A stretch of DNA of 63,085 nucleotides, counting the filler, from Chrysochromulina tobinii (Eukaryota): the NCBI GenBank assembly GCA_001275005.1. It is 4 parts of 4 records of this genome, joined end to end, with 100 filler letters (N's around TTAATTAATTAA, not from the genome) between each part and the next. Parts side by side here need not be neighbours in the genome. Positions count along the whole stretch, not along the records: positions 31,668 to 50,710 come from JWZX01000682.1; 3 more parts are not named here. One strand, 5' to 3'. This document shows positions 1-63,085 of the stretch, piece after piece (the stretch's first letter is position 1; each line of letters starts with the position of its first letter). Both the position numbers and the translations under genes were made by a program. The notes beneath the pieces were generated by a model. That model made no database searches. It saw only the letters and a list, made by a program, of their open reading frames with translations, and had not been told where the DNA came from.

Positions 1-2
1 CG

Positions 3-245
3 CCGTCGCCGCCGCCGCCATCGCCGCCACCGTTTCCGCCCCCACCGTATCAGTTCACGTGGTTTGAAACGGCCGCCGCAGTGGCGGTCTTCTTTGCCAT
101 CCTCACCTTCACTTGCTACCTCCTCAAACACGTGGTCAATAACGTCCACCACTTCAAGAAGAAGCCGTCGCTGCCTGCCACCCCGGCGGGTATAACCATG
201 ACCATGGTCACACCGGCGACGGCCGTGCCCCAATCGGCCGTCTGA
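3..245 (+). CDS. 3' end of a Pro-rich single-pass membrane protein (5' truncated by window edge)
   Basis: Frame from 3 reads PSPPPPSPPPFPPPPYQFTWFETAAAVAVFFAILTFTCYLLKHVV...PQSAV*: SPPPP linker, hydrophobic TM segment, basic tail; TGA at 243-245. Not in the ORF track because it has no start. Confidence 0.7.
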   Translation, partial: PSPPPPSPPPFPPPPYQFTWFETAAAVAVFFAILTFTCYLLKHVVNNVHHFKKKPSLPATPAGITMTMVTPATAVPQSAV

Positions 246-2446
246 GAAAGATACGCTGCTGATTGCAGATGGCCTCGCCACGTGTGGGCGGGAGCGTACG
301 GCGGTCGTTCCCGCCGAAGGCAGGGCGTGTGGCCGCATGCCCCGGGGGCCGGAGCAGTCAGTGCTGCCGGGAGCACTGCTGCAGGGGCATGGGCATGAGT
401 ATGGGTGTGGCTGGGCAGGCTGACATCCGCCCGCCAAAACATGCCGCACGGAGGGTATTGGCGACAAGAGGGGGTGAATCGGCAGGTTCCGGACGCACAC
501 GGCAGGGAGGTACCCAGCTTAAAGGTACGATCGCCAGTGCCCGTAGTCGAGCGTTGCGTGGGCCGTGGTGGACTTGGGTGCTCTCCTGGCGTCTGGGAAG
601 TGGCGGGGCGCGCGGCGGCGCGCGGGCCGCGCGCCCGCCGCATATGAGCCCGCGAGACACTTGGCCCATGAAGTCAAAGTAGGGGGGGCGCGTGCGGGGG
701 TCTGTGTGGAGTCACATCAGTCGGACAGTGTGCGGAGCCATGAGCCCATGAAGTTTAATCAGTTCAAGGAGGGTGGCCGGCGCGGGCGGGTATCTGTGTG
801 GGGAGTCACATCAGTGGAACAGTAGTGCGGTCCAGGCGCCTCGTCAGACGCCCTCGTCCGGTCACCCGAAAACGGACTCGACGGTCTCTTAGTACAATTG
901 TACTTAGACCGCAAGACGCAGTAGACGGTCGACGCTCGTCCTCGTGGCTCGACCGCGCCGTATAGGCGGGCAGGATCTGCATCACGTCGTCTGGCGTAGG
1001 GAGTTAGTCGGGAGCGGATGCCGTCGATGCATGCCCATGATAATGCCCCGTCCGTAGTACCATACTTTTGTCGATACTTTTGCACACACACGAAATAAAC
1101 GGTGATCTCAGATCGGTCTGACGCTCGTCTCGTGGGCGATGTCGGGTAACACGCATGTGTGCGTTGTGGTTACTTTTAACTTTAATTCGCTCAGCCCTCA
1201 GAACGTGCAGAACGGGCATGGCGCGCTGCACACTAGCATGCAGCCGCCCACCGCAGCGCCGCTGTTCCGCTGCAACCGTTCGGTACGCACCTGCACTTCA
1301 ACGACGAGCACACGGCACCCACCATGCTGTCATTTTCTGGATTTGCCGCCTCCGCGTCCGCTGCCTTGGCGCCGCCGCGGCAGCCGCCGAGGAGCCACTC
1401 GATGCTAGCTTTGAAGGCCCCTCACCCAACACCTTGACTTTGCCACCGTCGTTGGTGGCGGGTCGAGGCAAGGGCGGCGGGCGCGGTGGTGGCGGGGAGG
1501 CCGTCGAGGCTGGCACATCCCCTACATCCCCTATCCCCCCCCCCCCAGCACCCCCTAGCACATACCTAGCAACCCCCCCTACATCCCCTATCACATTACC
1601 AGTGGACGGCCGTGGACGCATCGGCGGCAAGGGTGGCAAAGGCGCCGCCCCTTTGAGCCCCACACCAGCTCGTCCTGTGCCCGTCGCTGGTGCGCGAACA
1701 CGAAGCGTCGGATGAAACGAACCTTGATCCAACCGATATGTGAGTGGATGCAGAAGGCGCGGAAGCCGCTTTCGTCTTCGCGCACTGGCACCACGCGCGC
1801 CAATGAGCATATCAGCCCAGGAATGATGATCCCCTCGAGATCAATCTCATTCGTGTATAGGAATGCGCCGCTCAGCTGGCGCCCGCTCTGGCTGCTTACG
1901 CAGCGCCACCGTGCGCAGGCCCGAATACGTTACGTTCCATAAGTTCCAACTGCATCCTTTCTTAAAGGCCTTCGAGCGCCGCTCCTGCTCGAGAGTCAGT
2001 AGAGAGTCAGGTCGGTCCAGCACGGCCGTCCATCGAACTCGGTCGTCAAACGTAGACGCGAGTCTGTGCATGGACCATTGGAATGAATGTCCATGCAAAA
2101 ATCGATGAAAACCAGATCAGAGTCGTCTGCATCTTTGAAGTGCACGACAAGGTCCGCCAGATGATCACCCCACAGGCTCGGGTGCTCTCTTGTCACACTT
2201 AGGTGGATGACGTTGTAGGTCTCCATGGTGGTGCGCCGGCGTGGTAGGCGTGCCGTGGGATCCATGGCGCTGTCGGAAGAATCTTGCGCTCTTCATGAAG
2301 CGTGCGCAAGTACCCAAGAAGAATGAATTGGAGCTGCGCATCATCTGCTCATTGAACCCTTCATCGTCCCAACCAGGGTCGGCTCCATCAGCACCAAGCG
2401 CAACGGTTGACCAGGAAGTCAACGGCAGCGGCGGAAGGGGCGGCTG

Positions 2447-3631
2447 CTACTTCTTTTCTGCCGCCACCGCCCGTGCCGCTGCCACCATCCCCGAATCCGC
2501 CTCCCGACGCAGGCGCGCGTTGAGCTCCACCAAACCGAAGCTTGTCACCCAAGCATCGTACTCAGACGTTACTGCAAAGCCCGACTCAACAAACGGAGGA
2601 ATTCTGAAGGGCAGAGCTCCATGCTTGCTGCGCGTGATCTTGAGCAGGATGAACACGTTTGAAAGCTCGTTGTCGCCCAACGTGTACATGATGCTGTCGA
2701 CCGAAGGCTTGTCGAAAGAAATCTGCTCGCAGACGAGCTGCACATCTGCGCAGCCGCTGATGAGCTCTGACACACCACTCCGACGGATGTTGTTGAGCAA
2801 GTAGCACGCCCCATCCTCTTCAAGAAACGAAGACAGGACGCCAAGCAGCTGTGCAGCACCTTCTATGCTGTAAATGAGCTCGGAGCCAATGATCACGTCG
2901 AACTTCTTGGCTGAGGTCGTCGGCTTCGTGCCATCGGCACGTTCCCTCTTCATGCATTGGCCTTCTTGCAGTTCTTCTTGAAATGGCCATCGGCACGTTG
3001 CCTCCTGAGGTTTTGTCCAGTCGAGATCCCATACCGAGAGTGCGCCTCCGTCGATGGAGCCCAGATTTGCATGCACGTTCTCGAGAAGCAAGTCCAGGAG
3101 CGAGGGCGCTGAGTCATCCACGAAATGGCCCTGAAACTCCGACATTACGATTTCGCGCGGGCCAGCTGATTTGGCAATGGCAAGGCCAAGTAAGCCGCAG
3201 CCAGCTCCAAGCTCGAGCACCGAACGATCCGTAAAGATGTCTAGGTTCTGGAAGGCCCACTGCAACTGTACCAATGCGCCTTCCCACACACGAGAGCCAG
3301 TGTGCGTGCCGCATTCCTTGATCAGCAACGGCGTCACAGCAGTGAGGCTCCCGGACGAGATCCACTTCGCATAGCCGCGGACCTCTCTGCCACCCACTGC
3401 CTCTGAGTGACAACTTTGCTGAAGCGCTTTAGCCGCTCGAGCTTGGTCGGGACCCATCGGCATGCAAGCCACTGACGTGTCCGGCTCTGTCCATGGATCC
3501 TGGTTCAACGCCTCCTCGGTGCTGCAGTACGTCAGAAACGCAGGGAACACGGTGGCAATTGACGACAGCTTCGAGTCGCTAGGCACCAGGATCAGCAGTG
3601 GTTCGTATAGAACCCAAAGTCGAGTCGCCAT
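2447..3631 (-). CDS. Class I SAM-dependent protein-lysine methyltransferase (Methyltransf_16/METTL21-like)
   Basis: Motifs TGSRVWEGAL, VLELGAGCGLLGL, DLDW, FDVIIGSELIY; first ATG (MATRLW) at 3631. Confidence 0.85.
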   Translation of the reverse strand: MATRLWVLYEPLLILVPSDSKLSSIATVFPAFLTYCSTEEALNQDPWTEPDTSVACMPMGPDQARAAKALQQSCHSEAVGGREVRGYAKWISSGSLTAVTPLLIKECGTHTGSRVWEGALVQLQWAFQNLDIFTDRSVLELGAGCGLLGLAIAKSAGPREIVMSEFQGHFVDDSAPSLLDLLLENVHANLGSIDGGALSVWDLDWTKPQEATCRWPFQEELQEGQCMKRERADGTKPTTSAKKFDVIIGSELIYSIEGAAQLLGVLSSFLEEDGACYLLNNIRRSGVSELISGCADVQLVCEQISFDKPSVDSIMYTLGDNELSNVFILLKITRSKHGALPFRIPPFVESGFAVTSEYDAWVTSFGLVELNARLRREADSGMVAAARAVAAEKK

Positions 3632-4042
3632 TGCTGCGCGATCGCGCGGAGGACAAGGATTTAGCGGAGTGCCAGCAGGGCGTGCAGGAAAGGCGCGCGG
3701 GTGGTGGGAACGGGATGCCGAAAAGGTCAGCTCAGAAGAGATTTGCACGCTCGCTACTGAGACCGGGAAGCTCGGTACTGGCGTGGCCTCCCTTGCGCGC
3801 TGCCCAGGGCCGCGTAGGTGGCGTGCGTTCCCGCGCCAACGAAGGGTCCCTGCCTTTCTGGTAAACTCACTTTACGTTAGAATTTAGATGACGCCCGCCG
3901 ACCCATCCCGTCGGACTCGACCCGCGTGACGTAACACAGTACGCATGCCGGTTGCATGCGGGCGACTATATGGGGTCGTTACCCACAAGCGACGCCGTTC
4001 ACTCCGGCTACCCGAAACCCCCTCCACCCTCTGACCTCACAC

Positions 4043-6256
4043 TCACGAAGTTGAAGAAGGCATCGAACCCCCCAACCACTGGTCGGTGACGCTCGCCGCC
4101 ACGACTTCATTCACGAGGAATGCGGCAAGGTCCTGGCTGTCAAAGTAGGACGTGTGGGCTTGCAGCGCGGCCGTGTACTCGAGCGCGGCATCCAACGTAG
4201 ATTCCTGCAGCATCCAGTCCACACGCTCGCCCTGGTTGACGGCGAACCCACCGTGATCGTCGAGTGCACTTGTCGTCGGGTGCGTCCCTGCCGCCGCGGC
4301 CTCCTCCGCGAGCGTATCGATCCCGAAGAGCGACGCCATCGAGTTGAACGAGTCGGTGACAGCCATCTTGGCGCTCTCGGCGGCAGCGCTCACGGCCATC
4401 TTGGCACTTTCGGCTGGATGGCTGAGTGCCATCTGGACGGATTTGCCCGCGGCGCTCGCGACCTGTTGAGCCTGCTGCGCTTGTTGGACGACTCCCTGCA
4501 GGTCCTGGCGCAACTTAATGTGTAGGCGCATCCCACCCTTGCCGGCGCCCGCGTGGGGAACGTACCGTGGCTGCGCATCGAGCGCCTTGCGAGCGCGCGC
4601 CCAGCCATGGCCGCCGCCTCCATCCTCGGCGCCCTCCGTGGATGGGCCCTCCTCATCCGTCGGAGAGAGCAGCGGCTCGAGCCGGTAAGCCACTGGGTCG
4701 TTGCGTGCAAACACGTTGAAGAGGCGAGCACAAGACGGGCGCAGCGAAAACGTCGGGCCGAGCCTGTGGCCACGTACAGCGACAAAGAAAGCCACAGGCG
4801 AGCCAAGGAGCACGAGGGCCGAGATGTGGCAGTTGAGCCGCCCGGGCCCCTCCGCGCTCGCAACGGCAGCGCCCGTGTGGCTGCCGCCGCCGCTTGCGCA
4901 GCTGCTTGCGCCGGCGGTGGGTGCAGCAAGCGCCTCTGGGCGTGCGGCAAGGTTTGATTGGTCGTCGCAGCTGGCCGCCGCCGCGGTAGCCTCGTTCTGC
5001 GCGCGAAGGATGTCAAAGGTGATGAGGGAGCCAAGGGAATGGCCGCACAAGATCACAGGTCCGGCAAAGCCAGGGTGCTGCTGCTGCCACGCGCGATAGA
5101 TCTCGTTGATCCGGGCGACCACGCGTCCCTGGATCGCGAGCCGGTGGTGCGCTTGCTCGTAGAGGAGCACGTCGGCGAGCACCTCGTTGGCGAATTGGCG
5201 GATGAGGGGAGTGGAGCTCAGCGTGATGCGCGACAGGGTGCGAACCGCCTCCTGTGCCGCGCGGTCGCTGCGTACGCCCGTGTCCCAAGTGACAGGCAAG
5301 ATTTCCACACGCCGCAGCTCGGAGGCGCCGTGAGCACTCGCGCCGCCGTGAGCACTCGCGCCGCCGTGAGCGCTCGCGCCGCCGTGGGCGCTCGCAGCCA
5401 CGGCCGCCCTGGCCGCAAGACCTCGCAATTGGTCGCAGCCCGCTTCGATGGTCTTCAGTCCGAGTACGTTGTCGCCCTTGCGCCATAGTGCCTCTCCAAT
5501 GCCGTGGACGAGCAGCACGAGAGCGCTCGGCGGCGCGCTCTCGACGCGGCACTCGTCCTCGGTGAGCGCCGGTAGGCTCGCACCGGCCCACCCTCGCGCA
5601 ATCGAGCACGAAGAGAAGAGAGGTAGCGCGCCCAACCATGACTTGTCGGCCGAGCGCATCTCCGCAGTGACGCCGCCCTTGCCATCCTTGCTCAGCAGGA
5701 CACTGAAGCGCCCATCCGCCACCACCACTCCTGTCGATGGCCTCAACGAGCCCCCGGCGACCGCGGCTGCTGCCATCGCTGCAGCCGCCGCAGAGGCGAG
5801 AGCTCCGGCCTGAGCAACGCCACCCGCATAAATAGCTTCAGCCGATGCGGCAACATCGGCCTGCTGCGCGGCGACCAGCCGTTCCAGGCCGGGACTGATC
5901 TGCTGCATGCGAAGCATCTCTTGCAGCCGCTCCTCCAAATTCACATTGTCGGCTGAGCCAAATGGCTGCCACTGCCCCTCAAGCTTGAAGCACCAGCGAG
6001 AACAGGCCAGCGGCGTAGGCGGCGCTTCGTGGAAGCACGGCACACACTCCCCGGCCCACCGGTTGTCGTTTCCACTCTGGGGCCACAGCCTCGCCTCGGA
6101 TCTGCCGCCGTCAAGAGGCACCTTGCGTGTGCCCGCACAGCGTGCTTTGGCAAGGCGCGTCTGCTCGTGCGGTCGCATGCGAATCCACCTTCCTTCCACG
6201 TGTACTAGCCACGCCTCGGGAACGTCGCCGAGCTTTAGCGTGCTGCTCGAGTACAT
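4043..6256 (-). CDS. DDHD-domain intracellular phospholipase A1 (DDHD1/DDHD2/SEC23IP-like)
   Basis: LVLLVHGIG, RVEILPVTW, lipase box GHSLGS, LGSPVAFF, NVFARNDPVAYRLEP, RVDWMLQE, AHTSYF; likely ATG (MYSSSTL) at 6256; internal ASAHGG repeats. Confidence 0.88.
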   Translation of the reverse strand: MYSSSTLKLGDVPEAWLVHVEGRWIRMRPHEQTRLAKARCAGTRKVPLDGGRSEARLWPQSGNDNRWAGECVPCFHEAPPTPLACSRWCFKLEGQWQPFGSADNVNLEERLQEMLRMQQISPGLERLVAAQQADVAASAEAIYAGGVAQAGALASAAAAAMAAAAVAGGSLRPSTGVVVADGRFSVLLSKDGKGGVTAEMRSADKSWLGALPLFSSCSIARGWAGASLPALTEDECRVESAPPSALVLLVHGIGEALWRKGDNVLGLKTIEAGCDQLRGLAARAAVAASAHGGASAHGGASAHGGASAHGASELRRVEILPVTWDTGVRSDRAAQEAVRTLSRITLSSTPLIRQFANEVLADVLLYEQAHHRLAIQGRVVARINEIYRAWQQQHPGFAGPVILCGHSLGSLITFDILRAQNEATAAAASCDDQSNLAARPEALAAPTAGASSCASGGGSHTGAAVASAEGPGRLNCHISALVLLGSPVAFFVAVRGHRLGPTFSLRPSCARLFNVFARNDPVAYRLEPLLSPTDEEGPSTEGAEDGGGGHGWARARKALDAQPRYVPHAGAGKGGMRLHIKLRQDLQGVVQQAQQAQQVASAAGKSVQMALSHPAESAKMAVSAAAESAKMAVTDSFNSMASLFGIDTLAEEAAAAGTHPTTSALDDHGGFAVNQGERVDWMLQESTLDAALEYTAALQAHTSYFDSQDLAAFLVNEVVAASVTDQWLGGSMPSSTS

Positions 6257-6457
6257 GCTGCGCGCTCGGGTCACAGCTGTGCGAGGTCGGCGGGCGCTCG
6301 TCTTCCGTCTCCAGGAAATCAAGACACAAGAGGGCAGAGCGCGGAGCTGTGAAAACGACAGACGTTCACAGCTCTCCATGAACTCGATGTCCTAGCCCTT
6401 CCTTTTACGAACTACACCGGGTTCGGCACCCCTGATTCAGACCCTCGGAGCCAGCCA

Positions 6458-7700
6458 TCAAGCCGTGCATTCTGCTGGCGATGGGGATGGGGTTCGTCTT
6501 GTCATCTTGTCATCGGCCCATGGGTTATCATCGTGCCTCGCTGGCGAGAGAGGCGCCTCCTCCAGGTCCTCCTTATGATGCTCCACATGGTGCGCCTGGC
6601 CTCTGCCCGTCCACTCAGATCCGAAGCTCTCCTCGTCATAGCGCCCGCTCTCTTGTGCCGTGAAGACCTCATCCTCAGACTGAGACTCCGAGATTCGACT
6701 CAGCCGATCCGAAAACATGGGCACCAACGAGTCGAAGCTCCGGCTTACCAGAATATGCTTGGCTGGCCGGCCACCGGGGGCGTGCAGCTTGCTGCTCCGG
6801 AAGCGCAAGGCGTCGTGCCATTGGGACGCATGCCAGTGCGTGGGCGTCGTCTCGGCCCAACCCGAGTCTGCCATGGCCGCTTTGAGAGTGGCACACGAAT
6901 GCAGCAGCGCCATGAGTACGCACACTCCAAAGCACATGCTGAAGGCCACTGGGAGCCACCCGATGGCAAGGTCGCTTCCGAACGATGGGACCGCGTGCAC
7001 GTCGACGGGCAGTCCTTCGTGAAGGAAATCAACCCCATTCGGCGAAATCCACGCTGTGAGGACGTCACCCCCGCGCCCGCGTGCGCCGCTCGCCAGAAGC
7101 CCGCCCGCCTTCGAGAGCAGATCAGGCGTCTTACATTGTAGCCACGTCTCGTTCTCGTTCGAGGGACGCTTGAACCTCCATGAGTCGGACCGTGCGACGA
7201 TGACGGCCGACACGACGACGAGCTTGTGCTTGTCACCGCGGTCGGCACCTGCGAAACGGCAGCGCGCAAGATGATCCCGGCCGCCGTTGATTTCCGTCGA
7301 CGGCCAATCAACCACTGCAAAGACTATGGGCACGCTTCCCGCTGACACCGGCACGCGTTGCGGCGAGAGCCAGAGCAGTGAAGGCGAACGGTAGAAGGCG
7401 AACGAAGCATGAGTGGGACGAACAGTGTGCCCAGACCGATGGATGATGGATAACGGCAGAGTGGTCTCGTTGGCTACTGGTGGAGTACAGCGCGTTCTTA
7501 GCCTTCTCCGCTGAGCCTTCTCGCGCTGCCGTCGTGGTGTCCTCGGCGGTCCCGGCCCCGCGTGGTACCAGAGAGCAGTTGAGCCGCGCTTTGCCGACGA
7601 GCACATCGTGTGCCGCTCCAAAGTCACGGTGGTGCAGGATGAATAGGGCGGTTCCTCCGCTCAACGGTCCGAAGGCCGGACGTAGGTCGAGTGATGTCAT
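6458..7700 (-). CDS. IPT/TIG-domain single-pass membrane protein, split across two frames (short intron or frameshift near 7490-7565)
   Basis: MTSLDLRPAFGPLSGGT (IPT start) is in one frame; RCTPPV...FAFY, LSPQRVP, ARCRF, LQCKTP, ISPNGVDF and TM WLPVAFSMCFGVCVLMALL are in the 6458..7627 frame. Confidence 0.55.
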
Positions 7701-7900
7701 GTCACGCGCAGTGGTCGCCACCCGTCCGGGCAATGGACGGATCGCGACCCACCAGGCAGACTCTCTGCAAAGTCTTATCGTGCCGTCTGCGCGTTGTTCT
7801 GAGCTTGATGGTGACCGGCAGTGCGCGCGCTTCGACGCGTTGTGTTGAACGTGCGTGATTGGCAAACTTCACGCTCCCGCGCCGCACCCGCTGGAAGGCC

Positions 7901-10900
7901 ATGACGTTGCTCGAGCTGTGCGCCGCCTCCAAGTGGGAGGAGGTGCTCAAGCTCAAGAGCTTTCCTCCCGAGCAGGTGCACCTGTCCACCAAAGACGAGG
8001 GATGGACGCCGCTACACTATGCCTGCATCGAAGAGCAGCTTGCCGTGGTCAAGCGGCTGCTCAAGGAGGGCGCTGATCCGTCCTCGGGCGACAGTGAGGG
8101 GACGACAGCCGTCCACATCGCGGCGACGCTGCCTTCTGTCGCGATGCTGCGAGCGCTCTTTGAGGGTGCTGCCGTGAAAGTCAACCCCGATCAGGGTGAC
8201 AGGAATGGCAGCACGGCACTGCATCTTGCCGCGGACGTGGTGGAGAAAGACGCAATCGCTGAGGCCGCCGAATGCATCGCGGTGCTTCTCGAAAGGGGGG
8301 CTTCGGCTTCGGCCAAAGACAAGAGCGGCAAGACGCCGCTCGACCTCGCCAAGCACGACGAGATTCGTGACGCGCTCGCTGGCACGAAGCTGTCCGCTCG
8401 CGTGGCACGCCGGCTCGCAGGCAAAAAGGGCGGGGCGTCCGACGACGCGTCAGCCGACGCCGTCGCCGGCCCTACCACCGCCCCCGCATCAGCGCCGAGC
8501 GCCGAGCCACCCTCGACACCACGTGGTTCCCTCAAGCGCGGGAGCAAGCGCACGCAGGTGGGCGTGCTGAATGTCGCTGGTGCCGATTCGAGCGCGAGCG
8601 GCGGCGCCAAGGCGGAGAAGGCGAAGAAGGCGGACGAGGCAGCCGCCGCGACCGAAACCAAGGCGGGGCTGCAACGGCGGCGCCGCCCAGGCACGGGTGC
8701 CAGCGCTGCGGGCGGCGGCGCTGGCGCGGCCGCTGCGAGTGGCAGTGGCAGCCCCAAAAAGGAGCGCCGGACGCGCACGAGTGGAGGCGCGGCCGCAGGT
8801 GCGGCGGGCGGTTCCGGCGTCGGCGACGCCTCCGCAGAGGCGCAGACGAGCCGCCTTGAGCAGATGCTCATCGAGGAGCTCGAGGCCGACGATGCGGCGG
8901 GCGGCATCACATTCGACTTGGCGCTCGAGCTGCTGCCGCCCGAGCACGCCAAGGACGCGCGTCGCCGCGCCGCCGCTTCCACGAAGAAAAAGGGCGGCGA
9001 GGGAGCTGGCGCCGAGCAAGATCCCGAGGAGGCGATCGCGTATGACGTGGCGAGTGGCGACGCTACGCTGACGCGCACGGCGCTGCTGCAGCGCGTGCGT
9101 GCGCCCTCGGTGGGACTGGAGACGCGCTTGGTGTGGCACCCAACAGCGGAGAATGTGGCTTTCCTCCTCGTGGGCGCGAGCCTCCCGCGGCTGGCGCGCG
9201 AGGCCGAGCGGATCGACTGGCCCATGCAGCTGCGCCCCGGTCTCGAGGAGCGGTTGCACCTCGAGCGCGAGCAGCAGCATGGGGGCCAGGATGAGGCGGC
9301 GGCCGAGGCTGTAGCAGCCGAGCTCGAGGCGCTCGAGGCGCTCGACGGCAGGGACACCGCGTACGCCCCCTACCGACGGCGCGTGCACCGCCTCTACCAG
9401 CTCGGCGCCCCTCCCCACGTCTTCGCGTGCGCCGCGCGCGCACACATCCTCACATCCATCCTCGAGGCACCGCAAGCGGTGGGCGGCGCAGAGCTCTCTC
9501 TGTCGACCCTCGAGCGCTCGCGCGTCGTGCAGCAGGTCTTCGCGCTGCATGACATGCGCGAGCGGCGCGCGCTTGAGGAGCGATGGTCCGCCTCGGCCTC
9601 GCTCGGCCTCGCGCCCGCCCCGCTCACCGAGCTCTACAATTATTTTGGCGCCGAGTACGCGCTCTACTTCGCCTTCCTGCGCCGCTTCTCACAGTGGCTC
9701 TGGGCGCCGGCGGCGCTCGGGCTCGTGCTCTTCGTGTTTAACGAGACCGAGTACGCGGGGCAGGAGTCGGTCTGGCAGGCCCTCTACTGCCTGCTCATCG
9801 TGCTCTGGGCCTCGGCGTTCCTGCAGCACTGGACGCGCACCCAGGCCGGCCTCTGCCACCAGTGGGCGATCAACGACGGCCACGGGCCGCACGCGGCTGC
9901 AAGCGACCCGACCGCGACGGCGGGCGAGGCGCCCGCGGCCGAGCGCGAGGAGTTCGTGGCTGCCAACCACGCGGTCGGCTTCTACACGTCGAACGACGAC
10001 TTTGTGGCCCTCGATGCAGAGGTGGTGCCAGATGGCGTGCCGTTGCCGCTCGTGGGCGTCTTCGGCCGTCGGGAGCGGCTGCGGCGGCTCATGCTCTCGT
10101 GGGCCGTGCTCGTCGCATTCGTGGCGGCCGCCGTGTGCGCGCAGCTCGGGCTGCTCCTCGGCCGATCGCTGCTCATCACGCGGGGGCCCAGCGCCTGGTG
10201 GAGCGGCCAGATCCTCGGCAGCCTCTTCACCGCCGTTGTGGTCGAACTCTTCGACGCGGTCCTCCGACCACTCGTCGACGCGCTGCTCGCATGGCAGAAC
10301 CACCGCTCCGCCGCGCGCCATGAAGTCCACTTTGCACAGCAGCTCTTCTTCGCCGCCTTCTGCAACCGCTTCTTCTCGCCGCTGTACCTGACGCTGCTCA
10401 AGCCGCTCTCGCTCCACTACCTCTTCCACAGCGCCGACACGCCCGGCGCCGTGCTCGAGGTTTGCTACGATCGCGACGGCAGTCCGTCCGACAGCTGCGC
10501 CGAGGAGCTCACCACGCTCGTGGGCGCGCTGGTCATCGTGAATTGCGTCGTGCAGAACGGGATCGAGTACGCGTCGGCCACGCGCGCCCTCAGCCGGCTG
10601 CAGCGGACACCGGGCGGCCGCGTGACCCATGAGGCGTCGATGGGCTCGGCCCAGTCGGCTGGCGGCGAGTTCTCGGAGCTCATCATGTCGTACGCGATGG
10701 TGGCTCTCTTCGGTGGCGCGTTCCTGCCCGCCGCCGCGTTCGCGCTGATCAACAACGCACTCGAGGCGCGCCTGGACTCGCATGCCTTCCTTCGCTGCCA
10801 GCAGCGGCCGCGTATGCAGCTCTCGCACCTGATGGCGACGTGGCGTCCAGTGCTCCAGCTCATCTCGCTGCTCGCGATCGTGACGAACACGGTGCTCGTG

Positions 10901-13795
10901 TGCCACGCATTCACGACGCTGCCCATGCTCTTCGGGGCACGCGGCGGGCACGAGTACGCGATGGGGATGGTCATCGAGCACGTGCTGCTCGCGCTCAAGC
11001 TGCTCCTCGACCTGAGCTTGGCGGACGTGCCAGCGGAAAGGATCGCCGAAACTGCCAAGCAGCGCAAGCTGCTGCGCTACGCCGAGCTCGCGCGCAGCCC
11101 GCTGCCCGCGCCGCCGCGCCTCGCCGCCGACGCCGAGGCGGCGGCGGACGCGGCGCGACAGGCGGAGGAGGAGGCCGAGGAGGACGATGAGCCTGTGGAC
11201 GAGCCGCACAAGGAGGAGAAGCTCTCAGAGCTCGGTCTGCTCCGCTCCTTTATGCCGGGGCCCAATGAGGAGAACGGCGGCGCCGGCGCGCGCGACATTG
11301 CGCGCAAGCTGCAGGAGGCCTCGCAGCCCCTGCCCGACACGCGCGGTGCCTCGCCTGCTGAGGTCGAGCGCATCGCCAAGCAGCAGCGCAAGCAGCTCAA
11401 GCAGCGGCGCAAGCTCGTGCTGCAGCTCGGCTGGACGCCGCGCCGTGCGCTCGCGCGCGCCTCGTCGAGCCTCGGGTTCACCGACGTCATCTGCCTGCTT
11501 CCGATGCTGATGCTCTGGCTCGTCATGATCGCGATCGGCATCCTGGGCGGCCAGTACGGCAATCCCGAGCGCCTCTTTTTCGGCATCGACTACGAGCGCA
11601 ACACGTGCGGCTCGACTAACGCGTACAGCTACCCGCTGCGCTACGACACGACGCGCTCTGAGACCTTCCCGTACGCGATCCGCCTGCCCAATGCACGTTT
11701 CTCAAGCGTCCTCGACGATGCCACGCAGGCGCAGCTCCGGGCGCGCCAGCTGCGCACGGGTGAGCGCAACCTCGCGGGGAGCAAGAACTGGTGGTACAGT
11801 CCGGCGAGCGACTCACACTGGCTGCTCGCGTACGCGGACCCGGCCACGCGCCTTGGCGTGTGCGTAGCCGCGTGCCCTCGGCCTCGGCAGCTCGGCTCTG
11901 AGCAGCTCTGCACCTACGACGCGAGCCCCGTAGCCGTGGGCGGCACTGGCGCCACCGCCAGCGCCTCCAGGCGCTGCTATCCCGCGTACGCGAGCGTCGC
12001 GATGCACGGCTATTGCGTCCCCACCACGCCCGCGCCGCAGGCGGCTTACCACGCGGCAGGCGTCAACATCTCCGCCTCCGAGCTCAACGCCCTTCGCACC
12101 TCGCTTCTCCACGAGGACGGGCGCTACTTTGACGCCATCTTTGGCGATGTGGTCCTCGTGTGGCAACTGCTGCTCGGCTGCCCGATCGTGGCCGCGGTGC
12201 TCGCGTTTGCGTGGGCCTACGGCTCGGTGATCCAGCCCGCGGCCCTCTACGGGCTCGCTGTGCTCATTTGCGTCGTCTCGTCCTCCGGCCTGACCTACGT
12301 CTTCTGGAGCGGAGGCGAGAGGTTTGCGGAGGACGTGGCCGCGAGCGACCTAGGCGCAAGCGCCCAAGACGACGGCCTCTGGATCGGGCGCAATCGCGCA
12401 TGGCTCGAGAACACGGGCTACGTGCTCGTCGCGTGCACCGCCGCCCTGCCCATCGCGAGCGTTCTGCTCGGGCGCTTGTGCCTGCCCTCGTTGCCGCTGC
12501 TACAGGTGGCGGGTCCGCTGCTGCTGGGCACACCGGCCGCGATGGTCGGTCCGGCGCTCTGCGTGATCGCGCAGCTGCTCTTCGCGGCGCTCTGGGTCTG
12601 GGGCGCGGCGTACCTCGCTTCGAGCGGCATGGTCGAGCTCACGCACGCCGAGGGCTACGCGCGCCCCACGTTCGACTCCGGCGTCAAGCTGCTCCTGATC
12701 GTCTGGGCCCTTGGCGGGATCTGGACGTTCGCCTTCATACGCCACCTCGGGCTCCTCGCCGCCGCGGGCCCGCTCGCGCGCGGCTATTGGCTGTCGGCCG
12801 AGCTGCGCGCGCAGCTGCCCGCGCCGCCGCTGTACGTGCGGTTGCTAGGTCCGTGGGTGCGAGTGGGCTCGGCGGCGGTGGGCGCGACGCTCCACTGCTC
12901 GGGCGCAAGCGCTCTCGTCGCCGTGCTGCAGAGCTTCGGCGTCCACCGGCTGGATGCGCTCGATGAGGCTGGGTACGTGAGTGTCGCGCTCTTTGGCACC
13001 GGGTATGTCGAAGGCTCGCGCTGGGCCACGTCGATCACCAGCCGCTTTGTGCCGCGCTTGCTCATGATGCAGGCCCGCTGCGGGCTCTATCTAAGTTTCT
13101 GCAAGCTTGCGTGCGCCATGGGGGCCACGGCGGTCGCCGCGGCCTTTCTAGCTGGCCATGAAGACTATGCCAGGCCGAGCGCGTTCGCGGCGGAGGCGGG
13201 CATCGCCTCCATTGTGATGCCACTCTTTGTCATCTTCGGCTTCACCTTCCAGATCGTGTCGACGGTGCTCTCGCCCGTGCAGCTCATGCTCTCGGCGGCC
13301 GTGCAGAGCTGGTGCCTCGACTACCAGCAGAACGTCGTCGAGCAGCAGCTGGGCGGCGCCACGTGGATGATGGGGGCCAGTGACCCCGAGGGCTCGCTCT
13401 CGCTCTTGATGGAGCTGCACGAGCTGCTCCTCGATGAGCTCGCTCAGGCGGCAAGCGAGCGCGAGCAGCAGCAGAGAGAGCTTGCGCAGCGCGCCGCCGC
13501 CGCCGCGCGCCGCGCCGCGCGCGATGCCGAGGGCATCGTCGCCCCGACTCGGAAGCGCGCGGACCAGAAGGTGGACCCTGGCACCGTTGTGGCTGAGGAG
13601 GTGAATCCCGGCAACGCCGTGGCCCGACCTGCCGCGTCCGCACCAATCTCGATCGAGAAGGACGAGGATGAGGACGAGTACGCGGACGTCGAGCTGACCG
13701 CGGCCGACGGCGGCGACGTTGAGGAGGCGCGTGACCTGAGCGCGGTAATGCCAGTGGAGTCGTCGAACCGGAGGCGGCGCCCGCCGAAGGCGTGA
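7901..13795 (+). CDS. Ankyrin repeat - anoctamin (TMEM16) - choline transporter-like (CTL/SLC44) fusion protein, ~1964 aa
   Basis: Ankyrin repeats (GWTPLHYA, GTTAVHIA, GSTALHLA, GKTPLDLA). Anoctamin motifs FALHD, YNYFGAEYALYFAFL, WQNHRS, EFSEL, NNALEARLD, IVTN, EH..DVP. CTL motifs FTDVICLL, GNPERLFFGIDYERNTCG, VCVAACP, YCVP. One uninterrupted ORF. Confidence 0.88.
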   Translation: MTLLELCAASKWEEVLKLKSFPPEQVHLSTKDEGWTPLHYACIEEQLAVVKRLLKEGADPSSGDSEGTTAVHIAATLPSVAMLRALFEGAAVKVNPDQGDRNGSTALHLAADVVEKDAIAEAAECIAVLLERGASASAKDKSGKTPLDLAKHDEIRDALAGTKLSARVARRLAGKKGGASDDASADAVAGPTTAPASAPSAEPPSTPRGSLKRGSKRTQVGVLNVAGADSSASGGAKAEKAKKADEAAAATETKAGLQRRRRPGTGASAAGGGAGAAAASGSGSPKKERRTRTSGGAAAGAAGGSGVGDASAEAQTSRLEQMLIEELEADDAAGGITFDLALELLPPEHAKDARRRAAASTKKKGGEGAGAEQDPEEAIAYDVASGDATLTRTALLQRVRAPSVGLETRLVWHPTAENVAFLLVGASLPRLAREAERIDWPMQLRPGLEERLHLEREQQHGGQDEAAAEAVAAELEALEALDGRDTAYAPYRRRVHRLYQLGAPPHVFACAARAHILTSILEAPQAVGGAELSLSTLERSRVVQQVFALHDMRERRALEERWSASASLGLAPAPLTELYNYFGAEYALYFAFLRRFSQWLWAPAALGLVLFVFNETEYAGQESVWQALYCLLIVLWASAFLQHWTRTQAGLCHQWAINDGHGPHAAASDPTATAGEAPAAEREEFVAANHAVGFYTSNDDFVALDAEVVPDGVPLPLVGVFGRRERLRRLMLSWAVLVAFVAAAVCAQLGLLLGRSLLITRGPSAWWSGQILGSLFTAVVVELFDAVLRPLVDALLAWQNHRSAARHEVHFAQQLFFAAFCNRFFSPLYLTLLKPLSLHYLFHSADTPGAVLEVCYDRDGSPSDSCAEELTTLVGALVIVNCVVQNGIEYASATRALSRLQRTPGGRVTHEASMGSAQSAGGEFSELIMSYAMVALFGGAFLPAAAFALINNALEARLDSHAFLRCQQRPRMQLSHLMATWRPVLQLISLLAIVTNTVLVCHAFTTLPMLFGARGGHEYAMGMVIEHVLLALKLLLDLSLADVPAERIAETAKQRKLLRYAELARSPLPAPPRLAADAEAAADAARQAEEEAEEDDEPVDEPHKEEKLSELGLLRSFMPGPNEENGGAGARDIARKLQEASQPLPDTRGASPAEVERIAKQQRKQLKQRRKLVLQLGWTPRRALARASSSLGFTDVICLLPMLMLWLVMIAIGILGGQYGNPERLFFGIDYERNTCGSTNAYSYPLRYDTTRSETFPYAIRLPNARFSSVLDDATQAQLRARQLRTGERNLAGSKNWWYSPASDSHWLLAYADPATRLGVCVAACPRPRQLGSEQLCTYDASPVAVGGTGATASASRRCYPAYASVAMHGYCVPTTPAPQAAYHAAGVNISASELNALRTSLLHEDGRYFDAIFGDVVLVWQLLLGCPIVAAVLAFAWAYGSVIQPAALYGLAVLICVVSSSGLTYVFWSGGERFAEDVAASDLGASAQDDGLWIGRNRAWLENTGYVLVACTAALPIASVLLGRLCLPSLPLLQVAGPLLLGTPAAMVGPALCVIAQLLFAALWVWGAAYLASSGMVELTHAEGYARPTFDSGVKLLLIVWALGGIWTFAFIRHLGLLAAAGPLARGYWLSAELRAQLPAPPLYVRLLGPWVRVGSAAVGATLHCSGASALVAVLQSFGVHRLDALDEAGYVSVALFGTGYVEGSRWATSITSRFVPRLLMMQARCGLYLSFCKLACAMGATAVAAAFLAGHEDYARPSAFAAEAGIASIVMPLFVIFGFTFQIVSTVLSPVQLMLSAAVQSWCLDYQQNVVEQQLGGATWMMGASDPEGSLSLLMELHELLLDELAQAASEREQQQRELAQRAAAAARRAARDAEGIVAPTRKRADQKVDPGTVVAEEVNPGNAVARPAASAPISIEKDEDEDEYADVELTAADGGDVEEARDLSAVMPVESSNRRRRPPKA

Positions 13796-14088
13796 GAAGT
13801 CAGAAGTCGTATCGTACACCGCTGATCGGCATATGATCGGCATTGCTGTCAGACTAGATGAGAGAACGCGCCCCCTTCGCCTACTTCCTTGTGTCACCTC
13901 CACACGTCATCGCGCATCGGTCATGACGTGGCCCCCACATGCAACGAGCAACCGTGCCAGGAACCGTGCCACGCCGCACCGGCCCATTCGTGCCGTCGAG
14001 TATCATTGTTTCAGACGGTCGAGAGTGTCAGTGTGCTTCTGTAATCCCGGTAATGCGTAATCGCGAAAAATATCACAGGACCCCCTGC

Positions 14089-14241
14089 TTGACCCAAGGG
14101 GGAGTGGTCTACTATTTTTCATGTTTATAAGGCCCTAACCCCACACCTGTTTGGGAACTGAATGGTTGACCCAAGGGGGAGTGGTCTACTATTTTTCATG
14201 TTTATAAGGCCCTAACCCCACACCTGTTTGGGAACTGAATG
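14089..14241. repeat. Tandem duplication, 2 x 77 bp, relatively AT-rich
   Basis: TTGACCCAAGGGGGAGTGGTCTACTATTTTTCATGTTTATAAGGCCCTAACCCCACACCTGTTTGGGAACTGAATG starts at 14089 and again at 14166. Confidence 0.95.
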
Positions 14242-14701
14242 CCTCTCACCCCAATCCGGAATCACAAGAGTGGACGACCCCTAGATACCTCCTGCCGGAT
14301 ATCCGCGCATCGATATGCGACACCAATGCCATCGTCCAGCAAAAGTGGTCGAGGTGCTGCTCAACCTCAAGTGACTGCTCAAGCACAGCCCTTCGCCCGC
14401 GGTGCACCTCGAGGTGCTCGGCCGCCGATGGCTCGCGCTCGCTCGCAACGAATCCGTGTCCAACCTCACGAGCACCCTCTTGGGAGACCGAGCCGATCGA
14501 CGATCATCATTCATCAACAAGATAGTAACAAGATTGATGGTGAGCTGCTCCCGGCAGGCTGCGCCGACGGGTTGCGCGACGACCTTGCACGCCTTTTCGG
14601 GGCTTGTGGGTGTGTTTCTGTTCGAGAGGGCCCTGAAACGAACGTACCGGTACGAACGAAGTTACGGCGGGAAATGATTTAGTTTTGTGAGCGAGAATTC
14701 T

Positions 14702-16099
14702 ATGTCTCTAATCTGCGATGTTGCGGAGCAGACTAGCTCGACTCCGTGCGTATTCCAACGCAGTTTTGGTTGCCGCGTCGGAGATGACGGAGTACGACAA
14801 CTGTGGATCCGCCATGGATGTGGTGGAACATTTGACTGTGATGGGAAACGCGTGGTTTGTACAAGACCGAGAGCCCTTCCGAGAGCTGATGAGTTGCATC
14901 ATTGTTCATGCGAACGCTCGTTCCTAGACACGCTTCCGGGCGGGGTTTGCGTCCGTGGAGGGCATACGCTCAGCAGCTCAGTAGCATTCTGGCATTTTAT
15001 CCACGGGCACTTGCTGCCAACGTTCGAGCTGATATCCACGCAAGGGCATTACCGGCCAGATCTGCAGTTGGTATTCGAGCAAAAGATATTCAACACATGG
15101 AGTAGACGATATATGGACTTCTACCGTGCCCTCTTCGATCTACCTGTTCAAATTGGCACACGTTGCAGTGGCACGCCGAGTCATTGGCTTGTAAAACCTT
15201 ATCCACGGTTTGACATGACGATCATGCGAGGTGACAATATTAAGAACATTGAAGAGTTCAAGCATGCGGACAACAGCTCGATTGCTGCCATGTGTGAGCA
15301 CATTCCGTCATTGCATATGGTCGCCGCTGCACGTCGCTATGCCCGGCCTCGCACCCAGAGGCTGTTGCAGATCGTGTTTGTACATCGCAACGCCACCGCC
15401 GAGTCGACACCTGAGGGGACGGTCCGAGGCATCGAGAACGTGGAGGAGGTAGTCGCTGATTTGAAGAGCTTGGCGCGAGGACGAGGAGCGATCCTCAAGC
15501 AGGTGGTCTTGGAGCGCTTGCCACCGCTCGCGCAGGTCGACTTGCTCCTGGAGACCGACGTGCTCATCTCGTACCACGGCTCGGGCCTCGGCGGTGGTCA
15601 CGTATGGATGCCTCCCGGGGGAGTCGTCGTCGAGATCATGCCACATAAGTTTGACTACTGCGTCGTGGCTACCTGTGTGGCACACTCTGGCAAAGCCCAC
15701 TTAATGGTGACCACGGCAGCCACACGGCTGGCAAGGAGGTGGAAGCCTGGGGGATGGTATGCCAAGGTTGGGGGGCCGCCTGGTCTCCGCAAGGTCCACT
15801 TGCCGTCGACCTTGCACACCATGCTCAGCCTTGCTCTTGCGGTTCCAAAGGAGATCACACCGCGCGAGGCCATACAAACTGCGGCTGCGCACCTGTGCAC
15901 GGAATCTGTCGGCAGAGGGCGCAAGGATTCTATTGGCGAGACGTGTAGACTCGCTTGCCAAGGCAAAAGCCTTCAAGTCTGGGAGAAGAAAACTGGGACT
16001 CGACGAGCCGCCCGCCCAGAGACCTACGATCGAGACTTACTACGTGCGAACCAACACAACTATAACACAACGTACATCAATGTAACAACGATATCGTAG
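14702..16099 (+). CDS. Glycosyltransferase family 61-like protein with an N-terminal Cys-rich module
   Basis: FWHFIHGHLLP, R.I.N..EV, QVDLLLETDVLISYHGSGL...WMPPGGVVVEI are typical of GT61; N-terminal C..QRSFGC...LWIRHGCGGTFDC. The true start may lie upstream. Confidence 0.75.
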   Translation: MSLICDVAEQTSSTPCVFQRSFGCRVGDDGVRQLWIRHGCGGTFDCDGKRVVCTRPRALPRADELHHCSCERSFLDTLPGGVCVRGGHTLSSSVAFWHFIHGHLLPTFELISTQGHYRPDLQLVFEQKIFNTWSRRYMDFYRALFDLPVQIGTRCSGTPSHWLVKPYPRFDMTIMRGDNIKNIEEFKHADNSSIAAMCEHIPSLHMVAAARRYARPRTQRLLQIVFVHRNATAESTPEGTVRGIENVEEVVADLKSLARGRGAILKQVVLERLPPLAQVDLLLETDVLISYHGSGLGGGHVWMPPGGVVVEIMPHKFDYCVVATCVAHSGKAHLMVTTAATRLARRWKPGGWYAKVGGPPGLRKVHLPSTLHTMLSLALAVPKEITPREAIQTAAAHLCTESVGRGRKDSIGETCRLACQGKSLQVWEKKTGTRRAARPETYDRDLLRANQHNYNTTYINVTTIS

Positions 16100-16745
16100 T
16101 ACAAGTACGTATTACTGTCACAGTCGAGACAGTGATCAGTGTGTACGACTGATAGCGATCTGGGTCGTCGAGAGAATGATCATGACCCGGGACGTCGCAC
16201 GGGTAGTAAACCCTTGAGTTCATCGCGCATCTCGATGCTTCAACCGCCGACACCGACGGGGGGTGCGAGGTGGAGGTCGCAATTGAGGGGTCGGGGACCG
16301 GACGACCGGTGGAATCGCGTCGGACCGACCACAGCGAGGTCTTCGATCAACACGGGATTGCGAAAACGGCTTTTAACAGTGCACTCGGCTTTAGCTCGAC
16401 GAGGCGGCCCCCTGGTACGCGAGGTGCGATTGAGTGACGAGGCGTGCGATTTTCGGCGATCGGCACACCCTGACACACTCGGCTACGGCTCGACCATCCT
16501 GGGCTCGCCCGAGGCGAGCGGACGGCTCACCCGAGGCGAGCGGGCTGCTCATAGGGCCCATGGGTGAAGGGTATGGGCAAGTGCGGCACCTATAGTACCG
16601 TAGTAACGGTAAAAGTTGGATTCGCGCTTGACTTGACTTGACTTTACACTGCTTCTCGCATAGAGGGTCTTTTCACACCTCCGCCCAGGGTGGCCTCCAG
16701 GGTGTTGCCCTATGCTCCCACGCGGTCCCCCCCACCCCACTAGGT

Positions 16746-16845
16746 NNNNNNNNNNNNNNNNNNNNNNNNNNNNNNNNNNNNNNNNNNNNTTAATTAATTA
16801 ANNNNNNNNNNNNNNNNNNNNNNNNNNNNNNNNNNNNNNNNNNNN
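16746..16845. other. Artificial contig linker
   Basis: 44 N + TTAATTAATTAA (stops in all six frames) + 44 N. Confidence 0.99.
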
Positions 16846-17937
16846 GGTGGCGGCGGCGGTGGCGGCGAGGCTCATGCACGCCGCGACGAGCGCCGCGCGC
16901 CGCGGACAGTTCCGTGAATGGCCGCCCATCGCGTTCGCACGCACGCTCTCGTACCTGTGGGGAAGTGGAGGGGGCGTCGTGGTGAGCACTTGCATGCACG
17001 AGGGGGAGACGCCCCCATCGCGTTCGCACGCACGCTCTCGTACCCGCACTCGTACTTGCACCTCCACACGAGCTCTGGGCCGGTGGGGCTGGTAGTACCG
17101 GTGGTAGTCGAGGCAGGGGGTTGGCGGGGCGGCGGGGCAGCCGACGCATGGGCCGGCGCGCCATCGTGGGCGCCCCTCGAGTCGGATGGGGCGCCGTCGT
17201 GGGCGCCGTCTGAGTCGGTCCAGGCGCCATCGTGGGCGCCCCTCGAGTCGGATGGGGCGCCGTCGTGGGCGCCGTCTGAGTCGGTCCAGGCGCCATCGTG
17301 GGCGCCCCTCGAGTCGGATGGGGCGCCGTCGTGGGCGCCGTCTGAGTCGGTCCAGGCGCAGATCGAGGCGCCGATCGAGGCACCGATGGACGCCAAGGTC
17401 GAGCGATCGAGCGCGCTGTGGTGAGCGCATGACGCGCTGTGATGAGCGGGTGGAGCGCTGTGGTGAGCGGATGGCGCTGCCCATGGTGCGCAGCGCGGCA
17501 GCATGTCCGACAGGCCGATCGCATTCACACCCGGAGCATTCACACCCGGCAGCATGTCCGACAGGCCGATCGCCGCTGCGACGGCGGACACTTCAGTGCA
17601 CTCCATCCCGATCGCCCAGGACGCGTCGTCGTGAGCGTCGCTCCTCCCCGTGTCGACGCTCACGACGACGCTGTCGTCCGCCGCGCCTGCCACTGCGCCT
17701 GCCGCGGCGCTCGCAGCGGCGCCTCCCATCACGGCCTCTCGACGCGCCGCAATGGCGGCCTGCAGCAGCTGCGCCGGCGGGATTGCATGCGATGTGCCCC
17801 GGAGCCGGCGCTCGCCTATTGCCAAATCGGGGATCCTATGAAGCCCTCGGTGCTTGTCGGGCAGGGTGCACCCGAATGTGCCGCATGCATCATCGCCGGG
17901 CCGCTTGATCTGCCTCTGCTGCTGCGGCCGAGGGCAT

Positions 17938-17968
<31 letters not shown>

Positions 17969-18536
17969 GTGAGGGCGGTGGCGGATGCAGCGGTGCCCGA
18001 GACGGCGCCGTCTCGTCCGCTGTGGCAGATGCCTTCATCTGCCACAGCGCCCGCCCTCGCCCTCGCCCTCGGTCTCGGCCTCGGCCTCGGCCACAATCTC
18101 GGCCATAATCTCGGCCTCGGCCTCGGCCATGGGGCCCCGGCTTCGGTTTCGGCTTGGGCGGTCCCACCGCAGCTGCAACGGTGCATGCGGCCGTGCATGC
18201 ATCCGGCATGTGCTCTTTCCATATTAGGACCTGCTCGCTGTGGAAGAGGCACGTGGTGTGGTCGTGTGGGAAATAAAGCTCCGTGAGCTCTCGGCGCCCC
18301 TGCCAGCTCGAACCGACGATGCGCGCGTCCCAGCTGTCCAGCGAACCTGATGAGGGCGCAATCAGTCAGACGCACTCAGGTGGCAATCAGAGGCCATCCG
18401 AGAACAGACGAGGCTTGTCCCAGCGCTCAGGTGTGAAGAGCGAACCTGGTGTGAAGAGGTGCGCGGGCACCCGTAGCCACGCGCCGATAGGCAGTCTATC
18501 CGCTGAGATGCCGCTGCTGCCGCCCTCGCAACACCC

Positions 18537-18576
<40 letters not shown>

Positions 18577-19304
18577 ATTCCAGAGCCGTCAGGCGCTACC
18601 CTGTCGTACTCGCCCTCGCTCGCCTGCGCGGCGACCCAGGGGTGAGCTGCGAAGCCGCGGTACTCCAAATCTTCGAGCGGCGCATGGCGCCTCGCATACG
18701 TCTCGTCGTCGCTCCCGTCCTCGCTCCCGTCCGCCTCGCCGTCCGCCTCCCCGTCCGCCTCTCCGTCCGCCTCGTCGGCCTGGTCCTCCTGCTGCTCGTC
18801 GCCCTCGCCTGCGCTGGTGCCGGCGCACGTTGACAACGGTGCAGGGAGGACGCGAAACGACGCGCGTGGCATCGCATCCGGCTTGATCGCTTGATCCATC
18901 GGCGGAAGCCGAAGCGCTGCAGCCCGGCAGATGGCAGCCGGGGAGATGACCGTGCCGTTGATGGACCACGCTTCGTCTTCGTCCGGCGCGACGCCGGCAT
19001 CTTGATCGCCCTGGGCAGTGGCAGCAGCTGGTCGATGCATCGCAACCCAAGCGTCCGCAGCCTCGATGGCGTCATGCCATGCCTGCCCTTGTCCACGCGC
19101 GGACATTGGGAGCGTCGGGAGATCTGCGTACGGCCGCAGCCTGCTCAGGCTGCACAGGCCTCGCTTGCTGTCGCCGAAGAAGAGGAGGGACGCGGTGGCG
19201 GTGTCGATGAACTGCACTATCGCAGGGTACCAAAGTCGCTTGCCGAGCCGGGCGAGCACGACGTCGCCGCGGACCAAACTGACACCATGGACAGGAGACA
19301 GCAT
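16846..19304 (-). CDS. PWWP-domain chromatin protein with Cys/His motifs (multi-exon, 3' truncated at contig end)
   Basis: GDVVLARLGKRLWYPAIV...LLFFGD...LRPY..WHDAIEAA (PWWP). Intron 18347-18445 joins it to the 16872..18209 frame. Intron 16955-17043 restores CKYECGYESVRANAMGGHSRNC. More introns are possible in 17160-17580. Confidence 0.72.
17157..17358. repeat. 66-bp tandem repeat x3 inside the PWWP gene
   Basis: Unit encodes TDSDGAHDGAPSDSRGAHDGAW on the minus strand. Confidence 0.9.
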
Positions 19305-19514
19305 GATCCGAAAGCAGGACCCCCACGCCTTGTGCGCCAGTTCGCTTCCACAGACGGCGGACGAAAAGCGGGGAGGAGGTTCTGGGCGTCGCTTTGGGAG
19401 GGGATGTTGCGATTAACGGCGCGGGAATCACGGAAAGTGTGAAATTCCACCCAGATTGACCCGAGACTTGTGGTGCGCTGCTTTTCTGCGGCAATTCCCA
19501 AGTGGCTTGACAAG

Positions 19515-22500
19515 ATGCACGCGGCAATGCTCCTCAGCTTGCTGTACCCGCCGATCACGGGCTACAGCGTGGCGTACGGCCCCGGGGCACACAGCGTGCC
19601 GCCGATCGCTCCGCAGCGGCGACCCGCGCCAGCGCGTGTGGCAGCTCTGAGGATGGAGGTGGAGGCGGCGGCGCCATCGGCGGTCCAGTTGGCTGTGTCC
19701 TCCACTTTCCAGCTCCCAGGTGGCAGCGCCGGCAGCAGCATAGGCAGCAGCAGCAGCGATGGCGGCGATGGCGGCGTCGGAGAGGAGGACTGGTCGTTCT
19801 GGCTGTCGCGCCCGCGATACGCCCGCTTGCGCGACATCGCCCTCTCCATCACCGTGCGAAGGACGGTCAACGAGGCCGAGCTCGCGCTCAAGCTCGCTCG
19901 GGAGTACTCGTCGAATCCGTCGCTGCTCCAGGATATCGACTTCTCGTCGCTGATCCTGCGGCTACAGAGAGACATCGACGTGAACAACGCGCCGCTCAGC
20001 GCCTCCGGGATGCTCTCGGCGGCCGAGCTCGACGAGATCTTGAAGCGCCAGATCGACGCGATCGCCGAGCTGAAGGCCAACCCTCTGGCGCTCGAGCTGG
20101 CGCTGGATGGAGCGGTGAGCGGCGCGGCGGGAAAGCTGCCCAAGCTGCGCCGCGTCATCTCGCGCGCTCGTGAGCTTCCGTTAACGATCGATCTGCCCGC
20201 CATCCAAGGAGACGGCGGTCTGGACTTCCGACTCGCTCTCAATGAGAGCAAGAATGTCGTCGAGGCGGTCCAGCAGGCGTGGCAGCGGCTGAGCGGCACG
20301 TCGCCCGAGAAAGAAGAGACTCTCATGACCCTCCAGCAAGAGTCGCGGGCGTTGCTCTCTCTACGCGCCGAGGCGACGAAACTCCGTGGAGGTGATGGCG
20401 TCTGATTGCCACTGATTGCCATTGATTGCCATTGATTGCCATTGATTGCCACTGATTGCCACTGATTGCCACTGATTGCCATCAGAGGCGACGAAACTCC
20501 GTGGAGGTGATGGCGTCTGATTGCCACTGATTGCCACTGATTGCCATTGATTGTCATTGATTGCCATTGATTGCCATTGATTGCCACTGATTGCCATCAG
20601 AGGCGACGAAACTCCGTGGAGGTGATGGCGTCTGATTGCCATTGATTGCCCTTGATTGCCATTGACTGCCATTGATTGCCATTGATTGCCATCAGAGGCG
20701 ACGAAACTCCGTGGAGGTGATGGCGTCCGATTGCCATGCGGCTGATGGCCACACGAGTGCAGCTGATTGCCACCCGACGCCCCTTGACGAACCCGACTCC
20801 CCTTTCGCAGGCATCAAGCTCGTGCAGCGCCAAAAGGAGCTCAAGGCGGCCTACCTAATTAGGTTTGGCACCTCGGCAGGATTGATGGAGGAGACGTTAC
20901 GCGCGGACGTGGCCATCTGCAAGCTCCAAAAGGAGCTCGGGCTCAAGTACGTTGATTGCCATTGATTGCCATTGATTGCCATTGATTGCAGATGATTGCC
21001 GATGATTGCCAATGATTCGCGAGCTGGAAGAGGGATCGTGGGCTCAAGTCCGCTCTCATCTTCGTGATTGCCTTATGATTGTGACTCGATTGCGACTGAT
21101 GATCCCTGATTGCGTCTCCCTAATATGGCAGGTCCGCTCTGCTCGAAATGGAGCGCATCTTCCTGACTCTCGAGTCTGAGCTCGCACTCACCTCGTCCCT
21201 CATCGACCAGGTGATTGATTACGTCTGATTGCATCCTGATGGGGACTGATTACTCTCGAGTCTGAGCTCGCACTCACCTCGTCCCTCATCGACCAGGTGA
21301 GGACCACTGAGGACCACTGAGGACCACTGAGTGCTATTTGATGACCTCCCATGACCTCCCATGACCTCCCATGACCACGGATGCTCCCCCGTCCGTCACC
21401 GGCCAGCTGCTCGAGGCCGTGCAGCGCTACGGCGAGATGGAGGCGAGATTGCACGCGATGGTGACCGAGGTGCAGCGAGATCAGCATGCACGCGTGGACG
21501 AGGATCAGCTACTTCAGCTCGAGCAGCAGATCTTCGTAGAGCTCTTGCAACTGGGGCTGCAGTCACAGGTAATTGACGACCTTTGAGTGCATTCTGACGA
21601 CATCCGATGACCTTTGAGAGCATACTGATGACATCCGATGACCTTTGAGAGCATGCTGATGACATCCGATGACCTTTGAGAGCATACTGATGGCATCCGA
21701 TGACCTTTGAGTGCATACTGATGACATCTGGTCGCATCTCGCAGGACACGGGTAGACCGGAAAGCTTCTCGTGGCCGCGCACGCGCGAGGCGCTCCAGGT
21801 CAATGCCAAGCGTGCCGGCGAAGGGCTTGCGTTCTACTCCCGAGGCCTCCGGCTCATGGGCGAGGATGTTCAGCTGATGGTCAATATGATCAGCCGCGCC
21901 GTCGTCCAAGGGTACGCTGATTGCGTCTGATTGCGTCTGATTGCGTCTAATTGCCTAATATGATCAGCCGCGCCGTCGTCCAAGGGTACGCCCAAGACGA
22001 CGCGAAGCTCTCTCACTGATGACTGATGACCTCACTGATGACCGTTGATCTCTCACTGATGGCCGTTGATTACCAAGGGTATGGGAAGCTCTCCCCACAG
22101 CAGAGGTAGGGGAGGCATGACAGTGCTCCCCACGGCGCCCTCTCCCCACAGGTACACCCTCAAGCCGCGGGAGGCGAAGTTGCTGCAGCGCATAGCCAAG
22201 GACCTCTTCACGCTCGTGCCCTTCGTCATCATCCTCATCATCCCTCTCTCGCCACTCGGGCATGTGCTCGTCTTCTCCTTCATCCAGCGCTTCTTCCCAG
22301 GTGATCTCCCGCTGATCTCCCGCTCATCTCTGACCTCGGATGACCTCGGATGACCTCGGATGATCACGGATGATCCCGGATGATCACGGATGATCTCGGA
22401 TGACACCTGATGACCCTTTGGAGTGCCTCTGAGCGCGATCTCGTCCTCGGCAGATTTCTACCCGTCGCAATTCACAGAGTCTCGTCAGAACATCATGTCG

Positions 22501-22849
22501 ATGTACTCGGCCATCACAGCCCCGAGCACAGGTGCGCTGACGAACCTCTGACGAACCTCTGATGACCTATGATTGCCTTCCTCATCACAGCCCCGAGCAC
22601 AGGTGCGCGGCTGAGCCTCGGTGCGGACCTCTGATGACCTATGATGAGGACCTCTGATTGCCTCCCTCATCAGGTGCGCGGCTGAGCCTCGGTGCGGACC
22701 CAGCAGAGCAGACGGAACAGGCGGGGGAGGTGGCGCAAGCAGTTGCGGGTGCGGTCATTGGCACCGAGGTGGCGCTGATGAAGGCCGAGGTGACGGAGAC
22801 GGGCAAGGCGGAGGCGGAGGCTACGGGCAAGGCGGAGACGAAGTCCTGA
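19515..22849 (+). CDS. LETM1-like protein, probably plastid-targeted; 8 exons
   Basis: Exons 19515-20391, 20811-20946, 21132-21210, 21407-21568, 21745-21911, 22152-22300, 22454-22531, 22674-22849, all GT-AG. Spliced C-terminal part reads [10 protein letters not shown]...[58 protein letters not shown] (LETM1-like). N-terminus looks like signal peptide plus transit peptide ending ALRM. Confidence 0.8.
20392..20810 (+). repeat. Intron built from (YTGATTGCCA)n 10-mers plus three copies of the exon end and donor
   Basis: Read directly from the sequence. Confidence 0.9.
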
Positions 22850-22976
22850 TCATGGCATGCTGGTGATGGCATGCTGATGATGGGCACTGTGGAGACAAAG
22901 TCATAAGTAGATAAAGGAGCAATGGCCGTCAGAAGCGTGAGTGCTGCGGCCGACACCGGCGCCGTTGGCGGCGCGA

Positions 22977-23081
22977 ATCACCGTAACGAAACGTCCATGG
23001 CCTGTGGGATCATCACCGTAACGAAACGTCCATGGCCTGTGGGATCATCACCGTAACGAAACGTCCATGGCCTGTGGGATC
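22977..23081. repeat. 35-bp perfect tandem repeat x3, downstream of the LETM1-like gene
   Basis: Unit ATCACCGTAACGAAACGTCCATGGCCTGTGGGATC, with no spacers. Confidence 0.95.
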
Positions 23082-23649
23082 AGCCTTTGGGACGCGATGA
23101 GGCCTCATGGCGGGCGTTATGAGGCGTCATGGCGGGCGCACACACGCACACACGCTATGAGCAGGCGCGCGCGTGCGGGGTGCCAGGTGAGAGAGAGAGA
23201 GAGAGGAGGACCTGAATCCCGCACTCTCGCAGTCACTTAGCCCCCCACTTTGCCTCCCCGCTTTGCCCCCCCCACCTCCAGCTGCTGGGGTGGGGGAAGA
23301 GCAGAGAGGACCTGAATCCCACAGTGCCGCCAGTTACTTTCGCCCCTCCCCCCTCAGTCTCGGGCGAGTGGTGAGACGAAGGTGCAGGAGCGCAACGGAC
23401 TGCGCGTACAGTGGGAGAATCGTCTCGGAATACATGTTGTAGTGCGTGTGTGTCGAATACATGTTGCACAGCAAAAACGAAAATACCGTCGTACAATTGT
23501 ACGACGTCCCCCCAATTGGATGAATTTTCTACTCAACTTTGTTGTCCGATTTGGAAAATCTCTGAAATCTCCGATGTGGCAAGTTGAAGTTTGAAAAAAG
23601 GGCGTTCGCGTGATTGAACACCCGATTGTGGAATCGCAAGTTTCGCGAC

Positions 23650-24003
23650 ATGCTTGAGGACTCTCTCGCGTCGCGGCTTGCCGAGAGGCGTCAGCTCAGT
23701 CAGCGCCGCCGCAGCGAAAGACCGGCTTCCCCCTGGGCTCAAGCGAGCATGAGCCTACGTACTCTATCACCTCTGTCACGTCGCGCAGAGACAGCGCGCA
23801 CGAAGTTGTTTTCCGATGAGAAGGAGCCCTTGGCCATGTTCTCGCCCGAATTCTTTTCGTTGGTGTACACCGAGCAGAAGCAAGATCGCGCGACCGGCAC
23901 CACGGAGCAGCAGAGGCGTGTGCTGCTCGCGCCCCGCTCACGCGATTCGTCGCCTCGACACGGGGGGACGCCATCACCGACGCTCGTACTCCCCATCTGG
24001 TAG
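23650..24003 (+). CDS. Hypothetical small protein (117 aa)
   Basis: ATG ORF (MLEDSLASRLAERR...) downstream of an AT-richer promoter-like stretch; no recognisable domain. Confidence 0.35.
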   Translation: MLEDSLASRLAERRQLSQRRRSERPASPWAQASMSLRTLSPLSRRAETARTKLFSDEKEPLAMFSPEFFSLVYTEQKQDRATGTTEQQRRVLLAPRSRDSSPRHGGTPSPTLVLPIW

Positions 24004-24636
24004 CCCCCCCCCCGTCGCGCGCTCGTGGGGATCCGCCCACATCCGAATGTCGACGATCTGCTCACCTACGGTCGGATAGGCTTCGATCGGGTAGGTGACG
24101 AACCCGGCCTCTCTGCTGACTAATGAGCTTCGCGGAGTGCTCTGCGATCTCATGCTCCGGTGTACCCTTGTAAAGGGTCTGGCTCAGTTGCGTGTGGCCT
24201 TCAGGATGAGCGTGACTCGCTCAGGCCGCGTACGGCTCCAGTGATGTCTACTTGTGCATTCCATGTATTCAGTGCGCGTGCGTGTCGGTGTGGAATCTGA
24301 CTCGTGCGCGTGCCGAGGTCAAAAGGGGAGGGGCTCAGGGCCGCCGGCTTGATGAACAAGCGGTGTCGTGTGTGTATCGGTCTGTATGGCGCTGGGTGTC
24401 TGCTGTGTCGGTCTCTCGCCGCCTTGAGCGCGGCGCGATCGTCGACGGTTCCTTATTTCTTCTAAGTCGAGAGTATCGGGAATAAATTTTAATATCCCGT
24501 ATGTGGTATGACTTCGATCGCCCGTCGCTAACGACACCTAAATAGAAACGATCAAAGGGATCGTGCGCGATCGCGATCGGGAGGCGAGATGTGGCGTGGA
24601 TCGACAAGTTGACTCTCGATACTCAAACTCGATCGG

Positions 24637-27600
24637 TCATCGCGTGCGCTTGGGCGCTGCTTTGGAGGGTTGCCTCGCTGTCGCGCCGCTCGACCCCTTG
24701 CGAGGCGTCGTCTTGGGCGCATGGCCGGACGAGGCTCGATCTCGCTTGGAGCTCGATCTCGGCTGAGCTGACGCCGCGCGCGGTGGCGTCGGGCTCGGCG
24801 GCGGCGGGTTCGGCGGCGGCAGCGGCGTGTGCCGCTGCCGCTTGCGTGCGGCCATGATGGTCTCGAATGCCATCTTTGTCTTCACGAAGACTTCGGTTGT
24901 ATCACGAGCCCTGTAATGACCGACGCAATCAGGTGGTCATCAGGAGTCATTATTAGTCATCAGGAGTCATCAGTAGTCACTCAGGGGGCAATCAGGTGTC
25001 ATCAGGAGTCACATCTCACGTTTGAGAGTCGAAGGCCGACGTTTTATCTGGGTGATAGACGAGCGACAGCTTCCGATATGCGGATTTCACTTCACTCGTC
25101 GAAGCGAAACGGCTGAGACCAAGCGTCGCGTATGACTCCACCAATGAGAGCCCGTCCCTCGCCCAGCGTGTGCCTGATGTGGACGAGAGACGAGGCGCCG
25201 TGGTGAGCACACGCATTCTCGGGCAGGAGCTGAGGGCATGGAAACCCCTTAATGTCCCAATCGAAGCATTTGGAGGTGCACTCAGAGGCACCCAGAGGCA
25301 CTCAGAGGCACTCAGAGGCACCCAGAGGCACTCAGAGGCACTCAGAGGCACTCAGACGCACCCAGAGGCACTCAGAGGCACTCAGAGGCAACCAGATGGG
25401 CACACCTTTAATGTCCCAATCGAAGCATTTGGAGGTGCGCCGGTCGCCACTGAAGATACACAAGCGCTCGAACGCCGTGCCGAGCGCGCGTGACCATTCG
25501 ATCTTGAGGCAGGCGTGCTCTTGCCAGCCACCGCCACCGAGCGCGTGAATGACGAACCTGGCGAGCCGATCGGGTCTGAGCATGCACATGCCGCCGCTGA
25601 CGAAACGCGCCGCGTTGAGCGTGCGCTCTCGCCCGTCGACGGTGAGTGGCACCTGATGAGGGAGGCAATCAGCCACCATTAGGACGCCATCAGTCGTACT
25701 CTGGACGTAATCAGTCCCCATCAGAATGCAATCAGACGTAACCGGTCCCCATCAGGATGCAATCTGACACAATCAGCGTACCGTCTGGCGCATGAGGAAT
25801 GCAATCAGCCTGATGAGGGAGGCAATCAGACACAATCAGCGTACCGTCTGGCGCATGAGGAATGCAATCAGCCTGATGAGGGAGGCAATCTGACACAATC
25901 AGCGTACCGTCTGGCGCATGAGCAGCCCTGCGAGCACCAGAGCCCAGAACGACGCGGCGACGAACCTGATGAGGGAGGCAATCAGTCTGATGAGGCATGC
26001 AATCAGATATGTGAGCCCAGAACGACGCGGCGACGCACGTGACGGCCAGTGCCGCGAGCAAAGAGCGGCGCGGCTGTCGTGTGGACGGACGTCGACGTAA
26101 CGACCGTAGATTGACCGCCATGGCCGCGAGCAGCAGAGGTAACGTGACGCCGCCGCGCCCGGCATCCGTCGCGGCGGCGGCGGCGCCGGGAAGCCAGAGG
26201 GGCGCATAGCCACACCTGATGAACGACACAATCAGAGGCCATCAGAGGCCATCAGAGGCCATCAGAGGCCATCAGAGGCCATTCAGAGGTCATCAGAGGC
26301 CATCAGAGGTCATCAGAGGTCATCAGAGGTCATCCGAGGTCATCCGAGGACATCCGTGGCCATCAGAGGTCACTCAGAGGCCATCAGAGGTCATTAGAGG
26401 TCATCAGAGGTGATCAGAGGTCATCAGAGGTCATCAGAGGTCGTCAGAGGTCATCAGAGGTCATCAGAGGTCATCAGAGGCATTTTGAGGTCATCAGAGG
26501 TCATCATCACCTCTCGATCACAGCGCCACCGAAAGCGCTCAGCGCGAGGAGCCTGTTGGGTACCGGTAGCCCCGTCGTGCCGGCAGCGAGGAAGAGGGTC
26601 AGCAGCGCGCAGCTTGCATGCACCTAATGAGGGACGCAATCAGAGGTATTTAGAGGTCCTCAGAAGAGGCACTCAGGGTTGCATGCATACAGTCATGCAC
26701 CTGATGAGGGACGCAATCAGAGGTATTTAGAGGTCCTCAGAAGAGGGTTGCATGCATACCGTCATACGGAGCGTGGGCGACAGCAATCAGTCTGATGAGG
26801 CATGTAATCAGAAGAGGCTCTCAGGGTTGCATGCATACCGTCATACGGAGCGTGGGCGACAGCAGTGGCGGGTCTAGACTGCTGCTGAAGCGCAGTGCGT
26901 GATATGTGAGCCACGAACCTGTATTCATGGTACAAGAGGCGACCCGTCGCTGTCAGTCGCCATCTGTCGCAATCAGACGCAATCCGACGCACTCAGTCGC
27001 GCTCAGTACGTGATGCGTGCGCCACGCACCCAGAGGCCATCAGAGGCGATACGCACCCTGAGCAATCAGTTTCAATCAAATGCAATCAAATGCAATCAGA
27101 GGCCATCAGAGGTCATCGGAGGCCATCAGAGGCGCCACGCACCCAGGGCAAGGTGCCAGCTCAGACTGATGAGGGAGGCAATCAGTCTGATGAGGCATGC
27201 AATCAGATATGTGAGCCACGCACCCAGGGCAAGGTGCCAGCTCAGACGATAGAGCAGCCGCACCGCGCCGGAGAGTACGCTGAGCTCCGAGGCCATCATC
27301 ACCGTCTCACTCGCTAGAGGCTGACCAGCGACGCTCTCAGCGCGAGTTGCCACATTTGGGGCGACCTTAGCGAGTTGCCATTTTTGGGTCGGCACAGCCG
27401 CCGCGCCGCCGTGGGCACCCCCCTTGTCAAGCACCGAGGCTAGCGAGGCTGGAGAGGCTTCGAGGCTAGCGAGGCTGGAGAAGGCCTTCGAAGCGTCTCT
27501 CGAGGCAGGCTTTGACGACACCGCACCTCGAAGCCTCGCGATGGCTCCGACGGCCCAAAGGCTCAGCTTGCCCACAGTGTCGAACGCGCCACCGCGGCTG

Positions 27601-28037
27601 CCGCCGCTCGGATGGGCTTCGGCCTCGGCCTGGCCGAGCTGTCGCACGTAGCTCGGGATGCGGAACGCGTCGCGCACCCAGCCGAGCAGGAACCCGTTGA
27701 GCGAGATCGACGAGACGAGCGCCTCGCAGTTCCGGCCGAGGTACAGATGATGTGCGCCGAAGATGCCAAAGAGGGCCCAGAGCACGTACGCGACGAGCAT
27801 CCGGAACACCGAGAACGGGACTCGCACGGCAGGAGCACCAGCCGGTGCGTGTGCCTCGTTGGGGACGGCGGCAGGCGCGGAAGCCGCCCGTGCTGCGCGC
27901 AGCTCTGAGGCGATCAGCAGCTCTCTGCGTGCTGAAACGGTCCGCCCGACGCCATGGAGCTGGCCATCAATGGCGGCGGTGCTGGAGAGCATGAGAAGCA
28001 GCAGGATGCCGGCTATGGGTGGCGAACTTCGTCTCAT
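24637..28037 (-). CDS. TM2-domain + multi-TM + C-terminal DnaJ protein (DNAJC22/wurst-like); 8 exons
   Basis: Introns 26919-27223, 26624-26838, 26216-26510, 25966-26038, 25653-25907, 25174-25405, 24911-25019. TM2 motif LVAYVLWALFGIFGAHHLYLGR...GWVRDAFRIPSYV; J domain YATLGL..SEVKSAYRKLSLVYHPDK..FVKTKMAFETI; signal-like N-terminus MRRSSPPIAGILLLLML. Confidence 0.82.
26216..26510 (-). repeat. Intron consisting almost entirely of (CTGATGRCCT)n 10-mers
   Basis: Read directly (plus strand CATCAGAGGT/C repeats). Confidence 0.9.
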
Positions 28038-28511
28038 TGTGGCTTTTGCAGTGGCTTTGAGGTACCGCATGTGAGGACGCCACCCTTCTGCGAGCGCGAG
28101 TGAATGGTCAACGGCGTGTGATGACGCGTGTGAATGGTCAACGGCACAGACGGCGCATTCTCTGCTCAAGCAAGGACAAAGTTTGTGGAGGTCCTGTAAA
28201 TCGTGACGCAAGGTTGGTAGTTGACCTACCTGACAACACGCGACAGAAGAACTGGCAGGTGCGTCGAAGCATTGCATGATAATGACGTGGCCCCGACCCA
28301 CCGCCATATCATAGCTGGACACGTCTCCGGGGATGGCAGGAGCAGGAACACGGCCAGGAACACGGCCCGAGCCACCGAACTCGCCGAGAGCACGTCGGAA
28401 CACATGTGTGTGCTGAGAGCACAGATCACAGCTCCGGGCGGGCGCTGTGGCGCTGAGGCAAGTATCTCCGCCCAAATCAGGCAAGTATCTCCGCTGTCTC
28501 GGGGCCGCCGT

Positions 28512-28600
28512 TAGGCGCTCTGCTGGGCACCCTCTGCTGCCGGTAGGCGCCCTGCTGGGCACCCTCTGCTGCTGTAGGCGCCCTGCTGGGCACCCTCTGC
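28512..28600. repeat. ~32-bp tandem repeat x3 downstream of the DEAD-box gene
   Basis: Unit approximately TAGGCGCCCTGCTGGGCACCCTCTGCTGCCGG. Confidence 0.85.
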
Positions 28601-28835
28601 CGCGTATGTCCACTCGTCCGCATGCCGCATGCATCGGCCGCCGCGCCGCGCCGTATCGAGCGCGCCGACGTCCTCATGCCGCATATGCATCGGCCGGTCT
28701 GACCGCGCCGTATCGGGCGCCCGCTGCGCACATCTCTCTCGCTCTCAGTGAGTCAGATGCCCCCTTACGCTCACACGCACGCACGCGCGCGCACCTCCCT
28801 CACCCTCTCTCGCGCGCGTAGGTGCGAACATCTGC

Positions 28836-31256
<2,421 letters not shown>

Positions 31257-31428
31257 GGACGGCGGTGTCGTGCGACGTCACCCAGGGGCTCGATTCCGCA
31301 AGAGACTGAAGATTCCTTTTGGACGAAAAACGGACGTCGACCCCCCCTACTAGAGTCTTCGCAAAACTTCCGAATCCAGCGTGAATATCCCGGCGTCTGT
31401 TTTGCGGAAATCCGCGCGATCGCGCCAA

Positions 31429-31567
31429 ATGCCGCCCAAGCGCGGCCGCTCGGCTGCCGAGGCCGAGGATGAGACGGCGCAGCTGCGCCGACACAAGAGC
31501 GCCTTCGAGGAGGCCATGAACGAGTTCCTCTGCCCCATCACCTTCTCGCTGCCCGTCGACCCCGTCA
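31429..31567 (+). CDS. U-box domain protein, 5' fragment (truncated at contig end)
   Basis: MPPKRGR...NEFLCPITFSLPVDPV matches the start of a U-box. Confidence 0.75.
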
Positions 31568-31667
31568 NNNNNNNNNNNNNNNNNNNNNNNNNNNNNNNNN
31601 NNNNNNNNNNNTTAATTAATTAANNNNNNNNNNNNNNNNNNNNNNNNNNNNNNNNNNNNNNNNNNNN
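31568..31667. other. Artificial contig linker
   Basis: 44 N + TTAATTAATTAA + 44 N. Confidence 0.99.
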
Positions 31668-31955
31668 AATACGCGTGGCAAAAGCCGCATTCGAGCCGGC
31701 ACACGGCACGCATGTGGGGCGTTCTCGGGATGAGCAAGTGTTCGGTTCGTACGAGTGTCAGCGTGCGTCGTCGTGCGCTCTCCATGCTACTCGGGCACTG
31801 TGTGTTAGGGCATGAGCCGCTCTCCGTGTGTGAGGTCGCGTGAACGGTTTCTTGGGTGGAAGGCCCGCGTCTAGCGGTTCACAGATCAGAATTTCAGACC
31901 CCCTGGTTCACCCGATCGGTCGAAGAGGCCCCTCCCTTTCCCGTTGCCTCGAGAA

Positions 31956-34541
31956 ATGACGGTGGCGATCCTCCCGGACGCGTCCGTGAACGTGTCGTCG
32001 GGTCGTACAGCGCCGGAACTGCCGCCAGCAGCACCTGCTGCGCCAACTGCGCCTGCTGCGACGCCGAAACGCCGTCCGGAGCCGCCCAAAATTGGCTTTG
32101 GACGCAGCGTCAACCCATCACACCGGCCAGCACCGCCGGCGCCGAGGCTCGTGGCCAATACTGATCCTCTGGAGGCGGCCATAGCTGAGTCGCAAAGCGG
32201 CGGTGGCGGCGGCACGGCCTCTCAGCCCGCTACGCCCGCCTCTGCGACGACCGCCCGGGTCGCTCCGAGCTTATCCTCGCGGCCGCACGGATTGCCGCAC
32301 GCGCCCGGGTCGCACCGAAAATATCCTCCTCTGTTGCGGCCGCCCGGCGAGCAATGGAAGCCCCCCGGCCTGCTCTCGAGCGCTAGCGGCACTGGTAGCG
32401 GCCTCGGGCAGCACATGCCGTATTCTCAGCCGTGGATGCGGCAGGGCCAGATTGCCCTCGACAATTGCGTGAAGCACATCGCGGAGCTCAAGTGCATGCT
32501 CCAGGTGCGCACGGACGAGCGCGACGCTAACCTCAAGCTCGCACAGCAGACAAACGAGCTCCTGCAGGAAGTGACGCGTGAGCGCACCCAGCTGCAGACC
32601 CAGATGCACGAGATGCAACTCGAGAAGGAGTCACTCCAGACGGAGGCACATATCGCGCGTGCAAACGCGGAGAAGGTGACTCGGGAGCTCCAGGAGGTGA
32701 CGCGTGTGCGCGAGCAGCTCACCGAGCGGCTCGCCGCCACGCAGACGGAGCTGAAGACGGCGCAGATTGACGCGGCCGGTGCGAAGCGCGCGCTCGAGGC
32801 GCAGTCGGAGCGCTTCGCCACTATGCACGCTACAACCATGCGTGCGGAGGCAGAGAAGGCGGCGGCAGAGGCGCTGACGCAACGGGTGGAGGCGGAGCGT
32901 GCGGCTGAAGTGTCGGCGCGGGAGGCGACCGAGAGGGCCATGGAGGAGGAGCGGGCCGCCAATGAGGCCGAGGCCGCGCGCGCAGAGGAGGAGCGCAAGC
33001 GGCGCGCGCTCTGCGCCGTCGAGGTACAGGACGACACTAGGGAGCTGCTCGAGATCGAGATTGCGGCTGCTCGCGCCGCTATGATGCCCTCGGTCGGCAA
33101 GGGCGGCAAGGAGGCCAAGCCGCGACCGATGCGCCTCGACGCCGACGGGAACGTGCTGACGCGCTTCAATGACCCGGAAGAACTCCTCCAGTACCTCGAA
33201 GAAGGCGAGCGCGGCACGAAGCCGCTCGTGACGCTGCTGCGCGCCTCGTGGCTACGAGCCAAGATGCCCGAGACACTGCCGCCCGACCGCTCGAAGCTCC
33301 CGGCGGAGGCGTTCATCTCCGCCTCCGAGCTACGCAAGATCTACAAGCAGAGCAAGGAGAAGAAGCGTAAGCTGCTACCGATCATCACCGTGCTGCATCC
33401 TAACTCGTCGCCACATGCCAAGGGCGGTCCTCACCCCGACGCCGAGGGCGCCATCGTGCAGACCGTGTGCGAAGCTCTCGACGAGCGGTGGGACCAGTTC
33501 ACGCGCAAGCGCGGCACCGGTGGCGACAGCGGCATCTCCGAGTTGGGCGTCTTCTTCGATTGGATTGCCTTCGGCGAGGGTAAGAGCGCCGCAGGCGTGA
33601 GCGCGGCTGCGGCCGCAGCTGCGGTCGAGGCCAGCGCGGCGGGCAGCAGCGGCGGGGGTGCCGCCGCTGCTGCCGGCGCCGGCGGCGGGAAACCGCCCAA
33701 GTGGGTGCAGGCCTTTGGTCTCTTCTATGCGCACGAGCTCGTGACTGTCTGGATGATCCCGGAGAAGAAGGACGCGCTCAGCAAGCAGTTCGATTACACG
33801 GGCGGCTGGGCGGCGGCTGAGCACCGGCTGGCCACACTCCTCAAGTCAACCTCGGACCTGTCGGGCTACTCGGGCCCTTGGCCACAGCTGCTCGACCTGT
33901 CCGAGGACATAGACTCGGAGCACAACGAACGCATCCACCGGCCCTCGCCCTCGGAGCCGCTCGCCTTCCGCACGCGCCACGAGTTTGGAACTGCCGCATA
34001 CGTGGAGGGAGAGGACGAGCGCGAGGTCGTGACTCATATGTATCGCGACGCGCTGGTCGAGATGTTCACGTGCGCGCAGGCGCTCACTTTCAACCGACTC
34101 GGCTGGCTAGATACGGATGCGTCGCGCCTCGCGCTGCTGCTGCCGCTCGGCAGCCAGGTGCAGGAGCTGCATCTCAGCTTCAACTCCATCGGTGACCAGG
34201 GCCTCTTCCTCCTCGCGCAGCGGATGACGCAGATGGTGCAGCTCAAGGTGCTCAACCTCGCGGGCAACCAGATCGGTGACCCTGGTGCCTCGCGCCTCTC
34301 AGGAGCACTCACCGAGGCCACCGCGTTGCAAAGCTCGCTGTTCAACCTCGACCTCGGCCAGAACAACATTGGCGACAAGGGCGCGCTTGCGCTCGCGGCC
34401 TCCGTCGGTGGCGACACGAAAATGGCGCTCAGGAAGCTCAACCTCAAGGGCAACCCCTTGAGCCCTGCCGCCAAAAAGGGTGTCACCAAGGCGCTCAAGA
34501 AGCAAGCCAAGGGAGGTGCTCCGGCGGCAACAGGGCGGTAG
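31956..34541 (+). CDS. Coiled-coil + HET-like domain + RI-type leucine-rich repeat protein
   Basis: Long coiled coil; central LLRASWL..LPAEAF..HPDAEG..GVFFDW..FYAH..GWAAAE block; C-terminal LRRs (LHLSFNSIGDQG, LNLAGNQIGDPG, LDLGQNNIGDKG, LNLKGN). Confidence 0.8.
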   Translation: MTVAILPDASVNVSSGRTAPELPPAAPAAPTAPAATPKRRPEPPKIGFGRSVNPSHRPAPPAPRLVANTDPLEAAIAESQSGGGGGTASQPATPASATTARVAPSLSSRPHGLPHAPGSHRKYPPLLRPPGEQWKPPGLLSSASGTGSGLGQHMPYSQPWMRQGQIALDNCVKHIAELKCMLQVRTDERDANLKLAQQTNELLQEVTRERTQLQTQMHEMQLEKESLQTEAHIARANAEKVTRELQEVTRVREQLTERLAATQTELKTAQIDAAGAKRALEAQSERFATMHATTMRAEAEKAAAEALTQRVEAERAAEVSAREATERAMEEERAANEAEAARAEEERKRRALCAVEVQDDTRELLEIEIAAARAAMMPSVGKGGKEAKPRPMRLDADGNVLTRFNDPEELLQYLEEGERGTKPLVTLLRASWLRAKMPETLPPDRSKLPAEAFISASELRKIYKQSKEKKRKLLPIITVLHPNSSPHAKGGPHPDAEGAIVQTVCEALDERWDQFTRKRGTGGDSGISELGVFFDWIAFGEGKSAAGVSAAAAAAAVEASAAGSSGGGAAAAAGAGGGKPPKWVQAFGLFYAHELVTVWMIPEKKDALSKQFDYTGGWAAAEHRLATLLKSTSDLSGYSGPWPQLLDLSEDIDSEHNERIHRPSPSEPLAFRTRHEFGTAAYVEGEDEREVVTHMYRDALVEMFTCAQALTFNRLGWLDTDASRLALLLPLGSQVQELHLSFNSIGDQGLFLLAQRMTQMVQLKVLNLAGNQIGDPGASRLSGALTEATALQSSLFNLDLGQNNIGDKGALALAASVGGDTKMALRKLNLKGNPLSPAAKKGVTKALKKQAKGGAPAATGR

Positions 34542-35024
34542 GCCAACAGGGACGATAGGCGCGGCGCGCGCACGCGAAGGGCGCGCGCAGCATGACCATG
34601 AGCGATGAGCAGTGCTCTTGCTCTTCAACTTCATCCCCCACGTCCCCGCCGGCGCCGGCATGCCGCTGGACCTTGTCAACTTGACATCCCTAATTTAGTA
34701 TTTACTGTGTTTGGGGAATAAACAAAAATCAGCACAGAAAACCATTATAGAAAAGCGAGGGCCGAGGCGCGAGCGGCGCGGGGCGATGCCAACGATCCTG
34801 AACGCTGCGTCCTGCGAACAACGGTCCGCTAGATCCGCCTGATCGCTGCTGGATCGACGCAGCCCGCACGATCGCACGTTCACGTTGATGACTATTGGCA
34901 GTCAGTTCACAGTTGGGGATGATGTGCAGTACAGGACTACTAAAAGAAAGTGCTGTGGGGGTAGATTGCCCAGGATTGCGTTGATGACGACCCTGGACCG
35001 CTCCGATGACGGTCCTCATCTATT

Positions 35025-35963
35025 ATGTCGCATGTGCGACGAGCCGCACGCGTCGCCGCAGCAGGCGTCGCAGGCTACGGTGGCATACGCATAATCGAGG
35101 AGTTGCTGCCTTTCGAAGCGTTCGACAATGCCTTGGGCATCACGCGGGAGTTCGAGGAGCGCCAGCTGTGGAGGGCGATGCAGACGACGGAATCGCAGCA
35201 GTGCCCTTCCGACCTGAGTGCAGTGCGTATAGACAACTCGAAGTCGATAAAATCGGGCGTCGCCTATGCGCTCAGCGAGACCGCGTACGATCGCCATCGT
35301 GCGCCGGATGATGCGCCAGCGCAGTTCACCGTAAGGAAGCAACCCTCGTCGGTGCCTCACTCAGGCGACGGTTGCCATTTGAAAGGCAAGTGCGCGCGCG
35401 GTTCGGTCGTCAGCTTCTACCAAGGGCCGGTGTACACGCCGATCACTGGGCGCATAAAATGCACCTTCGTTGCCACGTTCAGCGATTATGTCATCCAATT
35501 GGCTGACTCTTATGTCGTTGACGGCATCAACCCCGGGGGCACGGCAGAGGGCGCCGACGGCACTTCGTCCTTGTGTGGCGCTCTGTGCAATCACCCTCCG
35601 GCCGGCGTGCAGCCCAACGTCATGTTCTATCCCACTCTATGCGATTGCGACACGCTGCCCGCGGCCTCCGTCGAGGCACTCAGGCGCATCTCGTGGTACG
35701 ATTCGTCTCCTCTCACCTTTGATGGCACGCGCATGCAGCGTACGATCGCGCTTGTGGCTCTGCGTGATCTCGAGGACGAGGAGCTCTACGTCGACTACCG
35801 TTTCACGAACGCGACGCCCGATCTGCCCGACTGGTACAGCCACGTGGAGCGCGAGGGCGAGAAGCGCGACTGGGAGCCGTTCCATCGGCCCGGCTTCGAT
35901 CAACTGACAGAGAGCATGTCGGTCGTCGTGTGGCACGGGCTCTTGCGCTCGCCGCAACTTTGA
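35025..35963 (+). CDS. SET-domain protein (SETD9-like)
   Basis: GDGCHL.G...GSVVSFYQG, DYVIQ...VVDG, ALCNHPP...PNV, VALRDLEDEELYVDYRF, PDWY. Confidence 0.82.
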   Translation: MSHVRRAARVAAAGVAGYGGIRIIEELLPFEAFDNALGITREFEERQLWRAMQTTESQQCPSDLSAVRIDNSKSIKSGVAYALSETAYDRHRAPDDAPAQFTVRKQPSSVPHSGDGCHLKGKCARGSVVSFYQGPVYTPITGRIKCTFVATFSDYVIQLADSYVVDGINPGGTAEGADGTSSLCGALCNHPPAGVQPNVMFYPTLCDCDTLPAASVEALRRISWYDSSPLTFDGTRMQRTIALVALRDLEDEELYVDYRFTNATPDLPDWYSHVEREGEKRDWEPFHRPGFDQLTESMSVVVWHGLLRSPQL

Positions 35964-36548
35964 GCTTAGACGGCTCGAGGTGAGCGAGGTGTGGCGCAGA
36001 GCCAGCCCAGCTGCATCGCACATCTCTTGACCTTGACAGCTGTGCCGGAGACCTTTCCGAAAGCGGGGCTTTCACCCGAAACCGGTAAAGGGCGATCGCC
36101 GCGATCGGATCTCTGATGTCGTGTCGCGGCGCTGGCGCTCTGCTCACTGGACACTGCTCGGCTGGGACCCGCGTAGACGAGTGGAGTATTAAATTTTATC
36201 TTCCAATTATAACTGTGACAATTTTGGTGTTGATAGATCTCTTCTAAATGAACTAACAACCATCGAAGGCCTCGAATCGCACATGCTCAATACACCAAGC
36301 GTCTAGTACGTTCATCAGGCGAAACCGTTAACCCCAACCGGGACATCCGGAGCGGAGTCCCGCGACACACAGCAGAGACCGCGCTCGGCCCCCTCGCTGT
36401 CTGGCGAACAAACTTAATGAAACTGATGGCTGATGTAGCGAGACTGCGAATAAGCGTGACGTGCATGTGAATGTCGTGCAGAGGTCAGGCAGAGCAGCCG
36501 TCGAATACCTTCGTGGAAGTTGAGCGCTTTTTGCATGCGGCAACGTCA

Positions 36549-37616
36549 TCAGACGCCCGTGGCCGTGATCAACGCACCAGTAGAGCGCCGGCGATCGAAG
36601 CTAGCCTGGCGGCGCATCGCCACCCTCTGCGCCAAGGTGCGCGGCGTCGCCAAGGGCTCCGCATCGGCCGCGGTCGCCGCTGCTGCCGCGCCCTTTCCGG
36701 CGAGGGCCGGGACGGTGCTGCTGTCCATTGGTGCGCTCGGCGGGAAAGTAACGCACACGGGCTCGATGACGTCGACTGCGCCGAGCTGCCGCCCGGCGCA
36801 AAACGGCTCGAACTCGATCTCACTCGACGAGGACGTGTCGTCGGCCACGCCCTCGCCATTCTCCCTCGCAGTGTGCAGCTCGAACTGTCGTTCGAACTCG
36901 GCGATGCCGCTGTCGATGGCGATGCCGCCGCCAAAGACGGCGGACACGTGGCCGTCCTTGCCCACGATGGACTCGTAGCCACTCGAGGGCACGACCTTCG
37001 GCGGGCGGAAGCTGGAGGCGCCCTTCGAGAAGGACGTCACCACAGGCCGGTGGGGCGGCACCGCCACTCGCCCGACCTGCGGACGGGCGGGCGGCGCCTT
37101 TGCCTCGTTGGCCTCGTCGTCGCCGCCAACGTGGGGCCCCACGTCGCTGCTGCTGCTGCTGGGCGCACCCTGCTGCAGCTGGTACAGGAGTCGCATCGTT
37201 TCCGCCTTGCGCGCCGCCTCCTGCTCGGCCGCAGCGTCGTGGTCAAAGTACTCTAGCGGGTCCTCTTCCTCGTCCTCGTCGTCCTCCTCCTCTTCCTGGT
37301 CGGCATCGCAGCCGCCGCCCGTGTCGGAGTTGGCACAGTACATCGTGTTCATCCGGCGCGTGAGCTCCATTTGCTGCTCGAGCCAGCGCGCCTCGTCAAA
37401 ATCATCCTCCAGCTCTGCCTCCTCGCGCGATGTCTTTGCCCCCTTCTTCTTCGATTTTTTCTTGCTGGAGGCCTTCTTCTTCTTCGCAGGCTTCGGCGAG
37501 GGTTCCGCCGCCGTGCTCCCCGATGGCACACTGTTAGGCGTCGCCAGCGGCGAGCGCGTCAACGTTGGCTCCGCCTTACGTGACGAAGACGCACCCCTCC
37601 TCAGCAAGGAGGACAT
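36549..37616 (-). CDS. Hypothetical low-complexity protein (Lys-rich and acidic tracts)
   Basis: 355-aa ATG ORF with coding-like codon usage, KKKK NLS-like tract and poly-E/D; no domain recognised. Confidence 0.65.
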   Translation of the reverse strand: MSSLLRRGASSSRKAEPTLTRSPLATPNSVPSGSTAAEPSPKPAKKKKASSKKKSKKKGAKTSREEAELEDDFDEARWLEQQMELTRRMNTMYCANSDTGGGCDADQEEEEDDEDEEEDPLEYFDHDAAAEQEAARKAETMRLLYQLQQGAPSSSSSDVGPHVGGDDEANEAKAPPARPQVGRVAVPPHRPVVTSFSKGASSFRPPKVVPSSGYESIVGKDGHVSAVFGGGIAIDSGIAEFERQFELHTARENGEGVADDTSSSSEIEFEPFCAGRQLGAVDVIEPVCVTFPPSAPMDSSTVPALAGKGAAAAATAADAEPLATPRTLAQRVAMRRQASFDRRRSTGALITATGV

Positions 37617-37663
37617 GGGAACTACCAAAAATCCTCTGGTTCTCGTGCCAATTTCTTCGTTTC

Positions 37664-37740
37664 TTTTGGCCCCTCTTACAGTAAGAATTTCCTAGAGATT
37701 TGTTTTTTTGGCCCCTTTTACGGTAGGAATTTCCTAGAGA
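37664..37740. repeat. 42-bp-period imperfect duplication in a divergent intergenic region
   Basis: TTTTGGCCCCTCTTACAGTAAGAATTTCCTAGAGA versus TTTTGGCCCCTTTTACGGTAGGAATTTCCTAGAGA. Confidence 0.85.
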
Positions 37741-37875
37741 CATTGCGATACGATACTCGAAAGTGTCCACCCATTTCTTCCGCCGTTTTGGCCACTTTCA
37801 CTGCATGTTATTGCGTGACGCTCCGGAAATGTGTCGCACACTTTCTTCGGGCTTCCTCAATAGCCGCAATCGCTT

Positions 37876-40800
37876 ATGCGGCTGCTGCTCTTCCTCCCGA
37901 CCGCCGTGGCCGCTGCGCAGTCTCTGCGCGTGACGCCCGCGGTCGTCGACGTACATGGCGGCGTCGAGATCGAGCTCGCGCGCGACGGCAGCGCCTTTGA
38001 GTCACCCGTGCACGGCGAGGTGCACTGCCTCTTCGGCGTCGATTCGGTGCCGGGCGGGCTGCATCCAGACGGACGCTCAATCGTGTGCACGGTGCCGCCC
38101 GCGCCTGGCGGCCAGCTCGGCACCGTCGATGTCTCCGTACGCATCGACCCGCTCCCGGACGACCAGGGCAGCGCCACGGTCGTCTATTACGACGCCTCAA
38201 GCCTGCCAGTCATCTCCGAGGTGCGGCCACACTCGGCAGAGGGCGCGAGCCCGTCGCACGTGCGTGTGTTCGGATCCAATTTTGCACCGCTGTCTCACAC
38301 CATGCGCTGTTCCTTTGGCGAGGACGGGCCGACGGACGCCTCGTACGTCTCACCGACGGAGCTCGCTTGTGCTTCGCCAGAGGTGCCCAACGGTCCGAGC
38401 CATTCGGTTGACCTGCGCGTGTCGCTCGACGGCCGGCTCTTCTCGGCGCCCGGCGCGGAGACCTTCACCTTCACTAACATGCGCGTGCCGCCGAGCCTCA
38501 GCCGCCTCTCGCCGCAAATCGGGCCTGTGAGCGGTGGCATTGAGCTCACTCTCGTCGGACTGGGCTTCTCGCCGGCCCACGGCCGGCTGCAGTGCCTCTT
38601 CGAGGGTCTGCAAGCGACGGCGGCGTCCTTTGACTCGACCGAGCGCGTGCGCTGCGCCTCGCCCGCTGTGAGCAGCTCTGCCAAGGGCCCGGTCCGCTCC
38701 GTCGACGTGGCAGTCGGCGCCGTCGGCGGCGAGCCGCCTGTGTCGTCCAGCCTGCCGTTTACCTTCTACGACCCGGCACGGCCGCCCTCGATCAGTGAGG
38801 TGGTGCCTGCGTATGGCGACGTGCACGCGCCTCCGAGCATCGTGCTGCACGGTGCAGGCTTCGCTCCCGTGGGCGACCGCCTCGTCTGTCGTTTCGGCGG
38901 TGCGCAGCTCACCGCCGCCACGTTCGTGTCGACGTCCTCCATTCGCTGTGCAGCGCCGCCCGCCTCTGCGCTTACTGTCGGTCGCGTGAGTGTGATGGCG
39001 GCCATCGACGGCGGCGCCGCGCTGCCGCGCAAGGGATCTCCCGCCGAGATCGCCGCCGCCTCGCTCCTCATTTACGACGCCTCAGAGCCGCCGGTCGCCT
39101 CATCGGTCACGCCCGTCTTTGCGTCCGTCGGCGGAGGCGCCGTCCTCACGGTGAGCGGCGCCAACTTCGCGCCGACCCGACACCTAGGGTGTGTCTTTGA
39201 GCAAGTCGGCCTCACGCCCGCGACGCTCCTCGATGCGAGCACCCTCCGCTGCGCCGCGCCGCCCACCACCGCGCCGCTGACCACCAAGCTCGCCGTGACG
39301 CTCGACCACCTCACCCTCTCGGTGCCTGCGATCCCGTTCACCTTCCATGACCCGGAGGCAGGCGCCCTCGTGAGCGCGGTGCACCCGCCGTTTGTGCACT
39401 ACGCCGGCGGCACGCCGCTCGAGGTACGCGTGCACAACTACGATCCCACCGCCGACGTGGCTGCATGCGTCTTCTACCTCCCTGCGCACACGGACGGTGC
39501 CATTGCGCCTGCGCTCGCGACGGCGGCGACTCACACGATGGGTGAGACGGTGCGTTGCTTGAGCCCGCATGCCCCGCGGAGCTCGGTCGGCTCAGTGCGT
39601 CTGCGGCTGTGGGCCGCGCGTGCCGCGGAGCTCTCCCAGGGCGCACGCACATCGGATGGGCTCCTACAGGAAGCTCTGGATGCCGCCTCGGCTCCCGAGC
39701 GCGCACCCCAATTCGTTCTCTCGGCCGGCTCGGTCCCGCTCACCCTGTACGACATGGAGCGGCCGCCCACGGCGACGCGCCTAGTGCCGCGCTACGCCGG
39801 GCTGCCCACCGACGGCTCACCGGTCGATGTGCTCGTGCTCGGTACCAATTTTGCGCCCACGGACCTCGGCCTCGTGTGCCAGATTGACGAGCGCGGTTCC
39901 GGCGGGCCGGCGCGCTTCGTCAACGGCACCGCCGTCAGCTGCTCAGTGCCGCTGCCCGACGCGCCAAAGGACACGACCGTACGCGTCTCGGCCGACGGCG
40001 GCGTCACGTGGTCCGCGGCGCTGCCGTTCACCTTTTACGATCCGGACACGGCGCCTGTTGTTTTGGCCTCCCCGGCGGCGGTCGACGTCGCCGCGCTCGC
40101 GGCTTCAGGTGGGCAGGCAAGGCTGAGCCTGTGGGGATCCAACTTCGCGCCGACGGACGGTCTGCGCTGCGGCTTTGGCAGCTTCGACGATCACGGCGCG
40201 CAGGAGAGCGTGGTCGCGACCTTCGTCTCCGCCACCGAGATTGAGTGCCTGGCGCCGAGCCATTGGTGGGGCGTCGCGCGAGTGCGCGCGACGCACGACG
40301 GCGGCCAATATTGGTCGGAGGCGGGGCCTTCGATCACGCCGTACAATACGTCGCAGCAGGGGCTCATCACCTCGGTTGAGCCCGCCGCTCTGCCCGTCGA
40401 CGAGTCGGGTAGCGGTGGCGTGTCGCTCCGCGGCAAGCACTTCTTCCGACCGGCAGTCGATGGTGGCAAAAGCAGCGCCGCCGCGTTGCGCGTGTGCCGC
40501 TTCGTGCCGCTCCCGGCCGAGAGTTTGGGGGCTCGCCGTCGTGCGAGCACACACACACACACACACACCATACACGCGAGTCCGTCCACGAGTCTCGCCC
40601 CTGCCGCCGCGCCGTCCACCGTCGTGTCGCCCGCCACCATCTTCGACGACACGCACGCGCGCTGCGCGACGCCGACCGCTCTGCAGCCGCAGACGGCTGC
40701 GGTTTCGCTGAGCCTCGATGGGGGCGTCACCTTCGGCACTGCGGCCATCGTCACCTTCTATGACGACTCGTCGCCGCCTACCCTGCTCAGTGCGACGCCC

Positions 40801-43800
40801 ACCGACGGCGAGCGCTCGCAGGCAACGCTCGTCACGCTGCGTGGCTTCAACTTCAACCCGCCAAAGGCGCCGTCCGACTTGCTTTGCCGCTTCGGCGCCG
40901 TCGTCGCGCCTGCGACGTTTGTGCACTCGACATCGATCTCGTGCTACGCTCCGTCTGTGACGACCCTCGGTCAAGTGGCGCTCGACTTGTCCGACGACGG
41001 CGGACGCTCGTGGCCCACCGCCACCGCTCCGTCGAGTGCGAAGACGGCCGTGCCGAGCTCGATGCAGTTCGTGTACTACGATTCGGCAGTGCCGCCCACG
41101 CTCTCGTCCGCCGCACCCGCGGGCGCGTCCGTGGCGGGCGGCACTGCGCTCACGCTCTACGGCACGAATTTCGTGCCGCCGCGCGGCTACACCGCCCCCT
41201 CGGCCCGCGCGTCGTGCGTCTTCACCGCCGACGGCGCGATGCTCGCGAGCACGCCAGCGAGCTTTGGCTCGTTTGGGCACGTGGCCTGCTCCTCGCCTGC
41301 CGCCGCGAGCTCGAAGACCGACGCGACCCTCAGGGTCGTCTCAGCCGACGGCCTCTCCTCTTTGGGAATCCCCTTCACATTCTACGACGCAAGCGTGCCT
41401 CCCGCCCTCGTCTCGGTCACACCGGCCGGCCTGCCGCTTGGGAGCCGGCCTGTCACGTTGCAAGTGCACGGGCGCGGCTTCGCCCCCGTGGGCCTGCAGT
41501 GCCATTTTGGCAGGATGGTACCGACACCCGCGACCTTTGCCACCGCCTCACTCGTGCTCTGCAAGTCGCCCGGCGACGATGCCGGGTTCAGCGGCCCAAT
41601 TTCGCTGCCGCTCGTCGTCAGCCGCGACGGTGTCCGCTCCGATTTTCGCCTTGACGGCAATGCCGCCGACGCCGACGTCGACGCCGCAACGAGCGTGTCT
41701 CTGACCTTCTTTGAGCCGGACGCTATCCCGTCGACGACGAGCGCGCGCCCGCTAGCGGTCGACGTGCACGGCGGCACTACGCTCCTCCTTCATGGCACGG
41801 GGTTTCGTCCCGGAGGCTCCGAGATGAGGTGTACCATCGGCGGCTTGCACGTGCCCGCGCACTTCATCTCGCTCACTGAGGCGCGATGTGACGCCCCAAT
41901 GGGTGAACCCACCTGGGCCGGCTCCGCAGCGACGGTGCCCGTGTGCCTCGTGTACCACGACGGCGACAGCGGCCAGTGCGGCGCGCGCGTCACCTACAGT
42001 GATCCCACGGCCCCACCCGAGTTGATTGCGGTCTCGCCACGGTTGCTGACCCTCGGCTCGTCGGCCGTCATCTCGCTAAGCGGTGCCAATTTCGCACCGA
42101 CTGGTGCGCAGCTCGTGTGCCGCTTCGGCGGCCGCTCCGCCTCGCCCGTGCCCGCCTCGTTTGTGAGCGGCGATCAGGTGCTCTGCAACGCGCCGCCCGC
42201 AACGAGCCCGGCCACCACCACGCTCCAGATCTCCACCGACGGCGGCGCGAGCTTCTCGAGCGGGCTGCCGTTTGCCTACTACGATGCGACGCGCCCCGCG
42301 GAACTAGAGCGCGTGTGGCCACCCGTCGCTGGCCTGAAGGCACAAACCCGGCTGATGCTCACCGGCATCAACTTTGGGCCGACCGACGCGTTCGCGTGCC
42401 ACTTCGGCGCGCTCCCGCCTACGGCAGCGACGTACATCAACTCCTCGGCCGCCGTGTGCCACGCGCCCGCCTCGCCGACGGTCCAGTCGGTCGCCCTCTC
42501 CCTCACCCTCGACGGCACTACATGGTCGACGCGCACGTCCGACTTCACCTTCTACGACACCAGCGCGCCGCCCGCGGTCGAGGCCCTCTCGCGCGCCTTT
42601 GGCCGCGCCGACGGGGAGGACGGCGAACTGCTGACGCTCACCGGCTCCAATTTTGCGCCCACCGGCGCGGCGCTGCGCTGCCTCTTTGCGCCGCTGCCGG
42701 ATGCAGGCGCCGTCGCGAGCGAGGGCGCGGATGGCGACGAGAACGAGTTTGAAGGTCAGCCCGAACGCGCCTATCTGGGCTCCGGCCGCTTCCAGCGCCA
42801 GCCGGGTGCGCCAGTGTCGGCTGCGGCCACTTTCATCTCGATCACCCAGATCCGGTGTGCCGCGCCCATGACGGCACGCCCGTCCACCGCCGCGGTCTCG
42901 GCGAGCACCGACGGCGTGAGCTTCGGGCGCTCCACCGCCAACTATACGTACTACGACCCGAAGCTCACGCCCGTCGTCTCGCGCGTCGCGCCCGCGTACG
43001 GCGCGTACCTGTCGTCGACGGCTGTGACCGTGTACGGGCTCAACTTTGCACCAACCAGCTTGGGGCTGCACGTGCGCTTTGGCGACCTCGGCGTGAGCCG
43101 CGCGACCTTCGTCTCGTCGTCGATGGCGCTCGCGCGCACACCTATCCCATCCGCGGGTATCGAGTCGCTCTCGGTACCTGTCGAGGTGGCGCTCACGCCC
43201 GACGGCTTTGGCTCCGTGCCCTCTATTGCGGCGGTCGCCACGCCGGCGCTCTTCTCCTTCCACAACCCCTTCTCGCCGCCGCGGATCACGCAGATCAGCC
43301 CCACGAACCACCGGTGCGGCGACGGCGGCGCGTACGTGCGCGATGTGCGCACCAACGAGCGCATCGAGGTCGCGCGGCATGCGGTCGTCACCATCGAGGG
43401 CGCCAACTTTGCGCCAATGAAGCGGCTGAGCTGCAACTACCGGCGCACGGGCGAGACGCTCTTCGAGCAGTTTGAGCACTCGGTGCCCGCCTTTTTCCGC
43501 TCGGCGAGCGAGATCCGCTGCCCGATCCCTGCGATCACTTATGCGGACGACGGCAGCACGCGTACGTTGCAGATGTTCTTCTCCGTCTCCAACGACGGGG
43601 AGAATTACCGCTGGTCCAACTTTGTGTTCACGTACGAGGGCGGCTGCGAGCTGCCCACGTTCACGCACAGGATGTACAGGATCGTATACTCGCTGCTGAG
43701 CCTCCTTGCCGTCATCGTCGCGCTGCTGCTCGTGCTCGTCGTGTGCCGGCGCAACACAACGGTGCGCGCCCTGAACAAGGTCCTCTTCCGCGCGGTCGGC

Positions 43801-45858
43801 CTGCTGCCCGACGGTGCCGATGGTGCCGACGGCTCCGATAATGCCGGCTTCGTGGGCTACTTTTTCTCGCCGCGAGCGTCGCCCACAAAGGGCGACGGCG
43901 GCGGCGGTGGCCAGTGGCAGCGGCTCGTCGAGGAGGATGAGGAGGCTGGGGCTCCGGATGAGCGGAAACGGCGCCTCCTCGGCACAGGGACGCTCGAGGT
44001 GAGCATCCAGCGTGCCACGCGCCTGATGGCGGGCGACGCGGAGACGGGCCTCTCCGATCCGTACGTGTTACTCCAGATGAGTGGACAGCAAGACTGGCGC
44101 ACCAGGGTCGTGCCGCGCACGCTCGACCCGATCTGGAATGAGTCGCATCGCGTCGTGGTGGGCACGCTCAAAACGGTGCTCCAGTCTTCGTTAACCCTGA
44201 CGGTGATGGACCAGGACATCGGGCGCGACGCGGACAACTACCTGGGCGAGCTGGGCGTCGACCTGCAGCCGCTGCGCGATCGTGAGCGGATTATCCTCGA
44301 GCGCATGCCTCTCACGGCTGGCGGTGAGGGCACCATCACGGTTGAGGTGCGATGGATCCCCGACGCTTCTCCCGCCGCGCGTCAGCTCTTCAGCAGGACT
44401 GCCTCGGCGCAGCGCGGCAGCCGTGCCGATGAAACGTTCAAGGACTGGTGGGAGGCAGCCTCGCCGGTGCTCGGAGGCGCCTTCGATAAGATGAAGAGCG
44501 CGGTCAGCGAGGCCTCGCCCGTGATCGCGGCTAAGGTGAAGAGCTTCGTCGGTCTTGATGCCGAGGGTCAGCCGGTCGGCGCCGATGCCGCCTCGGACCA
44601 CGTGCCGGCGGCAGCGCCGCCGCCGCCAGCGCCGCCGCCGCCGCCGCCAGCGCCGCCGCTGCCGGAGGCGGTACCCACAAGCACACAGCCGTTGGGTCGC
44701 TCGCAGCCGCCAACGGCGGAGCGTTTACGTCAGCGGGGTACTCTCGAGGTGATGATCCTGAGCGCGGAAGGGCTGGTCGGTGGCGTGGCCGGTGCGCCGC
44801 CGAGTCCGATGGTCTCTTTGAAGCTCGGCGGGCGCAAGCTGTGGAAGAGCTCCGTACAGCGCTCAGCCAACCCCGACTGGGGCGAGGTGATGGCGGTCGA
44901 GGGGACCGTTGGTGAGCTGATCGCCGAACCGATGATCCTCAAGCTCATCGACCGCGATGCGCCTTCGTCGAGTGCGACCTCGGCGCAAGACGCCGTGGGA
45001 GGCCTCGCGGTGAGCCTCGCACCGCTCACGACGGCGTCTGCGATCGACTTTTTCCAGCAGCAGCTCGGGGCACCCGCGCCGCGCGGCACGACTATCTCGT
45101 TTACGGTCACGTTTGCGCCCGCGCCGCCGCGCCCGCCGCCGCCGCTCACAGTCCTCTCTCCTCCGCCCGCTGCCTCACCCAACCCTTCGGTGGCCGCGAG
45201 CACGGCCACCTCGGTGGCAGCCTCCCCCTCGAAGCTGGCCTCGACGCAGGACCGCGGCCAGGGCCGCATCAGCACGCCCCCCGCGTCGGCGATCGCCGAG
45301 ACGAGGAGGGCGGCCGCAGCGGCGGTCGCAGCAGCGGTCGCAGCAGCGGGCGCACCCGAGGACACGGCTGCCGGCACGCCCACGCCCGTGCCTGGGACCC
45401 CAAGCCGGCCGAGTCTCACTGGGACACTCGAGGTGCACCTGGTGCGCGCGAACGAGCTCATGTCGTCGGATTCCAACGGCATGTCCGACCCGTACGTGAC
45501 GCTCAAGGTGGGCAAGCACAAAGCGTGGAAGTCGTCGGTGCAGCAGAAGACGATCCACCCTGTGTGGGACGAGACGATGCGCATGGAGCACGTACGCCTT
45601 GATGAGGTGTGCGAGTCCATCCTGCAGATCAAGGTCTTCGACAAGGACTTTTTGGGCATGGGCGATGATCGGCTCGGGAACAAGCGCTTGCCGCTCTTTG
45701 CCCTCGCGCGCGAGCCCAACTACATGCTGCAGCTCCTCGACGAGCCGCTCGATGACGCCACTTGCGGCACCATCACGGTGCTCGTGCGCTTCGTCCCTGA
45801 TGGTTCGTTGGCTGCGCCGCCGCCCGAGACCGAGGCGAATGAAGTCTCCGCCCCTTAA
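37876..45858 (+). CDS. Giant type I membrane protein: signal peptide, ~18 IPT/TIG repeats, TM, three cytoplasmic C2 domains (2660 aa)
   Basis: Signal MRLLLFLPTAVAAAQ; repeated P..G...GG..LT..G.NFAP...C.FG...A.F.S...C.P...FTFYD units; TM about 43681-43746; C2 domains about 43985-44360, 44737-45120 and 45421-45800. Confidence 0.9.
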   Translation: MRLLLFLPTAVAAAQSLRVTPAVVDVHGGVEIELARDGSAFESPVHGEVHCLFGVDSVPGGLHPDGRSIVCTVPPAPGGQLGTVDVSVRIDPLPDDQGSATVVYYDASSLPVISEVRPHSAEGASPSHVRVFGSNFAPLSHTMRCSFGEDGPTDASYVSPTELACASPEVPNGPSHSVDLRVSLDGRLFSAPGAETFTFTNMRVPPSLSRLSPQIGPVSGGIELTLVGLGFSPAHGRLQCLFEGLQATAASFDSTERVRCASPAVSSSAKGPVRSVDVAVGAVGGEPPVSSSLPFTFYDPARPPSISEVVPAYGDVHAPPSIVLHGAGFAPVGDRLVCRFGGAQLTAATFVSTSSIRCAAPPASALTVGRVSVMAAIDGGAALPRKGSPAEIAAASLLIYDASEPPVASSVTPVFASVGGGAVLTVSGANFAPTRHLGCVFEQVGLTPATLLDASTLRCAAPPTTAPLTTKLAVTLDHLTLSVPAIPFTFHDPEAGALVSAVHPPFVHYAGGTPLEVRVHNYDPTADVAACVFYLPAHTDGAIAPALATAATHTMGETVRCLSPHAPRSSVGSVRLRLWAARAAELSQGARTSDGLLQEALDAASAPERAPQFVLSAGSVPLTLYDMERPPTATRLVPRYAGLPTDGSPVDVLVLGTNFAPTDLGLVCQIDERGSGGPARFVNGTAVSCSVPLPDAPKDTTVRVSADGGVTWSAALPFTFYDPDTAPVVLASPAAVDVAALAASGGQARLSLWGSNFAPTDGLRCGFGSFDDHGAQESVVATFVSATEIECLAPSHWWGVARVRATHDGGQYWSEAGPSITPYNTSQQGLITSVEPAALPVDESGSGGVSLRGKHFFRPAVDGGKSSAAALRVCRFVPLPAESLGARRRASTHTHTHTIHASPSTSLAPAAAPSTVVSPATIFDDTHARCATPTALQPQTAAVSLSLDGGVTFGTAAIVTFYDDSSPPTLLSATPTDGERSQATLVTLRGFNFNPPKAPSDLLCRFGAVVAPATFVHSTSISCYAPSVTTLGQVALDLSDDGGRSWPTATAPSSAKTAVPSSMQFVYYDSAVPPTLSSAAPAGASVAGGTALTLYGTNFVPPRGYTAPSARASCVFTADGAMLASTPASFGSFGHVACSSPAAASSKTDATLRVVSADGLSSLGIPFTFYDASVPPALVSVTPAGLPLGSRPVTLQVHGRGFAPVGLQCHFGRMVPTPATFATASLVLCKSPGDDAGFSGPISLPLVVSRDGVRSDFRLDGNAADADVDAATSVSLTFFEPDAIPSTTSARPLAVDVHGGTTLLLHGTGFRPGGSEMRCTIGGLHVPAHFISLTEARCDAPMGEPTWAGSAATVPVCLVYHDGDSGQCGARVTYSDPTAPPELIAVSPRLLTLGSSAVISLSGANFAPTGAQLVCRFGGRSASPVPASFVSGDQVLCNAPPATSPATTTLQISTDGGASFSSGLPFAYYDATRPAELERVWPPVAGLKAQTRLMLTGINFGPTDAFACHFGALPPTAATYINSSAAVCHAPASPTVQSVALSLTLDGTTWSTRTSDFTFYDTSAPPAVEALSRAFGRADGEDGELLTLTGSNFAPTGAALRCLFAPLPDAGAVASEGADGDENEFEGQPERAYLGSGRFQRQPGAPVSAAATFISITQIRCAAPMTARPSTAAVSASTDGVSFGRSTANYTYYDPKLTPVVSRVAPAYGAYLSSTAVTVYGLNFAPTSLGLHVRFGDLGVSRATFVSSSMALARTPIPSAGIESLSVPVEVALTPDGFGSVPSIAAVATPALFSFHNPFSPPRITQISPTNHRCGDGGAYVRDVRTNERIEVARHAVVTIEGANFAPMKRLSCNYRRTGETLFEQFEHSVPAFFRSASEIRCPIPAITYADDGSTRTLQMFFSVSNDGENYRWSNFVFTYEGGCELPTFTHRMYRIVYSLLSLLAVIVALLLVLVVCRRNTTVRALNKVLFRAVGLLPDGADGADGSDNAGFVGYFFSPRASPTKGDGGGGGQWQRLVEEDEEAGAPDERKRRLLGTGTLEVSIQRATRLMAGDAETGLSDPYVLLQMSGQQDWRTRVVPRTLDPIWNESHRVVVGTLKTVLQSSLTLTVMDQDIGRDADNYLGELGVDLQPLRDRERIILERMPLTAGGEGTITVEVRWIPDASPAARQLFSRTASAQRGSRADETFKDWWEAASPVLGGAFDKMKSAVSEASPVIAAKVKSFVGLDAEGQPVGADAASDHVPAAAPPPPAPPPPPPAPPLPEAVPTSTQPLGRSQPPTAERLRQRGTLEVMILSAEGLVGGVAGAPPSPMVSLKLGGRKLWKSSVQRSANPDWGEVMAVEGTVGELIAEPMILKLIDRDAPSSSATSAQDAVGGLAVSLAPLTTASAIDFFQQQLGAPAPRGTTISFTVTFAPAPPRPPPPLTVLSPPPAASPNPSVAASTATSVAASPSKLASTQDRGQGRISTPPASAIAETRRAAAAAVAAAVAAAGAPEDTAAGTPTPVPGTPSRPSLTGTLEVHLVRANELMSSDSNGMSDPYVTLKVGKHKAWKSSVQQKTIHPVWDETMRMEHVRLDEVCESILQIKVFDKDFLGMGDDRLGNKRLPLFALAREPNYMLQLLDEPLDDATCGTITVLVRFVPDGSLAAPPPETEANEVSAP

Positions 45859-45998
45859 CGCCCACGACGGCGTCCCCTTGACGGCGCCCGAGACCGAGGC
45901 GAATGAAGTCTCCGCCCCTTAACGCCCACGACGGCGTCCCCTTGACGAATGAAGTCTCCGCCCCTTAACGCCCACGACGGCGTCCCCTTGACGGCGCC
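45821..45998 (+). repeat. 64-bp tandem duplication (2 full + 1 partial) spanning the stop codon of the IPT-C2 gene
   Basis: CGCCCGAGACCGAGGCGAATGAAGTCTCCGCCCCTTAACGCCCACGACGGCGTCCCCTTGACG at 45821 and 45885; partial copy from 45946. Confidence 0.9.
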
Positions 45999-46565
45999 AC
46001 CGCCTTCGGCGCCGCCGATCGCATGGACTCGGATCCGCGAATACGTATCAGCCCCCGGGCGAGAGGCCCCACTCCCCTTCCCCACAGCCGCCTCGCTGCC
46101 GTCAGAGAGCCATGAGCACGCAAGGCGCGGTTAGGCGCGGTCCCAAAAGGGTTGAAGCCGTGGGCACCGCGCAGCCACAGGTCCAGGAGTGAAAAGGGGT
46201 GAATGCGTGTCCGGTGGCGGTGCTGGGATGTTCGTTGAACTCATGAAGATCTCGATTTCGATGTTTGGTGGCGAAAGAAACACGCACAGCTCAACGCACC
46301 GCAGCGGTGCGTACTTCACGGTGGTACGGACGCCGCACTGAAATTTGTATACGACCGGAACGGCATCACAGTCTATGCACTATCCGCAATCCGGGGTACG
46401 GGTAGAAGTCGACATGCAAGGACACCGGAGACCAGACCGTGCGGTGTATACACATTGCGGTATCCACACAATGTGTGCGGCCAACGTCGATACTTCGTGA
46501 GCGCTCAGCGCCCATGGCAGCGCCCCTCCAACCAAGCCCCTCCCTCGTTCTCTCGAGCCTCGTGC

Positions 46566-49500
46566 TCAGGCAGGCACGCTGTCGTTGCGACGCTTTGAGC
46601 ATGCCTTTTCGACATGAGACTGCAGGAAGACGACAAGATCAGGCGGGAACCTGGCCGCATCAGTTGTCGGTCCGGCATCGCGGCCAAGCTGCTTGTGGCA
46701 GGCAGGGCCTACCTTGCAAGGAGTTTCCTCGCTGCAGATCTTCTCTCCATTTTCTAGCTCCTTGATCAAGCTCTCGATATTTGTCCAGAAGAATGTAGGC
46801 TTCTCGTACTCCATCCCAAACTTGCAGTACGTCAGCTCCACTTGAGTTGCGCCAATTCCGCCATGATCCACAGGGACCTGCATCATCTTGAAGTGGATGA
46901 GCTTCTGCGCGTTCCCAACTGGGGCCTCCACAGTAAATTTGAAATCACTGTTGCCAGAGCGGCGCCGCTGGTTTTGACACACGTCCAAGATCCACTGTAG
47001 ATCGCTATTGTACTCTTTGCAGCAATCGTCGTAGCCGAGAAACGCAACTGGCATGTCGGTTTCTTTGCGCGGGTGCGCGGAGCCTGCTGCCCTGCTCACT
47101 GAGGTGCACTGTGGGCTGAAATGCGCGTAGTCGAGAGTGGGAAGGTCCTCAGGCTTGATGTCGCGGCACATGCAGAGTTCAAAGTAGACCGTGGCCTTCG
47201 AATTGGCCGCTGCCTGGCGCATCTGCGCTGCAGCCTCACCCGGCGGAGCGCCCACGCGCGGCTGAGTGAGCACATCGTTGTAATCAGGCGCTTTGCAGTC
47301 GCGCTCTATGATGAGCACCTCCGCACCCGACGAGTTGCAGCACTGAGTGGCAAGGCGGCCGGAGCCGGCAAAGGCCTCCATGATGCGCATCTTTCGCAGC
47401 GTCGTTCTCCGGCAAGGGAAGACCCTATTAGGCTGAACTGTGGGCCGCCTGACAGCAGCAGCAGGCGTGGCAGTTGCAGCCTCCTCATCGTCGTTTGCTG
47501 CTTGCCCCGCTGCACGCGGCGCCACGCACAGCGCCTCAGCCTCGCCCTCCTGCCCCAATGGGCCGTGGACCGCGCCATTTGCTGCGTCATCCACTTCTCC
47601 GCCAGCCGCCCCAGCCTCATCCTCTTCGCCCTCCTGCCCCAATGGGCCGTGGACCGCGCCATTTGCTGCGTCATCCACTTCTCCGCCAGCCGCCCCAGCC
47701 TCAGCATCCTCTTCGCCCTCCTGCCCCAACGGGCCGTGGACCGCGCCATTTGCTGCGTCATCAACTTCTCCGTCAGCCGTCCCAGCCTCATCCTCCTCTT
47801 CTTCTTCGCAAGATGCGCACGCGCTCCGCTTAATCGTCTTGGAACGCTTCTGATTCGTGCTGACTGCGATCATTGGGCGCTTGGACGTGGCTCCTGCACT
47901 GGTCGGTGGTAGTGGTGCGTCAGCGGTCACATCATTCAGCACCAGCCACTCACTCACTGGTGCAACCAGAATCGTGAGTGAGTGGCTGGCGTTCCTGCGC
48001 TCCTCGACAGCATCCTGGAATACGGTCCAGGGCAACATAAAGGACGGCGGCAAAGAGTTCAGGCCCATGTGCTTCATCAATCCGTCGAGATGCCCAAACG
48101 CCTGGTTTCGCCTACCCTGCAGCTCGAAGCCGCCCTTCAGCACCCACCAGTTGCGCGGCTGCTCAATGCGCTTATCGCTCAATATCATCACCTCGGGTAT
48201 CACGCGTGCACGGCAGTGTCTAAAGATCTCGCTCACGAGCCTAGTAGCTACGCCTTGCTTCTCGTAAGACGCCTTGACCGCAAACAGAAGCACCTCGAGC
48301 GCAATCGATTTGGAGCGTGAATTGGCGCGCACAATGCATGTGCACGCCGCCGCTATAACCTCCTCGCCCTGCACAATCAGTGCAAGGCCGAGGTTGTCAT
48401 GTTGGGAGTCGCCGGCTTGATTGTCCGCAAGCGGCTTGCTCTTCCCAGGCCGATAGTTGATCGCAACCTTCCCGAACTTGGACAAACCCAGTAGGCCCGG
48501 TACCAGCGCTTTGAACCACTCAACGTGGCCGAAGCGCTCTTCAAGCACGTCCTTCGCGCCCTGCAAGAGCTCTGGCTGCGTCTGCTTGAGGTCCTTGATC
48601 GTCTCGACGACTCCCTTTGCCCAACTTGGGATGTAATGCGACTCGTTCACCTCGTCGCTGGCCACCTCATTGTCCTCTTGCTGCACCTGGCGCAGCTCCT
48701 TCTCGTCATCCTCGCTGACAGCGGGCATGCGCGGACAATGCGGCATGTGCGTCTTAAGTCTCTTGAACGCCTGATGGCACCAAAGGCACGGGGAGGTTGC
48801 CGGCGCTCCTGCCGGCGCTCCCTCCGGCGGTTCCCTCGCCGCCTGCACCGGCTGCCCCTCCTCAGCTGCAGCTTCCTTGTCCTGATAGACACCATCCTCC
48901 CCCTGCAGCGTCGATGTGCTCGGGCGCGCATGAAGCTTGCAATTGCCCGGGTGTTCGAAACCACGCCCACACCGCGAATGTATGTAGCAGTGATCGAGTT
49001 CGCGGCATTTTTCTATACTCGGGTCATCCTCTGCATCCGGCGTTCCCTCCGTGATGCGCTTGCGATTTGGTAGTCGCTGGAGCTTCTTATGAGTCCCATA
49101 AGGCCGAAGGCGCACGACATCGCACACCAGCTCTTCCAAGACCTCGCGAGTCTTTGGATCGAGGAGATCAACGTTGAAGTGCCCAATGGCCATCTTCTTC
49201 GCAATGCGAGCCATCTGCCATGCACCGTCAAAAAGCACTTCCACCTCACTCGTACTTGGCAACAAATCCAGCCACGTCAACGGGGGCGGCGCCGGTCGTG
49301 TTCGCACTGTGCTGCGCATCTGCTGCTGCGACTTGAAGGCTCGCACCTCAAACCAGGTCGCAAAGGGTGGAATGAACAGGCCAGAGCCGGCGACACCAAA
49401 AGGATCGCTCTGGTGCTTGGCATGTGGCCAGGGCACGTTACGCACCCACTCAACGCCCTCGCTACTCAACGTAACGTGAGACTCGATCCAGCTTCTGTCG

Positions 49501-50710
49501 CCAGCCACTTTGGTGAGAATGATAGAGTCCCCATCGGCATTGAAGTGTGCTACTGTGGCCGGGCGCCACTTCATATGCTGGTGCCCCTCGTTGTCCTCAC
49601 CATCAATCTCACAGTGTGTTTCGACCCACACTCGGCTGCCAGCGACCAAGTTTGCAGCGCGGGCCTGAGCGTCAGCCAGCTGCAGCTGCGTTGGCGCAAA
49701 ACGGCTTGCCGTGGGCCCCGATGGAACCGGAGCACGAGCATTAGGCATGCAAGGAGGCAAGAGCACAATGCCATCCATGATGTAGGTGCTCTTGGTCCGA
49801 CGCTCGTTGAGCTGCCTGGTGGCGGCGGGAGGCCGCCCAAAGCGATCAGCAATGTCCTCGAGCGTCTCGTCATGACTGGCCTGATGGAACTCAGGCAGCA
49901 TGATGCACGAGTACGCCCTCAGCTTGCCAGTAAGGTTGAGGTCGCTGCTCGCAATCAGCTGCAGATAAGTTGCCAGCATAGGGTGGAGCGCACGCACGTC
50001 CTCCTGGAATTCAAGGATGACCTCAAGCACCGCCGCTGCAACCGCCTGATCGCTGTAGCTTGCATTCACGATGCTGCGGATGGTCTCGTTCTCCTTGCAC
50101 ACATACCGCCATGCGCCTGCCGGTGGCTGCGGCTCGTCGAGCGCCACATATGTGCCGCGAGTGCCTTTTGCCGCGAGTGCTGGACAGTCCAGCACGATCC
50201 CGGAGCGCCATGTGTCGTCTTCCAGTACCTCGACGAGGTCGTCCGGCTGCGCTGGAACCAGCCGGATGTGCGGCAGCGGTGGCCACTGGTACATGCTGAG
50301 TACTTTGGCGATTGCAGCCGTCACAAGCTTGGTCACGGCCGTAGGCGGCACGGTGAGCGTCGTGCATGCGCAAGCTGTGCAGTGCCAATCGCCCTCAGGG
50401 ATGGTCGAGAGCAGAGGTGTCACGCAATAAATGTGGTACCCTAGGTCGCAGCCATCGCAAATAAGCATCCGAGACTCGTCAGCCCCACCACCGCAGATAC
50501 CGCACGACATTGTTTCGATGTGCATCTCATACTCCTCAGCGAGCTTCATGGCCTCCTCAACAGCGGTTTTGTATTCCATCTGATCAGCCTGACTGTAGAC
50601 ACAGTGCGACGTATTCTTGAGCTTCTTGATCTCGCCGCTTTTGTCGCAAGGGTGTCGATCTGACCATGTCTTGAGGTCTTTCTCATTGAACACGTCACAG
50701 GGAGCCGTCG
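46566..50710 (-). CDS. Multidomain chromatin protein: PHD finger, LysM-like and Tudor/Agenet-like modules, GNAT acetyltransferase, C-terminal C5 DNA methyltransferase-like domain (5' truncated)
   Basis: PHD CGIC..MLICDGCDLGYHIYC..IPEGDWHCTAC; GNAT EVLLFAVKASYEKQGVATRL..WW..GF; MTase motifs EAFAGSG (I), SPQCTSVS (IV), TVEAP (VI), YCKFG..KPTFFWTN (VIII), ARFPPDL (X). The frame stays open to the contig edge. Confidence 0.8.
47545..47800. repeat. ~78-81-bp coding tandem repeat x3
   Basis: Encodes EEDEAGAAGGEVDDAANGAVHGPLGQEG units in the PHD-GNAT-MTase ORF. Confidence 0.9.
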
Positions 50711-50810
50711 NNNNNNNNNNNNNNNNNNNNNNNNNNNNNNNNNNNNNNNNNNNNTTAATTAATTAANNNNNNNNNNNNNNNNNNNNNNNNNNNNNNNNNN
50801 NNNNNNNNNN
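50711..50810. other. Artificial contig linker
   Basis: 44 N + TTAATTAATTAA + 44 N. Confidence 0.99.
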
Positions 50811-53496
50811 CGGCAGTGGTGAGGGCGAGGGCGGTGACTGCGAGGGCGAGGGCGGTGGAGGCGAGGGCGAGGGCGGTGGAGGCGAGGGCGAGGGCGGCGG
50901 CGGAGAGGGCGGCGGCGGCGAGGGTGGAGGCGGCGGAGAGAGTGGCGGCGGTGCCGGGCAAGTTGAGACTGTGCCAGAGACGTCGGTGGGGATTGTTGGC
51001 CAGGAGCAGACTGTGCCACCCTGAACATAGACACCGCCACCGGAGGCTGTGTTCCCACTGATGGTGCTCGATAAGATGGACACTCTGCCACTCGAGACAT
51101 AGACCGCCGCAGCTGTGTTGCCAGTGATGGTGCTCGATGAGATGGCCACTGTGCCGGAATTGACGGCGACACCGCCGCCTTGCCATCCAGCTGTGTTGCC
51201 ACTGATAGTGCACGATGAGATGGCCACTGTGCCTCCATAGACTGTGACACCACCGCCATAGTAACCTGTATTCCCGTAGATCGAGGAAGACGTTATCGTG
51301 ACCGTGCCGGACTCGACATAGACACCGCCTCCATAGGTAGCTGTATTCCCACTGATGGTGCACGATGAGATGACCACAGTGCTTCCCGTGACAGCGACAC
51401 CACCGCCATAGGTAGCTGTGTTGGAGTAGAACTGGGAGTTCACGATTGACACTGTGCCGTAAGGGTTGGAGACCCTTACACCACCGCCCCATCCGCTAGC
51501 TGTGTTCCCATAGATCGAAGAAAACGTTATCATGACCGTGCCAGAAGAGACGAGGATACCGCCTCCCTCCCCATATTGTTCGATGTTGCCTCCCGTGATG
51601 TTGAGCCCGATCAGTTGCACGACGGCGGCCGATGAGCCTGGGCTGATGTTCAGCACACGGCGCGGACTCCAGGCACTCGCTTGTGCGTGCAGCACGACCG
51701 AGCCTGCCACCGCCGCCTCGATGATGACGCTCCTGGTGATGCTGAGCTCGGCGGTGAGGTAGTAGGTCCCGGAGGCTAGGACGATGCGGCCGACGGCGGT
51801 GTTGGCGAGTGCACTGGTCAGGCCGGCAGTGTTGCTCACCGCCGCGGTCCCCGGCGGATACGGCGGCGGCGGCGGCGGCAACGATGCCGATGGCGGCAGT
51901 GGTGAGGGCGAGGGCGGTGACTGCGAGGGCGAGGGCGGTGGAGGCGAGGGCGAGGGCGGTGGAGGCGAGGGCGAGGGCGGCAAGCGCGGCGGCGAGGGCG
52001 GTGCCTTGGGATACATGTATGGCGCGTAGCTGATGGGGGTTATGACAAGTTGCCCATTTCCTGAATGAACTCCTTGCTGATTGAGCTCGATGTGGCCAGA
52101 AGCGAAGCTCGACCCTCCGCCAGCACCGCCCCCGCAAGTAGCACCCGGTTGAGAATCAAAGAATGCTGCGCCGCCAAAATACCCCCCCCCACCACCTGCA
52201 CAGTTGTACACGGTCGTGGGCACACACTGTCCGAAGCCATATCCGCCTCCATTTCCCAATCGGCCGTCACAACTCCCTGGGAAGTAAGGGGCAATGCCGC
52301 CCAGCAATTGGGTACCTCCTGTGTTGAGGCACTCCGCCATGTGCCCACCGCCACCGTTGCCACCAATTGGACCTCCTCCTGCGCCACCAGAAGACCAACT
52401 AGACGCTCCTCCACCACCGCCAGCGACGACCAGACGTGATGTGAGGTCGGTCAAACTGGTCCGGACGTCAGTTGCGCCGCCGCCAGGCGCAGCATTTAAC
52501 CATTGACCGGGATCAGGGGGCCGGCTTGGACCTCCTCCGTTGAATCCTCCCAGTATGGTCGAGATGGAGTAATCCGAATTGCGAGAGGCCCCTGCTCCGC
52601 CAACAAGGATATACAGCGTTTGACCGGCACTGACATTGATCAGCGCTGTGATACGGCCACCAAGACCTCCTGCGCCCCACTGGCCGGTGTTGTATCCTGT
52701 TCCTCCAGAGGCGCCATAAGCATCGATGCGAACCGAGGAAACAAATGGCGGAACGATGTAGGTCTGAGCCACACCGGAATACATGAATGTGGTCGCTGCT
52801 GGTATTGGTGGTCTTGAGGGCGATGGCGGTGGCGGCAACGGCGGCGACGGCAAAAATGGCGGTGATGGAGGCGACGCTGCCCCGCACCACGTGCGCATCA
52901 TCGAGACGAGCGGCGCTGGCGTGCTCGGCAGGCCGCCGCCGAGCCGCACGCCATCCAGCTGCGCCGGGCTGAGGGCGACGCCCCACACCAGCAGGTCCTT
53001 CATCTGGCCCGTGAACATCGGGTCGACAGACCAGTGGCTCTTGCCCACGTAGAGGTTCGAGCGGCTCACCGGCAGCGGAAAGCGCATCGACGACGTCGCC
53101 CCGACGCTCGCACCGTTCCAGTAGATCTGGGCGGGCCCGGAGGTGTCGGTGAGGCTCGCACGCGACTGCACGACCGCGACGTGAGTCCACACGTTTGCGG
53201 GGAATGATGGCGCCGAGCTTGCATAGAAGTGGGATTCGGAACTCCCATGAAACACCTGGTAGTACATTGGGGAATAAAATCCCAGGAGGACATTGTCTGC
53301 ATTTGGACCATAGCCGAAATCGATGACGCGATCCCAGGAATAGCCTGTCCTCGTGCGGTAGACCCACGCGCAGAGCGTGAAGCCAAGCCCCCCGCCGACG
53401 AGTCCGGTGCGCGACGTGGCCGTCAAGTAGGAGGTCGCCGCCCCGGTGAAGGTGTATGCGCCGCCGACGGCGCACGGAGAAGCCGGCGGCAGCGAG

Positions 53497-53528
<32 letters not shown>

Positions 53529-54171
53529 TGGCAGGAAAGGCGAGGGCGGCGGCGGCGGGCTCGGATCGGGCGATGGCGGTGGCGGCGAGGGTGGCGGAGG
53601 CGGTGATAGGTTCGGGCGGCTGGGGGGAAGGCGGCGGCGGCGAAAATGGAGGTCGAGGAGGAGATGGCGGCGACGCGCGGCATACGGCGCCATGATACGG
53701 AACAGGACATTGCCCATCGTTCCAGGCCCCACTCGCTAACATGAGGGCACAATTCTCACCGGTCCAGCCGTTTGTCTCACCAGGGGCCCAGTTGGAGTAG
53801 TCCCATGGAGTGCCGTCGGACCACCTCCAGGTGCCCTCGCTTACCGCGTCAGTCGCACCGATCCACGCGAAGGTGTTAGGGACGACGGCCCACACAGCGG
53901 CATTCTCTAGGGCGCTGTGGATGCTTGCGAGATCGCCGCCGAGAGCCTGGCACGCTGCGCGCCCAGCCGCCCACGAGCCGACGGTTGAAATGTAAACGAA
54001 TGGCGAGGGCGAGGGCGGCGGCGGCGAGGGCGAGGGCGGTGGCGGCGAGGGCGGCGATGGCAAAAGCGATGGGGGCGTTTGGCATTCAACGCTTGCCATC
54101 ATGTTGAAGCTGAGGAGCACAACCAGCCAGACTCTCCAGGGAGCACCTCCTGGCTGCGACAGCCCTCGCAT
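50811..54171 (-). CDS. Secreted/surface mosaic protein: C-type lectin, LamG/ConA-like, glycine-rich and beta-helix (Pmp-like) domains joined by SPPPP linkers; one frameshift near 53610-53630; 3' truncated
   Basis: Signal-like VWLVVLLSFNMMASVEC. C-lectin SWAAGRAACQALGGDLASIHS..WIG..WSDGT.WDYSNW..ENC..WND (frame 52513..55191). Then FTLCAWV..WTHVAVV..FTGQMKDL, YGASGG..GGGATDVR..LVVAGGGGG and SGNTA..GGGV repeats (frame 50763..53732). The start could be upstream, up to 54375. Confidence 0.75.
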
Positions 54172-54579
54172 GCTCCCACTTGCGCCGTGCATCCCCACTC
54201 GCATCGTGCTGCATAGCTGTGCTCGAAACAGCCCCATCGACCGCACGACGAGGCCAGCTGTCGCCAAGAAGACTCCAATCGAGAGGAGGCAACCGACGTT
54301 TGTGCAATCGGCGGTAAAAGAGGTCTGTGCGTCGGTGTTGCCCACCATCATGTCCGGGAAGAAGGAACCCAGCATCAGACCAGGAGGGCAGTGGGGCCGG
54401 CGGCTGGTGGGGGGGGGGCGTCCTGGCCTCATCCTCCACGAATACGCGCTATGTGTGAATATATCCATTCTGTGAATAAATTGGAAAGATAATATGAGTT
54501 GAAAGAAGGTCTTGATCAACCGTGCAAGATGCATAGGCCTACAGATCAATTTCACAGAAAAAACCCTGCTGCAAAAGAT

Positions 54580-55883
54580 ATGGGGTCCGCTTTTCTCTCT
54601 CACGTGTTCAGCCCTGTGAACGGCGCAGTCCTGGCCGTCGCGCTCGCCATCCTGCTCGCATGGCCGAGCAGAGAGTCGCACGCGACAGCCGATCCGGAAG
54701 CGGCGGCAGCGGAGGCAGACAGGCTGCGAGAGCGCTGGGACTCGCTCGGCGCGACCCTCAAGATGGCCAGCGGTGCGAGCGCACACTGGAGGCAGTTCCT
54801 CTTTGACCACTATGGCGCCGACGACAGGCAATACCACACGCTGCGGCATCTCACCGAGCTCTTCTGGCATCTGGACCGCGCCACGGCCAACGGGTGGCTC
54901 ACTCGGCCCGAGAACGTGGCCCTTGCCATCTGGTTCCATGACGTCATCTACCACGGCAAGAACGGGGAGGACGAGGAGGCGTCCGCGCTCGCGTTTGAGC
55001 GCTTCGGAAAGGAGGCTGGTCTCGACGCGAGCGACATCGCCTCGGTGGCCAGCTGGATCCGGCTGACGGCAACCCACAAGTGCTCTGAGGCTGAGCACGG
55101 GACGGACTGCTGCCTGTTCATGGACTTTGATATGGCGATCCTTGGCAAGCAATGGGACCGAACGTGGGAAGGCTGCCCGGTGGCGCCCCACACGGGCTAC
55201 AAGGACTATGCGCTACGTGACGTGCTCGGCGAGTACCGGAAGCTCAAGGGAGTTCCGAAGGTATACCTCTGATTGCCGCTGAGTGCCGCTGAGTGCCGCT
55301 GAGTGCCGCTGAGTGCCGCTGAGTGCCGCTGAGTGCCGCTGAGTGCCGCTGAGTGCCGCTGAGTGCCGCTGAGTACCGCTGAGTGACGCTGATTGCTGCT
55401 GAGTGCCGCTGAGTGCCGCTGAGTGCCGCTGAGTACCGCTGATTGCCACGGATCGCCTCCCCGATGGCCTTTCTGATGGCCGCCCTGATGACCTCCCTGA
55501 TCGCCTCCCCGATGGCCTCTCTGATGGCCGCCCTGATCGCCTCCCAGATGACCTCCCTGATACCAAGATAGCCGCCCTGATGGCTCCTCCCATCAGCCCC
55601 CTGATGGCCCCTCTCATCGGGCCCCTGATGGCCCCCTCCTCAGGTCTTCACGCGTCTCTTCGAGCACTCAGTTTGGAGTTATGGGCGAGCACGATTCTTA
55701 CTGGGCGCGAAGGCTCCCTTCAGTACCTCGGTGTACAAAGAGCAGTACGAGGCCGAGGCGCTACGAAATATCGCACGGGAGCTCGAGCACTGGCAGTCGA
55801 ACCAGTGGCGCTTCGAATGGTGCTTGGGCGGCTTGGTGACGTGGTCCATCCTGTATGCTCTACGACGGGTCTTGGTTTCGTAA
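54580..55883 (+). CDS. HD-superfamily metal-dependent phosphohydrolase (COG4339-like) with terminal hydrophobic segments; 2 exons
   Basis: RQYHTLRHL, AIWFHDVIY, EEASA, TATH, DFDMAILG. Intron 55261-55643; exon 2 reads VFTRLF..GRARFL..YEAEALRNIARE..TAA at 55881-55883. Confidence 0.82.
55269..55447 (+). repeat. Intronic (CTGAGTGCCG)n 10-mer array
   Basis: About 17 near-perfect units within intron 55261-55643. Confidence 0.95.
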
Positions 55884-56067
55884 AATCAGTTCGTAATCAC
55901 CGTCGGATCCACAACCTTCGCGTGCCCCAGCCAACCCCCAGGGCCCCGTGGCGTAGCGAGCTTCAGAGTAGGTGTCAGAGAGAAGTGACGTGACAATTCC
56001 ACAGTTCTGGTCTGTGGAATTTCCGAGGTCGACTGCGACGCTTGCCGACGCTCGCGCCGCAGGAGAC

Positions 56068-59000
56068 ATGGCCGAGGCGATGCTGGATGACGCCTTGATG
56101 CGAGAGGCGCTCGGTCTTCGCCGTCGCGGCGCCGTCAACTACACGCAGGAGCTCGTGCACGAAGACGAGCCAGAGCCTCCGAAAAAGCGCCGAGCGGGCG
56201 GAACCGCCGCGGGCGAAGGCTCCTCTCGGAGCGGCGCGCGCAAGCCAGCGGCCAGCAGCGCGCGCAAGCGCCGAACGCGTGGCGCCGACTCGGATGATGA
56301 CGACGACGATGACGATGAGGACGATGAGGACGAGGACTTTAGCGAGGACGAGCCGCCGCAGCGCAAGGCCAAAGGTCGTGGCTCGAAGGCCGCCCCGAGG
56401 CAGAGCGTGCGCTCGGAGCCGCGCGGCAAGTACAAGGAGCCGAGCGACGATGACGACGACTTCCACAGCGACGACGGCGACGAGCGCCGTGGCGGTGCGG
56501 CCGCGGTGGCCGCCGTGCAGTCGATCTACGACAAGATCCTCTCGCAGCGCCCGGCGGAGAAAGCAGGCGAGGAGGAGGGCGAGGTGGAGCCATCGGACAG
56601 CACCGAGTACCTCGCCAAGCCGCGCGGCAAGTGCGTCTGCGCCGCCGCCGCTGCGTGCCGTGCGCGTCTCGCCGTGCCGTCGCCAGCCCGTTGGTCTGCG
56701 CCCCGCGATGGCTCGTGTGCACTGCACCCGGCCCTGCCGCTGCCCACCTGCCGCTGCCCACCTGCCGCTGCTCACCTGCCCCTGCCGCCGCCGGCTTCCA
56801 ACGATGATTCGATTCCGTGCGCTCGTGTTGCCTGGTTGTCTGCCATTTCCTCTCTGCCTGCGCCTTGGCCGCCGTCGTCCTGTGATGAGAGCGCTCATCA
56901 CATAGTGAGCCACCCCCCTTTATTGGGGCGTGCCTCTCTTCTCTGATGATCCAACGAAGCTTCAGTTTGAGAATACCTGAGGACTGCCCGTCTGGCTGTG
57001 CAGCGCTGGCTGGCTGCTTGGCTGCTTGGCTGCTTGGCTGGCGAGCTGTGGCTGGCTGGCTGTGCCTCTCTCTGCACGTGGCTGCCTGGCAGTCTGTCTG
57101 GCAGTCCTGCCTGGCTGTCTGTCTGACTGACTGGCAGACTGTGTCTCGGTTGCGACACGAGCGCACGCGTGTCCGGCGCCCGTCTCGGCGCCTATCTCGG
57201 CCCCTTTCCCCACACCATGCCCACTGCACCCTCTCATCGCCACCGCTCCATTCCTCTCGCGTCCTCCCCCCCTCCACCCAGGTCGTACATACATTGCGTG
57301 TGGATCCCAGAAGAGCAGGTGCTTGAAGACACACCTGATGACACCTGATGGCACCTGATGACACCTGATGACGCCTGATGACGCCTGGCTGATGACTCTC
57401 GGATGACCTCTCCGATGGCTGCAGGTCCTCGCCGACCATCAAGGCCTCGCACGCCTGCGCCGCTGGCAGAAGCAATGGTCCATGCTGCAGGAAGAGTTCC
57501 GGTACGGCATACTCACTCGGAGTGCCTCTGATGACTGACGAGCGTACTCACTCGGAGTGCCTCTGATGACTGACGAGCGTACTCACTCGGAGTGCCTCTG
57601 ATGACGACACTCATTTGCATCCGAGTGCGTCTGATGGCGACACCGATGGCGTGTGCATGCAGGTACGATGCACTCAAGGCGGCCGAGTGGGAGCCCTACC
57701 CTCAGGAATGGGAACAAGTCGAGCGCGTGGTGGCACAGCGATGCGAGGCGCCGGGCGAGATTGAATACCTCATCAAGTGGCGGCAACTCACCTATGCAGA
57801 TGCGAGCTGGGAGCTGGCCGAGGTGTGATTGCCATCTGATTTCCATCTGAGGCCCATCTGCGTGCCATCTGAGGGCCGTCTAATGGCCTCCACCATCAGG
57901 ATGTGCACGACGACGACGCGATCACAGCCTTCGAGCAACGGCAGCAGAGGCCGACACATGAATGGTACACCAAGCCGCTCGCGTCGGGCCGGAAGGAGCG
58001 TACCCCGTGGGCGAAATGCGCTTCGTCACCCGCCTACAAGGGCAGCAACACGCTGCGCGAGTATCAGCTCGAAGGTCTCAATTGGCTCTCCTTCTGCTGG
58101 CACACGAAAGTCAACTCGATCCTGGCGGATGAGATGGGGCTGGGCAAGACGATCCAATCGGTCTCGCTCCTCAATTATCTGTTTGAGAAGCAGGGTGTGT
58201 GGGGACCGTATCTGGTGGTGGCGCCGCTCTCCACGCTGCCGCACTGGCAGGTGTGTGTCGCTGAGTGCCGCTGAGTGCTGCTGAGTGACGCTGAGTGCTG
58301 CTGAGTGACGCTGAGTGACGCTGAGTGACGCTTGCCACTTCCGCAACGGCAGCGCGAGCTCGAGAGCTGATGGCCTCTAATGACTCGGATTCGCCTCGAA
58401 TGAGCTCTGATTGCCTCCCTCATCAGCGCGAGCTCGAGAGCTGGACCAAGCTGAACACGGTCATCTACCATGGTTCGAAGGAAGCACGCCAAGCGATCCT
58501 GCAGCACGAGTGGTGGTTTGAGGACGATGCGACCGGTGGCCGTTCCAAGAAGGGGGCGCAGCTGCACAAGTTCAATGTGCTCTTGACCACGTACGTCGCC
58601 TCTGATGACCCCCTATGACCTCCGATGACCTCCGATGACCTCCGATGACCTCCGATGACCTCCGATGACCTCCGATGACCGCCGATGACCGCCGATGACC
58701 GCCGATGACCTCCAATCGCCTCGCTCATCAGGTATGAGATGGTCAACCTGCCGTACGCGCCCGGCGAGCCTCACCTCGCCTCGACGCACTGGCGCTGCCT
58801 CGTCGTCGACGAAGCTCATCGACTGAAGAACTCGGACTCCAAGCTCAATCAAGAACTCGAAAAGTTCACGACTGACCATATGCTGCTGCTCACCGGCACC
58901 CCGCTGCAGAACAACCCGACTGAGCTGTATAGTCTGCTGCACGTAGCGTCACCGGCCGAGTTCCCCTCGTTCGAAGCCTTCGAAGGGCGCTTCGGCGACC

Positions 59001-62000
59001 TGTCGACGAAGAAGAACGTGGAGAAGCTCCATGCGGCCATGCGCCCGTACTTTCTGCGCCGCATGAAGGCGGACGTTGAGAAGTCGGTGCCTCCGAAGGA
59101 GGAGATCGTGGTGCAAGTCGAGCTCACGTCGACGCAGAAGCAGTGGTGAGCCGAATCTCGGAGTGAATCTCGGAGTGAATCTTGGGGGTGTCCTCCGGAT
59201 GACCCTGATGACCCTCTGATGACCCTCCGAGGACCCTCTGATGACCCTCTGATGACCCTCTGATGACCCTCTGATGGCCCTCTGAGGACCCTCTGATGGC
59301 CCTCTGAGGACCCCTCCGAGGACCGCGTCTGAGCGCCTCCTTAATGACCTCCCTCATCAGGTACCGTGCCATCTACGAGCGGAACCTTACCTTCCTCAAG
59401 ACCCAGGCGACGCCCAACGGCCCCGCGCACGGGCCCTCGCTTATGAACATCGTCATGGAGCTGCGCAAGTGCTGCAACCACCCTTTCCTCATCGAAGGTG
59501 CTGAGGCGCAGATTCTGCGCCAGACGGGCGTCGTACCGGGCGGTTCGGTAGGCGACGTGCTCGTCTCTTCGGCAGGCAAGATGGTGCTCGTCAACAAGCT
59601 GCTGCCCAAGCTGCGCAAGCAAGGGCGCAAGGTCCTCATCTTCTCGCAGGTGAGATGGCTCCCTGATTTCACAGATGGCTCCCTGATTTCACAGCAGGTG
59701 AGATGGCTCCCTGATGACGTTTGATTTCCAGTAGATGACCTCTCTGGGAAGGGTGCTCCTCTTCTCTTCTCATAGGGGAGAGTGCCCTCTGATGACAATC
59801 ATCAGAGTGCCCTCTGATGAAAATCATCAGATTGCCCTCTGATGACAATCATCAGATTGCCCTATGATGACCCTCTGATGAGACTCTGATGAGAAGGTGC
59901 TCCTCTACTCGCAGATGACGATGGTGCTCAACATCCTCGAGGATTACCTCCGCTGGCAAGCATATCCATACGAGCGCATCGACGGTTGCGTCAAAGGCAA
60001 CGATCGGCAAGCGGCCATCGACCGCTTCTCGCGACCCGAATCGGATCGGTTTGTCTTCTTGCTGTGCACCAAAGCGGGCGGCGTGGGGATCAATCTGACC
60101 GCCGCCGATACGGTCATCATCTACGACTCCGATTGGAACCCGCAGAACGATCTGCAAGCGCAGGCTCGCTGCCACCGCATCGGACAGACGCGTCCCGTGC
60201 AGGTGAGTCCACTATCGAGCATCGATGGCCCCTGACTGCCCCTGATGGCCCTTATGACCCCTGATGGCACCTGATGGCCCCTGATGGCCCCGCCCAGGTC
60301 TACCGGCTCGTGACGCGCAACTCGTACGAGGAGATCATGTTCGAGAAGGCGTCGCTCAAGCTGGGCCTCGACCAGGCGGTCCTGTCGGGCATCGAGTCCG
60401 CTGGCGCCAAGAAGTTGAGCGGCAAGGAGATCTCAGCGCTGCTCCGACATGGCGCGTACGGCGCGCTGGCGAACGAAGAGGACGCGACGCAATTCACCGA
60501 GGCGTCGATTGACGAGATCCTGTCGAGATCGTCCAAGACGGTCGTGCACGACGCCAAGCAGGCCGAGGGAAAGTCCACTTTCTCGCACGCGCACTTTGCG
60601 GTCGCGGTGGGAGGGACGGACGTCTCCGTGGACGATCCCGAGTTCTGGACCAAGGTGGGGTTCGTCAACCAGCAGGCGGACGAGAGCCAGCAGAAGGTGA
60701 CGAATTTGGGAGAGCGCAAGCGCAAGCAGGTGCGCTGAGTGCATGCTGATTGCCTCCCTCATTCAGGTGGGGCGCGCCTCGGGGTGGACGGGCTATTCTC
60801 TGAGTGCCTCGCTGAGTGCATGCTGATTGCCTCCCTCATCAGGTGGCTCGCCTCGGGATGGACGGCGCCCTCTTTGATGACGAAGAGGACGAGGCGAGCG
60901 CCAACATCCAGGCGGACCGAATGTTCACAGCGCTGTGCCGTTTTGGTTGGCATCGTGCAGCCGAGCTGCCCTCGATCGCGCGCGTGCATCCGCACTCGTC
61001 CGAGGATGCGATCAAGCTGAGCGCCCACTACCTGTGCCAATGCGCAGCACAGGTAGCTCCGGTGGCTGACAAGTGGCCCGTGGTGCTCGCGGCGAGCGCG
61101 GTGGTTACAGCCGGCGGGAGCAAGCCTCCGAAACCGATGCAATCGTTGCGGGTGCGCGAGCGCATAGAGAAGAAGGCTCGGCATGACCTGCTGCGCTTAC
61201 ACCAGCTGCACGCCCTGCATGCGTTCGTCCTGCGCCAACCCGCGATGGCCGCCGCGTGCGCCGTCCCGGGCGACGTTGGGGACGAGGGCGGCGTGGGCGG
61301 CGTGGGTAGCAGCAGCGCCCTTGGTGGCAGCGCCCGTGAGGCGGAGGCGAGGTGCGTTCAGCTGCTGCTCGACTCCGAGAGTGCGTCGACGGCGGCGGGT
61401 TGGGGCTCTTCGCTGCTGGGCCGGGCGTGTGCGGCGCTGCAGCCGCTGCTAGACGACGTCAAGGGCGCCCCGCCTGCGCCGGCGTGGGGCGCCCAGCACG
61501 ATGCGAGGCTGCTCATTGGCGTGTACGTGCATGGCTGGGGCCACTACGACCTCCTTCGCAAGCACGATGCGCTATGGCAGTTTGCAACGGCGCTGGAGGA
61601 GGGTGCCGACGCGGACGCGGCGGCGGCGGGCGGAGCATGGGGCGGCGGCGCGTGGCCCGAGACCAAAGTGCTCGAGAGGCGCGTGAACGCGCTGTTCAAA
61701 AGGGTGCCCGGCGCGGCGCCGCCTAAAGAGCTCGGCAGCGGCGGCGGTGGCGGCGGCGAGGGTGGCGAGGGAGCGTCTTCCCGCGCGGACGCGAAGGATG
61801 GCAGCGCCGGCGGGGGGGCGAAGCGCAAACGGAAAGTGGAGAAGGTGCAGCCGGACGACGACGACGACGAGGAAGAGGAGGACGAGGACGAGGACGAGGA
61901 GGATGAGGATCGTCCCTATAAGCCCATGAAGAAGGGCTCGGTCAAGAAGGAGCCCTCGCTCAAGAAGGCCGCAGGCGCCAAGAAGGCGACTGGCGGCGCG

Positions 62001-63085
62001 AGCGGCGCTAGCAGCAATGGCGCTGGCGAGCGCAGCGAGCGCGCCGGCGCTGGTGGCGCAGCCGGTGGCGGCAAGGCGCCGACTCGGGAGCCGACCCGGG
62101 AGGAGATTGCATCGGAGCGCGAGGCGGCGCGAAAGGACCTGACCGAGCTGCTGCTTGCCTTCGGGCTGCCGACGTCGGATGACGATTGGGAGAGAGTACG
62201 CCAGCACGCGACTACGGCCTCGCTCAAGAAGAGCCCAGCCGAGGCACTGCGCAAGGGCGGCGAGCGTTTGGCCAAGGAGTGGGAGCTCGATGCCAAGTCC
62301 AAGAATGAGGAGACGTCGAGAGAGGCGAAGCAGCGGCTCACTCGCCTCGACATCGTCGCCACGCTCCGCCGCTTCATCGATCGCAACCCGCGACCCGACG
62401 TGGGCGCTCCATCCTTGGAAAAGGAGGACCCGATGCCCTCCTGGTGGCAGCCACCTACCCACGACGCAGCTCTGGTGCACGGCGTGCTCAAGCATGGGTT
62501 CCCCAAAGGGAACGAGGGATGGAAGGCCATCTACTCCGACCTTGAGGTCTTCGCGTCGCCCGCGGCCAAGGCGAGTCCGCCGTCCAAGATGGCCTCTCTC
62601 AAGCGGCTCAAGCGCATCCATCTCGCCATGACGCCGTCAAAGGCAGCCGCGCCCAAGACGGCGCCCAAGGCTCTCAAGCAGCCGCCCGCGTGGATGCTCG
62701 CGCCGCCCCCCGCCTCCGCAGCGGCGCAGAGAGCTGCCAAGGAAGCGGCCGCCGCCGCCGCGGCCGCACTGGCGGCCAAGGAGGCCGCCGACGCCGGCGC
62801 GACCGGCGTGTCGGGCGGAGGAGCGGCGGCGCCTGCCGCCGCGGCGGGCGGCTCGAGCGCTGGGCCGGCGGCGGCGCCCACGACGGCGCCCAGCGGACCG
62901 GTGACCGTCGCGACTCTCTCGTCGCTCTCGAGGGTCGGAGTGCCTCTGAGCGATGCACTTGAGAGCAGCCGCTCCCATAAGCCCACACCAGAAGGTGCCA
63001 AGCCCACACCAGAAGGTGCCAAGCCCAAGAACAAGGCGGCGACGGCGGCGGCGAGCACAGCAGGGGTGGCGAGCACGCCGCCGCC
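56068..63085 (+). CDS. CHD-family chromatin remodeler (double chromodomain SNF2 ATPase, CHD6-9/kismet-like); at least 11 exons, 3' end beyond the window
   Basis: Introns 56631-57281, 57319-57424, 57502-57662, 57823-57899, 58251-58426, 58591-58731, 59146-59360, 59650-59914, 60203-60297, 60730-60842. Motifs [96 protein letters not shown]. Confidence 0.93.
58601..58710 (+). repeat. Intronic (CCGATGACCT/G)n 10-mer array
   Basis: About 11 units within intron 58591-58731. Confidence 0.95.

Follow-up and report, generated by a model that had tools for sequence, protein, structure and literature searches.

The stretch of Chrysochromulina tobinii DNA analysed here, which we call the window, is 63,085 nt long, filler included, and consists of four contigs separated by linkers of the form N44-TTAATTAATTAA-N44. 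On the minus strand of one of these contigs lies a gene that joins chromatin-reader domains, an acetyltransferase-like domain and a methyltransferase (MTase)-fold domain in one polypeptide; every feature of it described below lies on that strand. Only the 3' 4.1 kb of the gene (46566..50710) falls within the window, its 5' end being cut by the contig end at position 50710, where an artificial, non-biological joiner (50711..50810) begins. The open frame (46566..50693) comprises 1375 codons and stops at 46566–46568. Because the contigs are joined by N linkers, and the frame runs into the contig end, the N-terminus is absent from the window. Two metagenome loci, L002 and L003, match the ORF without a difference and supply 66 further N-terminal residues; the full-length product is then 1441 aa long, and its domains follow the order PWWP, PHD, a poorly assigned middle part, GNAT, an acidic repeat linker and MTase. 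KOO35982.1 (296 aa), the model that NCBI gives here, represents a fragment of this gene and conceals its domain architecture.

The ORF belongs to an uninterrupted nuclear gene, very likely one of C. tobinii. A metatranscriptome contig of 1006 nt spans 46333–47338 without any difference, a contig from a polyA library spans 46380–47188, and no splice joints are seen in the RNA-library contigs. This RNA evidence takes the form of assembled contigs, which may include DNA carry-over. Transcripts that end before the MTase domain would have undone the initial annotation of this locus; the RNA-library contigs instead cover the domain and extend beyond the stop codon. Third codon positions are less GC-biased here than in the neighbouring gene, as that annotation remarked: GC3 is 0.68 compared with 0.75–0.84 in four neighbouring ORFs on the same contig, and the low value is spread evenly over the gene, at 0.60–0.76 per 100 codons. 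The genes within 10 kb on either side encode ankyrin, PDZ, EF-hand, LRR and IPT/TIG-C2 proteins, and the neighbourhood is the same where flanks were read—fully in L003, and on the downstream side in the contig of the window itself. Over 10 kb upstream and 15 kb downstream there is no gene for a transposase, an integrase, a capsid or any other viral protein, and no second copy of the gene occurs within the window.

Residues 29–117 of the full-length L003 product form a PWWP domain (PF00855; Pfam E 2.7e-9, 37.9 bits, above the cut-off of 25.6), the C-terminal part of which is encoded at 50541..50693 and the remainder beyond the contig end; PWWP is present also in the relatives P0002 to P0005. 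A PHD finger follows at residues 64–108 of the window ORF (50370..50504; PF00628, E 2.3e-10), where the initial annotation had placed one, and scores 40.7 bits against a gathering cut-off of 24. Its closest solved sequences are PHD1 of KDM5B and KDM5A and the PHD fingers of BAZ2A and BAZ2B, which we take to be readers of H3K4me0. The middle of the protein is harder to interpret. Of the Tudor/Agenet-like segments initially proposed, one finds a counterpart in Pfam, at residues 482–531 (49101..49250), and its match to PF05641 (E 0.0064–0.038, 14.9–17.4 bits) lies below the cut-off of 27 and is joined by no match in a PDB sequence search. For the proposed LysM-like segments, PF01476 gives no match at E ≤ 10, and there is no LysM among three weak PDB matches.

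The GNAT-fold acetyltransferase-like domain occupies residues 690–905 (47979..48626). Acetyltransf_1 (PF00583) matches at residues 763–832, or 48198–48407, with 21.3 bits against a cut-off of 20.7, and with 24.5 bits in a scan of this region on its own, so that the GNAT domain first placed at approximately 48125–48380 stands. In PDB, a profile built from 11 relatives finds the N-acetyltransferase ARD1 (E 2.5e-4) and PA1377 (E 3.6e-4); Gcn5 chains score more poorly than both, at E of about 0.9. With GNAT N-acetyltransferases of these kinds—NAT/ARD1 and PA1377, and more distantly Gcn5—the domain shares an above-threshold PF00583 match, motif A, and an NWW..GGF motif-B region. Judged by sequence, it has no specific family assignment, and none to Gcn5 in particular. 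Motif A, of the pattern Q/R-x-x-G-x-G/A, reads E-K-Q-G-V-A. The central Gly is present in eight of the 11 aligned relatives; in P0004 it is replaced by Arg and in P0005 by Lys, and for this reason acetyl-CoA use is perhaps not a property of the entire clade. A GNAT-like region also precedes the MTase domain in 13 further cluster representatives. In the window protein the two are connected by an acidic Gly/Ala/Glu-rich linker, which is encoded by three tandem repeats of 84–87 nt (47542..47801).

The last 286 residues (1090–1375; 46569..47426) make up the compact MTase domain. They have no Pfam match (PF00145 gives none at E ≤ 10) and no PDB sequence match, and it is structure that reveals what they resemble. 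An AF2 model, based on an alignment of 49 relatives, has a pLDDT of 92.3 and a pTM of 0.91. Foldseek returns 155 PDB matches to it at E ≤ 0.001; all of the 32 listed are C5 DNA MTases, with DNMT3A/B, M.HaeIII, M.MpeI and MET1 at the top and DNMT3B the best (E 1.9e-7), although against solved DNMTs the TM-scores stay moderate, at about 0.42. When the model is compared with 48,161 chains by VIA-align, ranks 1–18 are all enzymes of the C5 MTase family: Z is 15.1 for DNMT3B (rmsd 3.6 over 213 residues), 14.4 for DNMT3A, 13.6 for M.MpeI and 12.9 for M.HhaI. The first generic Rossmann folds come at Z 10.0, leaving a gap of about 5 units to the best C5 MTase. DNMT2 enzymes and a DNA C5-carboxymethyltransferase match at Z 10.8–11.6, and DNMT3L at 9.4. 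Compact viral C5 MTases of 210–245 aa (E 5.5e-11, TM 0.77 on the target) match best among viral models (BFVD), followed by a putative cytosine MTase of Tetraselmis virus 1 and the C5 MTase of phage phiH. What the model reproduces is the overall fold of this family, a Rossmann-like AdoMet domain in which the catalytic loop follows strand 4 and the C-terminal helix (motif X) packs back on motif I. As modelled, the C-terminal domain has the C5-cytosine methyltransferase fold, as the initial annotation had proposed from motifs that prove to lie where it placed them.

The pattern of those motifs is not a matter of chance: it is conserved across 308 stored proteins aligned as a family, and the counts given here are of rows in that alignment. 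Motif I, the AdoMet-binding loop, is FAGSG (47358..47372), with the central Gly in 232 of 235 family rows, and the acidic residue of motif II is kept in 238 of 239. Motif IV is SPQC (47106..47117), and the Cys predicted to be catalytic, at position 1196 of the window ORF, is invariant (253/253). When the family profile is aligned by HMMER, SPxC falls on the PCQ Cys of M.HaeIII (E 0.011; M.HhaI, E 0.1); compared with PCQ, there is one residue between Pro and Cys, and no Gln after the Cys. Motif VI, ENP or ENV in relatives, is EAP here (46920..46928). Its Glu is present in all 260 rows and its Pro in 259 of 261, and the residue between them is Asn in 158 of the 260 rows, Ala in 59, Gln in 34 and Ser in nine, Ala being found throughout the GNAT-linked clade. 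EAP is retained between proteins that are just 45–56% identical within the MTase domain. Motif VIII of the classical C5 MTases, QxRxR, is absent. In its place stands the CKFG..KPT..WTN block (46779..46826), CKFGMEYEKPTFFWTN, whose Cys (279/280), Lys (273/279) and Thr (273/280) are conserved and which replaces QxRxR family-wide, even in those phage forms recognized by PF00145. With about 45 residues, rich in Cys and His, the target-recognition part is very small and differs from that of sequence-specific DNA MTases. Its Cys/His-rich mini segment at 46695..46736 (C231 in 257/260 rows, C237 in 202/240, H244 in 212/251), together with Cys1290, likely forms a CCCH zinc site. A conserved C-terminal FPP..L helix completes the domain.

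Among known systems, those closest in sequence are phage enzymes. PHROG 757, 'DNA methyltransferase', matches residues 8–216 of the MTase domain over profile positions 10–166 of 247 (E 5.7e-5, 23.3 bits; PHROGs have no curated cut-off), and its compact members of ~200 aa contain the same domain at nearly full length (profile E 1e-20 to 1e-38). They share with the window domain the motifs E.F.G.G, S-P-x-C..(F/Y)S, E-x-P, YCK(F/Y)G..K(P/R)T..W.N, C..C..H and (F/I)P..L. The phage forms stand alone, surrounded by phage recombination genes, and have SPPC, ENP (IENP) and YCKYG..KPT..W.N, whereas the window domain forms the C-terminal end of a chromatin protein of 1441 aa and has SPQC, EAP and an insert of 25–30 residues after motif II. 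In an unrooted tree from a quick search, the fused forms are separated from the compact clade with SPPC. The same domain occurs in LTR-retrotransposon polyproteins of Cymbomonas. The first impression, that this MTase resembles compact phage, virus or transposon-type enzymes more than DNMT1 or DNMT3, is borne out by the phage methylases, by the best viral structural matches and by these retrotransposons alike. Of the 78 proteins found by the family profile, 18 have a precomputed PF00145 match and five are named site-specific DNA-cytosine methylase (JGI). Eight of nine compact relatives scanned pass the PF00145 gathering score (22 bits), on the N-terminal third of the model only; among 66 first-round relatives scanned, just one reaches it (P0129, 22.2 bits).

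The family also includes more than 100 environmental, apparently eukaryotic proteins, with fusions to PWWP, PHD, CXXC, Tudor-like or GNAT domains. Among the 66 of 127 relatives scanned, PWWP was found in five, PHD in five, CXXC in one, GNAT in six and Tudor-type domains in six. CXXC is a domain that binds CpG DNA. The whole architecture is retained in P0003 (89–93% identity), P0004 (72–81%) and P0005 (30–38%). The word 'lineage-specific' in the initial annotation needs a qualification: clusters with identities as low as about 38% still have the complete architecture, and the family of the MTase domain extends much further.

The architecture follows the logic of DNMT3A and DNMT3B (PWWP–ADD–C5 MTase), which are also the best structural matches: an N-terminal PWWP, a PHD-type zinc finger and, at the C-terminus, a C5 MTase whose target-recognition part is small. 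The differences are considerable. The window domain has no PF00145 match and lacks PCQ, ENV and RxR in their DNMT3 form, structural alignments with DNMT3 show 9–12% sequence identity, a plain PHD takes the place of ADD, and the readers are separated from the MTase by a long middle region and a GNAT domain. On the failure of PF00145 and on the grouping of the sequence with compact phage methylases, the domain does not count as an orthologue of DNMT3. Because of that grouping, the likeness to DNMT3 would be one of convergence. There are parallels: ChloroDNMTs with PWWP and 'orphan' DNMTs are described in PMC12344493 as lineage-restricted eukaryotic DNMTs with acquired reader domains, and they too pair a restricted cytosine MTase domain with a PWWP gained independently of animal DNMT3. 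The DNMTs of that survey were collected with PF00145 at E < 1e-4, and PMC9998398 applied PF00145 at E = 1 to MMETSP, according to the portions available; unlike the enzymes surveyed there, the window domain goes undetected by PF00145 at E ≤ 10. In the available text of both papers 'acetyltransferase' does not occur, and no GNAT fusion is mentioned. Retrotransposon-borne DNMTs form another parallel. They are described from dinoflagellates and charophytes in the available part of PMC5890265, where Cymbomonas does not occur. In a multi-copy LTR retrotransposon of Cymbomonas tetramitiformis the compact MTase type lies C-terminal to an integrase-chromodomain, whereas neither a reverse transcriptase or integrase nor repeats surround the window gene. 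The available portions of the cited papers hold no biochemical data on members of the compact family.

The reading that best accommodates these observations is that of a predicted chromatin-targeted writer of DNA 5mC, of DNMT3-like build on a phage-derived catalytic domain. We think it rather probable that this nuclear PWWP-PHD-GNAT-MTase gene encodes a protein whose C5-MTase-fold domain methylates DNA cytosines at chromatin selected by its readers. The ancestor of the MTase domain would have been a compact Dcm-like methylase of phage or virus type, incorporated later into chromatin proteins. PWWP and PHD, the latter likely of the H3K4me0 type, would guide the enzyme in much the way that PWWP and ADD guide DNMT3. 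Catalysis would proceed as in M.HhaI, with Cys1196 attacking C6 of the flipped cytosine and Glu1256 protonating its N3. The GNAT domain, a constant companion of this clade of MTases, would be a binder of acetyl-CoA that serves either to acetylate some chromatin substrate close by or to regulate the enzyme. The dual writer of histone acetylation and DNA methylation proposed in the initial annotation is at most a candidate, given the Ala in place of the motif VI Asn and a GNAT domain with no specific tie to Gcn5.

Two other readings deserve consideration, both of them unlikely. The MTase-fold domain might be catalytically dead or weakened, in the manner of DNMT3L, and bind DNA, SAM or a partner methylase as regulator or reader in a protein centred on its GNAT domain. 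The Ala that takes the place of the motif VI Asn in the whole GNAT-linked clade is consistent with this, as are the missing Gln after the Cys, the missing QxRxR, the failure of PF00145 to recognize the domain, and the presence of DNMT3L among the structural matches. Against it, the catalytic Cys, the motif VI Glu, the motif I Gly and the motif II acidic residue, which dead paralogues such as DNMT3L have lost, are conserved here with this clade included, and the persistence of EAP at such low domain identity speaks for a site in use. Alternatively, the domain might be active on something else: on RNA or tRNA as is DNMT2, on single-stranded or replicating DNA, or in the transfer of a different group. 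The same fold, in DNMT2, can act on tRNA, and the structural matches to DNMT2 and to the C5-carboxymethyltransferase, along with a tiny target-recognition part, lend this some colour. The family's associations argue otherwise: the recurrent fusions to PWWP, PHD, Tudor-like and CXXC domains and to a retrotransposon integrase-chromodomain point to DNA in chromatin as the substrate, and the phage relatives adjoin DNA recombination genes.

A further reading, very improbable, takes up the suggestion in the initial annotation of cargo on a large mobile element and extends it to an integrated virus; the gene would then not be a host chromatin gene. Its low GC3 and the occurrence of its MTase type in phages, giant-virus proteins and Cymbomonas retrotransposons favour this, as does the report, in the part of PMC6459981 available, of 13–14 predicted DNA methyltransferases in Chrysochromulina parva virus CpV-BQ2 and one putative cytosine methyltransferase in an associated polinton-like virus; but the neighbours are ordinary cellular genes and cargo is therefore unsupported, the flanks recur where they were read and contain no viral or transposon gene over 10 kb upstream and 15 kb downstream, the gene is single-copy in the window, its low GC3 is gene-wide and not confined to the MTase part, and its readers are typical eukaryotic chromatin modules.

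The prediction of a chromatin-targeted 5mC writer can be taken further, as a more speculative proposal that we regard as possible but doubtful. The domain would belong to a family of eukaryotic DNMTs that derives from compact phage Dcm-like enzymes, has been wired repeatedly to PWWP, PHD, CXXC and Tudor domains, and has been overlooked because PF00145 does not detect it; in haptophytes, for which survey data give no DNMT3, PWWP-PHD-GNAT-MTase would be a de novo 5mC writer that couples methylation to acetyl-CoA-dependent acetylation in one polypeptide. Surveys of eukaryotic DNA methylation rely on PF00145, as far as the available portions of PMC9998398, PMC12344493 and PMC5890265 indicate, and the domain escapes this profile despite its C5-MTase fold, as modelled, and intact nucleophile. 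If it is active, the lineages to which the environmental reader fusions belong hold 5mC writers that are missing from current inventories, and haptophytes possess a DNMT3-like reader-plus-writer, assembled convergently around a catalytic core of phage origin. Since this MTase clade is constantly paired with GNAT, DNA methylation would be physically linked, in a way that is new, to a module that uses acetyl-CoA.

The third contig (31668-50710; 19,043 nt) carries the reader–GNAT–methyltransferase gene, in an open frame of 1375 codons on the minus strand (46566..50693), with its stop at 46566-46568 and its 5' side reaching the contig end. Because the frame runs into that end, the gene has been cut by assembly, not by biology. 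The window is four joined contigs rather than one molecule, and so features are not to be read across the artificial joiners (N44-TTAATTAATTAA-N44, at 16746-16845, 31568-31667 and 50711-50810), which are not biological; ORFs spanning 50711-50810 were rejected as artefacts of this N44-TTAATTAATTAA-N44 spacer. A long minus-strand ORF on the adjoining contig (50811-53732), which also reaches the spacer, is rich in PSPPPP stretches and Gly-rich 'GGGxxVxxSxxTISGNTA'-type repeats, and is unrelated to the gene.

Three metagenome loci encode the same gene at 99% identity or higher. Two of these, L002 and L003, show no difference from the window anywhere in the ORF, and supply 66 extra N-terminal residues for a product of 1441 aa; the third (L001) differs from the ORF by 9 synonymous and 13 non-synonymous codons. 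With two loci identical and the differences in the third too few, dN/dS is not usable. The NCBI protein KOO35982.1 (Ctob_010804 of C. tobinii CCMP291, P0020 among our relatives) matches parts of the ORF in its 296 aa, and a 1441-aa model from Chrysochromulina parva falls into the same 90% cluster. Labelled only 'N-acetyltransferase domain-containing protein', KOO35982.1 joins a piece of the GNAT region with a piece of the MTase region. The real gene is uninterrupted and 1441 codons long, and the public model is a fragment of it.

The initial annotation had divided this protein into a PHD finger, LysM-like and Tudor/Agenet-like segments, a GNAT domain and a compact methyltransferase. Pfam bears out the PHD finger (residues 64-108, nt 50370-50504; E 2.3e-10) and the GNAT domain (Acetyltransf_1, residues 763-832, nt 48198-48407; 21.3 bits, or 24.5 bits scanned alone, just over the gathering score), and adds a PWWP domain at residues 29-117 of the full-length product. 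The methyltransferase motifs FAGSG, SPQC, EAP and CKFGMEYEKPTFFWTN are all present where they had been placed. The other segments stay putative: the LysM-like ones have no Pfam match at E<=10 and three weak PDB sequence matches, none to a LysM chain; the Tudor/Agenet-like ones have a single sub-threshold Agenet match (15–17 bits against a cut-off of 27) and no PDB sequence support. Third codon positions are indeed less GC-biased than in neighboring genes, with a GC3 of 0.68 versus 0.75–0.84 for four ORFs sharing its contig, and GC3 is evenly low along the whole gene rather than in the methyltransferase part alone. Between GNAT and methyltransferase lies an acidic linker (…GEVDDAANGAVHGPLGQEGEED…), encoded by a near-perfect tandem repeat of three 84–87-nt copies (47542-47801). 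The relative P0003 also has three copies and the relative P0004 has one, so the linker varies in length. Precomputed Pfam matches record PF28519.1, a family missing from the Pfam copy we used, for the full-length relatives P0002-P0004; as it is not recorded for proteins with only the GNAT and/or MTase domains, its place is probably in the N-terminal or the middle portion, where no family is assigned.

The C-terminal domain is almost certainly a true homologue of the C5 methyltransferases. As a single sequence it gives little away: no Pfam family at E<=10, no NCBIfam match, no match among PDB sequences, and an AF2 model so poor (pLDDT 34) as to be useless. When 1.84 billion representatives were searched exhaustively with phmmer, 127 relatives reached E<=0.001—52 of them at <=1e-10, and 9 at <=1e-30—and AlphaFold2 supplied with an alignment of 48 relatives gave the replacement model, with pLDDT 92.3 and pTM 0.91. 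Foldseek gave 155 PDB matches for this model at E<=0.001, and among the 32 matches listed, every one is a C5 DNA methyltransferase, DNMT3B/3A, M.HaeIII, M.MpeI and MET1 included (best E 1.9e-7, TM ~0.42). VIA-align, a structure search independent of Foldseek, was run against 48,161 chains and ranked C5-MTase-family enzymes 1–18: DNMT3B (Z 15.1, rmsd 3.6, 213 residues), DNMT3A (14.4), M.MpeI (13.6), M.HhaI (12.9) and a prophage methylase (12.7) among them, with DIM-2, MET1, DNMT5, DNMT2 and DNMT1; unrelated Rossmann proteins start at Z 10.0. The best matches in a viral structure library are compact C5 methylases of 210–245 aa: the first at E 5.5e-11 (TM 0.77 on the target), the next ones a putative cytosine MTase of Tetraselmis virus 1 and the C5 MTase of phage phiH. 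The family profile, finally, aligns its S-P-x-C..F-S on G-P-P-C-Q-S-W-S of M.HaeIII, Cys on Cys, at E 0.011 (M.HhaI, E 0.1). Since the structure matches and this Cys-on-Cys alignment agree, the domain described initially as C5-MTase-like does match that fold.

In the family alignment of 308 stored proteins, a redundant set in which rows were counted only where the residue is present, the motif IV Cys is kept in 253/253, the motif VI Glu in 260/260 and the Pro that follows in 259/261, the motif I Gly in 232/235, and the acidic residue closing strand 2 in 238/239. The Cys of CKFG is kept in 279/280, and the Lys and Thr of KPT in 273/279 and 273/280. C231 (257/260), C237 (202/240) and H244 (212/251), together with the CKFG Cys, may form a CCCH zinc site, to judge from the pattern of conservation. 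The residue between the motif VI Glu and Pro does change: of 260 rows, 158 have Asn, 59 Ala, 34 Gln and 9 Ser. A quick maximum-likelihood tree of 86 non-redundant rows—SH-aLRT support only, midpoint-drawn, with motif labels set roughly by regular expression—assigns the window protein to an eight-member 'EAP' clade (support 98), nested in 25 EQP/EAP sequences (support 93). Twenty-four mostly SPPC rows, 17 of them compact and 7 longer, form a clade (support 98) separate from the long, fused forms. Being unrooted, the tree shows no donor.

The kinship with compact phage-type enzymes, suggested at the outset from the form 'YCxxG..KPT..WTN' and extended to viruses and transposons, is confirmed computationally, by a match of the window domain to PHROG 757, 'DNA methyltransferase' (E 5.7e-5), and by motifs that align with those of phage proteins. 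In the phage proteins the shared motif set reads ELFSGTG, WASPPC.xFS, IENP and YCKYG..(R/K)K(P/R)T.(I/L)W.N, together with a stretch rich in Cys and His and with (I/F)P..L. Scored with the family profile, 7,994 candidates yielded 78 proteins, many of them 193–240 aa long; 18 of the 78 have a precomputed PF00145 match, and five carry the JGI name 'site-specific DNA-cytosine methylase'. Of nine such compact proteins scanned, eight clear the PF00145 gathering score of 22 bits and one falls just short with 21.7 bits; all nine align only to the N-terminal third of the model. Relatives of one of them, P0214, occur in 273 stretches of a viral-contig collection. On one of these viral contigs (L058, 5917-7283), two tandem compact methylase paralogues, both PHROG 757, sit next to and upstream of a phage recombination module, a Sak-like annealing protein with an exonuclease VIII.

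The domain also turns up in Cymbomonas tetramitiformis, at the C-terminus of a multi-copy LTR retrotransposon, after Integrase_H2C2, rve, SH3_Tf2-1 and Chromo domains. This element (P0228 and 18 cluster mates, such as the 2591-aa P0283) also encodes reverse transcriptase, and its methyltransferase motifs are SPPC, IENP and YCKYG..KPT..WTN. DNMTs carried by retrotransposons gain one more example here. Two proteins of Picozoa sp. SAG22 (EukProt; P0207 and P0258) join an N6/N4 DNA methylase domain (PF01555, with PF02086 precomputed in P0258) to the N-terminal half of a compact C5-MTase domain that carries the classical PPCQ motif. Both are fragmentary, coming from single-cell assemblies, and may be of phage or bacterial origin.

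Mobility is another matter for the gene itself. The initial annotation had offered cargo of a large mobile element as an alternative, and the surroundings argue against it. Upstream, on the window contig and L003, are EF-hand, PDZ and ankyrin genes and a 684-aa ORF with no Pfam match; downstream, and convergent, is a 2660-aa IPT/TIG-C2 gene, followed by further ORFs that include an LRR protein. These are cellular-type genes, with no transposase, integrase or viral hallmark gene in the flanks on the window contig and L003, and a tblastn search of the window with the protein in three parts returns only the gene itself, a single copy.

Nor do the contigs of RNA libraries end ahead of the methyltransferase domain. 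The stretch occurs in nineteen public runs, of which 14 are listed as RNA, and four were examined for cover. A 1006-nt contig from a mixed-culture metatranscriptome covers 46333-47338 with zero differences, from 233 nt beyond the stop through almost the entire MTase domain; in a second run, cover extends over 46760-47260; and a contig from a polyA-selected library covers 46380-47188 with five other letters and eight gap positions, and so comes from a near strain. RNA-library contigs thus pass the stop, a single full-length mRNA being putative, and in the four runs they report no joint anywhere in the gene that would mark an intron. Across the whole 19-kb contig, four runs, three of RNA and one of unspecified kind, cover most bins, intergenic ones included; as this evidence consists of assembled contigs, such cover is no proof of transcription and is compatible with DNA carry-over, and uncovered parts of the gene in single runs carry no meaning.

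Fusion to chromatin domains recurs across the family, of which the few members traced to an organism belong to C. tobinii, C. parva, Cymbomonas and Picozoa. A Pfam scan (E<=0.01) of 66 of the 127 relatives, the longer ones being chosen, left 43 without any family, and matched PWWP in five proteins (four over the gathering score), PHD in five (four), GNAT in six (three), Tudor-type domains in six (one), RanBP zinc ribbons in three (none), CXXC in one (51.5 bits, over the score), and PF00145 in one (P0129, 22.2 bits, over the score). An iterated search with the window GNAT region found a homologous GNAT-like region ahead of the methyltransferase in 13 additional cluster representatives (P0047, P0196, P0005, P0068, P0017, P0071, P0051, P0090, P0076, P0043, P0016, P0059 and P0037), which makes GNAT plus MTase a conserved two-domain module. 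The complete order, PWWP-PHD-...-GNAT-MTase, is retained in P0003, P0004 and P0005, which are 93, 81 and 38% identical to the window protein in a MAFFT alignment, and 89, 72 and 30% by BLASTP.

A profile of 11 GNAT regions finds in the PDB the ARD1 N-terminal acetyltransferase (E 2.5e-4) and PA1377 (E 3.6e-4), versus E ~0.9 for Gcn5 chains. In the window protein, motif A has the sequence E-K-Q-G-V-A. Of the 11 regions, 8 retain its central Gly; P0004 and the GNAT–MTase representative P0071 have Arg there, and P0005 has Lys. The window region has the GNAT fold, and use of acetyl-CoA across the clade is putative; that it acetylates histones seems doubtful. Among solved sequences the PHD finger is closest to PHD1 of KDM5B/KDM5A and to BAZ2A/BAZ2B, and then to WSTF, ATXR5, AIRE, CHD4 and UHRF1. 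Several members of this group read unmodified H3K4, and the window PHD is a candidate for doing the same: a lead, drawn from likeness of sequence.

How new is all this? The available text of PMC3417536 derives eukaryotic DNA methylases from bacterial restriction-modification and dcm genes by more than 10 acquisitions, so that one more is an event of a known kind. Candidates were collected by PF00145 in PMC9998398 (E=1, on MMETSP), where DNMT3 is seemingly absent from the haptophytes studied; in PMC12344493 (E<1e-4), which describes PWWP-bearing ChloroDNMTs and 'orphan' DNMTs; and in PMC5890265 (2018), on retrotransposon DNMTs, with no mention of Cymbomonas; all this as far as their available text goes. 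In those same portions, none of the three mentions a GNAT fusion or the CKFG..KPT..WTN motif type, and the word 'acetyltransferase' occurs zero times in PMC9998398 and PMC12344493. The Aravind-group review of N6-adenine methylation (PMC4738411), in the sections available, treats other haptophyte methylases and not the reader-GNAT-MTase protein. A literature search on DNMTs, haptophytes, Chrysochromulina and retrotransposon DNMTs found no prior description of the family, which is not proof of absence. We rate the methyltransferase domain as a divergent branch of C5 methylases, invisible to PF00145, in a new architecture that we did not find in print. The initial observation stands, and its reading is partly supported: the architecture, fold and phage-type kinship hold, the mobile-cargo alternative does not, and the proposed role as a dual writer of histone acetylation and DNA methylation stays putative.

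If the protein works as its parts suggest, the C-terminal domain would bind SAM through motifs I–III and flip the target cytosine, and, by analogy with M.HhaI-type enzymes, Cys1196 would attack C6 while Glu1256 protonates N3. We consider it more likely than not that the domain is an active DNA 5mC writer. The small Cys/His segment would stand in for a large target-recognition domain, and for that reason little sequence specificity is expected. The region of chromatin would be chosen by the PWWP and PHD domains, perhaps with the help of further barrel domains in the middle part, and the GNAT domain would either acetylate a chromatin substrate or sense acetyl-CoA. DNMT3A/B are targeted by PWWP and ADD domains; the Chrysochromulina protein may follow the same logic, on a catalytic core of the phage type, instead.
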